Below are positions 1-64,000 of a stretch of DNA of 64,000 nucleotides, in pieces; within the stretch, counting starts at the first letter, position 1, and each line of letters begins with the position of its first letter. Under the pieces are notes generated by a model. The model did no database searches. It saw only the letters and a program-made list of their open reading frames with translations, and was not told the DNA's origin. Source of the stretch: an uncultured delta proteobacterium. Lineage in GTDB: Bacteria; Desulfobacterota; RBG-13-43-22. The DNA lies in assembly GCA_963843145.1 (NCBI GenBank), contig CAWJJC010000022.1:160001-224000 (forward strand). Reading direction: 5' to 3'. The translations under genes and the position numbers were made by a program.

Positions 1-119
1 AGCATGAAAATACCAAATGCTTCACCCCGATACCCCGGCATGTCATCCTGAGCAACGCGAAGCGATTTCGTCTATTTTCGACTTAAGAGGAACGGGCGGA
101 TGAACTTGTTGTCGAACCC

Positions 120-341
120 TCAGGCTTTGTGCCGGTGAATGATCAGACCGTGGGTGGGGTCATAGAGGGAAACGCCTACCGTCACCCTATCCCCATCGAT
201 GACTCGTATTTTATAACGCTTCATGGCACCGGACAACTTAGCCGTGATGACGCCTCCATTCTCCAGGGTAATGACGTAGTTTCCCCCTCCCGTGGTTTTG
301 GTGACGCGACCTTCAACATGGACCAAATCGTCCTTGGACAA
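120..341 (-). CDS. infA: Translation initiation factor IF-1, divergent paralogue
   Basis: 73 aa S1/OB-fold pattern (VEGRV...LENG...AKLSGAMKRYKIRVIDGDRVTV.VSLYD..HGLI); TTG start with GAGAAGGG upstream. Confidence 0.9.
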   Translation of the reverse strand: MSKDDLVHVEGRVTKTTGGGNYVITLENGGVITAKLSGAMKRYKIRVIDGDRVTVGVSLYDPTHGLIIHRHKA

Positions 342-452
342 TATCCCTTCTCCTTATATACCTTTTTGCCGGACAGAGGAAACAAAAATATCCCTTTCTC
401 CCCGAGGAGAAATAAAAGGATAAATTTCGATATCGGTTACGAAAGCGGCTGG

Positions 453-797
453 CTAATAGCGGCCGCGGGGTTTGGAAGTCCGTCCTCTTCCGCCGCCTCC
501 CCCCGGGCGGCCCTGCCCTCCTTTATAGCCGCCGCCATCCTCACGCGGCGTTTGCGGACGGGCTTCGGACACTGTCAGCGCGCGTCCGTCAAATTCTTTC
601 CCGTTCATCTTTTCAATGGCCTCCGCGGCTTCGGCCTCCGAATTCATTTCCACAAACCCAAAACCCTTGCTGAGCCCGCTGTAGCGATCCGTTATGATTT
701 TGGCGGATTGCACTGTCCCGAAAGGGGTGAAAAGATCCTTCAGCGATTCGTCCGTGACAGTGAAACGAAGGTTCCCCACATATAATTTATTACCCAT
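453..797 (-). CDS. RRM (RNP-1) RNA-binding protein with Gly/Arg-rich tail
   Basis: RNP2 KLYVGNL, RNP1 KGFGFVEM, C-terminal GGGGRGR; AAGGAGG Shine-Dalgarno. Confidence 0.95.
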   Translation of the reverse strand: MGNKLYVGNLRFTVTDESLKDLFTPFGTVQSAKIITDRYSGLSKGFGFVEMNSEAEAAEAIEKMNGKEFDGRALTVSEARPQTPREDGGGYKGGQGRPGGGGGRGRTSKPRGRY

Positions 798-1151
798 ACA
801 CCCTCCTTAAAGCCATAGGTTTCAGTTAAAGAGGTCGTGGGCAGAAGGACCAGGAACTCTTTAAAGGCAGTACTATTTCGATCCATTTATAACAAATTTT
901 CTTCTCCTAATCCAGTATTATCTTTGAGGCGGCGCCCTTTTAGTGAGTTCTCCCGCCTGCCTATCTGGTCTGGCCGATCTTAAGTTAATCATCCCCATCG
1001 ACTTCCAAGTATATCCAATTCTCCGGCAATCAGCTAGCCGTTTACCGCCCTTCTCTTTTACCTGAATTAAAAGGCGCACCAATTTCCGTAACTCTTCCTT
1101 TCCAGAATACCAAAATTTTGAAAAATTTCCAGCAACTATCTCTCTTTTTCC

Positions 1152-1210
1152 TTGACAAGGCCCCTTTTTCTTATATATTAAACATAAGTGGGGAATTGTG
1201 GGGATTTGTG
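1152..1210 (+). promoter_or_regulatory. dcw sigma70 promoter with MraZ-type binding repeats
   Basis: TTGACA (1152-1157), 16 bp spacer, TATATT (1174-1179); GTGGGG at 1188 and 1198 and GTG at 1208 with a 10 bp period, typical of MraZ boxes. Confidence 0.8.
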
Positions 1211-1243
1211 TTTTCATTTTCCAAACTAAGGGGAGTTTAAACG

Positions 1244-1684
1244 TTGTTTCGAGGCCGTTCGCTTCATTTGATCGATCAAAAAGGCCGGTTGAATATTCCG
1301 ACCCGCTTTCGCGAGATTTTGAAGGCCAAAGGGGATGGCCGTTTAATCGTCACTAACTGGGAGGATTGTCTGGCCGCCTATCCTTACGAAGAATGGCAGC
1401 GAATCGAAGATAAGATGAGTCAATTGTCTTCCGTGGACCGGGATATTCGATCCTTCAAACGTTTCTTCATTTCCGGGGCCTGCGAATGCAGCCTGGACAG
1501 CCAAAGTCGGATCCTGATTCCACCGGCTTTGCGGGAATTTGCCGGCCTGGAAAAAGAAGTCATAGTGGCCGGTCAGTTGAAATATTTTGAAATTTGGGAC
1601 AAGTTAAAAATCGAGGAAGAGCTAAAAAGGGTCCAAACCAATTTACCGGCATTAGAAAACAAAATTGCCACACTGGGGCTGTAA
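1244..1684 (+). CDS. mraZ: Division/cell wall cluster transcriptional repressor MraZ
   Basis: MFRG start, two DxxxR motifs (IDQKGRLNIP, LDSQSRILIP), first gene of the dcw cluster. Confidence 0.97.
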   Translation: MFRGRSLHLIDQKGRLNIPTRFREILKAKGDGRLIVTNWEDCLAAYPYEEWQRIEDKMSQLSSVDRDIRSFKRFFISGACECSLDSQSRILIPPALREFAGLEKEVIVAGQLKYFEIWDKLKIEEELKRVQTNLPALENKIATLGL

Positions 1685-1692
1685 GAAAGACT

Positions 1693-2643
1693 ATCGAAGC
1701 ACGAGTTCATCAACCGGTCTTAGTCAGTGAGGTTCTCGGCTATCTTCCCCGGGGGGAGGGGAAGATTATCGTGGATGGCACCGTAGGCACCGGGGGGCAC
1801 ACCTTGGCCATCTTGCAGCATTTTCCTGAAACCACCCGCGTGCTGGGGTTCGACCGCGATGCTGAAAGCTTAGCTTTCGCCCGGGAGCGTCTGAAACCCT
1901 TTGCTGAGCGAGTGACCCTAGTCCAAGGTGCCTTTGGAGAACTGGCGGGACTCTGTTCCCAGGCAGGGTTCCGTCAGGTGGATGGGATCTTATTGGATCT
2001 GGGTTTTTCCTCTTATCAGTTGGCTGCCACCGGTCGGGGATTCAGTTTTCAGCGGACTGATCCTTTGGATATGCGTCTGGATCAAACCCAGGGCCACACC
2101 GCCCTGGATTGGTTGAACCACCTGGATGAGCGGACCTTGGCCGACCGTTTGTTTGAATATGGGGAGGAGCGCCGTTCCCGCCGGATTGCTCGAGAAATCA
2201 TGGCAACCCGCCGGTTGCGTTCCTTGGAAAATACCCAGGATTTGGTGGAGGCCGTCCTGCGGGCCATCCCACCCCGTTGGCGGGAAAAACGCCTGCACCC
2301 GGCGACCCGTACTTTTCAAGCGCTCCGTATCTTGGTTAACGATGAGCTTAACCAATTGCGTCATTTTCTGGAAAGCTTTGCCCGGCTCCTGGCGACGGGG
2401 GGCCGGGTCTGTTTGATTGCCTACCATTCCCTGGAAGACCGTCTGATCAAGCAGGCCTTTCAATCTTTGGAAAAGGGGTTCAACCCATTTGAAGAATCCG
2501 CCGGCGAGGCTGTCCAATCGTTTCTTCCTTTTCGACGGTTGACCAGAAAACCGGTTACCCCCAGCCGGGAGGAAATAGTAAATAACCCTCGGGCCCGGGG
2601 GGCCAAACTCAGGGTTGGGGAACGATACGAGTTAAACCATTGA
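1693..2643 (+). CDS. rsmH: 16S rRNA m4C1402 methyltransferase RsmH (start uncertain)
   Basis: HQPVL, DGTVGTGGH, DLGFSSYQ, HPATRTFQALRI, YHSLEDR and NPRARGAKLR motifs. No canonical start near the conserved N-terminus; ATC 1693 is proposed. Confidence 0.93.
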   Translation: MEARVHQPVLVSEVLGYLPRGEGKIIVDGTVGTGGHTLAILQHFPETTRVLGFDRDAESLAFARERLKPFAERVTLVQGAFGELAGLCSQAGFRQVDGILLDLGFSSYQLAATGRGFSFQRTDPLDMRLDQTQGHTALDWLNHLDERTLADRLFEYGEERRSRRIAREIMATRRLRSLENTQDLVEAVLRAIPPRWREKRLHPATRTFQALRILVNDELNQLRHFLESFARLLATGGRVCLIAYHSLEDRLIKQAFQSLEKGFNPFEESAGEAVQSFLPFRRLTRKPVTPSREEIVNNPRARGAKLRVGERYELNH

Positions 2644-2972
2644 AATCCATTCTTAAGCCACAGCCTCATACCCGAAAGAAGCGCACCCAGGAACCCGGAC
2701 GGACCATTCCTTCCGTTTTAAAATATGCCGTCCCGCTGGCTTTCGTTTTGGTGATCGGCCTAATTTTTTATGTCTGGCTTCAAGTTCAAATGGTGGGGTT
2801 GAGTTACGAGATTTCCAAGGCCCAAAACCAAAGAAAGGAACTGGTGGAGACCAATAAGAAACTACGCATCCAATGGGCCAGCCTGAGATCACCGGACCGC
2901 ATTGAACAGATTGCCTTAAATCAATTGGGCCTGCGTCCTCCGGAACGGGGACAAATCGAGATCCTCCCATGA
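2640..2972 (+). CDS. ftsL: Cell division protein FtsL
   Basis: Basic N-terminus, single TM helix, coiled coil and LRSPDRIEQIA motif; lies between rsmH and ftsI. Confidence 0.9.
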   Translation: MKSILKPQPHTRKKRTQEPGRTIPSVLKYAVPLAFVLVIGLIFYVWLQVQMVGLSYEISKAQNQRKELVETNKKLRIQWASLRSPDRIEQIALNQLGLRPPERGQIEILP

Positions 2973-4951
2973 ACGCGCCGGAATTCAAATGGATCCACTT
3001 CCGCCTTTACCTGATTTTGGGACTGGGTTGTTTTTTATTTGTGGTTGTCGTCCTCCGGGCCGGGCAACTGCAGCTTTTAGAGGGCCCTCGGTTGTCGAAA
3101 TATGCCGACCATGAATTTCGCAAACAAATTCCACGAACCCATAAAAGAGGGATTATCTTCGACCGTAATCGCAATGAATTGGCGCTAACGGTAGAGATGG
3201 AATCCATTTTTGTGCATCCGAAAGAGGTGGCCGATCCGGAGCTGGTCGCCCTGCGGCTTGCGCCCGCTTTGGGTCTGGATCGGCGGCGGCTTCTCTCTCA
3301 AATGGCCCAGGGGAGGCCCTTCTTATTTTTGAAAAGACGAGCTACCCCGGATCAGGTTGAGGCGGTACGGGCCCAGGGTTTGCCTGGGGTGGCCTTTACC
3401 AAGGAGGCTCAGCGTTTCTACCCCTATTCGGATCTGGCCTGCCACGTTATCGGCATGGTGGGCTCCGATCCCGACGGACTGGAAGGCATTGAGCGGCAAT
3501 ACAATACCTACCTGAAGAGCCCTTTTCTTTATGAAGCCAGCGTCCGAGACGCCCTGGGGCGTTCCCTCTATCTCAAGGACGTGGAGGCCGTCCAGGAAAA
3601 CGAGGGGCACAGCCTCATCTTGACCCTGGATAAAAATATTCAATATCTGGCGGAAAAAGAGCTGAAAAAAGGAGTGACCAAAGCCCAGGCCAAAGGCGGG
3701 ATGGCCGTTGTCCTCAACCCCAAGACCGGCGAGGTCCTGGCCCTGGCCAATCAGCCCGCCTACAATTTAAATGCCGCCAAGAGTTTCCCGCTACCCAACC
3801 GCCGAAACCAGGTGATCACCGATACCTTTGAGCCGGGCTCCACTTTTAAGACCTTTTTGATGGCGGCCGCCTTAGAGGAGAAAAAATTTAATCCCAACGA
3901 AATGATTTTCTGTGAAAACGGGTCCTATCACGTCGGGTCTCACGTCATTCACGATGCGCACAAACACGGCTGGCTTTCCTTCGCCGATGTCCTCAAGGTT
4001 TCGAGCAATATCGGTGCTACCAAAATCGGCCGGAAGGTGGGTCCGAAGACTTTTTATTCGTACATCAAGAAATTCGGATTCGGCGCTCCCACCCGAATCG
4101 ACCTGCCGGGCGAAGTACCCGGGTTAGTCTGGCCCTATCAACGGTGGGGCGAAATCGAAGCTTCCAATATTTGCTTCGGTCAGGGAATTTCGGTATCGGC
4201 CCTGCAACTGATTACCGCTTTGGGCGCTATTGCCAACGATGGTCGTTTAATGAAACCCTACCTGGTTTCTCAGATCTTGGACCAGAAAGGGCAGCCGGCT
4301 AAAACCTTTAGTCCTCAACCGGTTCGCCAGGTCTTGTCGCCGGAAACCGCCCGCTTGATGCGGCAATTACTCATCAGGGTGACTGAAACGGGGGGAACGG
4401 CACCCCAAGCGGCTATTGAGGGAATTGCCGTGGGGGGCAAAACCGGAACAGCCCAAAAAGTGGCTCCGGAAACCAGGCATTATGCCTCGGGGAAGTTTGT
4501 CTCCACCTTCATGGGTTTTTTGCCGGCGGAGGAACCGGCCCTGGTCATCCTGGTGATTATCGATGAACCGAAAGGGAGTCATTACGGCGGGGTCGTGGCC
4601 GCCCCGGTTTTCAAAGCAATTGCTGAACAGTCTTTGCCGTTGATCGGCATCAAACGCCTAACTCCGGCGGTGCCTGCCGCACCGGCGATTGAACGATCCG
4701 ATCCCACGCCCTGGGTGATGGCCCAGCGGGCTTTGGAGCAGGGGCCCGGCCCGGCGGAGCCCCAGGCCAAGAATCAACTGATGCCCGATTTGCGAGGATT
4801 GAGCCTGCGTAAGGCCGCAGAGGTTTTGAAAAACTATCCACTCGAGCCGATCCTGGAAGGAAGTGGAAAAGCGGTCTCTCAAAGGCCTTTACCGGGGACG
4901 GCGATAACCCAGGGAACCCGCTGTCAGGTGCAATTTCGTCCCTATCTTTAA
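2969..4951 (+). CDS. ftsI: Septal class B penicillin-binding protein with C-terminal PASTA domain
   Basis: RGIIFDRN, SxxK (EPGSTFK), SxN (SSN), KTGTAQ; PASTA-like MPDLRGLSLRKA. Confidence 0.95.
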   Translation: MNAPEFKWIHFRLYLILGLGCFLFVVVVLRAGQLQLLEGPRLSKYADHEFRKQIPRTHKRGIIFDRNRNELALTVEMESIFVHPKEVADPELVALRLAPALGLDRRRLLSQMAQGRPFLFLKRRATPDQVEAVRAQGLPGVAFTKEAQRFYPYSDLACHVIGMVGSDPDGLEGIERQYNTYLKSPFLYEASVRDALGRSLYLKDVEAVQENEGHSLILTLDKNIQYLAEKELKKGVTKAQAKGGMAVVLNPKTGEVLALANQPAYNLNAAKSFPLPNRRNQVITDTFEPGSTFKTFLMAAALEEKKFNPNEMIFCENGSYHVGSHVIHDAHKHGWLSFADVLKVSSNIGATKIGRKVGPKTFYSYIKKFGFGAPTRIDLPGEVPGLVWPYQRWGEIEASNICFGQGISVSALQLITALGAIANDGRLMKPYLVSQILDQKGQPAKTFSPQPVRQVLSPETARLMRQLLIRVTETGGTAPQAAIEGIAVGGKTGTAQKVAPETRHYASGKFVSTFMGFLPAEEPALVILVIIDEPKGSHYGGVVAAPVFKAIAEQSLPLIGIKRLTPAVPAAPAIERSDPTPWVMAQRALEQGPGPAEPQAKNQLMPDLRGLSLRKAAEVLKNYPLEPILEGSGKAVSQRPLPGTAITQGTRCQVQFRPYL

Positions 4952-4975
4952 GGTCCATTAGCAGAGGTTCCTGAT

Positions 4976-6502
4976 TTGAAATTATTGAAACTCATAAACG
5001 GATTGGCCCAACGATCGGTGCAGGGTCCCCTCGATCTGGAAATCACCGGGATCGCTTATGATTCGCGGAAGGTCGTTCCCGGTGGGCTTTTTGTGGCCGT
5101 TTCCGGGAATCGGCAGGACGGGCATCAGTTTATCGGCCAGGCCCTGGATCGGGGGGCCATAGCCGTGGCGGCCGAGCGGGAGATCCCCCAGGTACCGGCA
5201 GCGATTGCTCGCATCACCGTGCCTGACAGCCGGGAAGCCCTGGCCCGATTCGCCGCCGCCTTTTATGATCACCCGGCCAAAAAACTCCATCTGATCGGGA
5301 TCACCGGGACTAACGGGAAGACTACCACCGCCTATCTGCTGGAATCGATCCTCAAGGCCTCGGGGGTCCGGGTCGGAGTCCTGGGCACCATCGAATACCG
5401 GATCGGGTCCCGAATCTGGCCGGCACCGGTCACTACACCGGAATCTCTGGATTTGCAGTATTACCTTTCCGAGATGGTGGGAGAGGGCGCCACCCACGCG
5501 GTCATGGAGGTCTCCTCCCATGCCCTGGAACAGGGTCGCTGCCGGGGTTTAAACTTTGAAGTGGGGGTTTTTACCAACCTGACCCGGGATCACCTGGATT
5601 ACCATCAAAACATGGAGGCCTATTATCAGGCCAAAGCCAGGCTCTTCTTTCACTACCTGGGCGAAACGGCCATTAATCCGGGGACTCGGGCCATCATCAA
5701 CCGAGATGACCCTTTTGGAGAAAGGCTCTGGTCGGAAGCCGCGGTCCCCAAAAGAGATTACGGGTTGGAGAAGGACACGGCCTATCGCCCCTTAACCGTA
5801 CACACTAGTTTTCAGGGGACTCAGGCCAAAATTCAAACCCCCCGGGGCGTATTTGAAGTGACTTCGCCGTTGATCGGCCGGCATAATGTCTATAACTTTT
5901 TAGCCGCCTGGGCCGCGGGAGAAGCTCTTTATTTGCCGACTGAGCGGCTTCAGGAAGGGATCCGATCTCTGGACAAGGTCCCTGGACGCATGGAACCGGT
6001 GCCCAACTCGAAAGACCTGTCCATTTTGGTGGACTATGCCCATACCCCCGAGGCGTTGCGTTTTGCCCTCACGTCCCTTAAAGAATTGACCCCCAAAAAA
6101 ATTATTACCGTCTTTGGGTGCGGCGGCGACCGCGATGCCACCAAGCGGCCGCACATGGGACAGATTGCCGGCGAATTAAGCCAATTGGCGATTATCACCT
6201 CGGACAATCCCCGGTCGGAGGACCCGCTGAATATCATTGCCGATATTGAAGCCGGGGTCAGGGGAAAAAAAATGCACCGCTATGACTCCGCTGTCCTGGA
6301 GCAAATGCCCAATCAACCCGGATATGTCGTCATTCCTGACCGCCGGCAGGCCATCCAACAGGCGGTTCACTGGGCCGGGACCGGGGAAGTGATTTTGATC
6401 GCCGGCAAGGGCCATGAAAATGTTCAACTGATAGGCGGGCAAACCCTCTCTTTTGATGATCGTCAGGAGGCCCTGAAGGCCACGGAGGCCTCTCGTGTTT
6501 AA
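4976..6502 (+). CDS. murE: UDP-MurNAc-dipeptide:meso-DAP ligase MurE
   Basis: GITGTNGKTT, MEVSSH, DYAHTP, DNPR (meso-DAP specificity), AGKGHE. Confidence 0.97.
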   Translation: MKLLKLINGLAQRSVQGPLDLEITGIAYDSRKVVPGGLFVAVSGNRQDGHQFIGQALDRGAIAVAAEREIPQVPAAIARITVPDSREALARFAAAFYDHPAKKLHLIGITGTNGKTTTAYLLESILKASGVRVGVLGTIEYRIGSRIWPAPVTTPESLDLQYYLSEMVGEGATHAVMEVSSHALEQGRCRGLNFEVGVFTNLTRDHLDYHQNMEAYYQAKARLFFHYLGETAINPGTRAIINRDDPFGERLWSEAAVPKRDYGLEKDTAYRPLTVHTSFQGTQAKIQTPRGVFEVTSPLIGRHNVYNFLAAWAAGEALYLPTERLQEGIRSLDKVPGRMEPVPNSKDLSILVDYAHTPEALRFALTSLKELTPKKIITVFGCGGDRDATKRPHMGQIAGELSQLAIITSDNPRSEDPLNIIADIEAGVRGKKMHRYDSAVLEQMPNQPGYVVIPDRRQAIQQAVHWAGTGEVILIAGKGHENVQLIGGQTLSFDDRQEALKATEASRV

Positions 6503-7898
6503 TACCGGTGCCTGGCCCTGGTCCCAGATCCTGCAAAACCTCTCCGGGGGATTGGTCCAGGGGGATTTGGGCTTCCCGGCCTTGGGGGTATCCACGGACA
6601 GCCGGACGATTCAACCCGGTAACCTCTTCGTGGCCCTCTCCGGACCTCATTTCGATGGCCGGACCTTCCTCTCCCAAGCATTTGAACGGGGAGCGGCCGG
6701 TGCCTTGGTTTCCACCCCCTGTACCCGGGATTCGATACCGGTCGATAAGATTATCATCGAGGTTGAAGATACCCTTAAGGCCTTGGGGGACCTGGCCCAT
6801 CTCTGGCGGAAGCGGTTTTCTGTCCCGGTGATCGCGCTCACCGGCAGCAATGGGAAAACCACTACCAAGGAAATGCTGGCCGGCATCCTGGAGCCGACCG
6901 GCGCTACTTTAAAAAATCCGGGTAACTTGAACAACCTGATCGGCTTGCCTCTGACCCTGCTGGGTCTCGGGCCCGAGCACCGGTTTGCGGTTCTGGAGAT
7001 GGGGATGAACCGGTCCGGAGAGATCCGTCGTTTGAGCGCAATCGCCGTTCCCACGGTGGGCTTGATAACGAACATCGGCCCGGCTCACTTGGAAGGGTTA
7101 GGATCCCTGGAGGCCATCGCCCAGGCCAAAGGCGAACTTTTTGAAGCCTTGACCCGGGAAGACTGGGCGGTTATTAATCAGGATGATCCGCGGATCCTGG
7201 AATTGTCTGCCGTCTGTCAAAGCCAAAAAATTACCTTCGGGCTGAACTCCCGGGCCGAAGTCCGGGCCGAAGGAATTCAACCGGCCGGCTCCGGGGTTGT
7301 ATTTTTTCTCTGCTTTCAGGGACAGCGCCGAGAGATCCGGATACCGCTTCCCGGCCGCCACAATGTCAGCAATGCCGTGGCCGCCGCTGCGGTCGCCCTG
7401 GTCCTGGGATTGTCTATCGACCGGATTCAACGAGGACTGGAAGACTTCAGCCCTCCGGTCCATCGGCTTCAAGTGCGACCCGGGCGACGGGGCGCTCATT
7501 TGCTTGACGACAGTTACAACGCCAACCCGGCTTCCGTTCAAGTCGCCTTGAGCACCTTTCAATCCTTGAGGCAGGATCGACGAGGGGGAATGGTGCTGGG
7601 GGACATGCTGGAGTTAGGGGGTTTTTCCCTAACGGCCCACCAGGAAATCGGGACACGGATCGGCGACCTGGGGATTGATTACCTGGTGACCATCGGGCAA
7701 CACACTCCGGCCCTTATGACCGAGGCCCTTAAGGGTGACCGTCCGCCATCCAAGGCGTTTCACTGCAGCTCGCCGACGGAGTTGCTGGAACAGCTCGACC
7801 GGCTAATCCAGGCCGGCGATTGGGTCCTGATCAAAGGATCGCACGGGATGGCCCTGGAGACCATCGTGGCGGCCCTCCAACCCGAGGAGCAGGGATAA
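6495..7898 (+). CDS. murF: UDP-MurNAc-tripeptide:D-Ala-D-Ala ligase MurF
   Basis: [36 protein letters not shown]. Confidence 0.97.
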
Positions 7899-7903
7899 GG
7901 GCC

Positions 7904-8983
7904 ATGCTCTACCAGCTTCTCTATTCACTCCACACCCAATTTTCCTTCTTCAACGTCTTTCGGTACATCACGTTAAGAACCATCTACGCCACCCTGACGG
8001 CCCTGATAATTACCTTCTTTTTAGGGCCGGTCGTGATCCGTCTGTTGGCTCGGCATCAGATCGGTCAGTACATCCGGGAGGAGGGCCCCCAGTCGCATCT
8101 AAATAAAAAGGGGACCCCTACCATGGGCGGCATCCTGATCCTTTTTGCCGTCACCTTGGCTACCCTGTTCTGGGCGGACCTGACCAACCTGTATATCTGG
8201 TTGGTCCTTTTGGTCACGCTGGGTTTCGGTCTTGTCGGTTTCATAGATGATTACCGGATGCTGATCAAGAAAAGAAACAAGGGGTTGAGCGGACGGAGCA
8301 AAATGTTCCTGCAGATCCTCCTGGCCCTGATCCCGGCCGTAATTTTGGTCCTCCATTTTCAATACAATACGCGCTTGAACATTCCCTTTTTTAAAACCCT
8401 GACTCCGGATCTGGGCTGGGGATATGTCCTGCTGGCCGTTTTCATTATCGTCGGGACCTCCAATGCCGTAAACCTGACCGACGGTCTGGACGGATTGGCT
8501 ATCGGTCCGGCCACCATCGCCTTCGGGACCTACCTGCTTTTTAGCTATTGTACCGGGCACTTGAAGATCGCCAATTACCTTCAGATTCTCTATGTCCCCG
8601 GAGCGGGAGAACTGGCTATTTTTTGCGGAGCCCTGGTCGGCGCCGGCATCGGCTTCCTCTGGTTTAACGCCTACCCGGCCCAGATCTTTATGGGGGATGT
8701 AGGCTCCCTGTCCCTGGGGGCGGCCCTGGGCACCGTATCCGTGGTTACTAAAAACGAGATTGTCCTCATCCTGGTAGGGGGTCTTTTTGTGGTGGAGGCC
8801 CTCTCGGTGATTTTCCAGGTGGGTTATTTCAAGATGACCCATGGCAAGCGGATCTTTCGGATGGCTCCTCTACACCACCACTTTGAGTTGAAGGGCTGGA
8901 GCGAACCGAAAATTATTGTCCGTTTTTGGATCATTGCCGTGATTCTGAGCTTGCTTTCCCTCAGCACGTTAAAATTGCGTTAA
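7904..8983 (+). CDS. mraY: Phospho-MurNAc-pentapeptide transferase MraY
   Basis: [37 protein letters not shown]; ATG 7904 is the likely start. Confidence 0.98.
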
Positions 8984-8993
8984 GGACGATGCT

Positions 8994-10358
8994 TTGGATT
9001 TCAGCGGAAAAAAAATATTGGTAGTCGGTTTAGGCAAAACGGGCCTGGCATTGACGGAATATTTAAAACGGCAGGGGTCCCGGGTCTTGGTCTCCGATTC
9101 CCGTTCACGAGAGGAACTGAAACCGCTGGTGTCCTCTGCTCTGGAAGGCACCTCCCCCTGGATCATTGAGGGCGGGGGGCATACGGTCGACTTTTTTCTC
9201 CAGGCCGACCTCATCCTGGTCAGTCCCGGGATTCCTTTGGACATTCTTCCGTTAAAAGCGGCCAGGGAAAAAGGAATCCCCATCTGGGGGGAACTGGAGC
9301 TTTTTTCGAGGAAATGTCGGACCCCGATCATTGCCGTTACCGGGACCAATGGGAAAACAACCACTACCGCCTTGATCAACGAAATGCTTCTGGAGGGTGG
9401 ATTTTCGACCTTTCTGGGAGGGAATATCGGTCGGCCCTTGGTGGAGTACCTCTTGAACGGCCAGGATAAAAACTTTGTAGTCGCCGAGATCAGCAGTTTT
9501 CAATTGGATACGGCCCGACATTTTCGCCCTCGGGTAGGCGTGCTGTTAAATATTACCGAAGACCACCTGGATCGCTATCCCGATTTTCAGGGTTATATCC
9601 ATTCCAAAGCCGGTCTCTTCCGCAATCAGGGTGAAGACAACGCCGCGGTTTTGAACTGGGATGATCCGTTGGTGCGCGGGATCGGGCAGCAGTTGAGAGT
9701 CCCGGTTTATTATTTCAGCCGGACCGAGCCCCTGACCCTGGGCGCCTATCTGGATCAGGATCGGCTGCGTTTAAATCTCAGCGGGTCGGCGGAAGAGTAT
9801 GATCTGCGGGCCTTTTCCTTGTCCGGCGTCCATAATCGGGAAAATGCCCTGGCGGCTGTCCTGGGCGCCCGGCTGTTGGGGGCCGCCTCTGAGGATATAC
9901 AACGGGCCTTGGAGCAGTTTAAAGGTTTCGGGCACCGCCTGGAGTGGGTGGCCGAGGTCCGGGGAATTCAATTCTTCGATGACTCCAAGGGGACCAACGT
10001 GGGGGCCGTGGTGAAGGCCCTGGAAGGTTTTTCCCAGCCGGTGATCCTGATTGCCGGAGGCCGCGACAAAGGGGGAGATTACGGACCCTTAAAGGGGCTG
10101 ATTCGGGGGAAAGTCAAGTCCCTTATCTTGATTGGGGAGGCTCGGGAAAAAATGCGAGAACAGTTGGGGAATCTGACCTCCACTGAGTTGGCCGATTCCC
10201 TGGAAGCGGCGGTTTTCCGGTCTTTCAGACAGGGGGAACCTGGAGACGTAGTTCTTCTTTCCCCAGGCTGTTCCAGCTTTGATATGTTCAGGGACTACAC
10301 CCAGCGGGGCGAGGTCTTTCAACAGGCGGTCAGACAGCTAAAAAGGACTCATGAATAA
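8994..10358 (+). CDS. murD: UDP-MurNAc-L-Ala:D-Glu ligase MurD
   Basis: VVGLGKTG, TGTNGKTTT, EISSFQL, DDSKGTN, LSPGCSSFD. Confidence 0.97.
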   Translation: MDFSGKKILVVGLGKTGLALTEYLKRQGSRVLVSDSRSREELKPLVSSALEGTSPWIIEGGGHTVDFFLQADLILVSPGIPLDILPLKAAREKGIPIWGELELFSRKCRTPIIAVTGTNGKTTTTALINEMLLEGGFSTFLGGNIGRPLVEYLLNGQDKNFVVAEISSFQLDTARHFRPRVGVLLNITEDHLDRYPDFQGYIHSKAGLFRNQGEDNAAVLNWDDPLVRGIGQQLRVPVYYFSRTEPLTLGAYLDQDRLRLNLSGSAEEYDLRAFSLSGVHNRENALAAVLGARLLGAASEDIQRALEQFKGFGHRLEWVAEVRGIQFFDDSKGTNVGAVVKALEGFSQPVILIAGGRDKGGDYGPLKGLIRGKVKSLILIGEAREKMREQLGNLTSTELADSLEAAVFRSFRQGEPGDVVLLSPGCSSFDMFRDYTQRGEVFQQAVRQLKRTHE

Positions 10359-11547
10359 TTACAGCCAACCCTTAGAAGGAAAAACCGCCTTGGCCGGGAG
10401 AAGGATGACCGCTTCTCCCGGCGCAGAATCCGAAACGACGCTCCAGAGAGGCCGGAGCCTCAATTATGTCTGGCTGGGGCTGACGGTCCTCCTGGTGCTG
10501 ATCGGCATTGTTATGGTCTACAGCGCCAGTTCCCGCCTGGCGGCGGAACGTTATCATAACAGTTTTTATTTTGCCCAGAAACAAGCGGCCTTTGCCCTCT
10601 TCGGGTTCTTGGCGCTGCTGGTCTTTCGATATATCCCGTATCAGGTTTACCAGCGTTGGGTCTATTGGGCCATGGGAGCCAGCTTACTCTGTCTGATTTT
10701 AGTTTTGATTCCGGGTATCGGGTCACGGGTGGGGGGAGCTTCCCGCTGGTTTCGTTTGGGCGGCGTCTCTTTCCAGCCGGCCGAGTTTTCCAAGCTGGTA
10801 CTGGTGATTTTTCTGTCGTATTCCATGACCAAGAAACAGGCGGTCATGAAGACCTTATCCCAAGGCTTTCTGTTTCATGTGGGGGTGGTCTTGCTTTTTA
10901 TGGCCCTGGTTTTAGCCGAACCGGACCTGGGCATGGCCATTAGTATTCTGCTGCTCACGGGGGTCCTTTTGTTTGTAGGCGGGGTTAGGCTGAAACACCT
11001 GCTCGTGTCCCTGGTCCCCCTGATCCCGCTGACTTATTTTCTAGTCTGGCGGGTCCCCTATAGGCGGCTGCGGGTGTTGTCCTATCTGAATCCCTGGGGA
11101 GACCCTTTGGGGTCGGGATTTCATCTGATCCATTCTTTTTATGCCTTTGGGGCCGGAGGGTTGACCGGTCAGGGGTTGGGGGGGAGCCATCAGAAGCTTT
11201 TCTATCTGCCGGAACCCCATACGGATTTCATTTTTTCCATTCTGGGAGAGGAATTGGGTTTTATCGGAGTCTCGATAGTGGCCGCGCTATTTCTGTTTTT
11301 TATGATTCGATGCCTCCTGCTGGCCCTCCGGAAAAAAGACCTCTTTGGGATCTATCTGACGGTCGGGATTACGGTCATGATCGGTCTGCAGGCGTTTATC
11401 AACATGCTGGTGGTCATGGGTTTGCTGCCCACCAAGGGGTTGACCCTCCCATTTTTAAGTTACGGTGGGACCTCATTGCTTCTCAACCTGATCTGCGTGG
11501 GCATCCTGATGAATATTTCCGCCCAAAGCCAGGAAGAAGGCGGATGA
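10351..11547 (+). CDS. ftsW: SEDS peptidoglycan polymerase FtsW
   Basis: Multi-TM protein; GASRW, FQPAEF, YLPEPHTDFI, PTKGLTLPFLSYGGT. Confidence 0.97.
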   Translation: MNNYSQPLEGKTALAGRRMTASPGAESETTLQRGRSLNYVWLGLTVLLVLIGIVMVYSASSRLAAERYHNSFYFAQKQAAFALFGFLALLVFRYIPYQVYQRWVYWAMGASLLCLILVLIPGIGSRVGGASRWFRLGGVSFQPAEFSKLVLVIFLSYSMTKKQAVMKTLSQGFLFHVGVVLLFMALVLAEPDLGMAISILLLTGVLLFVGGVRLKHLLVSLVPLIPLTYFLVWRVPYRRLRVLSYLNPWGDPLGSGFHLIHSFYAFGAGGLTGQGLGGSHQKLFYLPEPHTDFIFSILGEELGFIGVSIVAALFLFFMIRCLLLALRKKDLFGIYLTVGITVMIGLQAFINMLVVMGLLPTKGLTLPFLSYGGTSLLLNLICVGILMNISAQSQEEGG

Positions 11548-12635
11548 AGGTCCTGATCGCCGGGGGAGGTACCGGGGGCCATTTATTCCCGGGGATTGCC
11601 ATCGCTGAAACCTTTATGGCCCAAGATCCTGAAAACCAGGTTCATTTTGTCAGCACCCGTCGGGCCATCGACCAGCAGGTGTTGCCCTCTTGGGGATTTC
11701 CTTCCCAGACCATCGAGGCCGAGGGGATTAAAGGACGTGGAGTGCTTGGGCAACTGAAAGCCTTGTTTAAGATCCCCGGCGCGTTGAAAGAGTCCTGGCG
11801 GATCCTCCAGGAGTTCCAACCCCACCTGATCATCGGGGTGGGGGGTTATGTTTCCGGACCGGTAGTCCTGGCCGGGCGGTTGAAAGGGATCCCCACGGCC
11901 ATTCAAGAGCAGAATTCGATTCCCGGCCTGACCAACCGGATATTAGCCCTGTTGGTGGATCGGATTTATTATTCCTTCGAAAAAAGCCGGGAATATTTTC
12001 CCGCCCGAAAATCGTTATGGACCGGCAACCCGGTCCGCCGGGAACTAAAGCGGGTCTTGGAAGAGCCCTCCAGTCCCCAAGCCCCTATGACCATTTTGGT
12101 TCTGGGAGGGAGTTTGGGCGCCCACCGGCTTAACCAATTGGTCACGGAAGCCCTGGACTTTTTAGTGGAACTCAATAAGGACTTGTCATTTATCCATCAA
12201 ACTGGCACAAAGGATGAAGATTGGGTCCGGGAGGCTTACCTGAAAAAGGGATTTCAACATCAGGTCCTGGCCTTTATTTCCGACATGGTTTGGGCTTACG
12301 GTCGGGCCGATATGTTGATTTGCCGTTCCGGGGCCACTACCTTGGCCGAGATAACGGCCCTGGGCAAGGCGAGCTTCTTGATCCCCTTCCCTTTCGCCAC
12401 CAACAACCACCAGGAAGAAAACGCCCGTGCTCTTGTTCTGCGAGGTGCGGCCGAGATGGTTCCGGAAAAGGAACTCACGGGCGCGGGATTAGCCGCGGTC
12501 ATCCAAAAATGGCGAAATGACCCCGAACACCGGGCCGATCTGGCCGCCCAAGCGAAAACCTTGGGCCGCTGGCAGGCGGCGGAGGAAATTGTTGAAAACG
12601 CTATTCAGTTGGTTTGGAAAGGCAAGCGGAATTAA
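11544..12635 (+). CDS. murG: Lipid II synthase (GlcNAc transferase) MurG
   Basis: [33 protein letters not shown]; ATG 11544 overlaps the ftsW stop. Confidence 0.97.
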
Positions 12636-14032
12636 TGGACCATAAACCCTATCCTCGTTTTCAGCATATTCACTTTATCGGCATCGGGGGCATTGGCATG
12701 AGCGGGATAGCCGAGGTACTCCTCAACTTAGGCTACCGGGTCAGCGGATCAGATCGGAGAGAAACCGAGATCACCCGCAGGCTGGCTTCTCTGGGAGGAC
12801 GGATTTTTTATGACCACCGCCCGGAGCATATCCAGGGGGCTGAAGTGATCGTCACCTCTTCGGCGGTACGGCCGGACAATCCCGAGGTCATCGCTGCCCG
12901 CCAGGCGTTGCTGCCGGTTATTCCCCGAGCCGAAATGCTGGCTGAACTGATGCGTTTGAAATACGGCATTGCCGTGGCCGGGGCCCACGGCAAGACCACC
13001 ACCACTTCCATGGTGGCCGCTGTTTTGGCCAGGGGGGGATTGGATCCAACCGTGGTCATCGGCGGGCGGTTGGACATTTGGGGGACCAACGCCCGCTTGG
13101 GGCAGGGCCCTTTTTTAGTGGCTGAAGCCGACGAGAGTGATGGGTCGTTCCTCCACTTGACCCCCAGTATCGCCCTGGTCACCAACCTCGATCTGGAGCA
13201 TCTGGATTTTTATCGGGACCTGCAGCATATCCAGGAGACTTTTTTGGCCTTTTTGAACCGATTGCCCTTCTACGGCTTGGCCATTCTCTGCCTGGATGAT
13301 CCTTATTTGCCCTCCCTGATCCCGGAATTAAAAAAACGGTATCGGACGTACGGATTGACGGCTCAGGCCGATTTCCAAGCCCGGGATGTCCGCCAAGAGG
13401 GGTTGGTCACCCATTACCGGCTGTTCGCCCAGGGAAAGGAATGGGGTGATCTTCGTTTCAAGCTTCCGGGCCTGCACAACGTCTATAATTCCCTGGCCGC
13501 CATCGCAGCCGGCTTTGAATTGGAAATCCCCTTTAACCTGATCCAGGAGGCCTTTGAACACTTAGGCGGGGTGCAAAGACGCTTTCAAATAAAAGGCGAG
13601 TACGGGGGGGCCACAGTGCTGGATGATTACGGCCATCACCCTACGGAAATCCGGGCCACCCTCAATGCCATCCGAGGGTGTTGGCCCGACCGCCGCTTGG
13701 TGGTGTTGTTTCAACCCCATCGCTATTCCCGCAGCCGGGCCTTGCGGGAAGAATTCACCACGGCCTTTTACCAGGCGGACCAACTGCTCCTGTTGCCCAT
13801 CTATGGGGCCGGAGAAGACCCGATCGAAGGAGTGACTTCGGAAAAGCTCCTGGAAGGAATAAGGGCCAAAGGCCAAAAGGAAACGGCATTTTTCTCCTTA
13901 GCCGGAGAGGTTCTGGGGTATCTCCAAAACCAGTTAAGGCCGGGGGATATTCTGGTGACCCTGGGAGCCGGAGATGTTTGGAAGATAGGAGAAGAACTTG
14001 TCTCCAAGAAGGCAGATTCGGCAAAGCCTTGA
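12635..14032 (+). CDS. murC: UDP-MurNAc:L-Ala ligase MurC
   Basis: [44 protein letters not shown]. Confidence 0.97.
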
Positions 14033-14963
14033 AGCCCTCTGCCCTGGGCGGGTCAAAATCAGGGAGCCCTTGGCCCCGCTGACCACCTGGAAAATCGGTG
14101 GGATAGCGGATTGGCTGGTGACGCCCAAAGACGCGATGGAAGTGCAACAACTCCTGGCCGTTGGCCGTGAATTCCGGCTGCCCTGCTTTTTTTTGGGCGC
14201 CGGGAGCAACATCCTGGTGGGAGAACGTGGAGTTCGAGGGATTGTGATTCACTTGACCCCTTTTTTAAATTGGATTGAACCCCGGAAACGATCGGGGCGC
14301 GTACATTCCCTGGAGATCGGGGCCGGGACCCTCCTTTCCTCCGTGCTCCGTTACGGGGTTAAATACTCGCTGACGGGTTTGGAGTTCTTGGTCGGGATTC
14401 CCGGTTCTCTGGGTGGGGCCTGGGCCTTGAACGCCGGCAGTCAGGGGCGCGAAATTAAGGACCTGACCCGTTCGCTGAATATTATCGATTCCCGGGGCCA
14501 GGTCATAAAACGTACCCGTAAGGCCTTGGATTTTGGTTATCGTCGTCTGACCCTCAATCCCGGTGAAGTGATTGTTTCCGGTCTCTTGAAAGTAGCCCCT
14601 GGGAATCGAGAGGCGATCGTCCAGGAGATGCGCAAGCTGGTCAAAAAAAGAAGGGCTTCCCAACCTTGGCAATACCCCAGTTGCGGATCGGTGTTTAAAA
14701 ACCCTTCGGGGAACTATGCCGGACGGCTGATTGAAGCAGCCGGTATAAAAGGGAGGCAGCAGGGGGAAGCCCAAGTCTCTTGGAGACACGCCAACTTTAT
14801 CGTCAATCGCGGTCAGGCCCGGGCCCGAGACGTACTCCGCTTGATGCGGGTCATCCGTCAGCGGGTACAACGCCAAAGTGGGATCATCTTGGAACCGGAA
14901 GTTCGATTCTGGGGTTGTTCTTTAAACCCTCGCCGACGGGTTCCGAAGGTCGTTCAAGAATGA
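13998..14963 (+). CDS. murB: UDP-GlcNAc-enolpyruvate reductase MurB
   Basis: [43 protein letters not shown]. Confidence 0.95.
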
Positions 14964-15023
14964 CGGACCCGCAGAAAGTCGTTTTTGGACTTTTTGTGAG
15001 GTTATTGATCAGGGGAGAAAAGC

Positions 15024-15887
15024 ATGTATTTGGGAAAAACAAAACTGGGGGCCGCCGGTCGGAATGGTTTCCATCGGCCCCTAAAAGAAGGCGGGACCAA
15101 CTGGTTTCAACGGCTGGGGCACCACTTCTGGATCGGATCGATTGTCGTTATGATCCTGGTCGGGCTGAGTATTACCCTCTTGGTCGGATATTTAGTCGCC
15201 TTATCGGCGCCTTTCTTCCGATTGGAGGATGTTAACTTTCAGGGGAATAAACAGGTTTCTCAGCTTGAATTGTTGCAAAAAGGGGGGTTGGAGGATAAGC
15301 TGAATATCCTTTCCCTGAACCTGAGCGACGTCAAAAAAAAGATGGAGGCCATCCCCTGGGTCAAATCGGTGCAGTTGCGACGCGAGTTGCCCAATAAGCT
15401 CCTGGTTGCCGTTCAAGAACGGCAGCCCTTAAGCCTGGTATTGGTGGATGGGCGTCTCTTTTTTCTGGACCGGGAAGGCTTGGCTTTTAAGAAGGTCGAA
15501 CGCCGGGAGGGGTTCACTCTGCCGGTATTAACGGGTCTGCAAAAAGGCGACTGGCGAGAAAACGGTTATTTGGACCCTAAAGTTCTTCAAGAGATTTCCA
15601 CCTTGACCCTGTTGCTGGCGCAGGGAGTAGACCCGCTTTATCCCGACAAGCTTTCGGAAATTCATTATGATCCCGAATGCGGCTACTCCCTCTACACCCT
15701 GGATTACGGGGTTCGTATCACCTTGGGCCGCGGGGAGTTAAAAACGAAGATGGCCCGCCTGGAAAAGGTCTGGCGGAACCTGCAGAAACGCCCGGATCTT
15801 ATTAATCTTCGGGGCATTTCCCTGCAATACGGCCAACGGATTATCGTTCATGGCCTGCGGCCCTCTTCGGGTGGGAAAAAGGGTTAA
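15024..15887 (+). CDS. ftsQ: Cell division protein FtsQ/DivIB
   Basis: Single TM then POTRA domain (IPWVKSVQLRRELPNKLLVAVQER); directly upstream of ftsA. Confidence 0.9.
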   Translation: MYLGKTKLGAAGRNGFHRPLKEGGTNWFQRLGHHFWIGSIVVMILVGLSITLLVGYLVALSAPFFRLEDVNFQGNKQVSQLELLQKGGLEDKLNILSLNLSDVKKKMEAIPWVKSVQLRRELPNKLLVAVQERQPLSLVLVDGRLFFLDREGLAFKKVERREGFTLPVLTGLQKGDWRENGYLDPKVLQEISTLTLLLAQGVDPLYPDKLSEIHYDPECGYSLYTLDYGVRITLGRGELKTKMARLEKVWRNLQKRPDLINLRGISLQYGQRIIVHGLRPSSGGKKG

Positions 15888-15942
15888 TCCCTTTGAAGGA
15901 GAGGCCGCCGAGCAGAGCAATAGGAAAGGAGGTGAACGCCTG

Positions 15943-17163
15943 ATGGAATCGAATCTGGTGGTAGGGCTGGATATCGGAACGACCAAAATATGCGCCGTAG
16001 TGGGAGAAGTTTCCGCCGAGGGGGTGGATATTATCGGTATGGGGACCCATCCCTCCGTGGGATTGCGCAAAGGGGTGGTGGTCAATATTGAGAGCACGGT
16101 CAATTCCATCAAAAAGGCCGTGGAAGAGGCGGAACTCATGGCTGGCTGTGAAATCACCTCGGTCTATGCCGGGATTGCAGGCGGTCATATCAAAGGCTTC
16201 AACAGTCACGGGGTGATCGCCGTCAAAAGCCGGGAAGTTACCCGGGGGGACATCGAACGGGTGATCGAGGCCGCCAAGGCCATTGCCATCCCCTTGGATC
16301 GGGAGGTCATCCATGTTCTGCCCCAGGAATTCATTGTCGATGACCAGGACGGGATCCAAGACCCGCTGGGAATGGCCGGCGTGCGTCTGGAAGTCAAGGT
16401 CCATATTATCACCGGGGCGGTCACCTCGGCCCAGAACATCATTCGCTGCGCCAACAAGGCCGGGTTGGATGTCTGCGATATCGTATTGGAATCCGTTGCT
16501 TCCAGCGAGACGGTGCTCTCCCCCGAAGAAAAAGAATTGGGAGTGGCGTTAATCGATTTCGGCGGCGGGACCACGGATTTGGCCATTTTTTCCAACAACA
16601 GTATCAAACACACCGCCATATTACCCTTGGGGGGTCATAACCTGACCAACGATATTGCGGTGGGCCTGCGGACGCCCCACCAGGCCGCCGAACGGATCAA
16701 GAAAATGCACGGTTGCGGTTTGAGTTCGATGATCAACAAGGAAGAGACCCTGGAAGTTCCCAGCGTGGGGGGCCGAAAACCGCGGATGATCTCCCGGCAG
16801 ATTTTAGGGGAGATCCTGGAACCCCGAGTGGAAGAAATTTTTACCTTGGTTAACCGTGAAATTCTACGGTCCGGATTCGGGGATTTGATCGCTTCCGGGG
16901 TGGTGATCACCGGGGGATCTTCATTGATGGAAGGCCTTCCGGAGTTGGGGGAACAGATTTTTAATCTTCCCTGCCGCCGTGGTTATCCTCAGGGATTCGG
17001 CGGCATCACGGATGTGGTCAATAATCCCATGTATGCTACGGCCGTGGGACTTACCCTCTATGGGGCCCGTTCCATGCCCCGAAAGAAATTTCGCATTCGC
17101 GATCAAAATATTTTCTATCGGGTCATGGAACGGATGAAACGCTGGTTTAAAGAGATGATGTGA
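15943..17163 (+). CDS. ftsA: Cell division protein FtsA
   Basis: GLDIGTTK, IDFGGGTTD, GVVITGG, amphipathic C-terminal helix RMKRWFKEM; AGGAGGT Shine-Dalgarno before ATG 15943. Confidence 0.98.
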   Translation: MESNLVVGLDIGTTKICAVVGEVSAEGVDIIGMGTHPSVGLRKGVVVNIESTVNSIKKAVEEAELMAGCEITSVYAGIAGGHIKGFNSHGVIAVKSREVTRGDIERVIEAAKAIAIPLDREVIHVLPQEFIVDDQDGIQDPLGMAGVRLEVKVHIITGAVTSAQNIIRCANKAGLDVCDIVLESVASSETVLSPEEKELGVALIDFGGGTTDLAIFSNNSIKHTAILPLGGHNLTNDIAVGLRTPHQAAERIKKMHGCGLSSMINKEETLEVPSVGGRKPRMISRQILGEILEPRVEEIFTLVNREILRSGFGDLIASGVVITGGSSLMEGLPELGEQIFNLPCRRGYPQGFGGITDVVNNPMYATAVGLTLYGARSMPRKKFRIRDQNIFYRVMERMKRWFKEMM

Positions 17164-17273
17164 TCAGAAAACGGCCGATAGATCGTTTTTTGGGAAGGAA
17201 GTATAAAATGATGTTGACCGCTAGCCCGGTTTTGGATACAAACAATAGACAGCAACGAGAGGGAGGAGAAGGG

Positions 17274-18455
17274 ATGAAAATCGAACTGGTCGAAATGGAG
17301 GCAAGGCCGATTCAGAAGGCCAAAATTCGGGTCATCGGCATAGGAGGCGGTGGAACCAATGCCGTGAACAACATGATTCAGTCCGACCTGAAAGGGGTGG
17401 ATTTTATTGCCGCCAATACCGATATTCAATCCTTAACCTCTTCCCTGGCGACGGTTCAAATTCAATTGGGGGCCAATCTGACCGGCGGATTGGGGGCCGG
17501 GGCCAACCCTGAAATGGGCCGGAATGCCACCTTGGAAGACACGGATAAGATTCGGGAAGAATTGGCGGGGAGCCATATGGTCTTCATCACCGCCGGCATG
17601 GGCGGGGGAACCGGAACCGGCGGGGCCCCGATTATCGCTAAGATCAGCAGGGAACTGGGAGCCCTGACCGTGGCGGTCGTCACCAAGCCCTTTCACTTTG
17701 AGGGGCAGCGTCGCCTCAAACAATCCGAGGAAGGCATTCGGGAGTTGCGAAATACGGTGGACACCCTGATCACCATCCCTAATGACCGTTTGATTTCCCT
17801 GGCCACCAAAAAAGCCTCTTTTCTGGAAATGCTTAAGAAAGCCGATGATGTTCTTCTGTACGCGGTCAAAGGAATATCCGACCTGATTACGATTCCCGGT
17901 TTGATCAACCTGGATTTTGCCGATGTCCGGACCATTATGGCCGAAATGGGTATCGCGCTGATGGGGACGGGCCTGGCCAGCGGAGAAAACCGGGCCATGG
18001 AAGCCGCCCAGAAGGCTATTTCCAGTCCCCTGTTGGAGGATATTACCATCTCCGGCGCCCGGGCCGTCCTGATGAACATCACCGCCAGTTCGAACCTGGG
18101 TTTTGAAGAAGTAAATGAGGCTTCCAGTCTCATTCAAAAGGAGGTCCACGAGGAGGCCAACATCATCTGGGGGACGGCCATTGATGAGTCCATGGGAGAT
18201 GAACTTCGCATTACTGTAATCGCTACGGGAATCAACTCTCGGGAAGACCGGGTTCCAGTCGAATTGGAAAAGTTTCGGCCGACCATCCAGGACTCGATCA
18301 AAGAGCGCTCGGAAGACCTGGAAAAGCCCACTTTTATTCGCTCTGGCAAAGTCCTTGATCGGGTTGGACCACGCCGTCCGGCCAAACCGGCTGAATTTTA
18401 TTTTGATGAAGAGGAGTTAGAGGTTCCGACCTTTATTCGCAAGGCAGCCGATTAA
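17274..18455 (+). CDS. ftsZ: Cell division protein FtsZ
   Basis: [10 protein letters not shown], tubulin signature [21 protein letters not shown]-terminal LEVPTFIRK. Confidence 0.99.
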
Positions 18456-18613
18456 ATCATTCTTTTAACCTCCTCCCTGGTAAATACCGGGGTAGATCCG
18501 AAGTGAGGGCCTCCCCGTTCGGGATTTAAGATCAGGTGGCTTCTGAGCGGTTGACTTTTTCTGTCCGCGAGCTTATTTTTTTATAGAAAAGGGCTAATGG
18601 ATGGAGGGTAACC

Positions 18614-19063
18614 ATGACCATGCCATTGATAAAAAAAGAGAGAAGGCCGGCCTGGATGACCCCTTTCGGTGAAGAGGGATGGGGCGATATTTTTATGGAT
18701 CGACTCTGGCGGGAATGGCCTCGTTGGAAAGGGGAGGAATGGGTACCCACCTTTAATTTTTATGAAAAGGAGGGAAAATATTTTCTGACTGCGGAGATTC
18801 CGGGGGTCGAGAAAAAGGATATCGTCATTTCCATTGATCATAATGTGCTGACGATCAGCGGCAGGAAGGAAGTGAAAAAGGAAGAAGAGGGAGCAAATTA
18901 TTATCTTCGGGAGTCTTCTTACGGCTCTTTTTCCCGAAGTCTGCGCCTGCCCGGGGATGTCCAGGAGGATCAGGTGGAGGCTTCTTTCAGGGAAGGGGTC
19001 TTAAGTGTCGTTATTCCCCAGGCTGAAAGCCCTAAAACCAAAAAAATAGAAATTAAAAGTTAG
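18614..19063 (+). CDS. Small heat shock protein (Hsp20/alpha-crystallin)
   Basis: AEIPGVEK, VLTISG, ESSYGSFSRSLRLP, GVLSVVIP and C-terminal IxI motif (KIEI). Confidence 0.95.
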   Translation: MTMPLIKKERRPAWMTPFGEEGWGDIFMDRLWREWPRWKGEEWVPTFNFYEKEGKYFLTAEIPGVEKKDIVISIDHNVLTISGRKEVKKEEEGANYYLRESSYGSFSRSLRLPGDVQEDQVEASFREGVLSVVIPQAESPKTKKIEIKS

Positions 19064-19121
19064 TCTAAAGAAAAGGGGTCAAGGGGGAAGGGTATCCTGA
19101 TCCTTTGACCCGTTGAGAGTG

Positions 19122-19817
19122 CTAGGCTCTTTTCAAAATTTCGGTATAGGCTTTTTCTACCTTTAAGATGTAGCGTTGGGTTTCTTTGGGCAGGGCCTCC
19201 GGACGTTTTTCCAGATTCCCCATCCCCCAATTATAGGCGGCCAAGGCCAATCGTCGGTTCCCTTGATAGCGGTTCAGCAATTGACGCAGGTAACGGGCTC
19301 CCCCCTCAATATTCTGCGCCGGATCAAAAGAATTGGTCACGCCCATCTCGGCTGCTGTATTAGGCATTAACTGCATCAGGCCTTGGGCCCCCACCGAGGA
19401 AACCGCCTCCGGATTACGGTTGCTTTCTACTTGTATGACCGCCCGGATCAGGGCCGGATCCAATTCGTATTTAGCGGCGGCTTTACTGATCGGGTAGTCA
19501 AAATCTTGTCCCTTGATCTTGGGTTTTGACTCTTCCTGCCCTTCGCAGTATCTGTCCGCAGGTAGTTCTCTTTCCGGGATTTGCGCTGGGAAATCTTCCA
19601 GAACAAAGGCCGGAGGAATGGCGCTGCTGTCGGGTTCGATCCTGGCTTCAGCCAAAGTTTTTTCAATCATTTTAAATAATAAGGCCAAAAAGAAACTATC
19701 CACCGAAGATTGAGGACTCCGATTCTCTACAGGTTGGGAAGGGTTTGACCGCAGGTCTTTTTCCCAAGGGCGGTCAATCCATAAATTGGATTCCCAGGAT
19801 GAGATCTTGGGGAGCAT
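19122..19817 (-). CDS. Lytic transglycosylase (SLT domain)
   Basis: Catalytic ES (IQVES), GAQGLMQLMP, ALAAYNWG; ATG 19817 preferred because the annotated TTG 19835 lies inside a sigma54 promoter. Confidence 0.9.
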   Translation of the reverse strand: MLPKISSWESNLWIDRPWEKDLRSNPSQPVENRSPQSSVDSFFLALLFKMIEKTLAEARIEPDSSAIPPAFVLEDFPAQIPERELPADRYCEGQEESKPKIKGQDFDYPISKAAAKYELDPALIRAVIQVESNRNPEAVSSVGAQGLMQLMPNTAAEMGVTNSFDPAQNIEGGARYLRQLLNRYQGNRRLALAAYNWGMGNLEKRPEALPKETQRYILKVEKAYTEILKRA

Positions 19818-19829
19818 GTTGGACTTAAT

Positions 19830-19847
19830 AAGCAATGTCTATGCCAA
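19830..19847 (-). promoter_or_regulatory. sigma54 promoter for the SLT gene
   Basis: Minus strand TTGGCATAGACATTGCTT, GG-N10-GC with near-consensus flanks; overlaps the stop codon of the HD-GYP gene. Confidence 0.75.
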
Positions 19848-21065
19848 AAAATAGGATTTGATGGACACCCCTTCCTGGTTGGGGTCCAGGACGTTGGTAA
19901 TTTTCCAGCGATCCTGTTGGGTGGAGGGATCCTTTTCGTTCAATTGTACCATCCGGGCGGGGAAGTATTTATCCTCTCCCTTTTTCATTATGAGCAATAC
20001 TGTGGGCTTGAGCGCTTTTTCTCTATTGGCCGCCACCACGATACCCACTTCTGATTGATTGATCTCCACCAGGCTGCCGACCGGGTAAATTCCGAAACAC
20101 TTGATGAAATTTTCCAGCAAACTCCGGTCGAAATCCCGGGGACTCCATTCGAACATGCGCTTTACCGCCTCATGGGGCAGGACTCCCCTTCGATACACCC
20201 GATCACTGGTGATAGCATCGTACACATCCACAATCGTGGCTATTTGGCCGAATAGACTCAACTGTTCTCCTCGAAGCCCCTTGAGATACCCATGACCCCC
20301 ATAGCGTTCGTGATGCTGGCCGACCATCTGGACCCCTTTGGGTGGGAAGTGGGGGATGCGGCCTAAAATTTCAGTCCCATAGCGAACATGATTTTTCATC
20401 TGATGGAACTCACCGTCAGTCAGCCGGGCCGGTTTATTTAAGATCTCCAGTGGAATCTTCATCTTGCCGATATCATGAAGCAATCCTCCGATACCCAAAA
20501 TATGGAGGGCCTCCCGGGGAAGGACCAGGCTCCGGCCGAAAGCTACCGACAGGATGCTGACATTTAAGGAGTGTAGGGCGGTATATTCATCTTTGTTCTT
20601 GATTTGGGCTAAGCAAACCAGGGCATCCCGATTGCGGATCACACTGTCGATAATATTCTCCACGGCTTCTTTGGCCCCTGAAGAATCAATACTTTTTCCC
20701 AGACGGGCGTCTTCCAGGATCTGATCCACCACCTGTTTGGTCTGGTCGCGAACCTCGCGGGCCAGAGAAAACTCTTTATCCCATGAGACTTGACTGGATA
20801 AAACGGCGGTGGTCGGTTCCTTTTTCTCCAGGATCTGCTGAAGCATTCCCGGGCCCACCTCTTTAATCGGGAGGGAATGGTCGGTGTCTTTTCCCTTGTC
20901 CGTATCAATATAGACGTAACGGCAGTACGCTTTCATTTGAGAGAGCTGTTGGGGGGATTTGATAAGGACCCTGTGAAAAAAGAAGGGAGTGTCCAACCAG
21001 GATCGGTCCAGTTGGGTTACAAACATACCCAGGGTGAGATCGGAGGTGCTGATTTTTTTTATCAT
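19839..21065 (-). CDS. HD-GYP family phosphodiesterase with DUF3391-like N-terminus
   Basis: N-terminal LTLGMFVTQLDRSWLDTPF; HSLNV, LHDIGK, HHERYGGHGYLKGL, IVDVYDAITSDRVY. Confidence 0.9.
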   Translation of the reverse strand: MIKKISTSDLTLGMFVTQLDRSWLDTPFFFHRVLIKSPQQLSQMKAYCRYVYIDTDKGKDTDHSLPIKEVGPGMLQQILEKKEPTTAVLSSQVSWDKEFSLAREVRDQTKQVVDQILEDARLGKSIDSSGAKEAVENIIDSVIRNRDALVCLAQIKNKDEYTALHSLNVSILSVAFGRSLVLPREALHILGIGGLLHDIGKMKIPLEILNKPARLTDGEFHQMKNHVRYGTEILGRIPHFPPKGVQMVGQHHERYGGHGYLKGLRGEQLSLFGQIATIVDVYDAITSDRVYRRGVLPHEAVKRMFEWSPRDFDRSLLENFIKCFGIYPVGSLVEINQSEVGIVVAANREKALKPTVLLIMKKGEDKYFPARMVQLNEKDPSTQQDRWKITNVLDPNQEGVSIKSYFLA

Positions 21066-21144
21066 CCGATTCCCGGCACGTCCTGATTGGCGATCGAGGT
21101 TTATCCCCGGATAAAAAGATTTGTTCTTCAGCGGACGTTTTTAA

Positions 21145-21171
21145 TAAAAAAAAATTATTATCTTCCGATAA
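21145..21171 (+). promoter_or_regulatory. sigma28 (FliA)-type promoter
   Basis: TAAA-N15-TCCGATAA upstream of the HDOD/kinase-like gene. Confidence 0.65.
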
Positions 21172-21323
21172 CCCTTAAGAGAGGTTGCCTTTCTACCCGA
21201 TCGGTCGGTCTTGAACCTTTGGCAGGCAGGGGAATTCTTTTTCGTCATCCTGAACGGCTGTAAGAACTAAAGTAACTTTATCATACAAAAATATGACCGC
21301 TTCCTGCAAGGAAAATTAAACTC

Positions 21324-23006
21324 ATGATGGACTCAGAAAAAAAAAGCAGGATCTTGCATCAAATCGCCTCCAATGATTTTTTGCCTTCTCTTTCTCCTTT
21401 AACCATTCAACTGATCGAGGCGGCCTCGGACGAACGGACTTCGGTTCTGGATTTAAACCGCATTATCGAGCAGGACCCGGGTCTGACCACCCGCCTGTTG
21501 AAAATGGTCAATAGCGCCTATTTTGGACGAAGAAACAAGATTTCTTCCATTTCCCATGCCATTATCATGGCCGGATTCAAACGGGTCCGATTGATGGCCC
21601 TTAATATTTCGCTCCGCGACACCTTCCCTCTGGGGCGGGTCGGAGGAATGGATTACGACCTTTTCTGGAAAACATCTCTTTATCGGGCACTGATTGCCCA
21701 GGGTTTTTCCCAAGCCAGCCTTTGGGCCGAAGAATTGGACCCGGAAGAGATCTTCACGGCCGGGCTAATACTGGAAATCGGGATGCTGTTATTATTCCCC
21801 GTTTGCCCAAAGGGGCTAAAGGAAGACTTTCCCGGTGGGGCCATCGACCTGACGGATTTAATCGCGTGGGAAACCGAACATCTGGGGATAAATCATCGTG
21901 AAGTGGGACGGATTATCCTGCAACGCTGGCATTTCCCTGATCAAATTATTGAAAGTCAGAAATACTTCGGCCCGGAGGCGCTTCAGGGCGACCGTTCGCC
22001 CCTAGTCAGAATTTTAGAATTTTCACGGATCTGCACCCATATCTTCTTCGGGCCCCAAGATGATTTTCAATTATTGGACCGCTTAGCCCCGGACCAGGGC
22101 TTGAGTCTGGAGAGAATAAATGAAATTTTGGTGACGACTTTTTCTCAGGTTGAAGAGGTTGCCGGCCAACTCCGCCTAATGATCAACTCCCAGGATGATC
22201 TGTTGATAGTCATGGAAAAGGCCAACCGGACTCTGGCCAGGATAAATGGTTCTTTGGAATCCAGCTTTATCAAGGTTTTCAACCTCATTTCCGATTTGGA
22301 ACAGTCCACTGTCCAGGAACCCACCGAAGAACTGGAGGAAAAAAACAAACTGCTGGAAAACACGCTGGAAGCCGTGGTTCACGAAATCCGAAACCCCCTC
22401 ATGGCCATCGGGGGGTTTGCCCACCGTTTAGCCAAAAATGTTGAGCAGCGTGGCGATGTGATTGAATATGTTCAGTTAATCACTAATGAAGCCCTCCGTC
22501 TGGAAAAAGTCCTCAAGGACCTGGTAGCCTATTCCCAAATCTACAAGCCTTTTATCATTACCCGCGACCTAACCCAGGTGGTGGAAAAAGTGCTGGCCGG
22601 CGAACAGGATCGCCTGACTGAAAAAGATATTCATTTGATCCGCCTTTATCGGTCCACTTCGATTCTAATTCCCCTGGACGAAGCGGAAATTTCCAAGGCC
22701 TTGCAGTGCCTCCTGGAAACCGAAATCCAAATCCTGGGGAAAATGGATCGGGAACTTTGGGTCGGCCTGGAGGAGATTCGGGAGAACAGAGAAATCCGGA
22801 TCAGTTTCAGTACGAAATCCGGCCAGTTTCCCGAGGAATTGCGCCACACCCTCTTAGGCAGGGATTTCTCCGGTAAGGCCTTCGGCCTAGGCCTGGCACT
22901 GTCTCTAGCCCGAAAAATCATTATCGCCCATGGGGGCCGGCTGGAACTAACCCAGGAAAACGACCTGAACACCCTTTCCGTTTTCTTGCCGGCCTCTATC
23001 GGCTGA
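21324..23006 (+). CDS. HDOD domain protein fused to HisKA and a degenerate HATPase_c domain
   Basis: HDOD (LPSLSP, DPGLTTRLLKMVNSAYF, GINHREVG..ILQRWHFP); H-box HEIRNPL; only a G2-like GLGLALSLARKII remains in the ATPase part. Confidence 0.85.
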   Translation: MMDSEKKSRILHQIASNDFLPSLSPLTIQLIEAASDERTSVLDLNRIIEQDPGLTTRLLKMVNSAYFGRRNKISSISHAIIMAGFKRVRLMALNISLRDTFPLGRVGGMDYDLFWKTSLYRALIAQGFSQASLWAEELDPEEIFTAGLILEIGMLLLFPVCPKGLKEDFPGGAIDLTDLIAWETEHLGINHREVGRIILQRWHFPDQIIESQKYFGPEALQGDRSPLVRILEFSRICTHIFFGPQDDFQLLDRLAPDQGLSLERINEILVTTFSQVEEVAGQLRLMINSQDDLLIVMEKANRTLARINGSLESSFIKVFNLISDLEQSTVQEPTEELEEKNKLLENTLEAVVHEIRNPLMAIGGFAHRLAKNVEQRGDVIEYVQLITNEALRLEKVLKDLVAYSQIYKPFIITRDLTQVVEKVLAGEQDRLTEKDIHLIRLYRSTSILIPLDEAEISKALQCLLETEIQILGKMDRELWVGLEEIRENREIRISFSTKSGQFPEELRHTLLGRDFSGKAFGLGLALSLARKIIIAHGGRLELTQENDLNTLSVFLPASIG

Positions 23007-23130
23007 TAGGAAAATAATTCCTTAGTAGCCCCGCTCCCCCGGAATACCCGCTTTCCCTTCATTCACCCCCTCCTGGTTTTCTATTCAATAAAATCAAACC
23101 GTTACCATGTAAATGCCTTCTGCTCTCTCC

Positions 23131-23148
23131 TTGGCATAGTTTCTGCTT
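23131..23148 (+). promoter_or_regulatory. sigma54 promoter for the first stator pair
   Basis: TTGGCATAGTTTCTGCTT, GG-N10-GC, about 40 bp upstream of the motA-like ATG. Confidence 0.75.
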
Positions 23149-23188
23149 ATCATTTTAAAAAAAAGACATCGGGAAAAGGAGTCCGTCC

Positions 23189-24010
23189 ATGGTAGCCCAA
23201 GTATTCATTTCTCTAATCCTGTTGGTTTTAATTTTTTTGGCCGCCTTCAATTTGGAAGTACAGGAGTTGGGACTGGCTTCCAACTTAAATGCCCTGATGA
23301 TCGTCTTAGGCGGTACCTTGGCAGCCTCCCTGATGGCTTATCCCTGGAAAAAAATTCTTTGGACCTTCCGGCTGATGAAAAAGACTTTTACCTCTCGGGA
23401 GGAAATTGACTGGACCACCCAGACTTTGGTCAACCTGGCCCGTGTTTTTCGCAAGGGGGGGATCCGGTCTTTGGAACAGCAAGGAAACGGATTGCCCCCC
23501 GGAATGATCAAAACAGGCGTGGACTTGATAACCTATCATTATTCCAAGGATAAGATCGAGCAAATCATGCAAAAAGAGGCCGATGGTATCTACGGACAGT
23601 ATGAAGGTGGGTATAAAATCTTGAACAGCATGGCCCGCCTGGCCCCTGCTTTGGGCCTGGCGGGGACCATTGTCAACCTGATTCGAATTTTTGGACATAT
23701 CAGTGATCCCCAGGGCCTTATCGGGTACATGGCCATCGCCCTGTTAAGCACTTTTTACGGCGTGGTCCTGGCCAACCTCTGTTTTGTTCCCTTGGCCAAC
23801 AAATTGAAGGAATTTATGGATCAGGATGAATTGCGCCTGGAATTGGTCCAGGAGGGCATCCTGGATATATATGACCAGGAACACCCCAAGGCTATCCAAT
23901 ATAAACTGGAGACCCTGGCGGGGAACCTGTCAGCGCCTCAACGATCTTCCTTGAAACCTAAAATTGTATTGCTATCTCCCTATGACCAGCCCAGAGGGGC
24001 CCGGGTATGA
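23189..24010 (+). CDS. motA: Flagellar stator A subunit (PomA/MotP-like)
   Basis: IVLGGT, RKGGIRSLE, APALGLAGT, MAIALLSTFYGVVLAN, PLANKL. Confidence 0.88.
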   Translation: MVAQVFISLILLVLIFLAAFNLEVQELGLASNLNALMIVLGGTLAASLMAYPWKKILWTFRLMKKTFTSREEIDWTTQTLVNLARVFRKGGIRSLEQQGNGLPPGMIKTGVDLITYHYSKDKIEQIMQKEADGIYGQYEGGYKILNSMARLAPALGLAGTIVNLIRIFGHISDPQGLIGYMAIALLSTFYGVVLANLCFVPLANKLKEFMDQDELRLELVQEGILDIYDQEHPKAIQYKLETLAGNLSAPQRSSLKPKIVLLSPYDQPRGARV

Positions 24011-24804
24011 ATCCCGTCCAACCCGACTATCAAATTCCATCTCAAGAATTCGAGCCCCTCCCGGTAAAGAAGAGCCGGACTCCCCCCAGATCCAGAAGGC
24101 CGGCTTCTGGAGACAATGCCAATGAAATCTGGTTCTTAACCCTGAGCGATCTGCTTTTACTCCTGGTGATATTTTTTGTCCTCCTTTTCGGCCTGACCTG
24201 GAAGCAGCAAAGCCGGCAGACGTCCATCAAGCCCATTATAGCGCAATCGGCGTCCTTTCCGATCCCAGCCCCCCCAACCCAACAACCCGAGGCCTCGCAA
24301 CCCGATCCGCGCATAGCCGGCCTTTCAGGACAAAAAGAAGTCCCGGAAAATATGGAACAGGCATTATCCAGCTCTTTGGGACTGAAACCGGAGGAGCAGG
24401 GGGTCACCATCGAACGCAGGGGACCCAAATTGATCTTGACCTTCCCGGAACAAATCGCCTTTGATACCGGACAGGCCGACCTCAAACCCTCGGCCGAACC
24501 GATCCTGGAAAAAGTGGGGGCCTTCATCCAAAACCGACCCGAAATGCTGGTGGAAATCCATGGCCACACCGACGACCGTCCTATCCGAACCCCGCGTTAT
24601 CCATCCAACTGGGAGCTTTCTGCCGATCGGGCGACCCAAGTGGCCAAGTCCCTGATCCGACGAGGGATCAATCCGGCTCAGGTGTCCGTGAAGGGATTTG
24701 GAGAGCACCGGCCTATAGTCCCTAACGATTCGGAAATGAATCGACTTAAGAATCGGCGGGTGGAAATCCATTTTACTATTCGCGATAACGGGCCTCAAAC
24801 TTAG
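24007..24804 (+). CDS. motB: Flagellar stator B subunit (OmpA-like C-terminus)
   Basis: TM with conserved Asp (WFLTLSDLLLLLVIFFVLLF); GHTD, SNWELSADRA, NRRVEI. Confidence 0.88.
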   Translation: MNPVQPDYQIPSQEFEPLPVKKSRTPPRSRRPASGDNANEIWFLTLSDLLLLLVIFFVLLFGLTWKQQSRQTSIKPIIAQSASFPIPAPPTQQPEASQPDPRIAGLSGQKEVPENMEQALSSSLGLKPEEQGVTIERRGPKLILTFPEQIAFDTGQADLKPSAEPILEKVGAFIQNRPEMLVEIHGHTDDRPIRTPRYPSNWELSADRATQVAKSLIRRGINPAQVSVKGFGEHRPIVPNDSEMNRLKNRRVEIHFTIRDNGPQT

Positions 24805-24889
24805 GATGTGAAGAAATCCGAATTCTCATACTTTGCCGTTGCCTGCCCCCCGGGGGGTTTAGAACCCGACTTCCTTCACTTCTTATATT

Positions 24890-24917
24890 TAAAGCCCGGA
24901 ATATTTTTCTCCGATAC
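24890..24917 (+). promoter_or_regulatory. Possible sigma28-type promoter for the MCP
   Basis: TAAA-N16-TCCGATAC. Confidence 0.5.
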
Positions 24918-25030
24918 CTAAATTATAGCTGATTTGAATTCCGAACTTATGAATAAACAAATCCTGTTATTATTGAAAAAACGAAAAACCTCTTTACCCC
25001 CAGCACGACCTGGATCAAGGAGAGACCCGC

Positions 25031-26656
25031 ATGTTGAAACGTTTTAATCTTTCCACCCGTATCTTTTTGTTGGGGATCGTTATCATTGTAGCGTTTACGT
25101 CTATTTTTTTCTGGCTTTATCCGAGGTTTAAACAAAAATTATATGACGAGAAATTCCAAAATACCCGCCACCTGGTAGAAGCCGCCTGGGGCATTCTCGA
25201 TTACTACGGAAAACAGGTTACCTCCGGCGGACTTTCCAAAGAGGAAGCCCAGAAGCAGGCCTTGCTGGTGGTCAAAAACCTCCGTTTTGAGAAGGGCGAT
25301 TATTTTTGGATCAACGATACGCAGCCCCGGATGATCATGCATCCGATTAAAACGGAATTGGACGGGAAGGATCTTAGCGACAACAAGGATCCGAATGGAA
25401 AAAGACTTTTTGTTGCTTTCGTGGATAAAGTGAAAGCGGAAGGGGCCGGTTTTGTGGATTACTACTGGCCCAAGCCCGGGAAAACGGAACCAGTTCCCAA
25501 GATATCCTATGTCAAGGGGTTCCCGGACTGGGGCTGGATTATCGGCTCGGGGATTTATATTGATGACGTGCAAACCGAAATGAACAATATTTTTTTCATG
25601 GTATTATTGGCCGCATTGGTTATAAGCGTGGGGGGGTTACTATTAGCCTACCTCATGGCCCGATCCATTTCGCGCCCTATCCAGGGGATTATCCGGGAAT
25701 TCATAAAAGGTATTGAACAGATTAGGTCAGACTCCCAACAGATTTCCTCCTCCAGTCAAATTCTAGCCGAAGGGGCTTCAGAGCAGGCCGCCGCCATTGA
25801 AGAAACCTCTTCTTCCATGGAAGAAATGTCCTCCATGACCCGGCAAAACGCCGAAAATGCCCGCCAGGCCGATACCCTCATGGGGGAAACCAACCGGGTA
25901 GTGGATGAAGCCAACCATTCCATGGGAGAATTGAACACCTCCATGAAGGAAATCACCAGGGCTAGCGAGGAAACGGCTAAGATAATCAAAACCATCGATG
26001 AAATTGCCTTCCAGACAAATCTGCTGGCCTTGAATGCCGCGGTCGAAGCGGCCCGGGCCGGGGAAGCCGGAGCCGGGTTTGCCGTAGTGGCCGACGAAGT
26101 CAGGAATTTGGCTATGCGGGCGGCCGAAGCGGCTAAAAATACCGCCACGTTGATCGAAGAGTCCGTGAAAAAGATTAAAGACGGCAGTTCGATCGTAGAT
26201 AAGACCAATCAGGCCTTTGCTCAGGTAAATACGGAATCTAAGAAAATAAAGCAATTGGTGGCGGAGATCGCCGCGGCCAGTCAGGAACAGGCCCAGGGCA
26301 TTGAGCAGATCAACAAGGCTATTTCAGAAATGGATAAGGTGGTTCAGTCAAACGCCGGCAGCGCCGAAGAATCGGCCTCCGCCTCCGAAGAAATGTATGC
26401 CCAGTCGGTGCAGATGAAAAGATTTGTCGTGGACCTGTCAACCTTAATCGAAGGCACCGGCCGTCAGGCGGCAGATGGGGTGCTGAAAGAATTAACGGTT
26501 TTTAAGGCACCACACCCTAAGAAAAGAACAAACCCTGCCTTCCCCACCAGCAGACCAAAAAAATCCAATCGACAAGAGTTGGTGGCGACTAAAGCGAAAA
26601 TTGTTCGGCCCGATGAAGTGATTCCCCTGGACAAGGGGGATTTTAAGGAGTTTTAG
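25031..26656 (+). CDS. Methyl-accepting chemotaxis protein with single Cache (sCache_2-like) sensor
   Basis: Two TMs; [32 protein letters not shown]; signalling tip [30 protein letters not shown]. Confidence 0.95.
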
Positions 26657-26683
26657 AAAATAGTTTCTTTTAAAATTGGTCTC

Positions 26684-26725
26684 AATCAACCTGCCCCGGC
26701 CTAACGCCCGGGGCAGGTTGATTTT
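26684..26725. terminator. Probable bidirectional intrinsic terminator between the convergent MCP and cheX
   Basis: 16 bp perfect inverted repeat AATCAACCTGCCCCGG / CCGGGGCAGGTTGATT. Confidence 0.8.
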
Positions 26726-26769
26726 GGGATTGAGAAAAAGGGGAGTTGGGTTAACAACAGGCTAGCGGA

Positions 26770-27228
26770 TTATTTGAAACACAGCTCGAGATGAAACCCC
26801 CCGTTGGCTGAGTCGAAGGGAATGGAAATAATGGGATCCTTGGTCACGTGTCGTATCTCGTGCCTGGGGCCCGTAATAACCGAAGGGATGGCCCCCTGAT
26901 AGAGGATCCCGGCCGTCTCCAGCCTCCGCCGGGCATCGCCGGAAATCATATTGGTAAACTCGCCCACCGCATCTTTCACTTCCTCGGTGATCTCCGTAAA
27001 GGGCTCACCGAACATACTGCTAACAATGTGCAGGATGCACTCTTTGGAGAAGGACAGGCTTAAGGATCCTTCGCTTTCTCCGGTCATGCCCACAATCCCG
27101 GAGATGTCTCCGGTGGAAATACTCCCTTTTTTGAGAAAGGGTTTGCCCGGTGCCAGGTCCACGGAAGACATTGTTTTAATCACCGAAACCGTAGCTTCCA
27201 AAAAAGAATTTATTATTTCAACTTTCAT
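26770..27228 (-). CDS. cheX: CheY-P phosphatase CheX
   Basis: INSFLEAT, GDISGIVGMTG, ExxN motif DAVGEFTNMISG. Confidence 0.92.
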   Translation of the reverse strand: MKVEIINSFLEATVSVIKTMSSVDLAPGKPFLKKGSISTGDISGIVGMTGESEGSLSLSFSKECILHIVSSMFGEPFTEITEEVKDAVGEFTNMISGDARRRLETAGILYQGAIPSVITGPRHEIRHVTKDPIISIPFDSANGGFHLELCFK

Positions 27229-27285
27229 AGTCTCTGATTCCTTTCAATGACTAGCCGCTAACATTTTTTAGAGGGAATAAAACCG

Positions 27286-28002
27286 TCAACCGACTTTTAT
27301 TTTTTGTATCCCCAGACGTTGTTGTTCAAAGATCAACCGTTCCAGTTGGGAGCGGCTCGATCCCGGCATCTGTAAAAATTCCAAAGCACCCTGAATGGTG
27401 TGCGGGGGAAAATCAGCAATCCGCCGAATTTCAGCCGAAGGAATAGGGATGGTTAGGAGTTCCTCTCCCAGAGGGAAGAGTAAGGCATTATCCTGCAACG
27501 TAACATCGACCGCCAGTTCCTTAAACCACTGTTCTCCTAGTTCCTTATAAAAAGCTACCCCACCCGTGCTGTAATCTTTGACCCGGGCTTTATATTCTTG
27601 ATGAAGCAAGTCTCGGACCAAAATTTCCATCCCCAGCGAGGCCTTGACCCGGAAAAAGGCGCGCCGTTGCACCCGGTTGATCATCCGGGGCAGTTCCACC
27701 CAGATTTCCTTGGGCTGCAAGAAGTGGACTTCGGTGGAAAAATGGAAGGGGACACGGGTTCGATCAAAAAACGAGAAGGCAATGGTTTGATTTCTGGATA
27801 AACGCAAGGCTTGATCAAACCCGGCTACCTGGTCGATGATCAGCCATGGCCCCCCCGGACCGGTCTCAAATCCCAGAAAGAGGGTAATCCAGGAAAATTC
27901 CGTTTGGGGGATCTCCATCCGGACTCGTTGCCGTGATTTGATGGCGGACTGGAGTATCAGGGGGATGTCCCCACCCTGGAGAAGTTGTGCCGGTTGTTCC
28001 AT
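27286..28002 (-). CDS. YcgR-like flagellar brake protein (PilZ domain)
   Basis: N-terminal YcgR-like domain then RxxxR (QRRAFFR) and DxSxxG (DYSTGG). Confidence 0.82.
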   Translation of the reverse strand: MEQPAQLLQGGDIPLILQSAIKSRQRVRMEIPQTEFSWITLFLGFETGPGGPWLIIDQVAGFDQALRLSRNQTIAFSFFDRTRVPFHFSTEVHFLQPKEIWVELPRMINRVQRRAFFRVKASLGMEILVRDLLHQEYKARVKDYSTGGVAFYKELGEQWFKELAVDVTLQDNALLFPLGEELLTIPIPSAEIRRIADFPPHTIQGALEFLQMPGSSRSQLERLIFEQQRLGIQKIKVG

Positions 28003-28031
28003 TGAATCGGTTCTTCCCTCAGACCCTAACC

Positions 28032-28400
28032 CTATTCGGGATCAAAGGGGTAATGAATAATTTCGGCATCGATCGCCTCGGGGTTCCCCGTATTATAGTA
28101 AAGAAGGTTTTTCAGATGGACAAAGGAGGTCGGGTCCATTTCCAGAAAGCGGACACCGATTCCTGTCTCGTCTGCCCGGGCTACCACTCCCTTAATACTC
28201 AAGGTGAGGGGGTGATTCCCTAGGCCCAGGGCGATCTTTACTTCCCCGGTCGCACCCTTCTCCGGTCGGAGAGCGGTAACAAAATAGACGCCCGTTAAGC
28301 TGAGATCTTTTGAATCGGAAGAGAGCAGCTCCTCCCCTTGAATGATGAATCGGACTCGGGTATGGAAAGGCACTCGAGTTCGGCGGCGGCGGTTGTTCAT
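28032..28400 (-). CDS. Stand-alone PilZ domain protein
   Basis: RRRRTR and DLSLTG motifs, GIGVRF. Confidence 0.9.
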   Translation of the reverse strand: MNNRRRRTRVPFHTRVRFIIQGEELLSSDSKDLSLTGVYFVTALRPEKGATGEVKIALGLGNHPLTLSIKGVVARADETGIGVRFLEMDPTSFVHLKNLLYYNTGNPEAIDAEIIHYPFDPE

Positions 28401-29194
28401 CCGGCGGTCCTTGGTTCAGGCCGGGGGTGCGATCCTCCTGGCCTGGGCTCAGCGGCTTTGAGTATTGCAGGGGGTTGACCGTCGGTTAGGGTATTCAGAA
28501 ATTCCCGGGCCTCCTTGAAATCCTCTTTCAAGGTCAAGGCCTTGGTCATTTGTTCTATGGATTCCTCCCGGTCCTTTTTTTCGTAATAGGCCCGTCCCAG
28601 ATTATAGTAGAGCACCGGATCTTCCGGATCGATGGCGATGGCCTTGACATAGTTGGAGACGGCCTCGTCATGAAGATTGCGCTTGCGCAATTCGATACCG
28701 AATTCATTGAAAATGTGTTTGTTCTCGTTTTCATACAAGTCATCCATTTGGGATAGTTGGTCGAAAATTTCCTTGGCCTCCTTTTTTTCTCCCCTGGCAT
28801 AGAGGCTTTTCCCTTTGCCCAGATTGGCCTTCAGATCTTTTTCATTCAACGCCAGCGCCTTATTGAATTCTCGTTCGGCGCTGAAAAATTGTCGGTGATC
28901 GTAGTGCTCTTCTCCCAATTCCACATATTTTTCCGCCAATTGGGCTTTCGGGTCCTTTTTATTTTTGAAGTATTCGGGACAGGGAGTGTAGTCCTGGTCC
29001 AGTTCCTCCCGGGTGATCAGGGTCGCTTCTCCGAAGGGTTGATCGCTGATGTTCAACATACGAATGGACACCATATTTTCCTCGTCGGCCTCCTCGACTT
29101 GAAAATAGTTTTCAATGGTTGTGTCTCGGGAAGTGGATCCAAACCCCAGCCTGATTATTTCCTGCTTCAAAAAAATTCTTCTATTTTGTTCCAT
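28397..29194 (-). CDS. TPR protein with uncharacterised N-terminal domain
   Basis: TPR repeats (ANLGKG, IFNEFGIELRK, LYYNLGRAY). Confidence 0.85.
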   Translation of the reverse strand: MEQNRRIFLKQEIIRLGFGSTSRDTTIENYFQVEEADEENMVSIRMLNISDQPFGEATLITREELDQDYTPCPEYFKNKKDPKAQLAEKYVELGEEHYDHRQFFSAEREFNKALALNEKDLKANLGKGKSLYARGEKKEAKEIFDQLSQMDDLYENENKHIFNEFGIELRKRNLHDEAVSNYVKAIAIDPEDPVLYYNLGRAYYEKKDREESIEQMTKALTLKEDFKEAREFLNTLTDGQPPAILKAAEPRPGGSHPRPEPRTAG

Positions 29195-29213
29195 TAGCGC
29201 TCCCTGCGCTTAT

Positions 29214-29264
29214 AGGGAATATTTGCGAAACCGTCATCATTTGACGGATTCGCAAATATTCCCT
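29214..29264. repeat. Long intergenic inverted repeat
   Basis: AGGGAATATTTGCGAA-A-CCGTCA, 5 nt loop, TGACGG-A-TTCGCAAATATTCCCT: 22 of 23 positions paired. Confidence 0.9.
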
Positions 29265-29871
29265 TATTGGTAAAGAAATTCATCAAAATATAACTTCTTG
29301 ATCTCCCGGGAAGGCAAGCGCTGGTTCAGCCGGCCTAATAATTCTCTTTTAAGTTTTTCCCGGTATTCGGGGTTCATCAGATCCGTCAGTTGCTGGTCAC
29401 CCAAGGTCAGAATTACCGTATCCGTAAGGGGCGCAGTCCGCTCCTTAATTTTTTCCAGATCGTCCGCTTTCACCAGTTCCAGGACAACCGCCACCTTGAC
29501 AAAATGAAATCCTGAGGGTTCATTTAGATTGATGACCAGGGAACTCAATTTTAAAGTCGGCCCCATTTCCGGCGGCTTTTCCGGAGGTTTGGCGGCCATC
29601 CTGGTCTCCCCTTTATTCCCCGGAGCTTCCAGATTCGGACTGCTGATTTGAATCCAGCCCAGCAACATGGCCCCCATGATTCCCCCGCTAATAATCAACA
29701 TGCCGGCCAAGATATAGATAACAACAGAGAAACGCTTCAGCCACCCGGAAGACTTCCCGCTGGAAACATCCGCTGATTGGCGCTCGCCTTCGGTCCCCCC
29801 TCGGCCGACCGACTCCTGGCTGGGATCAATCTCCAATAGGTCTATTTCGGTTTTCTTATTGCCTTTGGCCA

Positions 29872-29872
<1 letters not shown>
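29264..29872 (-). CDS. fliL: Flagellar basal body-associated protein FliL
   Basis: Single TM; LVINLNEPSGFHFVKV, LKRELLGRLN, KLYFDEFLYQ. Confidence 0.88.
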
Positions 29873-31463
<1,591 letters not shown>

Positions 31464-31500
31464 TTTTTCCCCTGTCCATCAATTAAGTCCAGGAGGAAGG

Positions 31501-31977
31501 TTAGTCCTCCATTAGGATTTCTAACCGGATCATTTGGTCTTCAGCTAAGAAATCCAACTGGAGCCACTTCGGCGACGTCCCCGGGTCGGCCGAATCTCTG
31601 AACCCAATGACTTCGGTCTCAGGAATGGTCAAGGCATATCCGTAGGCTCGATCGTACCGGGAAAAGAGATTACCGCATATCATGTTGGTTAATTCTTTTG
31701 TCATATCGATCACCTGCTGCTCGGAAGCCTCTTCCTCCAACCCCAGAAAATTGGTGGTCAGATCCCGAGCCAAGGGAATGGGCAGAAAAAGCCGCAGATG
31801 TCCCCGCAGCTTACCCTTAAAGCCGAGCCGGCATTTAAGCCAGTGTTCATTTTGGGACCAGGGGTTGCCAGCGGAATCGCCCAAGTCCGGGGTGTACGGC
31901 TCCAGAAAAACAAAAAACATGGTCTCGAATACATGGCCAAGGGCCTCGACCGCCGCCGCCTGTAGTTCATTTTCCAT
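31501..31977 (-). CDS. CheX/CheC-like phosphatase
   Basis: VFETMFF, GFKGKLRG, ExxN motif DMTKELTNMICGN. Confidence 0.8.
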   Translation of the reverse strand: MENELQAAAVEALGHVFETMFFVFLEPYTPDLGDSAGNPWSQNEHWLKCRLGFKGKLRGHLRLFLPIPLARDLTTNFLGLEEEASEQQVIDMTKELTNMICGNLFSRYDRAYGYALTIPETEVIGFRDSADPGTSPKWLQLDFLAEDQMIRLEILMED

Positions 31978-32356
31978 TGACCACCTCCAGAATGCCGGTC
32001 AGGATATCCCGGACGGCCTCCGGGTAAAAAGGCTTCTGGATATACCCGTTTATCCCTAAGGCCTTGGCCTCTTGGATCCGCTCCTCGCTGCCTTCAGTGG
32101 TGATTAACACCACCGGGATATGGCGATAGTTTTCATCCTGCTTCAGCGCCCGGAGCAGTTCCAGACCGTTCATCCGGGGCATGTTGAGGTCCGTCAGGAT
32201 GATATCCACCCAGCGGTCGTTTAAGGCCTCCAGGGCCGCCTGCCCGTCCACGGCTTCCCAGCATTCGCCGATTTCAAAACCGGAAAGGGCGACGGTTTTC
32301 TTGATCACCATTCGCATGGTTTGCGAATCATCGACGATCAACACATTATAAGCCAT
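31967..32356 (-). CDS. cheY: CheY-type single-domain response regulator
   Basis: IVDDS, TDLNMP, ITTEG, YIQKPF. Confidence 0.9.
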   Translation of the reverse strand: MAYNVLIVDDSQTMRMVIKKTVALSGFEIGECWEAVDGQAALEALNDRWVDIILTDLNMPRMNGLELLRALKQDENYRHIPVVLITTEGSEERIQEAKALGINGYIQKPFYPEAVRDILTGILEVVNGK

Positions 32357-32470
32357 GATCCTTCTCCGAGTACCTGCTTTTGCTTTAAAAGGTTCCTACC
32401 ATCCGGGGTGAATTCTCTCTGGGATTGGAAGCGGCCGGACCTCAGAAGAAAAGGTTCGCCGTCCTATCTC

Positions 32471-33322
32471 TTAGTTCACCTCCAGCCAGGATTGGACTAC
32501 CTGTAGACGGTCATTAAGCTGAACAATACATTTTTCCAAGTCTTTTTCTCGGAGGCGGAAATGCTTCATAATCTCCGGGTCCCCTTCATAGTACAGGCCG
32601 TCTGAACCGCCGCCGATGCCGGTGATCAGGGCCATGCAGTTGGCCAAATGGATCAGGGCCACTAGGTCCGGATCATCTCCCCGGCACAGCCAGGGCGCAT
32701 GATGGTATCGAACCGCCTCGATTATGGAGTGGGGGAACCTCCATTTTTCGGCAATCAGTCCCCCCAGTTCGGCATGGTCCATTCCTAACACCTCCCGCTC
32801 CGCCGCAATAAACGAATAGCCCTTTTCCCTGACCAAGGTCTTGATCTTCTCGAAGGTCTCCCGCACAAAGGCGCTGAGGACCACTTTGCCCATGTCGTGG
32901 AGCAGGGCGGCCGTAAACTGGGTAGCGCTGGGCTCCCGATGTATATGCTGGGCGACAATTTCGGTCAGGATGGCGCAGCTTACCGAATGTTTCCACAAAG
33001 CCCCGGTGTCCAGGTTGTATCCCTGGCAGGGACGGACCAGAACGCCCTGGAAGGAACGGTTTAAAATGATCTGCATTAAAGTATTAAAACCAACGAACAC
33101 CAGAGCTTCTTTTAAGGAATGGACCTGGCGACGGAGGTTGAAGTAGGCGGAATTACAGACCTTCAGCACCTGAGAGGTGACCCCCTGATCGTATTGGATG
33201 ATTTCTACCACGTCCTGGGCGGAACTCCGAGGATCGTTGATGGACTGCAAGGCCCGGAGAATGATCGCCGGGAAAGGCGGAAGTTGGTCGATGGACTGAA
33301 CGATCAAGGCGATCCGGTTCAT
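32471..33322 (-). CDS. HDOD domain protein
   Basis: LPPFP, VLKVCNSAYF, LWKHS, LLHDMGK, GMDHAELG..IAEKWRFP, RYHH. Confidence 0.92.
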   Translation of the reverse strand: MNRIALIVQSIDQLPPFPAIILRALQSINDPRSSAQDVVEIIQYDQGVTSQVLKVCNSAYFNLRRQVHSLKEALVFVGFNTLMQIILNRSFQGVLVRPCQGYNLDTGALWKHSVSCAILTEIVAQHIHREPSATQFTAALLHDMGKVVLSAFVRETFEKIKTLVREKGYSFIAAEREVLGMDHAELGGLIAEKWRFPHSIIEAVRYHHAPWLCRGDDPDLVALIHLANCMALITGIGGGSDGLYYEGDPEIMKHFRLREKDLEKCIVQLNDRLQVVQSWLEVN

Positions 33323-33798
33323 AATTCGGTTTCTCCTTCCCCCGAGGTCTTCAGCCAGACCTGGCCGGTGGCCATCTCCAGGCGCATCGTCCGGTTGACC
33401 ATCCCACCTACATGTTCCGCCTTGATCAGAACGTTATTGCGCCATAATATCTTTCGCATGGCCGCATAGTTGCGTTTGCCGATATTAAAGAAACCGGCGT
33501 TATCCATAATTTGGGACCCGCCAGCCACCTTAACGATCATTCGTCCTTTTTCCGCCCCCAATTTATAGGATTCCTTAAAAAGCAGGGGGATCCCCGTGTC
33601 GGCAAACATCCAGGGATTACGCCTGGCCTTCTCCGGGTCGATCTGGGATTCCGGCAGCATCATATGCAGGAGTCCCCCCACCTTGGCGAGAGGATCAAAC
33701 ACCGCCACCCCGATGCAGGACCCCAGGGCATAAGTAATCAGGGTAGCGTCGGGGTTCTTGGTAACCTTCAGGTCAGCGATTTCTACTACGAGGCGCAC
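33319..33798 (-). CDS. cheD: Chemoreceptor glutamine deamidase CheD
   Basis: TYALGSCIG, GLLHMMLP, FADTG, IGKRN, EHVGG. Confidence 0.93.
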   Translation of the reverse strand: MRLVVEIADLKVTKNPDATLITYALGSCIGVAVFDPLAKVGGLLHMMLPESQIDPEKARRNPWMFADTGIPLLFKESYKLGAEKGRMIVKVAGGSQIMDNAGFFNIGKRNYAAMRKILWRNNVLIKAEHVGGMVNRTMRLEMATGQVWLKTSGEGETEL

Positions 33799-33810
33799 GC
33801 AAAAAAGTCC

Positions 33811-34659
33811 TTATTTTTTATAGATGGCCGGTTTAACATATTTAAAGGGGTGCGGAATGCCGGTCAAGCTCTCGGAGTGGCCAATAAAAAGGACGCCCTC
33901 CGGGCCCAGGCATTGGTAAAAACGGTTCACCAAGGTTTCCTGGGTTTTTTTGTCAAAATAGATCATCACATTGCGGCAAAAAATACAATCAAAGGGTTCC
34001 TGGAAAGGAAAAGGTTCCATCAAGTTAAACCGTTTGAATTCCACGGGGTCTCTTAATCGATTTTTGACTTTTATATATTCCCGCCATTGCTGGTCCCCCT
34101 TTAAAAAGTATTTTTTAATCAGCGGGGAGGGGAGATTGCGAATTCGGTCCTGCTCGTAGATCCCGGCCATGGCCTTTTTCAATACTTTGGTGGAGAGGTC
34201 CGTGGCCAAAATTTTGATTTTCCATTTTTCAGGATGCGCCAACCCCTCCAGCAAGGTGATGGAAATGGAATAGACTTCTTCCCCGGAAGAGCAACCGGCG
34301 CTCCAGAGGCGGATTTGCGGGTCCCGGCCTTTCCGGGTCGCCGTCCATTGGGGGAGCAGTTCATTTTTCAGGTAGTCAAAATGGCTTTGTTCCCGGAAAA
34401 AACTGGTCAGGTTGGTGGAAATAGAGTCCAGGAGAAACACCAGTTCCTCTCCCGAGTTGTCCTCGACCACGTACCGGTAATAATCCCGGAAGGACTTAAA
34501 CCGGCCCTGCCGGACCCGCTTGCTTAGTCGGGCCTTGATCAGCTCCTTTTTGCCGTCATGAAGCGAGATCCCGCTTTGCTCATACACCAGGCGGCTGAAT
34601 TGTTCGAAGTCAACCTGGGTTAGTTCAAATTCGGAAACCGGTTGTTGCTGATTAGGCAA
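33811..34659 (-). CDS. cheR: Chemotaxis methyltransferase CheR
   Basis: STNLTSFFRE, WSAGCSSGEE, ATDLS, IFCRNVMIYFD, GHSES; TTG 34659 follows GAGGAG (alternative ATG 34674). Confidence 0.97.
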   Translation of the reverse strand: MPNQQQPVSEFELTQVDFEQFSRLVYEQSGISLHDGKKELIKARLSKRVRQGRFKSFRDYYRYVVEDNSGEELVFLLDSISTNLTSFFREQSHFDYLKNELLPQWTATRKGRDPQIRLWSAGCSSGEEVYSISITLLEGLAHPEKWKIKILATDLSTKVLKKAMAGIYEQDRIRNLPSPLIKKYFLKGDQQWREYIKVKNRLRDPVEFKRFNLMEPFPFQEPFDCIFCRNVMIYFDKKTQETLVNRFYQCLGPEGVLFIGHSESLTGIPHPFKYVKPAIYKK

Positions 34660-35155
34660 ACACGGACTCCTCATCCGCCGATAGAACCCGGTCGATATCC
34701 AACAGGATTTTAACCTGTCCCTTGACCTTGGCCAGACCCAGGATATAATCCGTATTGAGCGCGCTGCCGAGGTTCGGGGTGGGTTCGATGTCTTCTCCGG
34801 AAATATTCAAAACCTCGGAAACCGAATCCACTATTATCCCGATGGGGATGGACCCGCCACTGCCCAAAATTTCCACTACGATAATACAGGTCCGATCGGT
34901 GTAGTCCTCCTCCATGATTCCGAATTTGGACCGCAGCGAAATCACCGGGATGACTTTACCGCGCAGATTGATCACCCCCTTGATATGCTCCGGTGTGCGG
35001 GGAACCGAGGTGATCTCCAGAATACCGATGATTTCCCGGACCTTCAGGATCCCTATCCCGTATTCTTCCTGTCCCAGGGTAAAAGTTAAGTATTTCCCTT
35101 CTTTTCCTTTAAGGCCCTGATTAAGGCCTTCCATTTTTCTGGCTGCTTCTGCCAT
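34652..35155 (-). CDS. cheW: Chemotaxis coupling protein CheW
   Basis: KYLTFTLGQEEYGI, GVINLRGKVIPV, GIIVDSVSEV. Confidence 0.97.
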   Translation of the reverse strand: MAEAARKMEGLNQGLKGKEGKYLTFTLGQEEYGIGILKVREIIGILEITSVPRTPEHIKGVINLRGKVIPVISLRSKFGIMEEDYTDRTCIIVVEILGSGGSIPIGIIVDSVSEVLNISGEDIEPTPNLGSALNTDYILGLAKVKGQVKILLDIDRVLSADEESVFA

Positions 35156-35224
35156 TTTTACCCCCCGCTCTACCCGCCCGACCTTTTAAAAAGGCGGGGA
35201 GGATAAGTTAACAATTTGATCTGG

Positions 35225-36862
35225 TTAAAACTCTTTGAAATCTTCCTCATCCAAAGGAATTACCTGGCTGGGAGGGATTTCCCGCCCCGGCGTCGGGATT
35301 AGTCCTTTGGGCGTCGTCCGAGGCAAAGGTGCGGGGAATCGATTGGACCCGGCCGCCTTTGCCGCAGGCTGGCGGTGGCCGTTTTGTCCGGTTTTGAACA
35401 TGGCCATAATGGAGGCCAGTTCTTCGGCCCCGGCGGCGTTCTGCTGGGTTACTTTATTCATTTCCGCGACGGCCTGGTTGATCTGTTCCAAACCCTGGGA
35501 CTGTTCCCGGGTGGCCGCAGCCATTTCTGCTATCAAGTCTTTGACCTTACCGGAATTTATGGTCGCCTCGCCGAAATTCTTATTGGTCAGGGTGACCACC
35601 CCGACACCGCCCTGGATTTTTTTAACGATGTCCTCGATCAAGGTGGAGGTATTCCGGGCCGCCTCCGCGGCCCGCATGGCCAGATTGCGAACCTCATCGG
35701 CCACCACCGCGAATCCTGCTCCCGCTTCCCCGGCTCGAGCCGCCTCCACGGCGGCGTTCAGGGCCAGCAGATTGGTCTGGAAGGCGATTTCGTCGATGGT
35801 TTTGATGATTTTCTGGGTCTGTTCACTGGACGAGGCGATGTCCTTCATCGATTGGGTCAATTCCGTCATGGAAACACTGGTTTTGTCCATTAATTGGTTA
35901 TTGTCGGTAATCAGGGTATTGGCTTGGTCGGCGTTCTCGGCGTTTTGCTTGGTCATGGAGGACATTTCCTCCAGGGAAGAGGAGGTTTCTTCAATGGAGG
36001 CCGCCTGTTCGGAAGCCGCTCCCGATAAGCCCTGAGACATAGCCACGGATTGCCCCACCGCCTCGCCGAATTTTTGCCGCATTTCATTGATTGCCGCGGA
36101 CAATTCCCCAATCTCGTCTCGGGAATTGACCTGCACCTCCTGGGTCAGATCCCCTTGGGCGATTAGTTGCACCGTATGATTGGCTCGGTTGATCGGCCCG
36201 GTGATGGCACGGGCCAAATAAATGTTGATCCCCAACGACAGGACGATGGCGGCGATCAGGACCAGCGTAAAAAAGAATACCGTCTGGTCAAAACCTTTTA
36301 ATGCCCGATCATACTGCTCCTGACTGGCCTTGTCCTGGATATCCAGTATTTCCTGAAGCGTTTTGTTCAGGAGTTGAAATTTTTCCTCCAGCGAGCTGCT
36401 CACCATCATGGCGGCCGAATTGACGTCTGCGGAAGACATATCGATGGCGTCCAGGGCCACCTTTTGATAGGCCTTTAATTGATCCAAGGCGGTTTGCAGT
36501 TTTTTCTTTTCCTCCGCCTCCAGACCGGGCCGCTGCACCAGTTTATCGATCGAGGCCAAGTTTTTCCCCAGCGCAGCTCCCTGGGCTTTTTCCAGCTCTT
36601 CCACCCGGGTTTTGTTGGTATTGGTGTTAATCCAATTCATCAGTTTATTCACATTGCCGTGGATGGTGCCGACGTCCTGCAAAATTTTAGCGAAGGCCTG
36701 GTAGTCCCTGAATTCCACCTGGTAGATATCAGACAAAGCTTTTTTTTGTCCAACCAGCCCCCGGTAAGCCATGCCGGCCAGAACCAGCACAAATAGAATC
36801 ACCACCAGGGGGCCGACCAAGAGTTTTTTCATCATGGATAAGCGGTTGATTAACTGAAACAT
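35225..36862 (-). CDS. Methyl-accepting chemotaxis protein (helical sensor, HAMP)
   Basis: Two TMs, HAMP (IAQGDLT...DEIGEL), signalling tip [21 protein letters not shown]-terminal DFKEF. Confidence 0.95.
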
Positions 36863-37040
36863 ACCTACCTCCCTACGAATGGTGGGGAAGCCGAATCCCG
36901 CAACGGTCCGGCCCCCCCCCGCGCCGGTCTTTACTTGTAAATCCCGCAGCCCACCAATAGATCCCCATGTTTTTCAAGGTACATCGACTTGGGCTCGATC
37001 TTTTTAGTCAGGGGATTGGTGAATTTATAATCCTGCCGGA

Positions 37041-39266
37041 TCAATTCTTATGCAATTCAAAAATCCCGTTGATGTCCAAAATCAGCCCGACCCGACCGTC
37101 GCCCATGATCGCTCCGCCGGCCAGCCCTTTAACCTCTCTGAATTTTTCCCCCAGGGTTTTGATAACCACTTCCTGTTTGCCCACCAGGTCGTCCACCATT
37201 AGGCAGCGTTGTTGACCTTCGTTTTCCACCACCACCACCAGCGCCTCCCAGGGATCCTGCCGCTGGGGGACCACCCCCAGCAGACCATAGAGCCGAACCA
37301 GAGGCAGCAGCAGGTTTCGAACGTTGACCACTTCGCCCCGGCTTTGGATGGTGGATACATCCGTTTGCAGGGGTCGAAAGGTTTCTTTAATAGCCACGGT
37401 GGGGATAATGTAGCGCTCCTGCCCGATACGGACGATAATGCCGTCCATGATGGCCAGGGTCAACGGGACCCGGATGCTGAAGCGGCAGCCCTTTCCTTCC
37501 TCGGAGAAGACTTCCACTCGCCCTTTCAATTTTTCAATGGCCCTTTTGACCACGTCCATCCCCACTCCGCGTCCGGAAACATCGGTAATCTTTTCAGCCG
37601 TGGAGAAACCGGGCTCGAAAATCAAATTGTCGATCAGGTGGTTGGTCAATAGGGCGTCCTCAGGAATCAGGCCTCGCTCCCGGGCCTTGGCCAGGATCCG
37701 TTCCCGGTTCAACCCCTGCCCATCATCCTCAATCTCGATAACGATATTGCCTCCTTTTTGAAAGGCCTGCAAAACAAGTTGCCCAGCCTCGGCTTTGCCC
37801 GATTCCCGGCGTTTCGACGGCGATTCGATGCCGTGATCAACGGAGTTGCGGATCATGTGAACCAGGGGATCGTAAAGGGCCTCGACCATATTCCGGTCGA
37901 TCTCGGTTTCCTCTCCGAACATGTTCAATTCCACCTGTTTTTCCGATTTTCTGGCCAAGTCCCGCACCAAACGAATCATCTTCTGAAAGGTCTGGCGGAT
38001 GGGAATCATCCGCAACGACATTGAAATCTTTTGCATTTCAGCGGTGATTCTTTTCAGTTGGGCGAAATCGCGGGAAAGCTTGGGATCGTTCAGAGAGGAC
38101 ACCGTCGGATTTTGCTGCACCAGGGTCTCGGCGATGACCAGTTCACCCACCATGTCCACCAGATTGTCCAGTTTGTGGGTATCCACCTTGACGGTGGTTT
38201 CGGCAAACTCTCCGGCGATTTTTTTTTGATCCCGGAGGGCCTCGATGACCTGTTTGGGTTTAATTTTTTCCTCGGCAACTAAAATCTCCCCCAATTTTTT
38301 TAGGGGTGGTTGGTCACTCTGGACCCTAAGGGCCTCCTGGACATCCGCCGAGGTAATGAATCCTTTGGAGGTCAATAATTCCCCCATCCGGGGGGGGGCG
38401 GTATCCTCGTCTCCCTTGGGCCGGAGGGCCGCCGGCGATTCGGTCGCGCCCTGCTGCAACCATTCGATTTTTTCGAAATAAGGAGCCAGGTCGAATTCCG
38501 CGTGGCCGATTTGTCCGGCTTCAATATTGGCCCGCAAATCAAAGATCATTTTTTTCAGGAGATCGACGGCCTCTAAGATGAAGTCCACCATTTTCTGATT
38601 GATGGCTAATTTTTCGTTGCGAACGTTATCCAGCAACGACTCCACCCCATGAGAAAAGCGGTGAATGTCCTTGAGATTCAGAAAACCGGAAACCCCTTTC
38701 AGAGTGTGAAAGGGGCGAAAGATGGCATTGATGGTTTCTTTGTCTCCCGGAGACTGTTCGAGGTTGATCAGGTTCACTTCAATGGTATCTAAGTGTTCTA
38801 ACCCCTCGGAAATGAAGTCCCGGTAGAGTTCCAGGTCCTGGGCCACAGAAAAGGCCTCATCCGGAGTTTCTTCCTGAGGGGAAGATGGTTTTTCCTCTTC
38901 CAGAGAAGACGCTTTTTCACCGGCAATCGGCCTCAGCAGTTCCCAAAAGGCCTCCTCTTCAGGGGTCGAGGGTCCGGGCTTGCCGTCTCGAACTTGGGCC
39001 TGAAGGACCTTTACCCCCCGGTTCAGGAGTTCCGAGGCCTTATTCGAATCAGGGAGTTCAGTCAAAATCAGTTTTTCCACCAGGTTCTTGAGGCCTTGAG
39101 CGATGGCAGTCGTCGATTTTAATCCTGATTCCACGGCTGTTATCGTTAGTTTTTCCAGTAGCTCCAACAGGGAACCCAGACCCATGATGTCTTCAGGGTC
39201 CACCAGAACCGTTAGAACGGCTATCTGTTCCACCGTCTCGTTTAATTGCTGCAGATGTTCCGTCAT
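37041..39266 (-). CDS. cheA: Chemotaxis histidine kinase CheA
   Basis: Hpt IFRPFHTLKG, dimerisation KLDNLVDMVGELVI, HATPase HMIRNSVDHGIE and SGRGVGMDVV, C-terminal CheW domain; ATG 39266 follows AAGGGG. Confidence 0.97.
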   Translation of the reverse strand: MTEHLQQLNETVEQIAVLTVLVDPEDIMGLGSLLELLEKLTITAVESGLKSTTAIAQGLKNLVEKLILTELPDSNKASELLNRGVKVLQAQVRDGKPGPSTPEEEAFWELLRPIAGEKASSLEEEKPSSPQEETPDEAFSVAQDLELYRDFISEGLEHLDTIEVNLINLEQSPGDKETINAIFRPFHTLKGVSGFLNLKDIHRFSHGVESLLDNVRNEKLAINQKMVDFILEAVDLLKKMIFDLRANIEAGQIGHAEFDLAPYFEKIEWLQQGATESPAALRPKGDEDTAPPRMGELLTSKGFITSADVQEALRVQSDQPPLKKLGEILVAEEKIKPKQVIEALRDQKKIAGEFAETTVKVDTHKLDNLVDMVGELVIAETLVQQNPTVSSLNDPKLSRDFAQLKRITAEMQKISMSLRMIPIRQTFQKMIRLVRDLARKSEKQVELNMFGEETEIDRNMVEALYDPLVHMIRNSVDHGIESPSKRRESGKAEAGQLVLQAFQKGGNIVIEIEDDGQGLNRERILAKARERGLIPEDALLTNHLIDNLIFEPGFSTAEKITDVSGRGVGMDVVKRAIEKLKGRVEVFSEEGKGCRFSIRVPLTLAIMDGIIVRIGQERYIIPTVAIKETFRPLQTDVSTIQSRGEVVNVRNLLLPLVRLYGLLGVVPQRQDPWEALVVVVENEGQQRCLMVDDLVGKQEVVIKTLGEKFREVKGLAGGAIMGDGRVGLILDINGIFELHKN

Positions 39267-39381
39267 ATTTTCCCCTTGTGAAGGCCGATATCTTTTTAAC
39301 GGTGGGGACGCTGCCACACTGAATACTGATCGGAGAAATATTCTTGAAACTTGATAAATTTATTGAACTGTTTGGATAGTT

Positions 39382-39397
39382 AGCAAATTCAATGCCA
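39382..39397 (-). promoter_or_regulatory. sigma54 promoter of the che operon
   Basis: Minus strand TGGCATTGAATTTGCT, GG-N10-GC. Confidence 0.8.
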
Positions 39398-39765
39398 TAG
39401 AAAACCGCAAACTAACAACAACCTCCGGCCTGGAAATTGGAAGGCCGGGAAGATCTTCGGGCGACCTTTTAACCGTCTGGAATGTAACCTATTTTGGCAA
39501 CAGGTTCCTCCTCTCCCGGGAGCTCCTCGGAAACGGCAACCAGCCGGTCACCCCGAGGGTTCCCGTCAAAAAGCTACCGGTACCCGTCTGAATATTGCCG
39601 GTTCAGGAGAGGTCGCCGAGCGTTCGACGTTCAGGATTCGACCAACCAAAGAGGAGGTAAGTCCTTTCCGCTAATCGTCCGGTTTTTCTGTCTGGCAGGT
39701 GTCTTTCAGCCCTTCGACCCCCCGACCGATTGAGTTCTCGAGATCTTCCTTTTTGCACTTTCAGG

Positions 39766-39792
39766 TAAAGTTACCCGAACCGTAACCGATAA
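39766..39792 (+). promoter_or_regulatory. sigma28 promoter of flbD-motA-motB
   Basis: TAAAGTTA-N11-ACCGATAA, near consensus. Confidence 0.8.
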
Positions 39793-39815
39793 TCACATTG
39801 AGGAGAAGACAAAAG

Positions 39816-40016
39816 ATGATTCAGGTAACCCGATTAGATCACACGACGTTGATAGTCAATCCGGATTTGATCATATTTATGGAAGAGACACCGGATACCA
39901 TTATCACCCTGTCCAACGGGGATAAAATTATGGTCCAGGAACGGGTGAGCGAGATTATCCGTCGGGTCATCCAATTCCGCCGCAGCATCTTTAATTCCTC
40001 CATTCCGATAGACTAG
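39816..40016 (+). CDS. flbD: Flagellar FlbD (SwrD-like) family protein
   Basis: MIQVTRLD...VNPDLI..MEETPDTIITLSNG pattern, directly upstream of motA. Confidence 0.9.
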   Translation: MIQVTRLDHTTLIVNPDLIIFMEETPDTIITLSNGDKIMVQERVSEIIRRVIQFRRSIFNSSIPID

Positions 40017-40028
40017 TTAGCGGAGCGT

Positions 40029-40808
40029 ATGGACAAAGCATCATTAATCGGCATCCTGCTGGGCGTCGGGGCGGTCATCGGGGGGATGGTTTTGGAAGGC
40101 GGCCACCTCGGTTCCATCATGCAGCTCACTGCCGCCATCATCGTCATGGGGGGGACCTTTGGGGCCGTATTCCTGAGCTTTCCCTTTGAGGCGGTCTTGA
40201 CAGGCTTCAAGGACCTAAAAAGAATTTTTATAGAACCGGCCCTCAACCCTTTTCAGTATATCGACCTGATTATCAGTTTTGCCAATAAGGCGCGAAAAGA
40301 GGGGATCCTTTCTCTGGAAAGAGAGATCAAGAACATCGAGCACCCTTTTATGAAGAAGGCCCTGACCATGGCCGTCGACGGGGTGGAACCCAAGATCATG
40401 CGCGAAGCCATGGAAACCGAACTGGCCTACATGGATGAATATGGGAAGTTAAGCGGCAAAGTCTGGCAGGCTGCCGGGGGCTATGCCCCGACCGTCGGGA
40501 TCCTGGGGGCCGTATTAGGGCTTATTCATGTGATGGAGAACTTGAATGACCCCAGCAAACTAGGACCGGGGATCGCCGTGGCCTTCGTGGCTACCGTTTA
40601 CGGCGTGGGTTCGGCCAATTTGTTTTTTCTGCCCATGGCCACCAAATTAACGCACCGTCATCAAGAGGGTTTAGTGATCAACGAAATGATCCTGGAGGGG
40701 GTGGTGGCCTTGTCCACCGGGGAAAACCCCCGGCTGATTGAAGAAAAACTCACCACTTATCTATCGGAACACCAGAAAAATAAAAACCCGAGCCCGAAAA
40801 AGGAATAA
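40029..40808 (+). CDS. motA: Flagellar stator MotA
   Basis: ARKEGILSLE, GGYAPTVGILGAVLGLI, IAVAFVATVYG, GENP. Confidence 0.95.
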   Translation: MDKASLIGILLGVGAVIGGMVLEGGHLGSIMQLTAAIIVMGGTFGAVFLSFPFEAVLTGFKDLKRIFIEPALNPFQYIDLIISFANKARKEGILSLEREIKNIEHPFMKKALTMAVDGVEPKIMREAMETELAYMDEYGKLSGKVWQAAGGYAPTVGILGAVLGLIHVMENLNDPSKLGPGIAVAFVATVYGVGSANLFFLPMATKLTHRHQEGLVINEMILEGVVALSTGENPRLIEEKLTTYLSEHQKNKNPSPKKE

Positions 40809-40822
40809 TAAGGATATCCATT

Positions 40823-41653
40823 ATGGCTAAAAAGAAAAAGGCCGAGGAACACGAGAATTTAGAACGGTGGTTGGTTTCTTATGCCGATTTTATTACCCTG
40901 CTCTTCGCTTTTTTTGTGACCATGTATGCCAGCTCCCGGGTGGATGAACAAAAAATGGGATCGGCGGTGGAATCCCTGCAACGGGCACTGGGCGCGGTGA
41001 TCGCCGTGCCGGTCCCCAGCCGACAGGCTGGAGTATTTCATGATTTCAGCACCCCGGTCCAGGTGACCATTGTTCCCATCGGCGCCCCCCACGCCCAAGA
41101 GGTGAATAAGCTGGCTCAGGAGTTGAAGAAAAAAATTGAAGGACCCCAGGGAAAAGGTGGGAAAAAAGCCGGTACCCAGGCCTACCAGGTAAGTTTTTTA
41201 CTTCAGGAGCGGGGACTGGTAATCCGGGTTTCAGACCAGTTTTTTTTCCAGACCGGAGAAGCGGCCATCCGTCCCGAAGTCCAGCCCTTTTTGAAGGTCC
41301 TCGGACAGACATTGCAGGGCTTGGATAATTCCATCCGCATCGAAGGCCATACCGACAATGTCCCGATCAACACCGCACAGTTTCCTTCCAACTGGGAACT
41401 TTCCACGGCCCGGGCGACCACCATCATCCGTTATTTCCTAACCAACTTCCAATTCGACCCTCAAAAACTTTCTGCCGCCGGTTACGGGGAGTTTCGACCG
41501 ATCGCCGCCAATGACACCCCGGAGGGGCGGGATCAAAACCGCCGGGTGGACGTGGTGATCTTGAACAGCCAGGAAAAGAAGAATGAACCGGCGGGCCTGA
41601 TGAAAAAAGAAAAAGAGGCCGCCCGGAGTCACCCCGGCGCTCCCAAGAGTTGA
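40823..41653 (+). CDS. motB: Flagellar stator MotB
   Basis: ERWLVSYADFITLLFAFF, EGHTD, SNWELSTARA, NRRVD. Confidence 0.95.
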   Translation: MAKKKKAEEHENLERWLVSYADFITLLFAFFVTMYASSRVDEQKMGSAVESLQRALGAVIAVPVPSRQAGVFHDFSTPVQVTIVPIGAPHAQEVNKLAQELKKKIEGPQGKGGKKAGTQAYQVSFLLQERGLVIRVSDQFFFQTGEAAIRPEVQPFLKVLGQTLQGLDNSIRIEGHTDNVPINTAQFPSNWELSTARATTIIRYFLTNFQFDPQKLSAAGYGEFRPIAANDTPEGRDQNRRVDVVILNSQEKKNEPAGLMKKEKEAARSHPGAPKS

Positions 41654-41686
41654 TCCCTACCCAATAAAAACCTCAGCCTGGAGGGA

Positions 41687-41719
41687 TTTTTTTTGCCGGG
41701 TCTTCAGCGGCAAAGAAAA
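41687..41719. terminator. Probable terminator between the convergent motB and HD-GYP genes
   Basis: TTTGCCG / CGGCAAA stem flanked by T and A runs. Confidence 0.55.
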
Positions 41720-41816
41720 TATTTTAAGCATTGCGTCCTTAGCGTCTTGGCGGTGAAAAAATCCTGCAAGTGTTCTCCAACCGAGACCCGCCGCTCGAAA
41801 AACCATGGTCGATTTA

Positions 41817-43388
41817 TTAACCGGCAACCATCACCGACTCCGCCAGCCGCCCTTCCTGATTAACCATAGCCGCGTTCAGGGGATTGTCTCCGTTATTCAC
41901 GATTTCCACCAGGGCTTCCACCACCTGCGGGTCGAACTGCGATTGACTGCAGCGGGTGATCTCCTGGAGGGCCTCTTCTTGATTCAGGGCTTTGCGGTAG
42001 GAGCGGTCGGAAGTCATGGCATCGTAGGCGTCCGCCACCGAAATAATCCGGCAGAGGAAAGGAATTTGATTCCCTTTTAAACCATCCGGATACCCGGCCC
42101 CATCCCAGCGTTCGTGGTGATGGCGGATGATGGACTTTTCCATGGCGGAAATTCCCAATTGATTGATGATCCGCTCTCCGGTGGTGGGATGCATCTTGAT
42201 CATATCGTATTCATCCTTATTCAGCCTGGAAGGCTTCAGCAGGACATAATCCTGGACCCCGATTTTCCCGATGTCGTGCAGCGGTCCGGCAAAGGCCAGG
42301 GCGGCAATTTCTTCTTCGGGGCGGTTCATTTTCCGGGCAATGGTCATGGCCAATTGGGTTACCCGCTCAGAATGCTTCATGGTGTAGGGGTCCTTGGCCT
42401 CTATAGTGCTGACCAGGGCCTTCAAGGTGGCATATAGATTTGAGACCACGTTTTCATACAGGGCGATATTTTCGATGGTCATGGCCGCCTTTTCGCTAAG
42501 AATCGAAAGCAAGAAAAGGTCTTCTTCGGAAAAGGGCCTCCCCTGATCACGATCGGCCAACTGCAACACCCCGAAGGTTTCCTGGCGAATCTTTAGGGGC
42601 ATGGCCAAAAAGGATGAAGGCTTTCCTCCCAGGGACTCGTCGGGAAAAGAGAGCAGGCTTTCTTCTCCCAAACCGAGGACGGGCATCCCGTCCTGGGCCA
42701 CCTTGCCCACAACCCCTTGGCCCAGGGGTACGACCAGGTGATTGATCAGGCTGGGATCCATTCCCACACCGGCAATCAATCGCAGTTGACCCGCCTCCCG
42801 ATCCCAGATGAAAAATGCCACCTTCCGGGCATCGGTCAGATGGGCGGCCATGTTGACAATCTGGTGGAAGAGGTCCTCTTTGCCCCGGACCTGGCTCAAC
42901 TGGTCCATGATGGTATACAAAATGGTTTGTTCCTTGACTTTCTTTTCCAGCTTCAGGTTCAGTTCTTCCAGGATTTTCTTGGCCCGGACTTCTTCCGTCA
43001 GCATCTTATTTTCATTGAGCAGTTTCTTCTCTTTGGTCAGTCGTTCCAAGGTCAGACTCACCTGTTCCAACTGGAAGGGTTTGATCAGGAAGTCCGAGGC
43101 CCCCTTTTGGATGGCCTCGATCATAATTTCAAAGGAAGGCTGGCCGGTCATGAGGACGATCATCACGTCCTTGTTAAGCTGCTTGATTCTGCCCAGGGTC
43201 TCCAGCCCGGTAAACCCGGGCATGTACATGTCCATGAAAACACAGTCCATTTCCACCTTCTGGATCCAATTGAGTCCCTCAATCCCGTCGGTGGCCAGAA
43301 AGACATTGTTGCCTTTGAACTCCCGCAGGTAGGCATCCAACAAATTGCGGATAATGGGATCGTCATCAACCACCAGTATGTTCATCAT
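41817..43388 (-). CDS. REC-GAF-HD-GYP response regulator phosphodiesterase
   Basis: REC (VVDDD, MDMYMP, KPF), coiled coil, GAF (GVVGKVA, PFSEED), HD-GYP (LHDIGK, HHERWDGAGYPDGL). Confidence 0.93.
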   Translation of the reverse strand: MMNILVVDDDPIIRNLLDAYLREFKGNNVFLATDGIEGLNWIQKVEMDCVFMDMYMPGFTGLETLGRIKQLNKDVMIVLMTGQPSFEIMIEAIQKGASDFLIKPFQLEQVSLTLERLTKEKKLLNENKMLTEEVRAKKILEELNLKLEKKVKEQTILYTIMDQLSQVRGKEDLFHQIVNMAAHLTDARKVAFFIWDREAGQLRLIAGVGMDPSLINHLVVPLGQGVVGKVAQDGMPVLGLGEESLLSFPDESLGGKPSSFLAMPLKIRQETFGVLQLADRDQGRPFSEEDLFLLSILSEKAAMTIENIALYENVVSNLYATLKALVSTIEAKDPYTMKHSERVTQLAMTIARKMNRPEEEIAALAFAGPLHDIGKIGVQDYVLLKPSRLNKDEYDMIKMHPTTGERIINQLGISAMEKSIIRHHHERWDGAGYPDGLKGNQIPFLCRIISVADAYDAMTSDRSYRKALNQEEALQEITRCSQSQFDPQVVEALVEIVNNGDNPLNAAMVNQEGRLAESVMVAG

Positions 43389-43441
43389 GATCTATTCCTT
43401 TATCTTATTACTTCAGGCGTCGAATCAACGCCCTACTCATC

Positions 43442-43468
43442 CTTTCGACTTTAACCGGCATTTTCTTA
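43442..43468 (-). promoter_or_regulatory. Possible sigma28-type promoter
   Basis: Minus strand TAAG-N15-GTCGAAAG upstream of the REC-GAF-HD-GYP gene. Confidence 0.4.
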
Positions 43469-43560
43469 AATACTTTTTTGGAGCAGACAACGGAAGGGCA
43501 ATGAAAGGGATCAATCTTCGGGCAATGGACTTCCATATGAGGGCGGAAACCTTTTTCCCC

Positions 43561-43605
43561 TTGACATTCTCTTTTTTACCTCATAAAATACCTCAAATAG
43601 ATGTA
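43561..43605 (+). promoter_or_regulatory. sigma70 promoter and likely operator of the vapBC-type pair
   Basis: TTGACA-N17-TAAAAT; TACCTCA direct repeat and imperfect inverted repeat TACCTC-N5-GATGTA around the -10. Confidence 0.7.
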
Positions 43606-43616
43606 AGGAGAGAGTC

Positions 43617-43868
43617 ATGGGTCAGATTACAGTTCGGGGTTTAGGCCCGGAAATAGAACAAAAAATTAGGCAACTATCCAGGGACAAGCACCAGTCCATT
43701 AATTACGTTCTTACCGAAATCATTCGCCAAAAATTTGACGAGGGGAAGCGCATCTCCCCGGCCGCAACGCTAAAACATTTGGCAGGTGGATGGAGCGAAC
43801 AGGAAGCCTCGGATTTTCTGAATTCTATCGGGTCCTGCGAACAAATTGACGAGGAAATGTGGCGATGA
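43617..43868 (+). CDS. FitA-like ribbon-helix-helix antitoxin
   Basis: QITVRGL..EIEQKIRQ.S...HQSIN RHH pattern, acidic tail, ATGA overlap with the PIN gene. Confidence 0.8.
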   Translation: MGQITVRGLGPEIEQKIRQLSRDKHQSINYVLTEIIRQKFDEGKRISPAATLKHLAGGWSEQEASDFLNSIGSCEQIDEEMWR

Positions 43869-44272
43869 AGCTTCTTTTAGATACCAACGCCTATGTGGGA
43901 TTCAAAACGGGCCTCCCTGATCTGGTCGACTTCCTTCTGAAAGCAAGCCTGATTTTGATATCACCAATTATCTTGGGGGAATTGATTTTCGGATTTCGCA
44001 ACGGCACCAGATTCCAAGAAAATATGGATGAGCTCCATCAGTTTATCACTCATGATGCAGTGGAAGTGGTCCAGATAGGGGAAATCACCGCCGACCGCTA
44101 TTCAAGAATCGCCGAGCAACTCAAAAGACAAGGAACGCCCATCCCCACTAATGATATCTGGGTTGCAGCCCAGGCAATGGAGCAGGGCGCTGAACTAGTT
44201 ACCATGGATTATCATTTTGAGAAAATCAGAGGCCTGGTTTATCGCCTGTTTCCCACCTCTGAACAACGATGA
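43865..44272 (+). CDS. vapC: VapC family PIN-domain toxin
   Basis: LLDTN, ILGEL, PIPTNDIWVAA, LVTMD.HF. Confidence 0.93.
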   Translation: MKLLLDTNAYVGFKTGLPDLVDFLLKASLILISPIILGELIFGFRNGTRFQENMDELHQFITHDAVEVVQIGEITADRYSRIAEQLKRQGTPIPTNDIWVAAQAMEQGAELVTMDYHFEKIRGLVYRLFPTSEQR

Positions 44273-44298
44273 TCCTTTTCAGCGGATGGAAATTATAC

Positions 44299-44721
44299 TC
44301 ATTTCACCATATCAACAAATCGCGGCGAGTAGGATTGCGGCGGGATATATCTTTTGACGCCCTGAACCTCCCGGCCCAGGGTGGCCATCTCCTGCTTCAA
44401 ATCCCGGCAGCGCACCTCGGCGTACTGGAGACACTCCAAATTCAAGTCAAAGATCTCCTGCCAGGTTTCCTTAATCTTTCCGATCCAGGTCGCCAGTAAG
44501 GGTTCTCCTTTTTTCTCCAGAGGAACGGCTCGCCGTCCGGGGTAACCCTCCCGGGCGAGTTGTATGTCCACCAGATCGATGGTTTTCAGGATTTCTTCCC
44601 GCTCCCTGGTCAACTGGCTGATCTGGGGGTCCTGTCCCACTTCCAGGGCTTTTTTAAACCCCTCCATGTTGGCCTTGAGCCGGCGATAGAGTCCGTGTTT
44701 TTGCTGCAGTAGGTCAGTCAT
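44299..44721 (-). CDS. FliT/FlgN-like flagellar export chaperone (putative)
   Basis: Helical 140 aa protein directly after fliS; the call rests mainly on position. Confidence 0.55.
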   Translation of the reverse strand: MTDLLQQKHGLYRRLKANMEGFKKALEVGQDPQISQLTREREEILKTIDLVDIQLAREGYPGRRAVPLEKKGEPLLATWIGKIKETWQEIFDLNLECLQYAEVRCRDLKQEMATLGREVQGVKRYIPPQSYSPRFVDMVK

Positions 44722-44786
44722 CAGGTACCCCTTATTCCCCCTTAGGTTTTTTGAGCAGTATGCGCTCGGCTCTCTGCGCCATGCCC

Positions 44787-45227
44787 TTAAACCGAAAATC
44801 CCCTGGCCGCCATGGCCATCTGGCCGTAGGTCTGGTTGGGCATCACCCCGGCCGAAGGCCGGGTATCGATCTCGGCCCAGGCGGAACGGAGTTCGGAAAG
44901 CATCTCGACAATCTGATCGACTAAGCGCATGTCGCCCTTCAAATCAGCATTAATTATGCTCTTTATGAAAAAACCATAGAGGGCCCGGAGATTTTGAGCA
45001 ATCTGACCACCGGCTTCCATATTTAAACATACCATCAATTCGGTTATTAAATTCTGGGCCCGGATTAATAATCTGGCCTTCTCCTCAAACTCTTTCTGCA
45101 GGTAGCACTCCACCCCCTGCTGCAAGGCCCGTATGGCTTCATCATAGCAAATCAGGATCAGTTCTTTTTGATCTGCAGTTTCCACGGCTACATGGTTATA
45201 ACGATTTAGTTGCCAGTACGACTTCAT
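44787..45227 (-). CDS. fliS: Flagellin chaperone FliS
   Basis: VETAD..ELILICYD, LNMEAGGQIAQNLRALY, ELRSAW. Confidence 0.93.
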   Translation of the reverse strand: MKSYWQLNRYNHVAVETADQKELILICYDEAIRALQQGVECYLQKEFEEKARLLIRAQNLITELMVCLNMEAGGQIAQNLRALYGFFIKSIINADLKGDMRLVDQIVEMLSELRSAWAEIDTRPSAGVMPNQTYGQMAMAARGFSV

Positions 45228-45247
45228 TCCTTCATTCCTCCTGACTT

Positions 45248-46864
45248 CTACTGTTGAGTGAGTCCGCTAATTTGAGAAGAAAGCCAGGAACTCATGCTCT
45301 GCATTTTTCCCAGAGCTGTTTCCATGGCTACATATTGATTCGTCAAGGTCTCCATCCGCTTGTCCAGCCGGGCTTCCATTTGTTTTATCTTATTATCCAG
45401 GTTGTCCATACTGGTTTGCAGGCTGGTTTGTTTATAGGCCAAGTACCCGCCATGACTGTCGGTGATGTTATACAAGGTCCGGGAGAAGGCCTCAGCGACA
45501 CCGAGGGTTAAGGTGACGTTACCTACATTACCGGTGGCTGTGCCGGAGTAACTCACCACCAGTCCCTCAATCGAGGTTCCGGGCGCCCCGGTTAAAGTAG
45601 TTCCGCTGCCGATGGCCGCCTCCCCGTTGATGGTCCCGGCCACATCCACCCCGGTCGAAGGCGCCTGGGTGATATCGATTACATAGGTCCCGGGGGTTGT
45701 TTTTACCCCATGGGTAACGTAGTTTAAATCGCCGGTGGAGGACGTTCCCTCGGCAATAAACAGCCTTTTGATGTCCTCGAAATTAGTCTCCAGGTACCCT
45801 GTGAGCTTGCTTTCGTTAACCGAAAGATTCCCTTGATTATCCAGATTGATCCCTGCCAGCCCTAAAGTGGAAAATTGAGACGATACTCCCCAGACCTGAT
45901 TGATCACGTTTTTTGTCAGGTTACTTTTTACCGACCTAAGGGTTGTGTCCCCAAATAATATACTGTTCGACTGCCCGTCTCCCTGATGATAAGTTGACTG
46001 GGTTTGAATAGAATTCAGGACCTGATTATATTGATCAACGAACTCTTTGATCAGGCTGGATACCCCATCTAAATCCCGATCTATATTTAACGTAATTGTC
46101 GTCCCGGGTTCGGCCTTTTTGAGGTTCAAGGTAATTCCGGGAAGGACATCGGTTATGGTATTGGACGATCGGGTCAGAGAAATCCCGTCAACCTTTAATT
46201 GGGCGTCCCGCCCGGTCTGAATCTCGGCAAATCCAAAGGCCGCCACCAAATCGGGCGAACCCTCTGGTTCCAGCGTAAACCCCGCCGCTCCTTCCTGCTG
46301 GCTGGTCAGGATCAGGCGATTATCGGTCGAAGAATAGGATACAATGGAGGCCGTAACCTTGGTGGCCTGGTCGCCGCTATTCAGATTGTTAATCTTGGTC
46401 CGGACATCCGCCAGGGTATCGCCCGCAACAACCGTCACCGTTCGGCCGTTAATTTGAAAGGCACCGGCGTAGCCATCACCCAAGGCGATCGATTGACTGG
46501 AAAAACTTTGGCTGGCTCGTTTTTGAACCCTGGCGGTTTGGAGTACCTCGATGTCGTAGGACCCCGTTTCCCCGGCGGCCCCAAGAGCGGCTGTTAGGAG
46601 GTCGTTGGGATCCGTGGCTGAGGAGGAACTGGAAGAACTGGTATAAAGATTAAATTCCTTCGCCGTATTCAGCTTTTCGGCGGCCGTCTTGAGAGAGAGC
46701 AATTTGGTATTTAATTCCTGCCAGGCTTTTAATTTGTCCCCGTAGGTGCCTTTCTGTTTGGTAAGCAAGTCGATGGGCCCATGTTCGGCCGTTCGCAGTT
46801 GATCGATCAGCGATCGCCAATCGATTCCGCTGCTCAATCCGCTGACACTAGTAGTGGAGGCCAT
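45248..46864 (-). CDS. fliD: Flagellar filament cap FliD
   Basis: SGLSSGIDW..LIDQL, SSNTITDVLPGITLNL, FVDQYN, C-terminal coiled coil. Confidence 0.95.
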   Translation of the reverse strand: MASTTSVSGLSSGIDWRSLIDQLRTAEHGPIDLLTKQKGTYGDKLKAWQELNTKLLSLKTAAEKLNTAKEFNLYTSSSSSSSATDPNDLLTAALGAAGETGSYDIEVLQTARVQKRASQSFSSQSIALGDGYAGAFQINGRTVTVVAGDTLADVRTKINNLNSGDQATKVTASIVSYSSTDNRLILTSQQEGAAGFTLEPEGSPDLVAAFGFAEIQTGRDAQLKVDGISLTRSSNTITDVLPGITLNLKKAEPGTTITLNIDRDLDGVSSLIKEFVDQYNQVLNSIQTQSTYHQGDGQSNSILFGDTTLRSVKSNLTKNVINQVWGVSSQFSTLGLAGINLDNQGNLSVNESKLTGYLETNFEDIKRLFIAEGTSSTGDLNYVTHGVKTTPGTYVIDITQAPSTGVDVAGTINGEAAIGSGTTLTGAPGTSIEGLVVSYSGTATGNVGNVTLTLGVAEAFSRTLYNITDSHGGYLAYKQTSLQTSMDNLDNKIKQMEARLDKRMETLTNQYVAMETALGKMQSMSSWLSSQISGLTQQ

Positions 46865-46884
46865 GAAACTTTTCCTCTTTAAGA

Positions 46885-47268
46885 TTATTCCAGCTTCTCA
46901 TCGACCAGAATACCGGTACCAGAACCGGTATTGCGGGAAAGTCGGGCGATTTCTTCTGGCGGTATCTGCCGTATCACTCTGCCCTCACTATCCAATACTC
47001 GGATGGTGACCCGACCGTTTTCCTGATTGGGGACAAATTCCAGGCTGTATTTGGTGGCATCCAGGAAGGCATTAATCCGGGCGGCCAGGACTTTCCGGGT
47101 TTCCTGACTGTTGGTAAATGGATCGGTCGAAGGCGCGATTTCCAGTGGCTTAGGTATCTTTTTGCCCGATTCCTGTCCCGGTTCCCCTTTGCTAACCTTT
47201 GGAATCGGTTGGGAACCCGCTAAAGAAACGCTGATGGGAACTTTTTCGCCAAATCCTATAGGCTCCAT
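46885..47268 (-). CDS. flaG: FlaG family protein
   Basis: VIRQIPPEE and GILVDEK; lies between fliC and fliD. Confidence 0.88.
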   Translation of the reverse strand: MEPIGFGEKVPISVSLAGSQPIPKVSKGEPGQESGKKIPKPLEIAPSTDPFTNSQETRKVLAARINAFLDATKYSLEFVPNQENGRVTIRVLDSEGRVIRQIPPEEIARLSRNTGSGTGILVDEKLE

Positions 47269-47298
47269 GGTGTTTTCTCCCTCACCTTGCTTAGGCGC

Positions 47299-47340
47299 TA
47301 ATCCACAGTGGGCAGGGTGTTCCCTACCCACTGTGGATTA
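47299..47340 (-). repeat. 19 bp stem-loop directly after fliC
   Basis: mRNA UAAUCCACAGUGGGUAGGG-AACA-CCCUGCCCACUGUGGAUUA, fully paired with one G-U. Confidence 0.9.
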
Positions 47341-47343
47341 CGA

Positions 47344-48171
47344 TTACTTGAGCAGGCTGAGTATGTTCTGTGGCATCATGTTGGCCTGGGCCAGCATGGC
47401 CGTACCCGCTTGGAGCAAGATCTGGTTTTTGGTAAAAGTTACCATTTCAGCCGCCATATCTACATCACGAATGGCAGACTGGGAGGCGGATATATTTTCT
47501 ATCGATACCGCCAGGTTGGCAGAGGCATAATCAAATCGGCTTTGGGCCGCACCGATTTGGCCTAAGACGAAGTTCACTGAAACGAGAGAGGCATTGATAC
47601 TCGTTATGGCCGCCTGCGCACTAACCAAAGATCCCAGATTGATGGTACTCAGCCCCACGGAGCTGGAAAGCAAGCCATATGAAGTATTAACGGAAACCGT
47701 ATCTTCACCGTCAACGCTGGCGGACCCAATCTGGAAGGTCATGCTCAAATTTCCACTCAGCAGGTTCGTAGTGCCGTATTTAGTGTCTTTAGCGATACGA
47801 TCGATTTCATCCAACAGCTTCGACGCTTCTGCTTGTAAACCATCCCGACCAGTTTGATCCACGTTGCTGGAAGAAGCCGAAGTAGCCAGTTCCTTCAATC
47901 GTTCGATGATCCCTTCGATCTGGGTGGCTCCTCCTTCGGCCATCTGCAAAAGGGCATTGCCTTGGGTAACATTTAGCTGAGCTACCTGAAGCCCTCTAAC
48001 CTCCATCCTTAAATTATTGGCAATGGAAAGACCGGCGACATCGTCTTTGGCCTTATTGATCCGTAAACCGGAAGACAATCTTTCAATCGACTTCCCCATG
48101 ACGTTATCGGTTTGGGTTAACAGCCGGTGGGCATTCAAAGCCGCGAGGTTGGTGTTGATTCGAAGTGCCAT
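47344..48171 (-). CDS. fliC: Flagellin (short, essentially D0-D1 only)
   Basis: MALRINTN, RLSSGLRIN, IGAAQSRF, IRDVDMAAEM, QANMMPQNILSLL. Confidence 0.98.
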   Translation of the reverse strand: MALRINTNLAALNAHRLLTQTDNVMGKSIERLSSGLRINKAKDDVAGLSIANNLRMEVRGLQVAQLNVTQGNALLQMAEGGATQIEGIIERLKELATSASSSNVDQTGRDGLQAEASKLLDEIDRIAKDTKYGTTNLLSGNLSMTFQIGSASVDGEDTVSVNTSYGLLSSSVGLSTINLGSLVSAQAAITSINASLVSVNFVLGQIGAAQSRFDYASANLAVSIENISASQSAIRDVDMAAEMVTFTKNQILLQAGTAMLAQANMMPQNILSLLK

Positions 48172-48198
48172 AGTTCATTCCTCCTTGATTTTAATTTT

Positions 48199-48210
48199 GG
48201 CATCCTTGCC
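48199..48210 (-). promoter_or_regulatory. Putative CsrA-binding hairpin in the fliC leader
   Basis: GGCA-AGGA-UGCC with GGA in the loop; a second AAGGAGGA overlaps the Shine-Dalgarno. Confidence 0.7.
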
Positions 48211-48304
48211 TGAATTTCTTCAAAAACAAATCGGGTCTACCTGATTTTTATATCGTGCTAAACTATCCTCCTTTCCTTTGGGTTCGATGTTCATTTTGAA
48301 AATC

Positions 48305-48331
48305 TTATCGTCAGAACGGGGAAAAACTTAA
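48305..48331 (-). promoter_or_regulatory. sigma28 promoter of fliC
   Basis: Minus strand TTAAGTTT-N11-GACGATAA. Confidence 0.75.
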
Positions 48332-48358
48332 GGATTTTTTGGGAGGAGAAGGGACGGT

Positions 48359-50161
48359 TTATCGGGCGGCCGCGGAAAGGAAATTGGGGGTGAGGGCGGT
48401 TGTTGAGGCCTTTTTCAAAGCGGAAAGGTCATCTTCCAACCGTCTCAGGGTGGAGGACAAGTTCCCTATTGTTTTGGCTTCGACCACGATCTGCTCCAAT
48501 ATTTCCCGGGTGGGGTGAAGCGAAAAGCCGATATGAAGGGCTTGAATAGCCAGTGTGGGCTTTCCCCCCTGATCAAGGGCCCCGGCAATCTGGAAGAAAA
48601 GTTCTCCCAAATCCTGGAGGCTTTGGATGGTAAGGTTCCGATCTAAACACAGTAATTCTAGGAGTTCATCGCACACCTTCACCAGACCTTCCACCTCCCC
48701 AACCTTAAGGAAAAGGTCACAAAGATAGAGCCGGACATCCACTAATTGATGATCCAAAGCCAAGGCCTGCTTAAAATATTCGAGGGCCGGGTGATGTTTT
48801 TTCTGCTGATAAAAAACAAGTCCAAGATTAATCAGGGCCTCCAATCGATCAGTGTTTAATTCCAAGGCCTGCCGGAGGGCCTCTTCGGCTTCGGCCCATC
48901 GCTCCAGTTTTCGCAAACAAAGGCCCAGGTTGGAAAACATTATGTCCGAGGCCGCCCCTTTCTGAGCAGCCCTCTGAAAATAATCTACGGCCTCTGAAAA
49001 TTGATTATCCTCCAAGGCCAGCAAGCCTAAGAGTTCTAAGGGTTTGGAATTGTCAGGATCCCGAGCCAGGTACGCTTCCCACACCATCCCGGCCTGTTCT
49101 CTCATTCCTAAGTGTTTATAGCATTCGCATAAAGCATGGAATTGACCATAAGCAAATTGTTCCTGATTCACGGGAAAAATACTTAACTCCTGGGGTAATT
49201 CCAATGATCGGCGGAGTGGAAAGCAGGCGCTTTCATAATCTCCAGCCAGGAAATAACTCTCTCCCAATTCATATTGAACCATCGGATCATCGGGGTGCTC
49301 GTTGACCAATTTCTGGAATAAAAGCTTCGCTTCCGAAAACAGATTAAGTTTTAAGTAAAATTGACCCAAAAGTATGGCACTTTGAAGAAAAAATGCTTTT
49401 TCCCTTTTTTGGATAGTCGAATTTTCTGTAATTATTTTAATGTGTTTGATCGCCTCCTGATAACGGCCCTGTCCGGCCAGGGTGCGGGCCCCATAATAGC
49501 GACTGAATAAATCATTGGGATTCTTTTCTATATCCGCTTCCAATATGGCCCAGTTACGTTCGAATTTCCTTTTGATAGTTGTTGGATCGTTATATCCGGT
49601 ATGCCGAATCCGCATTGGGAGGTATTCAAGGGGTATCCTTAAGCGCTGGAGGCTAAAAACGGCTTGCTCGTGGACCCGCCCCTCAAATAGCACCCCCGGT
49701 TTCTTCGGGAAAAGGCGCATCTGATAAAAAGAGGTAACTCCTTCCTGAAGAGCATGGCTTTGAACAATAAAATAATATGCCTTTGTTCGATAGGGGCGAA
49801 GCTGGGATTTAATTTGACGAAGTTTTTCAATTTCTTCTGGATCGATCCGGTCATCGGCATCCAGCCAAAGGATATAATGGCCGGTGGCCCGCCGGATCGA
49901 TTCGTTCCGGGCGGCACTGAAATCATTTGTCCAGGGAAATTCAAAGACCTTGGCTCCCATCTGCAGGGCAATTTCTCGAGTATTATCCGTTGATCCGGTA
50001 TCCACAATGATGATTTCATCAACAACATCTTTTATACTTTCAAGACATTGAGGCAAAAACGCCTCTTCGTCTTTCACGATCATGCAAAGGGAAATGGTAG
50101 AAGGGCTTTTCTTGCGGGTAATCTGCATATTCTTACGAATTCTTTTCTCTTTTTTAGCCAT
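48359..50161 (-). CDS. GT2 glycosyltransferase with TPR repeats (probable flagellin glycosyltransferase)
   Basis: ISLCMIVKDE, VDTGSTD, DFSAARN, LDADD, GRVHE, then many TPRs; adjacent to fliC. Confidence 0.92.
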   Translation of the reverse strand: MAKKEKRIRKNMQITRKKSPSTISLCMIVKDEEAFLPQCLESIKDVVDEIIIVDTGSTDNTREIALQMGAKVFEFPWTNDFSAARNESIRRATGHYILWLDADDRIDPEEIEKLRQIKSQLRPYRTKAYYFIVQSHALQEGVTSFYQMRLFPKKPGVLFEGRVHEQAVFSLQRLRIPLEYLPMRIRHTGYNDPTTIKRKFERNWAILEADIEKNPNDLFSRYYGARTLAGQGRYQEAIKHIKIITENSTIQKREKAFFLQSAILLGQFYLKLNLFSEAKLLFQKLVNEHPDDPMVQYELGESYFLAGDYESACFPLRRSLELPQELSIFPVNQEQFAYGQFHALCECYKHLGMREQAGMVWEAYLARDPDNSKPLELLGLLALEDNQFSEAVDYFQRAAQKGAASDIMFSNLGLCLRKLERWAEAEEALRQALELNTDRLEALINLGLVFYQQKKHHPALEYFKQALALDHQLVDVRLYLCDLFLKVGEVEGLVKVCDELLELLCLDRNLTIQSLQDLGELFFQIAGALDQGGKPTLAIQALHIGFSLHPTREILEQIVVEAKTIGNLSSTLRRLEDDLSALKKASTTALTPNFLSAAAR

Positions 50162-50336
50162 TTATGTTTTGCCTTTCATTATCCCATTAATATCTTATTC
50201 ACTTTAAAATTATCCTGAGATTATGCTTTCAATTATCCTTTTGAAATTGCCAATCCATCTGAATGGCCTTCCCAGTTAGCCCACAACGAGGAGGGCGTTG
50301 CCTAAAGTCATAAAAACTTCCCGTTTCCTCTTGCCG

Positions 50337-52493
50337 TTAAAAGGGCTTGGGATTGGGGGCGGTTTCGTCCGGTTCGGGGGCATATGCGCCGGCAAATCGG
50401 GTTAGGTCGCCGATCACTTGGTCGATGCCCTCAGTGGCGGGCGACAGTCTTTTTACGTGCGCATAGGCTCGCAGGGCCACATCGAACCTCGCAAGTTTGA
50501 TCGCGCAATCGCCCAGTGTGCGGAGCGCTCCAACATCTTGCGGGTCGAGATGCAGGGCGCGGTTCACATAGTCGGTGGCTCGGTTGTAATTTTCCTGATG
50601 CAGGTACAAACTGGCCAGATTGTTAAGTAAGTCTAAATTTTGGGGGTCTATTTTCAAGCCGTTGATGAAAGCGATCTCGGCCTGCTCGGGGCGATTTGCC
50701 ATAAAGTAGCTGTAGCCCAGGTCGTTCGAGAGCGATACCGCCGCTTCACTGGTTTGATCAAGATTGAGTGCCTCAGTCAATAATTGAATCGCCTGTTCCC
50801 AATTGCCGGCCGTTAGTTCAGACTGGACCATTTTTTCCAATCCGCCAATGGGGGCCACCGAATCTTCTGCTTTTTTGCGGGGGATTGTATTGACAATTAA
50901 TGGAATCGATGCGCTGGGAGGTAGCGGGATATAATATTGCGATAAATCTCTTGTGTCAAGAATAAGGGTATAGTTGGCGCCATAGGGTAAATTTTGTGGT
51001 AGTTTCCACTTAGTCTTGAATATTTCCCAATTACGCTCCAGGCTTTGCCGATAATTAATCCCGGCGCCCTTGAATGTTTGACTGCCCGTATGATGAATGA
51101 AGGCGTCCTGCGCAATTCGAGCTTTGAAACCGGCTGCAGTTGCTCGAAAGCAATAATCGTCATCTTCAAAATTTCCGCTGCCAAATTGTTCGTCCAATCC
51201 GCCGATTCGGTCAATAACTTCACGTTTAGCCAGCAAACAGAACCCAACAACCCTCGGAAATTCCATTGTTTGTCCCATATGTTCAACCGACCACTGTTTG
51301 GCAAAGTGGTGCATTTCTTCAAGACTCTTGTAAGAAGCTCCCTTGACTTGCTGTGGACCTGAAACATAATTGGAAACCGGGCCGACGATACCTACTTCTA
51401 AATACTTTTCAAATACCGATAACATACGAACCAGCCAGCCTTCGGTCACGACGGTGTCGTTGTTAAGCAGAAGCAAATAATTTCCATTGGCCAAAGCCAG
51501 GCCTTGATTATTGCCAGCGGCAAACCCCAGATTCTCTTTGTTTTCAATAAGTCTGTAATTAGGATTCTCCCGAATCATTTTTCTTAACCATGTAACCGTG
51601 CCATCCGTGGAGGCATTGTCAACGAAAATGATTTCGTGAGCTTCCGGGGTATGACTCTGGATACTCTTCACACACTTTTTCGTACATTCAAGCTGATTGA
51701 AGGTGAGGATGACGATGGACGTCTTATTCGTTATGTAGGTATGATCAGTCAAGCTGTCCCTGAGCACAGGGGGCAACGCGAGGATCGGCTGGTTAACGGC
51801 GTGCCTGTAAGCGGGCGGATGAGTTGGGTGTAGATTTAACAATAAGTTATCAGTATCCCAAGCTTTCCAAACCGATTGAAACCAGTCAGGCCGTATCTCG
51901 TGGGAATGACTGAATGTCGTTATTTTTTTTCTGACTTGTTCATCACTTCTTGCATAGCTCAGGTGATGGCAGAATCCGATTTCCGGCGGAATCATCCCAT
52001 GGCTATTGCTCCCCACATTGCGGTTCTCTTCAAATCTCACCCCGCCGGTTTTTACAAAAACTACCGGTTTGAATGGTTCCCGAGGTTCTATTTTAAACAA
52101 GGGAGATTTCCAATAGGTATCCCATGTCATATGCCAGCATTCTATTTCTGGATGCTTTCTGACAAAGATCATCATGTTTCTTAGCTGGACAGAATCGTAA
52201 ATCTCATCAGCATCCACGACAAAGCAATAATCAAGTCCCTCCTTTTCAATAAGTTGGAGTCCGGCATTGCGTTGATCGGCCTCGTTGTCCCATGTGCCAT
52301 GGATGATTTGTATTTTTCTGTCGGTATCAGGGTAGTCTTGAATACACCTTAAGGTGCTGGTGTTATCCGAACGGTTACCATGCCAAGGTTTGTCCCCGAT
52401 CAAGAAAAATATCTTATCACAACAGCTATAAACCGAAGAGAGTGATTGATGGAGCCAAGTATCATCATCATAAACACAATAGACAGACTGCAA
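50337..52493 (-). CDS. Multidomain glycosyltransferase (GT-A-like, GT2, TPR); probably the 3' part of a frameshifted gene
   Basis: VDADE, TSIVILTFN, VDNASTDG, LLNND, GNFEDDD and TPRs; no convincing ribosome-binding site of its own. Confidence 0.85.
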   Translation of the reverse strand: MQSVYCVYDDDTWLHQSLSSVYSCCDKIFFLIGDKPWHGNRSDNTSTLRCIQDYPDTDRKIQIIHGTWDNEADQRNAGLQLIEKEGLDYCFVVDADEIYDSVQLRNMMIFVRKHPEIECWHMTWDTYWKSPLFKIEPREPFKPVVFVKTGGVRFEENRNVGSNSHGMIPPEIGFCHHLSYARSDEQVRKKITTFSHSHEIRPDWFQSVWKAWDTDNLLLNLHPTHPPAYRHAVNQPILALPPVLRDSLTDHTYITNKTSIVILTFNQLECTKKCVKSIQSHTPEAHEIIFVDNASTDGTVTWLRKMIRENPNYRLIENKENLGFAAGNNQGLALANGNYLLLLNNDTVVTEGWLVRMLSVFEKYLEVGIVGPVSNYVSGPQQVKGASYKSLEEMHHFAKQWSVEHMGQTMEFPRVVGFCLLAKREVIDRIGGLDEQFGSGNFEDDDYCFRATAAGFKARIAQDAFIHHTGSQTFKGAGINYRQSLERNWEIFKTKWKLPQNLPYGANYTLILDTRDLSQYYIPLPPSASIPLIVNTIPRKKAEDSVAPIGGLEKMVQSELTAGNWEQAIQLLTEALNLDQTSEAAVSLSNDLGYSYFMANRPEQAEIAFINGLKIDPQNLDLLNNLASLYLHQENYNRATDYVNRALHLDPQDVGALRTLGDCAIKLARFDVALRAYAHVKRLSPATEGIDQVIGDLTRFAGAYAPEPDETAPNPKPF

Positions 52494-53643
52494 AAGATTT
52501 CGTTGTTAATGTTATTGGGTCGCTTTCAAATGGCTTTTTTGCCTGTACATTAATGTTTACAGGATTCCTTTCATTCCCCCATTGCAGCGATTCGATATGC
52601 GTAATCTCAAATCCTGCATTTTCAAGCAATTTCTTTACCTTTTTCTTGGTAAATAGATCTTTGTGCAATCCGCCGATTTTATCTGCCTCACCATATTCTC
52701 CATGTGTATAACGCATGGCCTCTTCAAGATCAAAAATCTTTCGGGTATTTCCATTTGTTTGTGCAATATAGGCTTTAATAACTTCATCAAAATCAGGAAT
52801 GGAATCAATTTTAATAACACCGCCTTGCTTTAAAATACGATGCCACTCAGACAAAGCCTTTTCTTGCTCGAATGAGTAAAGGTGCTCAAAAACTGCATTT
52901 AAATAGATTTCATCGATACTGTCATCTTCAAAATAACTTAAGTCCGTAATGTCAAGCTGCAAATCTGCTTCGCATCGGTACAGATCAATATTAATATAAC
53001 CGGGTAGAATTCTCGCTCCGCAGCCTAAATGTAATTTATTTATGTTAGTTTTTGAAATTCTCTTTTTGCCTTCCGCGGATTTGTTGCCTAGATATTCCTT
53101 GCGGGTCCTTTCGTCAGTTATGTACCAGATGGATGTCTTGTTATATAGTTTTACATTTTCGCCGAAAATCTCATCTACTGCTTGTTTAACTTCCTTGGAA
53201 TGAGAATAGTCATGCCCACAAAGCAATCCTCCGGGCCTTAATAGTGGAATGGATAGCTGTATATCCATTTTGACATTTTCATAAAAATGGCTACCATCTA
53301 CAAAAATTAAATCAAAGTCTTTGTTAAGTATCTTGAGAACTTCTTGACTATTTCCAATGACAAGCTCAATTTTCGTGCCCAATAATTCATGTATGTTCTT
53401 TATATAGGTAGTGGCCAGATCTGCGGTGAGAGAGTATTTGCCGAAATCGCCAACAAATGAATCGATATCTAACAAGGAACCTTTTATGTTCTTGCCTATG
53501 ACATAAGAAGACCGACCCTTGTAGCAACCAATCTGCAAAGCATTCTTTGCATTTGCAGCCTGGCTACCTAGAAATGACAGTTCATCTTCGCTCATCCAGC
53601 CATCAATCTTCAGAGCTTCGACTAATCCTAATATATTCAACAT
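52468..53643 (-). CDS. Tandem class I SAM-dependent methyltransferase domains; probably the 5' part of a frameshifted gene
   Basis: IDGWM, IGCYKGRS, IFVDGSH, GHDY (Methyltransf_24-like), then LHLGCG and FEHL; GGAGG before ATG 53643. Confidence 0.85.
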   Translation of the reverse strand: MLNILGLVEALKIDGWMSEDELSFLGSQAANAKNALQIGCYKGRSSYVIGKNIKGSLLDIDSFVGDFGKYSLTADLATTYIKNIHELLGTKIELVIGNSQEVLKILNKDFDLIFVDGSHFYENVKMDIQLSIPLLRPGGLLCGHDYSHSKEVKQAVDEIFGENVKLYNKTSIWYITDERTRKEYLGNKSAEGKKRISKTNINKLHLGCGARILPGYINIDLYRCEADLQLDITDLSYFEDDSIDEIYLNAVFEHLYSFEQEKALSEWHRILKQGGVIKIDSIPDFDEVIKAYIAQTNGNTRKIFDLEEAMRYTHGEYGEADKIGGLHKDLFTKKKVKKLLENAGFEITHIESLQWGNERNPVNINVQAKKPFESDPITLTTKSFAVCLLCL

Positions 53644-53657
53644 ATCAAACCTCCCGC

Positions 53658-53825
53658 GTGAGTAGGCCGGGGAATTCCACCCCCATCCCCTCGCAGAAAG
53701 ATGGGTGAGCCTTCTCGACACACCGCGCCCCATCAAGCAAACATGGCAAGCATCACCTGTTACCAGTGAATAAGAAAATGAGGCTGCCTATTCGCAATAC
53801 CTTCAATAAAAAGCCCGACTCGGTA
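53658..53825 (-). mobile_element. Degenerate 3' remnant of a group II intron (IEP C-terminus, domains V and VI)
   Basis: Minus strand encodes GLFIEGIANRQPHFLIHW*QVMLAMFA*, then TGGGGCGCGGTGTGTCGAGAAGGCTCAC...TTCTGCGAGGGGATGGGGGTGGAATTCCCCGGCCTACTCAC, matching the remembered pattern of class D intron ends. Confidence 0.75.
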
Positions 53826-53879
53826 CTGCGAATTCTGATGAAATCGACTCATAGCCCCGGAATTCTCCGACATTTTCCC

Positions 53880-54124
53880 AGATTTGAAAAACGATTTCAA
53901 ATAAACCCTGAATACGAGGTTCGCACAACCCTCGGAAGCGCTTTAGAGGCATGACCGCCCAGCGGATTCTTCTCCCGTTAACCCCAGACCCACTCCCTGT
54001 TTTCATAGCAATTATTTCTGGTGATGTTGTCCAACACCTTCCGCCAGAACGCCAACCACGACCCTTTGAAACCAGTATGGCCGGTGATCGGGGCGGTCTT
54101 TTCTTTGTAAATGTTATCGAACAA
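53880..54124 (-). pseudogene. rfbG: CDP-glucose 4,6-dehydratase remnant
   Basis: ITGHTGFKGSWL joined almost directly to NIT..CYENREWVWG*RE..PLGGH, then after a frameshift SAS.GCA.LV...YLKSFF. Confidence 0.85.
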
Positions 54125-54392
54125 TATTCATTCCGCCTGATTGATTACCCTGTACAAAAGGCTTTCCGTCATAATTACAGCTCAAACGCCTCAGTATAAC
54201 AAAAGACCCCGCTATAAAAGTAACGCAAGGTCTTGCTTTAGTACAGCAATATTGATGCCACTTCATATTGCAACTCCAAGGATTGATCATAGACACCTTT
54301 AAAGACATCTTGAATTCGTTGAAGTGCTATCCATAAGATCTCCCGATCATTGACCTGCCCAAGGAGACAACAAATTAAACAACCTACATATT

Positions 54393-54593
54393 TTAGGCCT
54401 CCAGGTATTCCTGAGGATCATTTTTCCGACCAGGTTGGCAATTTCTTCCGAAGCCGTGCTCACAGGTCAAATCGATGACATATACGCCTTCCTCCCAGGG
54501 CCAAACAGACCCGGGCATAAACTCCGGCTAGTAAAAATCTCCGCCTTCGATGTTTGGAGGGGTCTCGATCTGGGCGATGAGCATAGGTTCCAT
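54393..54593 (-). pseudogene. Interrupted ORF directly after a sigma54 promoter
   Basis: MEPMLIAQIETPPNIEGGDFY then TAG at codon 22, frame continuing EEGVYVIDLTCEH to TAA; family not identified. Confidence 0.4.
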
Positions 54594-54609
54594 ATCTAGA
54601 GGTAATTTA

Positions 54610-54625
54610 TGCAAAAAACTTGCCT
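54610..54625 (-). promoter_or_regulatory. sigma54 promoter at the head of the glycosylation island
   Basis: Minus strand AGGCAAGTTTTTTGCA, GG-N10-GC. Confidence 0.6.
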
Positions 54626-54893
54626 GGATAGCTGGGGAGAGTTTTTTATTGCCGCGGACACCCGCGGACCCTAACGGGAAAAAATAACTTCACCGCAAAG
54701 GCGCGAAGAACGCAAAGGAAAGATTGCCATTTCTTCTTTTTCGAAAAGACACGAAAAAATAAAAAGTTCCGTCGTTTCGCCAATGTTAGGTGCAGCCCGA
54801 TGGGTTTGGTGGTTAGGGTGAAGGCAGGTCGAATACCCTGCGGGGCCGGGGCCTCAGGACAAGAAGTTTTTAGAGCAGAGGGAATGTTTTTAG

Positions 54894-54909
54894 TGTCAAT
54901 TATTTGACA
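54894..54909. promoter_or_regulatory. Palindrome resembling a sigma54 activator (FleQ-like) site
   Basis: TGTCAA-TTAT-TTGACA, about 270 bp upstream of the sigma54 promoter at 54610-54625. Confidence 0.45.
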
Positions 54910-55166
54910 TAATATGGAAATAGTTTTTGTAGGCTTTGGTCACCCTGTTTCTTTTCAATCCCACGCTTCAGCTTTACCCTTGCCTTTAGATAAAGCCCGG
55001 GGCAAACCCTTTCGCTCCTCGGCAATTTGCCTGGCCAGATAAATTTTCGCCAGACTCAATAAATATTTTCTCCTCAATGTTTTTGATTGGCCTTTCGTTG
55101 GATGTGGAGAGAACAGTATCCCTCGCCTATCTGTCCGGGGAAGCCGCCGGACCTGGACTTGTCGCT

Positions 55167-55203
55167 AATTCCCATTGACCCATTATGGGAATTGTAATAT
55201 AGT
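55167..55203 (+). promoter_or_regulatory. sigma70 promoter with inverted-repeat operator
   Basis: TTGACC-N17-TATAGT; AATTCCCAT-N9-ATGGGAATT straddles the -35. Confidence 0.75.
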
Positions 55204-55233
55204 TAGGGTCAATAAAGCAAGGAGGCTGGGAGT

Positions 55234-55512
55234 ATGCAAAATAATATCAATATAAACGACGAGTTCCAGGAGATCGGGACAAAAACAATGGATGAACGAA
55301 ACCGGCTCACTTTGGGGGAACTTTTCAAGGGCTATAAAAGAATTCGTTTGTTTAAGAACGACCGGGGCGAAGTTCTGTTGCAACCGATCGTGGAGATCCC
55401 GGCCTCAGAGCTATGGCTGTACCGAAATAAGGAGGCTTTTCAGAGTGTTCAAAGGGGGGTAGAGGACGCTGCTGAGGGGAAAATAACCAAACTTAACCTC
55501 GACGAGCTTTAG
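55234..55512 (+). CDS. AbrB/MraZ-like putative antitoxin
   Basis: TMDERNRLTL swapped-hairpin motif, GEVLLQP, acidic tail SVQRGVEDAAEGK; AGGAGG Shine-Dalgarno. Confidence 0.65.
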   Translation: MQNNININDEFQEIGTKTMDERNRLTLGELFKGYKRIRLFKNDRGEVLLQPIVEIPASELWLYRNKEAFQSVQRGVEDAAEGKITKLNLDEL

Positions 55513-55521
55513 GGATCCCAA

Positions 55522-55815
55522 TTGTTTGATTTATTTCTCACCAATGAGGCTGGAAATCAATTAAACGGGCTTAAAAACGATAAAGGCCTGGAAAAAAGAT
55601 ACAATGCCGTCAAAAAAGCCTTCCGGTTTCTTTCTGCGAATCCACGACACCAAGGTCTTAATACCCATGAGTTTACCGGATTGCAAGGACCAGGAGGGGA
55701 GAAAGTATTTGAGGCTTACGCTGAACAATCTACTCCGGCAGCCTACCGAATTTTTTGGTATTACGGCCCCGCCAAAAACCAAATTACCATCCTAGCCATC
55801 ACCCCGCATCCGTAA
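55522..55815 (+). CDS. RelE/ParE-like putative toxin
   Basis: 97 aa; LSANPRHQGLNTH, AYRIFWYY, ITILAITPHP resemble the RelE fold; 9 bp after the partner gene. Confidence 0.62.
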   Translation: MFDLFLTNEAGNQLNGLKNDKGLEKRYNAVKKAFRFLSANPRHQGLNTHEFTGLQGPGGEKVFEAYAEQSTPAAYRIFWYYGPAKNQITILAITPHP

Positions 55816-55862
55816 GCTGATTTTTTCATTATCGGAAATCAGTCAGAGGATGGGAGAGTACG

Positions 55863-56108
55863 TTACGACAGGACTAATTTGATCCCCTCGGTGTTTCGCT
55901 CAATTTTGTCTCCCACGGAGGTGAAACAGGCGGCACAGAGGTATTCGTATTTATCCCCTTCGGGGAGAACCAGGAGCAGCCGTTTCTTGACCGGCATGGC
56001 CTGTCGGCACTTCGGACAATAGAGGGCGCTGGCCTCAAACTGATCAAACTGGGCCTGTCTGCGGACGGGCCGTAAAGGAGGATTGAAGTAGGGATTGGGT
56101 TTTTTCAT
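55863..56108 (-). CDS. Small zinc-ribbon protein of unknown function
   Basis: CPKC-X21-CAAC; has its own sigma70 promoter. Confidence 0.75.
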   Translation of the reverse strand: MKKPNPYFNPPLRPVRRQAQFDQFEASALYCPKCRQAMPVKKRLLLVLPEGDKYEYLCAACFTSVGDKIERNTEGIKLVLS

Positions 56109-56150
56109 CTATCGTTTGTCCTAGGTCCGGTACGATCAAAAATTAAGACT

Positions 56151-56259
56151 ATATTAAGGCGGTTACCTGTACTTGTCAAGTCCTGTGGGAAGTCTTCCTC
56201 CGGATCGCCGGGGCCCGTTTGGGTTTTGAGTTGCAATTGAGGACGAAATTGAATATAAC
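56151..56259. promoter_or_regulatory. Divergent sigma70 promoters
   Basis: Minus strand TTGACA-N17-TAATAT (56179-56151); plus strand TTGCAA-N17-TATAAC (56231-56259). Confidence 0.6.
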
Positions 56260-56329
56260 CTAACCATACGGAAACAGATTTGAAAATCCGATTCCAGGCC
56301 TAATAATCGAATCACGGAGGAAAGGTCCT

Positions 56330-56731
56330 ATGAAGATCAAACGGATTGCCCATATCGGAGTGGCCGTGAAGGACGCCGACGCATCCAAGCTCTTTTACCA
56401 GGAGATGCTTACCCTCCCGGTGGATCGGGAGGAACGGCTGGGAGAATTGAAAATTGCCTTTGTCCCGGTGGGACAGACCAATGTGGAATTGGTTCAATCC
56501 ACCGACCCGGAAGGGGTCATGAATAAATTTATCGATAAGCGCGGGGAAGGGATCCACCATATCGCCTTTGAGGTGGAGGACATCGACCAGGCTCTTGAGG
56601 AATTAAAGGCCAAAGGGGTCACCCTGATTGACCAGCAGGCCCGGTCGGGGGCCCACGAGGCCCGAATCGCCTTCCTGCATCCCAAAGGGACTTACGGAGT
56701 GTTGATTGAACTGGTTCAATATACCCATTAG
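56330..56731 (+). CDS. mce: Methylmalonyl-CoA epimerase (VOC family)
   Basis: HIGVAV, VELVQ, KRGEGIHHIAFEV, AFLHPK, GVLIELVQ. Confidence 0.88.
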   Translation: MKIKRIAHIGVAVKDADASKLFYQEMLTLPVDREERLGELKIAFVPVGQTNVELVQSTDPEGVMNKFIDKRGEGIHHIAFEVEDIDQALEELKAKGVTLIDQQARSGAHEARIAFLHPKGTYGVLIELVQYTH

Positions 56732-56850
56732 CTCTGAATTCGAAACCCGAAACAAATACGAATTTCAGTTTTCGAAATTAACAAAATAAAACCATAGCCA
56801 GAGAAAGATGTAGTTCAGGCAGTATAAAGCGTTTTGGAGGGATTTGATCC

Positions 56851-57696
56851 ATGTGGGATTATACGGAAAAAGTGAAGGAATATTTTGAGAATCCAAAAAA
56901 TATCGGGGAGGTGGAAAACCCCGACGGGGTGGGCGAGGTGGGTTCCCTGGCCTGCGGTGACGCCCTGAAGCTGACCTTTAAGCTGGACGAACAAAAACGG
57001 ATCCAGGAGGCTAAATTTCAGACTTTCGGCTGCGCCAGCGCCATTGCCTCCTCCTCGGCCTTAACCGAACTGATCCTCGGCAAGACTCTGGAAGAGGCGG
57101 GGAAAATCACCAACAAAGATATCGCCTCCTTTTTAGGCGGTCTGCCGAAAGAGAAGATGCATTGTTCGGTGCTGGGCGAACAGGCCCTGGCCGCAGCCAT
57201 AGCCAACTATCGGGGACAAACGCTTCCGAAGACGGAAGAGGGGGAAATCGTCTGCGAGTGCTTCGGGGTCACGGATAAGGAAATCGAACGGGTGATCCGG
57301 GAAAACGGGCTAAAAACCCGCGAAGAAGTGACCAACTATACCAAGGCCGGAGGCGGTTGCGAATCCTGCCATGAGAAGATTGAAGCCCTTCTGGCCCGAA
57401 TCCTGAAAGAAGACCAAGGCTCCCGGCCGGCGCCGGCAGTCAAAAAAACGGTGTTGACCAATATCCAGAAGATGAAACTGATTGAAGAGACCCTGGAAAG
57501 AGAGATTAAACCGGCGTTGAAGGCCGACGGCGGGGATATCGACCTGATCGACATTGACGGCAACAAAGTGCTGGTGGCTTTACGGGGGGCCTGTTCCTCC
57601 TGCCGGGCCGCTGAGGTAACCTTAAAGGATTATGTGGAGTTTAAATTGAAGGAATTCGTGGCCCCGGAGATCATTGTGGAGGAGGTCAAATCGTGA
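56851..57696 (+). CDS. nifU: Three-domain Fe-S scaffold NifU
   Basis: IscU domain (ACGD, FGCASA, KMHCS), BFD-like CECF...GCESC, Nfu domain GACSSC. Confidence 0.95.
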   Translation: MWDYTEKVKEYFENPKNIGEVENPDGVGEVGSLACGDALKLTFKLDEQKRIQEAKFQTFGCASAIASSSALTELILGKTLEEAGKITNKDIASFLGGLPKEKMHCSVLGEQALAAAIANYRGQTLPKTEEGEIVCECFGVTDKEIERVIRENGLKTREEVTNYTKAGGGCESCHEKIEALLARILKEDQGSRPAPAVKKTVLTNIQKMKLIEETLEREIKPALKADGGDIDLIDIDGNKVLVALRGACSSCRAAEVTLKDYVEFKLKEFVAPEIIVEEVKS

Positions 57697-58865
57697 AGGT
57701 TATTTATATGGACAATAACGCCACCACCCGGACTGCTCCGGAGGTGGTGGAGGCCATGTTGCCTTTTTTTTCCACCCTTTATGGGAACCCTTCCAGCATG
57801 CACTTTTTCGGCGGCCAGGTAGCTAAAAATGTTCAGCAGGCCCGGGAACAGACGGCCGCCTTGATCGGGGCCGACCCTTCGGAAATTATTTTTACCAGTT
57901 GCGGTACCGAAAGCGATAATGCTTCCCTCTGGGGAACCCTGAATTCCTATCCCCAAAAGAAACACCTGATCACCACCCGGGTGGAGCATCCGGCCGTTTT
58001 GAACCTGGCCACTTATCTATCCAAGAGAGGGTACCGGGTGACTTTGTTGCCGGTGGACCGGGAAGGCCGTTTGGACCTGGACCAACTGGCCGCCGCCATC
58101 ACCGAGGAAACAGCCATTGTCAGCATCATGTGGGCCAATAACGAAACCGGGGTGGTGTTTCCCATCGAGGAAATAGCGGCCCTGGTCAAGTCCAAGGGTT
58201 CGGTGTTCCACACCGACGCCGTCCAGGCCGTGGGCAAGGCGCCCATCAATCTACAAAAGATCCCGATCGACCTTTTGGCCTTTTCCGGCCACAAACTCCA
58301 TGCCCCCAAAGGGATCGGGGTCCTCTATATCCGGAGGGGAACCCGCTTTACCCCTTTTCTGATGGGGGGTCATCAGGAAAAAGGCCGTCGGGGCGGGACG
58401 GAAAATGTCCCCTATATCATCGGCCTGGGCCAGGCCTGCCAATTGGCCCAGGTCCGTTTGATCGATGAAAACCAGCGGGTGCGGAGCCTGCGGGACAAAC
58501 TGGAGCAGGGGATCCTGGATCGAATCCCCCGAGTCCTGATTAACGGCGACCGGATTCTGCGCCTGCCGAACACCGTAAGCGTCAGCTTTGAATACGTGGA
58601 AGGGGAGTCGATCCTTCTGCTGATGAGCAACCTGGGGATCTGCGCCTCTTCCGGTTCGGCCTGCACCTCCGGGTCCCTGGAACCCTCCCATGTCCTGCGG
58701 GCCATGGGGGTTCCTTTTACCGCCGCTCACGGCTCGATTCGTTTCAGCCTGAGCCCTTATAACACTGAGGAAGAAGTGGACTTTGTTTTGGAGCATCTTC
58801 CAAAAATCATTTCCCGTTTGCGGGAGATTTCGCCTTTCTGGAAGAATCGGGAGCCGAAAATCTGA
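57693..58865 (+). CDS. nifS: Cysteine desulfurase NifS/IscS
   Basis: YMDNNATT, HTDAVQ, SGHKLH (PLP lysine), SSGSACTS. Confidence 0.96.
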   Translation: MKVIYMDNNATTRTAPEVVEAMLPFFSTLYGNPSSMHFFGGQVAKNVQQAREQTAALIGADPSEIIFTSCGTESDNASLWGTLNSYPQKKHLITTRVEHPAVLNLATYLSKRGYRVTLLPVDREGRLDLDQLAAAITEETAIVSIMWANNETGVVFPIEEIAALVKSKGSVFHTDAVQAVGKAPINLQKIPIDLLAFSGHKLHAPKGIGVLYIRRGTRFTPFLMGGHQEKGRRGGTENVPYIIGLGQACQLAQVRLIDENQRVRSLRDKLEQGILDRIPRVLINGDRILRLPNTVSVSFEYVEGESILLLMSNLGICASSGSACTSGSLEPSHVLRAMGVPFTAAHGSIRFSLSPYNTEEEVDFVLEHLPKIISRLREISPFWKNREPKI

Positions 58866-58879
58866 AATGAGGAGCGCCT

Positions 58880-59950
58880 ATGTTTGCCGTCATAATGGCC
58901 GGTGGTCGGGGGACCCGTTTCTGGCCCCGGAGCCGCAAGCGCCGTCCTAAACAACTATTGAATATCATAGGGGAAAAAACGATCCTGGAACAGACCGTGG
59001 ACCGCATACGGCCCCTTTGCGACTGGGATCGGATTCTGATCGTTACCGAAGAGGAACAGGCCCCCCTGATCCGGGAGCTCTTGCCCCAACTCCCCGCCGA
59101 TCAGTTACTGGTTGAACCTCTCGGCAGGAACACGGCGCCCTGCATCGGTCTGGCGGCGCTTTTTGTGGCCGAACGGTATCCGGAAGAGGCCATGGTCATC
59201 CTTCCGGCAGACCATCATATCGCGGATATTGATGATTTTCAAATCACCCTGAGCGCCGCCGTGCAGGCGGCTCAAGAGGGCGACGTGCTGATTACCCTGG
59301 GCATCCCCCCTACCTTCCCGGAAACGGGCTACGGTTATATTGAACAAGGGGGGCCGATGAAGTCCGGAGGCCCTCGCGGCGTCTGGGAGGTTAAGGCCTT
59401 TCATGAAAAACCGGATCGAAAAAAGGCCGAAACCATGCTGGCAGCCGGCCGTTTTTACTGGAACAGCGGGATGTTTATCTGGACCGCGGCCACGATCCTG
59501 AAGCAGTTCGCACGCTGGACCCCGGCGCTTTACCAGGAACTGTTAGGGCTTATGAATCAATCGGGATACCCAGGATGGGAAAAGGCCTTGCGGGAGGCCT
59601 ATGAACGGATGGAAGACATCTCCATTGACTACGCCGTCATGGAGAAGGCGGACAACGTGCGCATGCTCGAGGGCCGTTTCGGTTGGAACGACGTGGGCAG
59701 TTGGGAAGCGGTCTATCAATTATCTGAAAAGGACGGCCAGGGAAATGTTTTCCAGGGGTCGGTAGTCGACTTGGACAGCCGGGGTTGTTTGGTGTACAGC
59801 CCCCAAAAAACCGTGGCCCTTCTAGGCGTTCAAGACCTGGTGGTGGTGGAAACCCCGGAGGCCCTCCTGATTTGTCCGCGGGAGCGTTCCCAAGAAGTAA
59901 AAAAAATCGTCGAACGGCTGATCCGAGAAGGGCGGGAAGACCTGTTGTAG
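58880..59950 (+). CDS. manC: Mannose-1-phosphate guanylyltransferase
   Basis: MAGGRGTRFWPRSR, RNTAP, PADH, TGYGYI, WNSGMF, SIDYAVME. Confidence 0.95.
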   Translation: MFAVIMAGGRGTRFWPRSRKRRPKQLLNIIGEKTILEQTVDRIRPLCDWDRILIVTEEEQAPLIRELLPQLPADQLLVEPLGRNTAPCIGLAALFVAERYPEEAMVILPADHHIADIDDFQITLSAAVQAAQEGDVLITLGIPPTFPETGYGYIEQGGPMKSGGPRGVWEVKAFHEKPDRKKAETMLAAGRFYWNSGMFIWTAATILKQFARWTPALYQELLGLMNQSGYPGWEKALREAYERMEDISIDYAVMEKADNVRMLEGRFGWNDVGSWEAVYQLSEKDGQGNVFQGSVVDLDSRGCLVYSPQKTVALLGVQDLVVVETPEALLICPRERSQEVKKIVERLIREGREDLL

Positions 59951-59968
59951 TAATGAGCGGAGGATGGA

Positions 59969-61336
59969 ATGGAACCCCATATATTTAGAGAATATGATAT
60001 CCGGGCCCTGGTCGATCGGGAAATAACCCTTGACGAAGTGTCCCTCTTAGGCCGGGCTATCGGCACTTATCTGGGCCGGGAGGGGAAAAAAAAGATCACC
60101 CTGGGCCGCGACGGCCGTCTGAGTTCCGGGGCCTTTCGGGACCATCTGCTGGAAGGACTGCTGTCCACCGGTTGCCAGGTCCTGGATATCGGGGTCTGTC
60201 CGACGCCGCTCTTGTATTTTTCCATTCGCTCCCTGGAAGCCGAGGGCGGGGTTATGATCACCGCCAGCCACAATCCACCGGAATACAATGGATTTAAAAT
60301 CTGTAATGGACCGGATACCATCTTCGGGCAAGAAATCCAGAGGCTGCTGGGTATTGCTGAAAAGGGCGATTTCCTTGCCGGCCACGGCCAGTTGGAATAC
60401 CGGGATGTCCTTCCGGCTTATCACCAGTTCATCCTTTCCGATATCCGCCTGTCCAAGCCCTTACGGGTGGGGGTGGACGGGGGAAACGGGACCGGCGGCT
60501 GGCTGGCCTTGCCGCTTCTGAAAAAATTGGGTTGCCAGGTCTTTGACCTGTATTGCGACATCGACGGCACCTTCCCTCATCATGAGCCCGATCCCACGGT
60601 GCCCCGGAATTTGGCCGATTTGATCGACCTGGTGCGTCGGGAAAAACTGGACGTGGGCCTGGCTTACGATGGGGACGGGGATCGCCTGGGGGTCGTCGAC
60701 CATCAGGGAACGATTATCTGGGGAGATCAACTCCTGATCCTGTTCGCCCGGGAGATCCTGAAAACCCGTCCCGGGGCTACCTTCCTCGGGGAGGTTAAAT
60801 GCTCCCAAAATTTGTACGAAGACATCCCCCGCCACGGGGGCCAGGTCCTGATGTGGAAGACCGGGCACTCCCTGATTAAACAGAAAATGAAGGAAGTTCA
60901 GGCCGTGCTGGCGGGTGAAATGAGCGGGCATATTTTTTTCGCGGATCGCTACTTTGGCTTCGATGACGCCATCTATGCCTCGTTGCGGCTTTTGGAAATA
61001 TTGGCCCGATCCGGCCAATCCATATCCGAACTCTTGGCAGGCCTCCCCCAAACCTACGCCACTCCGGAAATTCGAGTGGAGACCCGAGAAGAGCTTAAAT
61101 TTAGCCTGGTGGAGGCCATGAAAAATGAATTGGCCGGTCGTTTTCCGATCATCGAGGTGGACGGGGTCCGGGTACTCTTTGAGGACGGCTGGGGACTCAT
61201 TAGAGCCTCAAATACCCAGCCGGTACTGGTTTTGCGTTTTGAGGCCCGCTCGCCCACCCGTCTAAAGGAAATACAACAACTTATAGAAGGGCTGTTGACC
61301 CAGGTCCGATCCCGGGAAGAAAGCCTTGGGCGGTGA
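59969..61336 (+). CDS. Phosphomannomutase/phosphoglucomutase
   Basis: FREYDIR, TASHNP, DGDGDR, GEMSGH, RASNT. Confidence 0.96.
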   Translation: MEPHIFREYDIRALVDREITLDEVSLLGRAIGTYLGREGKKKITLGRDGRLSSGAFRDHLLEGLLSTGCQVLDIGVCPTPLLYFSIRSLEAEGGVMITASHNPPEYNGFKICNGPDTIFGQEIQRLLGIAEKGDFLAGHGQLEYRDVLPAYHQFILSDIRLSKPLRVGVDGGNGTGGWLALPLLKKLGCQVFDLYCDIDGTFPHHEPDPTVPRNLADLIDLVRREKLDVGLAYDGDGDRLGVVDHQGTIIWGDQLLILFAREILKTRPGATFLGEVKCSQNLYEDIPRHGGQVLMWKTGHSLIKQKMKEVQAVLAGEMSGHIFFADRYFGFDDAIYASLRLLEILARSGQSISELLAGLPQTYATPEIRVETREELKFSLVEAMKNELAGRFPIIEVDGVRVLFEDGWGLIRASNTQPVLVLRFEARSPTRLKEIQQLIEGLLTQVRSREESLGR

Positions 61337-61815
61337 TCCACTCGAAAAGTCATCCATCCAAAAGGGCGAGCAACCTATTTTTTATTTTTCCCTCCATTCT
61401 TTGACCCACCGGAAGGCCGATAAATCACAGCACAAATTCAACCCGCTGCTTCAGGTTCCTCCGGGGACCGCTATTCATCGAAAAAAGGACCTTCCTAATC
61501 CGTCATAACCCCTCGCCTTCCCGGTTTTCTTTATCGAGGGAAGAGGGAAAGGGAGATTTTAGACGGGGAGGGCCGGGAGGCTTTAAAAAAGGAAGAAAAG
61601 AAAAGGAAAACAGAGTTTAAATAATAGGCCCATCGAGGCCTTCAAGCCAGCCAGGAGGCTTAACCCTGAAAACTACTTAGGATTTATTGAATCCAAATAT
61701 AAAATGAATTTCTAACCAGTTAGACCTCTTGAAACCTTGAAGGACCGCTTTCAGGGCTACTTCAGCCTCCTCAACGCTTCAGCCTTGGCTAACTTAAAAA
61801 TCGCCCTTTCCCCCT

Positions 61816-61844
61816 TTGACAGGGCCTTTCGAATCTATTACAAC
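61816..61844 (+). promoter_or_regulatory. sigma70 promoter of the dnaA-like gene
   Basis: TTGACA-N17-TACAAC. Confidence 0.55.
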
Positions 61845-61917
61845 CGTCCTTAATCCAACCGTAAAAAACAACGCACGCATCCTAAACCAAAACGCAATCT
61901 AAGGGCTTAAAACCTGC

Positions 61918-63260
61918 ATGGAATCGATCTGGATCCAAGTCAAAGGGGAGCTTCAGGCGCAACTCCCCGAAAATCTTTTTCGGATGTGGATCGACCCGCT
62001 GGACACGGCCCAAGTCACCGAACAAGAAATCATTTTACAGTGCCCCAATCTTTTTTTCCTCAACTGGATCAAAGAAAAATATCTACCTATAATCTCTGAA
62101 ACCCTAACCCGCCTACACCACCACCCTCCCCAATTGACGTTACAGTTGTCCAAGCAGCGCTCTTTTCCGGCGGAGGTCCCTCAAACCCATCAGTATATAT
62201 TGCCCGGCCTGGATCGGAAAGAGCCCCGGCGTTTTCAAAACGGTTTTACCTTTGACCAGTTTGTCACCGGTCCGAGCAATCGTTTTGCCTACCTGGCCAC
62301 CCTGGCGCTGGCCTCCGAGCAAAATATTTACAACAATGCCCTCTACCTTTACTCGGCCAATGGTCTGGGAAAAACCCACCTTTCACAAGCCGTAGGCCGC
62401 CATCTGCTAACCCATAAACCACAGGCCAAGGTCCTTTATCTGTCGGCCGAGGAATTTACTCAGGAAATGGTGGTGTCCCTAAAGTCGAACCGGATGGAGA
62501 ATTTTAAAGAGAAATACCGGAAAAATTGCGATTTTCTTCTTTTGGAGGAGATTCACTTTTTAAGCGGGAAGGAAACCACCCAGGCCGAATTGGGCTACAC
62601 CCTGGATACCTTGCTGAACGATAATAAAAAGATCATCTTCACCAGTTCTTTTTTGCCGAAAGACCTCTCCCGAATCGGGGGGAAATTGAAATCCCAGTTC
62701 AGCGCTGCCCTCTTGGGAGGAATTGAACCCCCGATTTTGAGACTCGCTTGGAAATTGTGGAAAAAAAATCCGCTCTTTTGGGGTTGAGTCTGGAACCGCA
62801 GGTTAAAGAATACCTGGCCGATCAACCCCTGACCGACATCCGGCAGTTGGAAAACTGTTTGACCAGTATGAAGGCTCAGGTGATGCTGTTAAATCAACCG
62901 CTGGACCTTGAACTGGCCGAATGTCTAGTCCAACAACACCTCCCCGCCCATCGGGAAATTACCATTTCGGATATCAAGAACCTGGTGGGCCGCTATTTTA
63001 AGATTACTCCGGAGGAGATGATTTCCAAGTCCCGGAAACGGACGCACCTTTATCCCCGGAATCTGTCTATCTATCTGAGCAAAAGGTTTACCAGTCAGAC
63101 CTGTGAGGCCATCGGGCAGTCCTTTAACCGCGATTATTCTTCGATTATCCATGCCGTGAATGCCGTGGAAAAAAGTTTAAAAAAAAATAACGAGGTCTCA
63201 CGACAGGTCAACTATTTAACGGCCAAACTGGAAGAGTTCAGCCAGGGTCGGGCTGCCTGA
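61918..63260 (+). CDS. dnaA: Divergent DnaA paralogue split by a 1-nt frameshift at 62728-62732
   Basis: Domain I (WIDPL, PNLFF..WI), FTFDQFVTGPSNRFA, GLGKTHL and a domain IV HTH; adding one C joins IEPP to DFETRLEIVEKK. Confidence 0.88.
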
Positions 63261-63264
63261 ACGC

Positions 63265-64000
63265 ATGGCCCCCTATCCGCACTCCCCCTTTTGGCCAAAA
63301 ATTCAGCGCCGATTGCGGGGCTATAGAGACGAAGCAGTCCAACTGCTTCGGGAGCTGACGGCTATTCCCGCCCTGGGGCCCGAGAATGGGGGCGAGGGGG
63401 AGCAGGCCAAGGCCCTTTTTCTCAAAAATAGATTAAAGGCCCTGAACCCTCAGCGGATGATCTCTCTTTCTTGTCCGGATCAGCGGGTCCCTTCAAAAAT
63501 TCGGCCGAATATCCTGGCCCTCTTTGCGGGCCGAGACCCGGGTCGAACGGTCTGGATTTTGAGCCACCTGGATACCGTTCCTCCGGGAGACCGCCGTTTT
63601 TGGAAAAGTGATCCCTACAGGCTTCAACAGAAGGGAGACCGGCTCATCGGTCGGGGCGTGGAGGATAATCATCACGGAATCGTATCTTCCCTTTTTGCCG
63701 TTAAGGCCTTTCAGGAGGAAGGGGTCCTTCCGGCCTATAGGATCGGGGTGGTTTTGGTTTCCGATGAAGAAACCGGCAGTCGGAGAGGACTACAATATGT
63801 CCTTAAGAAACAAGGGAACCTTTTTAAACCGGAGGACCTGATCATCGTTCCGGATGCCGGCAACCCGGAGGGTACCCTAATCGAGGTGGCCGAAAAGAGT
63901 CTTTTATGGCTTAAGTTTTCTCTTTTCGGTACCTCCTGCCATGCCAGCCGTCCGGATCTGGGGGTGAATACCCTGCGAGCCAGCGCTCAATTAATCCTGA
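63265..64000 (+). CDS. M20 family metallopeptidase (ArgE/DapE-like), runs off the window
   Basis: Open from ATG 63265: IPALGPENGGEGE, SHLDTVPPG, GRGVEDN, SDEETGS, HASRP. Confidence 0.9.
   Translation, partial: MAPYPHSPFWPKIQRRLRGYRDEAVQLLRELTAIPALGPENGGEGEQAKALFLKNRLKALNPQRMISLSCPDQRVPSKIRPNILALFAGRDPGRTVWILSHLDTVPPGDRRFWKSDPYRLQQKGDRLIGRGVEDNHHGIVSSLFAVKAFQEEGVLPAYRIGVVLVSDEETGSRRGLQYVLKKQGNLFKPEDLIIVPDAGNPEGTLIEVAEKSLLWLKFSLFGTSCHASRPDLGVNTLRASAQLIL

Follow-up and report, generated by a model that had tools for sequence, protein, structure and literature searches.

An MshEN_N domain of the c-di-GMP receptor kind in place of P2 in the only CheA found in a deltaproteobacterial genome

Introduction

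Known routes by which c-di-GMP acts on chemotaxis are receptors, methyltransferase partners, phosphatases and the motor. Direct control of the kinase CheA is only hinted at, by a single measurement of binding in vitro. Wang et al. 2016 (PMC5013675) listed MshEN_N-CheA fusions, among them the CheA of Aeromonas veronii (EKB11881), composed in order of HPT, a CheY-binding domain, MshEN_N, H-kinase_dim, HATPase_c and CheW, and a fragment of this protein that comprises MshEN_N and P3 (residues 261-390) bound c-di-GMP with a KD of 2.6 µM by ITC (PMC5013675 supplement). In addition to this one CheA-embedded domain, binding has been shown for isolated MshEN_N, with a KD of 0.35 µM for residues 1-62 of the Vibrio cholerae protein (Wang et al. 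2016). The sequence-only reading of the DNA studied here held that MshEN-CheA fusions had been noted computationally, which is correct, but its account of earlier work was incomplete, as the same paper also measured binding (PMC5013675). Our literature search returned no paper on c-di-GMP gating of the CheA kinase via MshEN, and a search for MshEN together with kinase autophosphorylation returned only 'binding to CheA' or unrelated papers.

The CheA described here resembles that of A. veronii in that MshEN_N lies directly before P3 and in that a Lys is tolerated at position 1 of motif 2. It differs in three respects: A. veronii CheA keeps a P2/CheY-binding domain, whereas neither this CheA nor any of its 54 nearest cluster representatives has one; motif 2 of A. 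veronii has the canonical Gly at position 10, in contrast with Glu-Lys here; and the class to which this CheA belongs has a conserved extra helical domain at the N-terminus. With V. cholerae MshE (PDB 5HTL) it shares the tandem 24-residue motif, the four-helix fold and the ligand-contact residues. However, MshEN heads a pilus ATPase in V. cholerae and is continued by MshEN_C, while MshEN_N stands alone inside the kinase here; the linker is of 5 residues in MshE and of 7 in this CheA; Gly47-Phe48 of MshE corresponds to Glu-Lys; and position 17, Leu in MshE, is Val in both motifs. The best PDB sequence match is GSPII-C of Thermus thermophilus PilF (6F8L; E 8.6e-10, residues 303-367, aligned without a gap), which has the same 7-residue linker, likewise has a first residue of motif 2 other than Arg, and binds c-di-GMP at about 0.3-0.5 µM. 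PilF GSPII-B (8PDK) is also alike in structure (Z 10.0 to our MshEN_N model), but GSPII-B and GSPII-C are parts of a traffic ATPase, are complete GSPII domains and keep the Gly in motif 2.

Two histidine kinases of another family work alike: in Caulobacter ShkA and CckA a cytosolic kinase is reported to be the direct target of a second messenger, although neither is a CheA or a user of MshEN_N. The c-di-GMP receptor site of CckA is different from MshEN_N. That of ShkA is described as a pseudo-receiver domain, and c-di-GMP binding there frees a mobile domain (PMC6969517, PMC7010744), a release that parallels the control of the mobile P1 that we propose below. PilZ-bearing chemoreceptors (Cbp1), PlzC-CheX and the CheA-activated phosphodiesterase Pch also link c-di-GMP to chemotaxis; they are reported to act at the receptor, at the phosphatase or downstream of CheA, and in none of them is the c-di-GMP receptor part of the kinase.

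Results

The window, i.e. the whole stretch of 64,000 nucleotides that was analysed, comes from a sulfate-reducer-type bacterium whose only chemotaxis kinase carries an MshEN-type module. The longest open reading frame at the locus (37041..39317, minus strand) opens with GTG at 39317. The true start of cheA is likely to be the ATG at 39266, because a Shine-Dalgarno sequence, AAGGGGA, sits 5 nt upstream of it and because homologues are of about 740 amino acids; counted from this ATG, cheA (37041..39266, minus strand) encodes 741 amino acids. A single H-kinase_dim match in the genome, which is 97.9% complete, makes this protein the sole CheA found. The four expected Pfam families follow in CheA order, all above cut-off and all on the minus strand: P1/Hpt (38454..38846, residues 141-271; E 1.4e-13), P3, the dimerization domain (38016..38198; H-kinase_dim, E 2.9e-14), the P4 kinase domain HATPase_c (37458..37871; E 1.5e-18) and the CheW-like P5 (37056..37442; E 2.3e-24). 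P1 forms five helices in the full-length AlphaFold model, and its phospho-accepting His187, within RPFHTLKG, is invariant among 65 sequences; P4 contains stretches that we take to be the N, G1, F and G2 boxes. The CheA profile NF007835 matches with an E of 2.2e-131, yet under its equivalog cut-off. In the Pfam-A search at E<=10 the families assigned were Hpt (163-255), H-kinase_dim (374-434), HATPase_c and CheW; DUF4388 (E 0.068) is under its cut-off and was set aside.

The two 24-residue repeats and the 7-residue linker that had been read between Hpt and the dimerization domain match the translation exactly. The tandem segment (38226..38390, minus strand; residues 310-364 counted from the GTG) consists, on that strand, of motif 1, RMGELLTSKGFITSADVQEALRVQ (38319..38390, residues 293-316 from the ATG), the linker SDQPPLK (38298..38318), which joins the motifs, and motif 2, KLGEILVAEEKIKPKQVIEALRDQ (38226..38297, residues 324-347 from the ATG). 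By hand count the two motifs are identical at 11 of 24 residues. The MshEN profile search that the sequence-only reading had proposed as a check gave a full-length match to NF053729 (c-di-GMP_motif, MshE-related), over residues 310-364 from the GTG and model positions 1-53 of 53, with an E of 8.4e-12 and a score of 44.7 bits, above the cut-off of 38; in the genome scan the score was 49.1 bits. This match is not due to chance: a six-frame scan of the 5.35-Mb genome with the same profile yielded three matches, the other two in frames of PilB/GspE size. PF05157 (MshEN/T2SSE_N) did not match this CheA at E<=10; the Pfam MshEN/T2SSE_N model of the time was noted to be without the first three helices (Wang et al., PMC5013675 supplement). 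The alpha/beta subdomain MshEN_C is absent, as P3 begins 9 residues past motif 2 and the model predicts no strands at that place.

Structure prediction leads to the same assignment. The AlphaFold model of a 77-residue segment (pLDDT 79.8) has four helices, which in the full-length model are 294-300 and 306-318 for motif 1 and 325-331 and 337-354 for motif 2. The top ten Foldseek matches in the PDB are all c-di-GMP-bound MshE or PilF GSPII-B (5htl_B, rmsd 0.9 Å over 58 columns, TMq 0.70). With VIA-align, 5htl_A gave a Z of 10.0 with an rmsd of 1.7 Å over 60 residues, equalled by the Z of PilF GSPII-B, while the best unrelated chain reached 3.7. 5HTL and PilF GSPII-B thus hold the top ranks, as for an MshEN_N four-helix bundle. 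We conclude that the segment is a genuine MshEN_N, the 55-residue four-helix domain of the c-di-GMP receptor kind.

Model CheAs have, between P1 and P3, the CheY/CheB-binding domain P2, which is not universal. The sequence-only reading recognized no P2 in this protein and placed a tandem MshEN-type motif where P2 would be, and both points are borne out. No match to the P2/CheY-binding families PF07194 and PF09078 was found in this CheA in the Pfam-A search at E<=10, and PF07194 matched nothing in the entire genome at E<=1, in a search whose controls gave matches. Upstream of residue 420 no beta strand is seen in the full-length AlphaFold model, the stretch from the end of Hpt to motif 1 is only 39 residues long, and P2 is found in none of the 54 nearest cluster representatives.

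The positions that contact the ligand in MshE are largely kept. Gly3 and Gln24 of both motifs are present (G295, Q316, G326 and Q347), and positions 2, 17 and 21 are hydrophobic in both motifs (Met/Val/Leu in motif 1, Leu/Val/Leu in motif 2), in agreement with the relaxed motif of PMC5013675. The turn at positions 10-12 is Gly-Phe-Ile in motif 1, i.e. Gly followed by hydrophobic residues. Repeat 2 does lack the second Gly, as had been remarked: position 10 is Glu, and the turn Glu-Lys-Ile (Glu333-Lys334) departs even from the relaxed [GAS]hh of PMC5013675. XpsE does not bind c-di-GMP, and the substitutions listed for it by Wang et al. are all absent here. Among 119 homologues, motif 1 has Gly3 in 119, Gly10 in 114, Leu21 in 113 and Gln24 in 115, and motif 2 has Gly3, Arg22 and Gln24 in all 119 and Leu21 in 115; Gly10 of motif 2, however, is found in only 5/119, and Lys stands at position 11 in 95/119. 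As so few homologues have this Gly, the alignment identifies its loss as a fixed feature of the clade and not the decay of one gene. When 30 CheAs from across the phylum are aligned, no column is invariant except Gly3 and Gln24 of each motif and a single Leu. In Syntrophobacteraceae-type relatives motif 1 has degenerated in its second half, with Gln24 kept in 32/80; some members of the family may not bind c-di-GMP.

The MshEN-CheA design is real and common in its phylum: of 401 genomes sampled from the Desulfobacterota at least 123 carry the fusion, as do 126 of the best 150 cluster representatives, and its cultured carriers include Desulfacinum infernum, D. hydrothermale, Desulforhabdus sp. 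TSK and Dissulfurirhabdus thermomarina. MshEN_N has been lost at least five times, the sister CheAs bearing a Pro/Ala/Glu-rich linker instead, and the spacer between motif 2 and P3, which ranges from 4 to 28 residues in 30 loci, has exactly 9 in 18 of them. The repeated replacement by a linker, together with the 9-residue spacer, suggests that MshEN_N behaves as a regulatory add-on.

The genomic context of cheA is rich in c-di-GMP genes. Pfam annotation of 24 neighbouring ORFs places downstream, on the minus strand (26770..36862), genes for an MCP, CheW, CheR, CheD, HDOD, CheY, CheX, CheD, CheB and FliL, the same series ending with a TPR protein, two PilZ proteins (122 and 238 amino acids) and CheX. 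Upstream lie motA and motB (plus strand, within 40029..43388) and a REC-GAF-HD-GYP response regulator (41817..43388, minus strand) in which the stretch HHERWDGAGYP is visible. The core order CheA-(MCP)-CheW-CheR-CheD-HDOD-CheY-CheX-CheB is repeated in related genomes, and HDOD is part of 11 of the 14 neighbourhoods. Conservation of the PilZ and HD-GYP neighbours does not extend past the genus, HD-GYP being kept only in the two genomes of the same genus. GGDEF matches number 19 in the genome. No Rfam family reached its gathering score in the entire window, which argues against a c-di-GMP riboswitch there, and a promoter and terminator scan around cheA gave results near chance level.

Discussion

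The MshEN-CheA fusion has been known since 2016, and the present CheA is a variant without P2 and with a Glu-Lys turn. We favour, at even chances, a mechanism in which MshEN_N, inserted in the flexible P1-P3 tether of a sole, P2-less chemotaxis kinase, binds c-di-GMP and tunes CheY phosphorylation through P1 delivery. One c-di-GMP would be bound per MshEN_N domain, with its guanines read by the backbone amides of Gly295-Glu296 and Gly326-Glu327, its ribose-phosphate held by Gln316 and Gln347, two hydrophobic platforms formed by Met294/Val340/Leu344 and Val309/Leu313/Leu325, and the bases capped by Arg293 and Lys324. Ligand binding would shift the delivery of P1 to P4 or to CheY, so that CheY phosphorylation would be tuned and the whole chemotaxis output would depend on the cellular level of c-di-GMP. 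An effect on P1 delivery is proposed because MshEN_N lies 9 residues from P3, beside the P4 that P1 must reach. A large ligand-induced change within MshEN_N is not expected, since PilF GSPII-B is rigid with and without ligand and its apo and holo forms hardly differ. Neither is a rigid MshEN-P3 coupling predicted, because residues 354-360, between helix 4 and P3, form a break of low confidence (pLDDT under 50 in the full-length model); an unbroken rigid helix running from MshEN helix 4 into P3 was not seen. Direct gating of the kinase by c-di-GMP, as the sequence-only reading had it, is plausible, and our guess as to its direction leans somewhat toward inhibition at high c-di-GMP. A complex prediction of the P3-P4 dimer with P1 and c-di-GMP, with MshEN_N as partner, gave a score of 0.06 and a mark of 0.32, values that speak neither for nor against gating.

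Judged from the conserved contacts, binding by this CheA is likely but not certain, because the Gly is lost clade-wide and the neighbouring Lys is suspect in another protein. Against binding, motif 2 has Glu-Lys where MshE has Gly47-Phe48. Replacement of the middle Gly by Leu or Ile considerably reduces binding (Wang et al., Fig. 3d legend; PMC5013675), and F48K together with G40E is named as a probable cause of lost binding in domain 3 of D. geothermalis PilB (Wang et al., PMC5013675). The Glu333-Lys334 turn in place of Gly-Phe, of a kind that these data tie to weaker or lost binding, could also mean that MshEN_N is degenerate, binds no nucleotide and is retained as a folded spacer in the tether that joins P1 to P3; related CheAs manage without the domain, and XpsE and PilF GSPII-A are precedents for degenerate MshEN_N. 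We nevertheless find this rather doubtful. A mere spacer would not keep Gly3 in every one of the homologues twice over, Gln24 in 115 and 119 of them and Arg22 of motif 2 in all; lineages that lose the function of the segment have a low-complexity linker and not a retained fold; and motif 1 of a PilB-like ATPase encoded in this genome, a protein with a score of 64 bits for the family model, has the same Glu-Asn-Lys turn.

Alternatively, MshEN_N could bind c-di-GMP without altering catalysis and serve as a ligand-dependent docking or localization module, which would recruit CheY or a phosphatase (as a P2 surrogate), or would bring a c-di-GMP-metabolizing enzyme or a PilZ protein to the array, or would alter array assembly. 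The domain occupies the place of P2, a pure docking domain, and c-di-GMP is half exposed on MshEN_N; the other subdomain, which touches c-di-GMP in MshE and PilF, is missing in this CheA, leaving a free ligand face. The operon and its surroundings include PilZ, CheX, HDOD and HD-GYP genes, and a V. cholerae PilZ protein is reported to act through CheX (PMC12799141). However, no partner was identified, and the PilZ and HD-GYP neighbours are not kept beyond the genus. PilZ docking on MshEN_N as in the X. citri PilB-PilZ pair was set aside, since the mutated interface residues, at positions 72-134, lie past the four-helix ND0, which our model matches at residues 13-70. We regard a docking role as unlikely. 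That the ligand is another cyclic dinucleotide such as 3'3'-cGAMP is very improbable: V. cholerae MshEN_N binds cGAMP weakly (KD 3.3e-4 M), cGAMP signalling occurs in some Deltaproteobacteria and the altered turn of motif 2 might, speculatively, shift specificity, but the Gly-Glu pairs that read the guanines are retained symmetrically in the two motifs, in favour of a ligand with two guanines.

The favoured mechanism, c-di-GMP-tuned delivery of P1, can be extended to a broader proposal, which is a tentative one and probably goes too far: MshEN_N would be a c-di-GMP switch on P1 delivery in the whole P2-less CheA class, through which c-di-GMP would directly raise or lower the activity of the sole chemotaxis kinase of these bacteria; in this genus the adjacent REC-GAF-HD-GYP phosphodiesterase would perhaps be a target of CheA that closes a c-di-GMP feedback loop; and the Glu-x-Lys turn would reflect tuning, of affinity or of coupling, and not decay. 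Whatever the outcome, this CheA class is a clean test case, as a sole CheA without P2, with all the MshEN_N ligand-contact residues and a wide distribution, and the sister CheAs with a plain linker in place of MshEN_N are natural 'deletion controls'. If binding gates the kinase, it would constitute a new and simple node in the motile-sessile decision, and a 55-residue ligand-controlled module would be at hand for kinase engineering. If there is no binding, the clade reveals which MshEN positions the ligand requires and the fold does not.

N-terminal domain

Upstream of P1, AlphaFold and conservation delimit a five-helix domain of no named family (38922..39266, minus strand; residues 1-115), with helices at 2-21, 27-46, 50-67, 74-94 and 102-115 and a pLDDT of 83-92. 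In the Atlas it falls with an Hpt cluster at 0.89, which is no more than a lead. Neither Pfam nor a sequence search of the PDB gave a match for it, and hhalign against the Hpt of the same protein gave a probability of 20% and an E of 1e-3; it is possibly a His-less Hpt-like bundle. The domain is kept in 23 of 30 related CheA loci.

Domain architecture of the CheA

The cheA ORF (37041..39317, minus strand) has 758 codons counted from GTG; since CheA homologues are about 740 amino acids long and AAGGGGA lies five bases 5' of an ATG at 39266, the protein is taken here as 741 amino acids and residues are numbered from this ATG (ORF numbering minus 17). Pfam finds Hpt (P1), H-kinase_dim (P3), HATPase_c (P4) and CheW (P5) in CheA order, each above its cut-off. 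Translation of 38226..38390 (minus strand, residues 293–347) gives RMGELLTSKGFITSADVQEALRVQ, SDQPPLK and KLGEILVAEEKIKPKQVIEALRDQ, letter for letter the two repeats and 7-residue linker described in the sequence-only reading. Their assignment to the MshEN type in that reading is borne out by the search it proposed with an MshEN model: NF053729, an MshE-related NCBIfam model of the c-di-GMP motif, matches the 55-residue segment over model positions 1–53 of 53 (E 8.4e-12, 44.7 bits, curated cut-off 38). When all six frames of this organism's 5.35-Mb assembly are scanned, the model matches only this CheA and the N-termini of two PilB/GspE-like frames of about 570 amino acids each.

The top PDB sequence match is Thermus thermophilus PilF (E 8.6e-10, residues 303–367), in an alignment that is gapless across the 7-residue linker; Vibrio cholerae MshE scores weakly (E 0.078). 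Folded from alignment A1, which joins it to the corresponding stretch of 29 CheAs found in other genomes of its phylum (Desulfobacterota), the segment is modelled as four helices (mean pLDDT 79.8). Foldseek against the PDB gives a best E of 9e-3, weak as expected for 60 residues, and its ranks 1–10 are all c-di-GMP-bound MshE or PilF GSPII-B, with an rmsd of 0.9 Å over 58 columns for 5htl_B (TMq 0.70). VIA-align gives Z 10.0 both to PilF GSPII-B and to 5htl_A (rmsd 1.7 Å, 60 residues; chain residues 5–64 are the MshEN_N subdomain), followed by degenerate PilB and PilF relatives at Z 7.3 to 3.7, and a first unrelated chain at 3.7. The case for identifying the segment as a c-di-GMP receptor domain is strong.

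In the full-length model, folded with 64 homologues (alignment A2; mean pLDDT 77.9), a five-helix N-terminal domain (2–115) is followed by disorder (116–140), Hpt (141–271), a low-confidence linker (272–293), the MshEN_N helices (294–300, 306–318, 325–331 and 337–354) and, after a short low-confidence break at 354–360, P3, P4 and P5. Neither P2 (PF07194) nor the CheY-binding domain (PF09078) is found in this CheA by Pfam at E ≤ 10, and a genome-wide search with PF07194 (E ≤ 1), whose controls matched, returned nothing. P2 is an alpha/beta fold, and the model has no strand ahead of residue 420. The Hpt-to-motif gap is 23–54 residues in all 30 related loci, too short for P2, and the motif-to-P3 gap is 4–28 residues, exactly 9 in 18 of them. 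These observations make the earlier description of the motif as standing "in place of P2" correct as a positional statement. The N-terminal five-helix domain (38922..39266, minus strand, residues 1–115), which lies ahead of the true Hpt and belongs to no named family, is kept in 23 of the 30 related loci. It reaches 20% probability against Hpt in hhalign, with a residue other than His aligned to the phospho-His, and an Atlas Hpt cluster at score 0.89. Possibly it is a pseudo-Hpt that lacks the His.

Ligand-contact residues and the turn of motif 2

Wang et al. (2016, PMC5013675) describe how MshEN contacts its ligand: each guanine is read by the backbone amides of Gly3 and its successor, with the first residue of the motif, Arg, stacked against the base; Gln24 holds the ribose-phosphate; two triangular hydrophobic clusters are made up of positions 2, 17 and 21; and the helices are joined by a turn at the middle Gly. 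Conservation was counted in 119 of the best 120 of 594 homologues, those filling at least 45 of the 55 columns. Gly3 (G295 in motif 1, G326 in motif 2) is present in all 119 for both motifs, Gln24 (Q316, Q347) in 115 and 119, Leu21 (L313, L344) in 113 and 115, Arg22 of motif 2 (R345) in 119 and Gly10 of motif 1 (G302) in 114. Across the 30 genomes of A1, no column is invariant except Gly3 and Gln24 in each motif and a single Leu. None of the eight substitutions listed by Wang et al. for the non-binder XpsE occurs in this CheA.

The second repeat lacks the second Gly, as first noticed from the sequence: position 10 of motif 2 is E333, followed by K334. Only five of the 119 homologues have Gly there, the others including Asn (47), Lys (21), Gln (19), Glu (12) and His (7), and Lys occupies position 11 in 95, so that the missing Gly is a fixed clade trait and not the erosion of a single gene. 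More distant CheAs of the phylum have Gly at this position (several of the 30 in A1, and 51 of 80 in a Syntrophobacteraceae-rich set, L049–L128). The non-Gly turn is a real caveat for the predicted c-di-GMP binding, because changing the middle Gly to Leu or Ile considerably reduces binding (Fig. 3d legend, PMC5013675) and F48K with G40E is the probable cause of lost binding in Deinococcus geothermalis PilB domain 3 (PMC5013675 supplement). Compared with the latter, this CheA keeps the G40 equivalent and has Lys at the F48 equivalent. What counts against the caveat is a PilB-like ATPase of the same genome (L002, G000:C2:106370-109531, 563 aa), whose motif 1 has the same Glu-Asn-Lys turn with no middle Gly and which nevertheless matches NF053729 at 64 bits; a turn without Gly is thus a recurrent natural variant.

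Prior work and a proposed control of the kinase

MshEN_N–CheA proteins have been known since 2016, with one binding measurement. Supplementary Table 4 of Wang et al. gives for Aeromonas veronii CheA the order HPT, CheY-binding, MshEN_N, H-kinase_dim, HATPase_c, CheW, with the range 'Actinobacteria, Proteobacteria', and its fragment 261–390 (MshEN_N and P3) binds c-di-GMP with a KD of 2.6 µM (Supplementary Table 6, figure note), despite four substitutions that include Lys at the start of motif 2 (PMC5013675). Isolated V. cholerae MshEN_N 1–62 binds with a KD of 0.35 µM, so MshEN_C is not needed (PMC5013675), and PilF GSPII-C, the closest PDB sequence match to our segment, has an affinity similar to that of MshEN (KD2 324–460 nM in PilF constructs; PMC11731258). 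The sequence-only reading held that such fusions had been noted computationally and knew of no mechanistic study; the fusion was indeed known, and we found no study of the effect of binding on any CheA in the open-access PMC and bioRxiv literature, but the 2016 measurement had escaped it. What is new is a P2-less CheA class with an extra N-terminal domain, different from the Aeromonas architecture with its CheY-binding domain, the clade-fixed non-Gly turn of motif 2, the wide spread and repeated loss of MshEN_N in CheA, and its presence in the organism's sole CheA (H-kinase_dim matches only once in this genome, of 97.9% completeness).

As for the earlier interpretation of the segment, the model match and predicted fold argue strongly for receptor identity, c-di-GMP binding by this CheA is likely, and we consider it fairly probable that its MshEN_N is a working receptor; direct gating of the kinase by c-di-GMP, which that interpretation went on to assert, is kept as a plausible proposal. 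MshEN_N is conserved 9 residues before P3, on the tether that would deliver P1 to the ATP site, a position that we take from CheA geometry to be at the P4-proximal end of the P3 bundle. In the most economical model, liganded MshEN_N would change P1 delivery or touch the catalytic core, and CheY phosphorylation would then follow c-di-GMP, in a direction that is a guess. MshEN_C covers part of the ligand in MshE (PMC5013675) and in PilF; in contrast, this CheA has no MshEN_C subdomain, which would leave one face of the bound dinucleotide free. Since apo and holo PilF GSPII-B are both rigid, and alike except for one helical turn, altered contacts would be expected rather than ligand-induced folding. 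ShkA, where c-di-GMP acts by freeing a mobile domain, provides a precedent for such control of a histidine kinase (PMC6969517, PMC7010744).

Distribution, gain and loss of MshEN_N

A protein search restricted to residues 290–440 returned 594 proteins at E ≤ 1e-5. The best 120 are all CheA-sized, and the named few among them carry Deltaproteobacteria, Desulfobacterota or Thermodesulfobacteriota labels, or are Desulfobacca, Desulfosoma and Dissulfurirhabdus thermomarina. When MshEN_N plus P3 (145 aa) was scanned over 401 genomes of the phylum, 210 had a match at E ≤ 1e-5. Among the best 150 rows (159 weaker ones lie beyond), 129 begin no later than query residue 21 and so cover MshEN_N as well as P3, which places the fused unit in at least 123 genomes, with E ≤ 4e-22 in 92; the remaining 21 rows cover P3 alone or start late. 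The best 30 loci, in which the motif was inspected, are all CheAs with Hpt upstream and P3–P4 downstream.

The MshEN_N–P3 profile (A3) gave 122 matches at E ≤ 1e-30 among 1.84 billion cluster representatives; 126 of its best 150 matches hold the fused unit in one stretch, and the other 24 are proteins with 4–8 MshEN_N repeats. Pfam, run on 54 of the 126, picked among those of at least 711 aa, found H-kinase_dim in 54, HATPase_c and CheW in 52, Hpt in 51, and P2 or CheY-binding in none (E ≤ 1e-5), so the P2-less form is the rule around this CheA. Two or three bona fide tandem Hpt domains precede MshEN_N in many MshEN-CheAs (loci L015 and L033; 26 of the 54 representatives). Among the named genomes with the fused unit are Desulfacinum infernum DSM 9756, D. 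hydrothermale DSM 13146, Desulforhabdus sp. TSK and numerous MAGs of the Syntrophobacteraceae and Desulfarculaceae. Both parts are spanned in 79 of the 80 kept loci of the Syntrophobacteraceae-rich set, where motif 2 is intact (Gly3 and Gln24 in 80 of 80) while motif 1 is degenerate over its C-terminal half (Gln24 in 32, Leu21 in 36). This degeneracy may reflect a half-site or lost binding, and c-di-GMP binding may differ between CheA sub-lineages. A CheA subgroup of 682–860 aa (proteins P0104–P0106, P0114, P0115, P0117–P0120) has four motifs, or two tandem MshEN_N, before P3, and proteins of 400–1180 aa (P0121, P0123–P0127 and others) have 4–8 MshEN_N-like stretches in a row but lack P3.

Seventeen CheAs of the phylum (L129–L145) matched through P3 only; in all 17, MshEN_N is absent from the 140 residues before P3 (A1 HMM, E ≤ 10) and replaced by a Pro/Ala/Glu-rich low-complexity linker. 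At L143, this linker ends in an REQK remnant. A maximum-likelihood tree of the P3–P5 core, rooted at its midpoint only, was built from 30 rows with and 16 without MshEN_N, L145 being left out for its core of only 103 aa. One group (support 82/86) holds all 30 carriers and 10 non-carriers, and the presence or absence of MshEN_N changes at least six times on the tree, at least five of them forced by well-supported branches. The sister CheAs nested among carriers are natural deletion variants, and the simplest reading is one old gain followed by several losses, which fits a dispensable regulatory module.

Genomic context

Downstream of cheA, on the same strand, are genes for an MCP, CheW, CheR, CheD, HDOD, CheY, CheX, CheD and CheB, then FliL, a TPR protein, two PilZ proteins and a second CheX; upstream are motAB and a REC-GAF-HD-GYP regulator, then flagellin, FliD and FliS. 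The HDOD gene (32471..33322, minus strand) lies between cheD and cheY; when 14 MshEN-CheA neighbourhoods from other genomes were searched with phmmer, 11 had an HDOD gene, and the core che order with this embedded gene recurs in related neighbourhoods. At the operon tail (26770..28400, minus strand), the two PilZ proteins (122 and 238 aa) both have RxxxR and DxSxxG, which we take to be PilZ motifs. This PilZ-CheX tail recalls the PlzC-CheX link of V. cholerae (PMC12799141). The response regulator gene (41817..43388, minus strand), which adjoins motAB and cheA, encodes an intact HHExxDGxGYP; as a speculation, CheA might pass phosphate to this regulator, which in turn would break down c-di-GMP. 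Neither the PilZ nor the HD-GYP neighbours persist beyond the genus, and the HD-GYP adjacency is seen only in the two same-genus genomes. The genome has 19 GGDEF matches.
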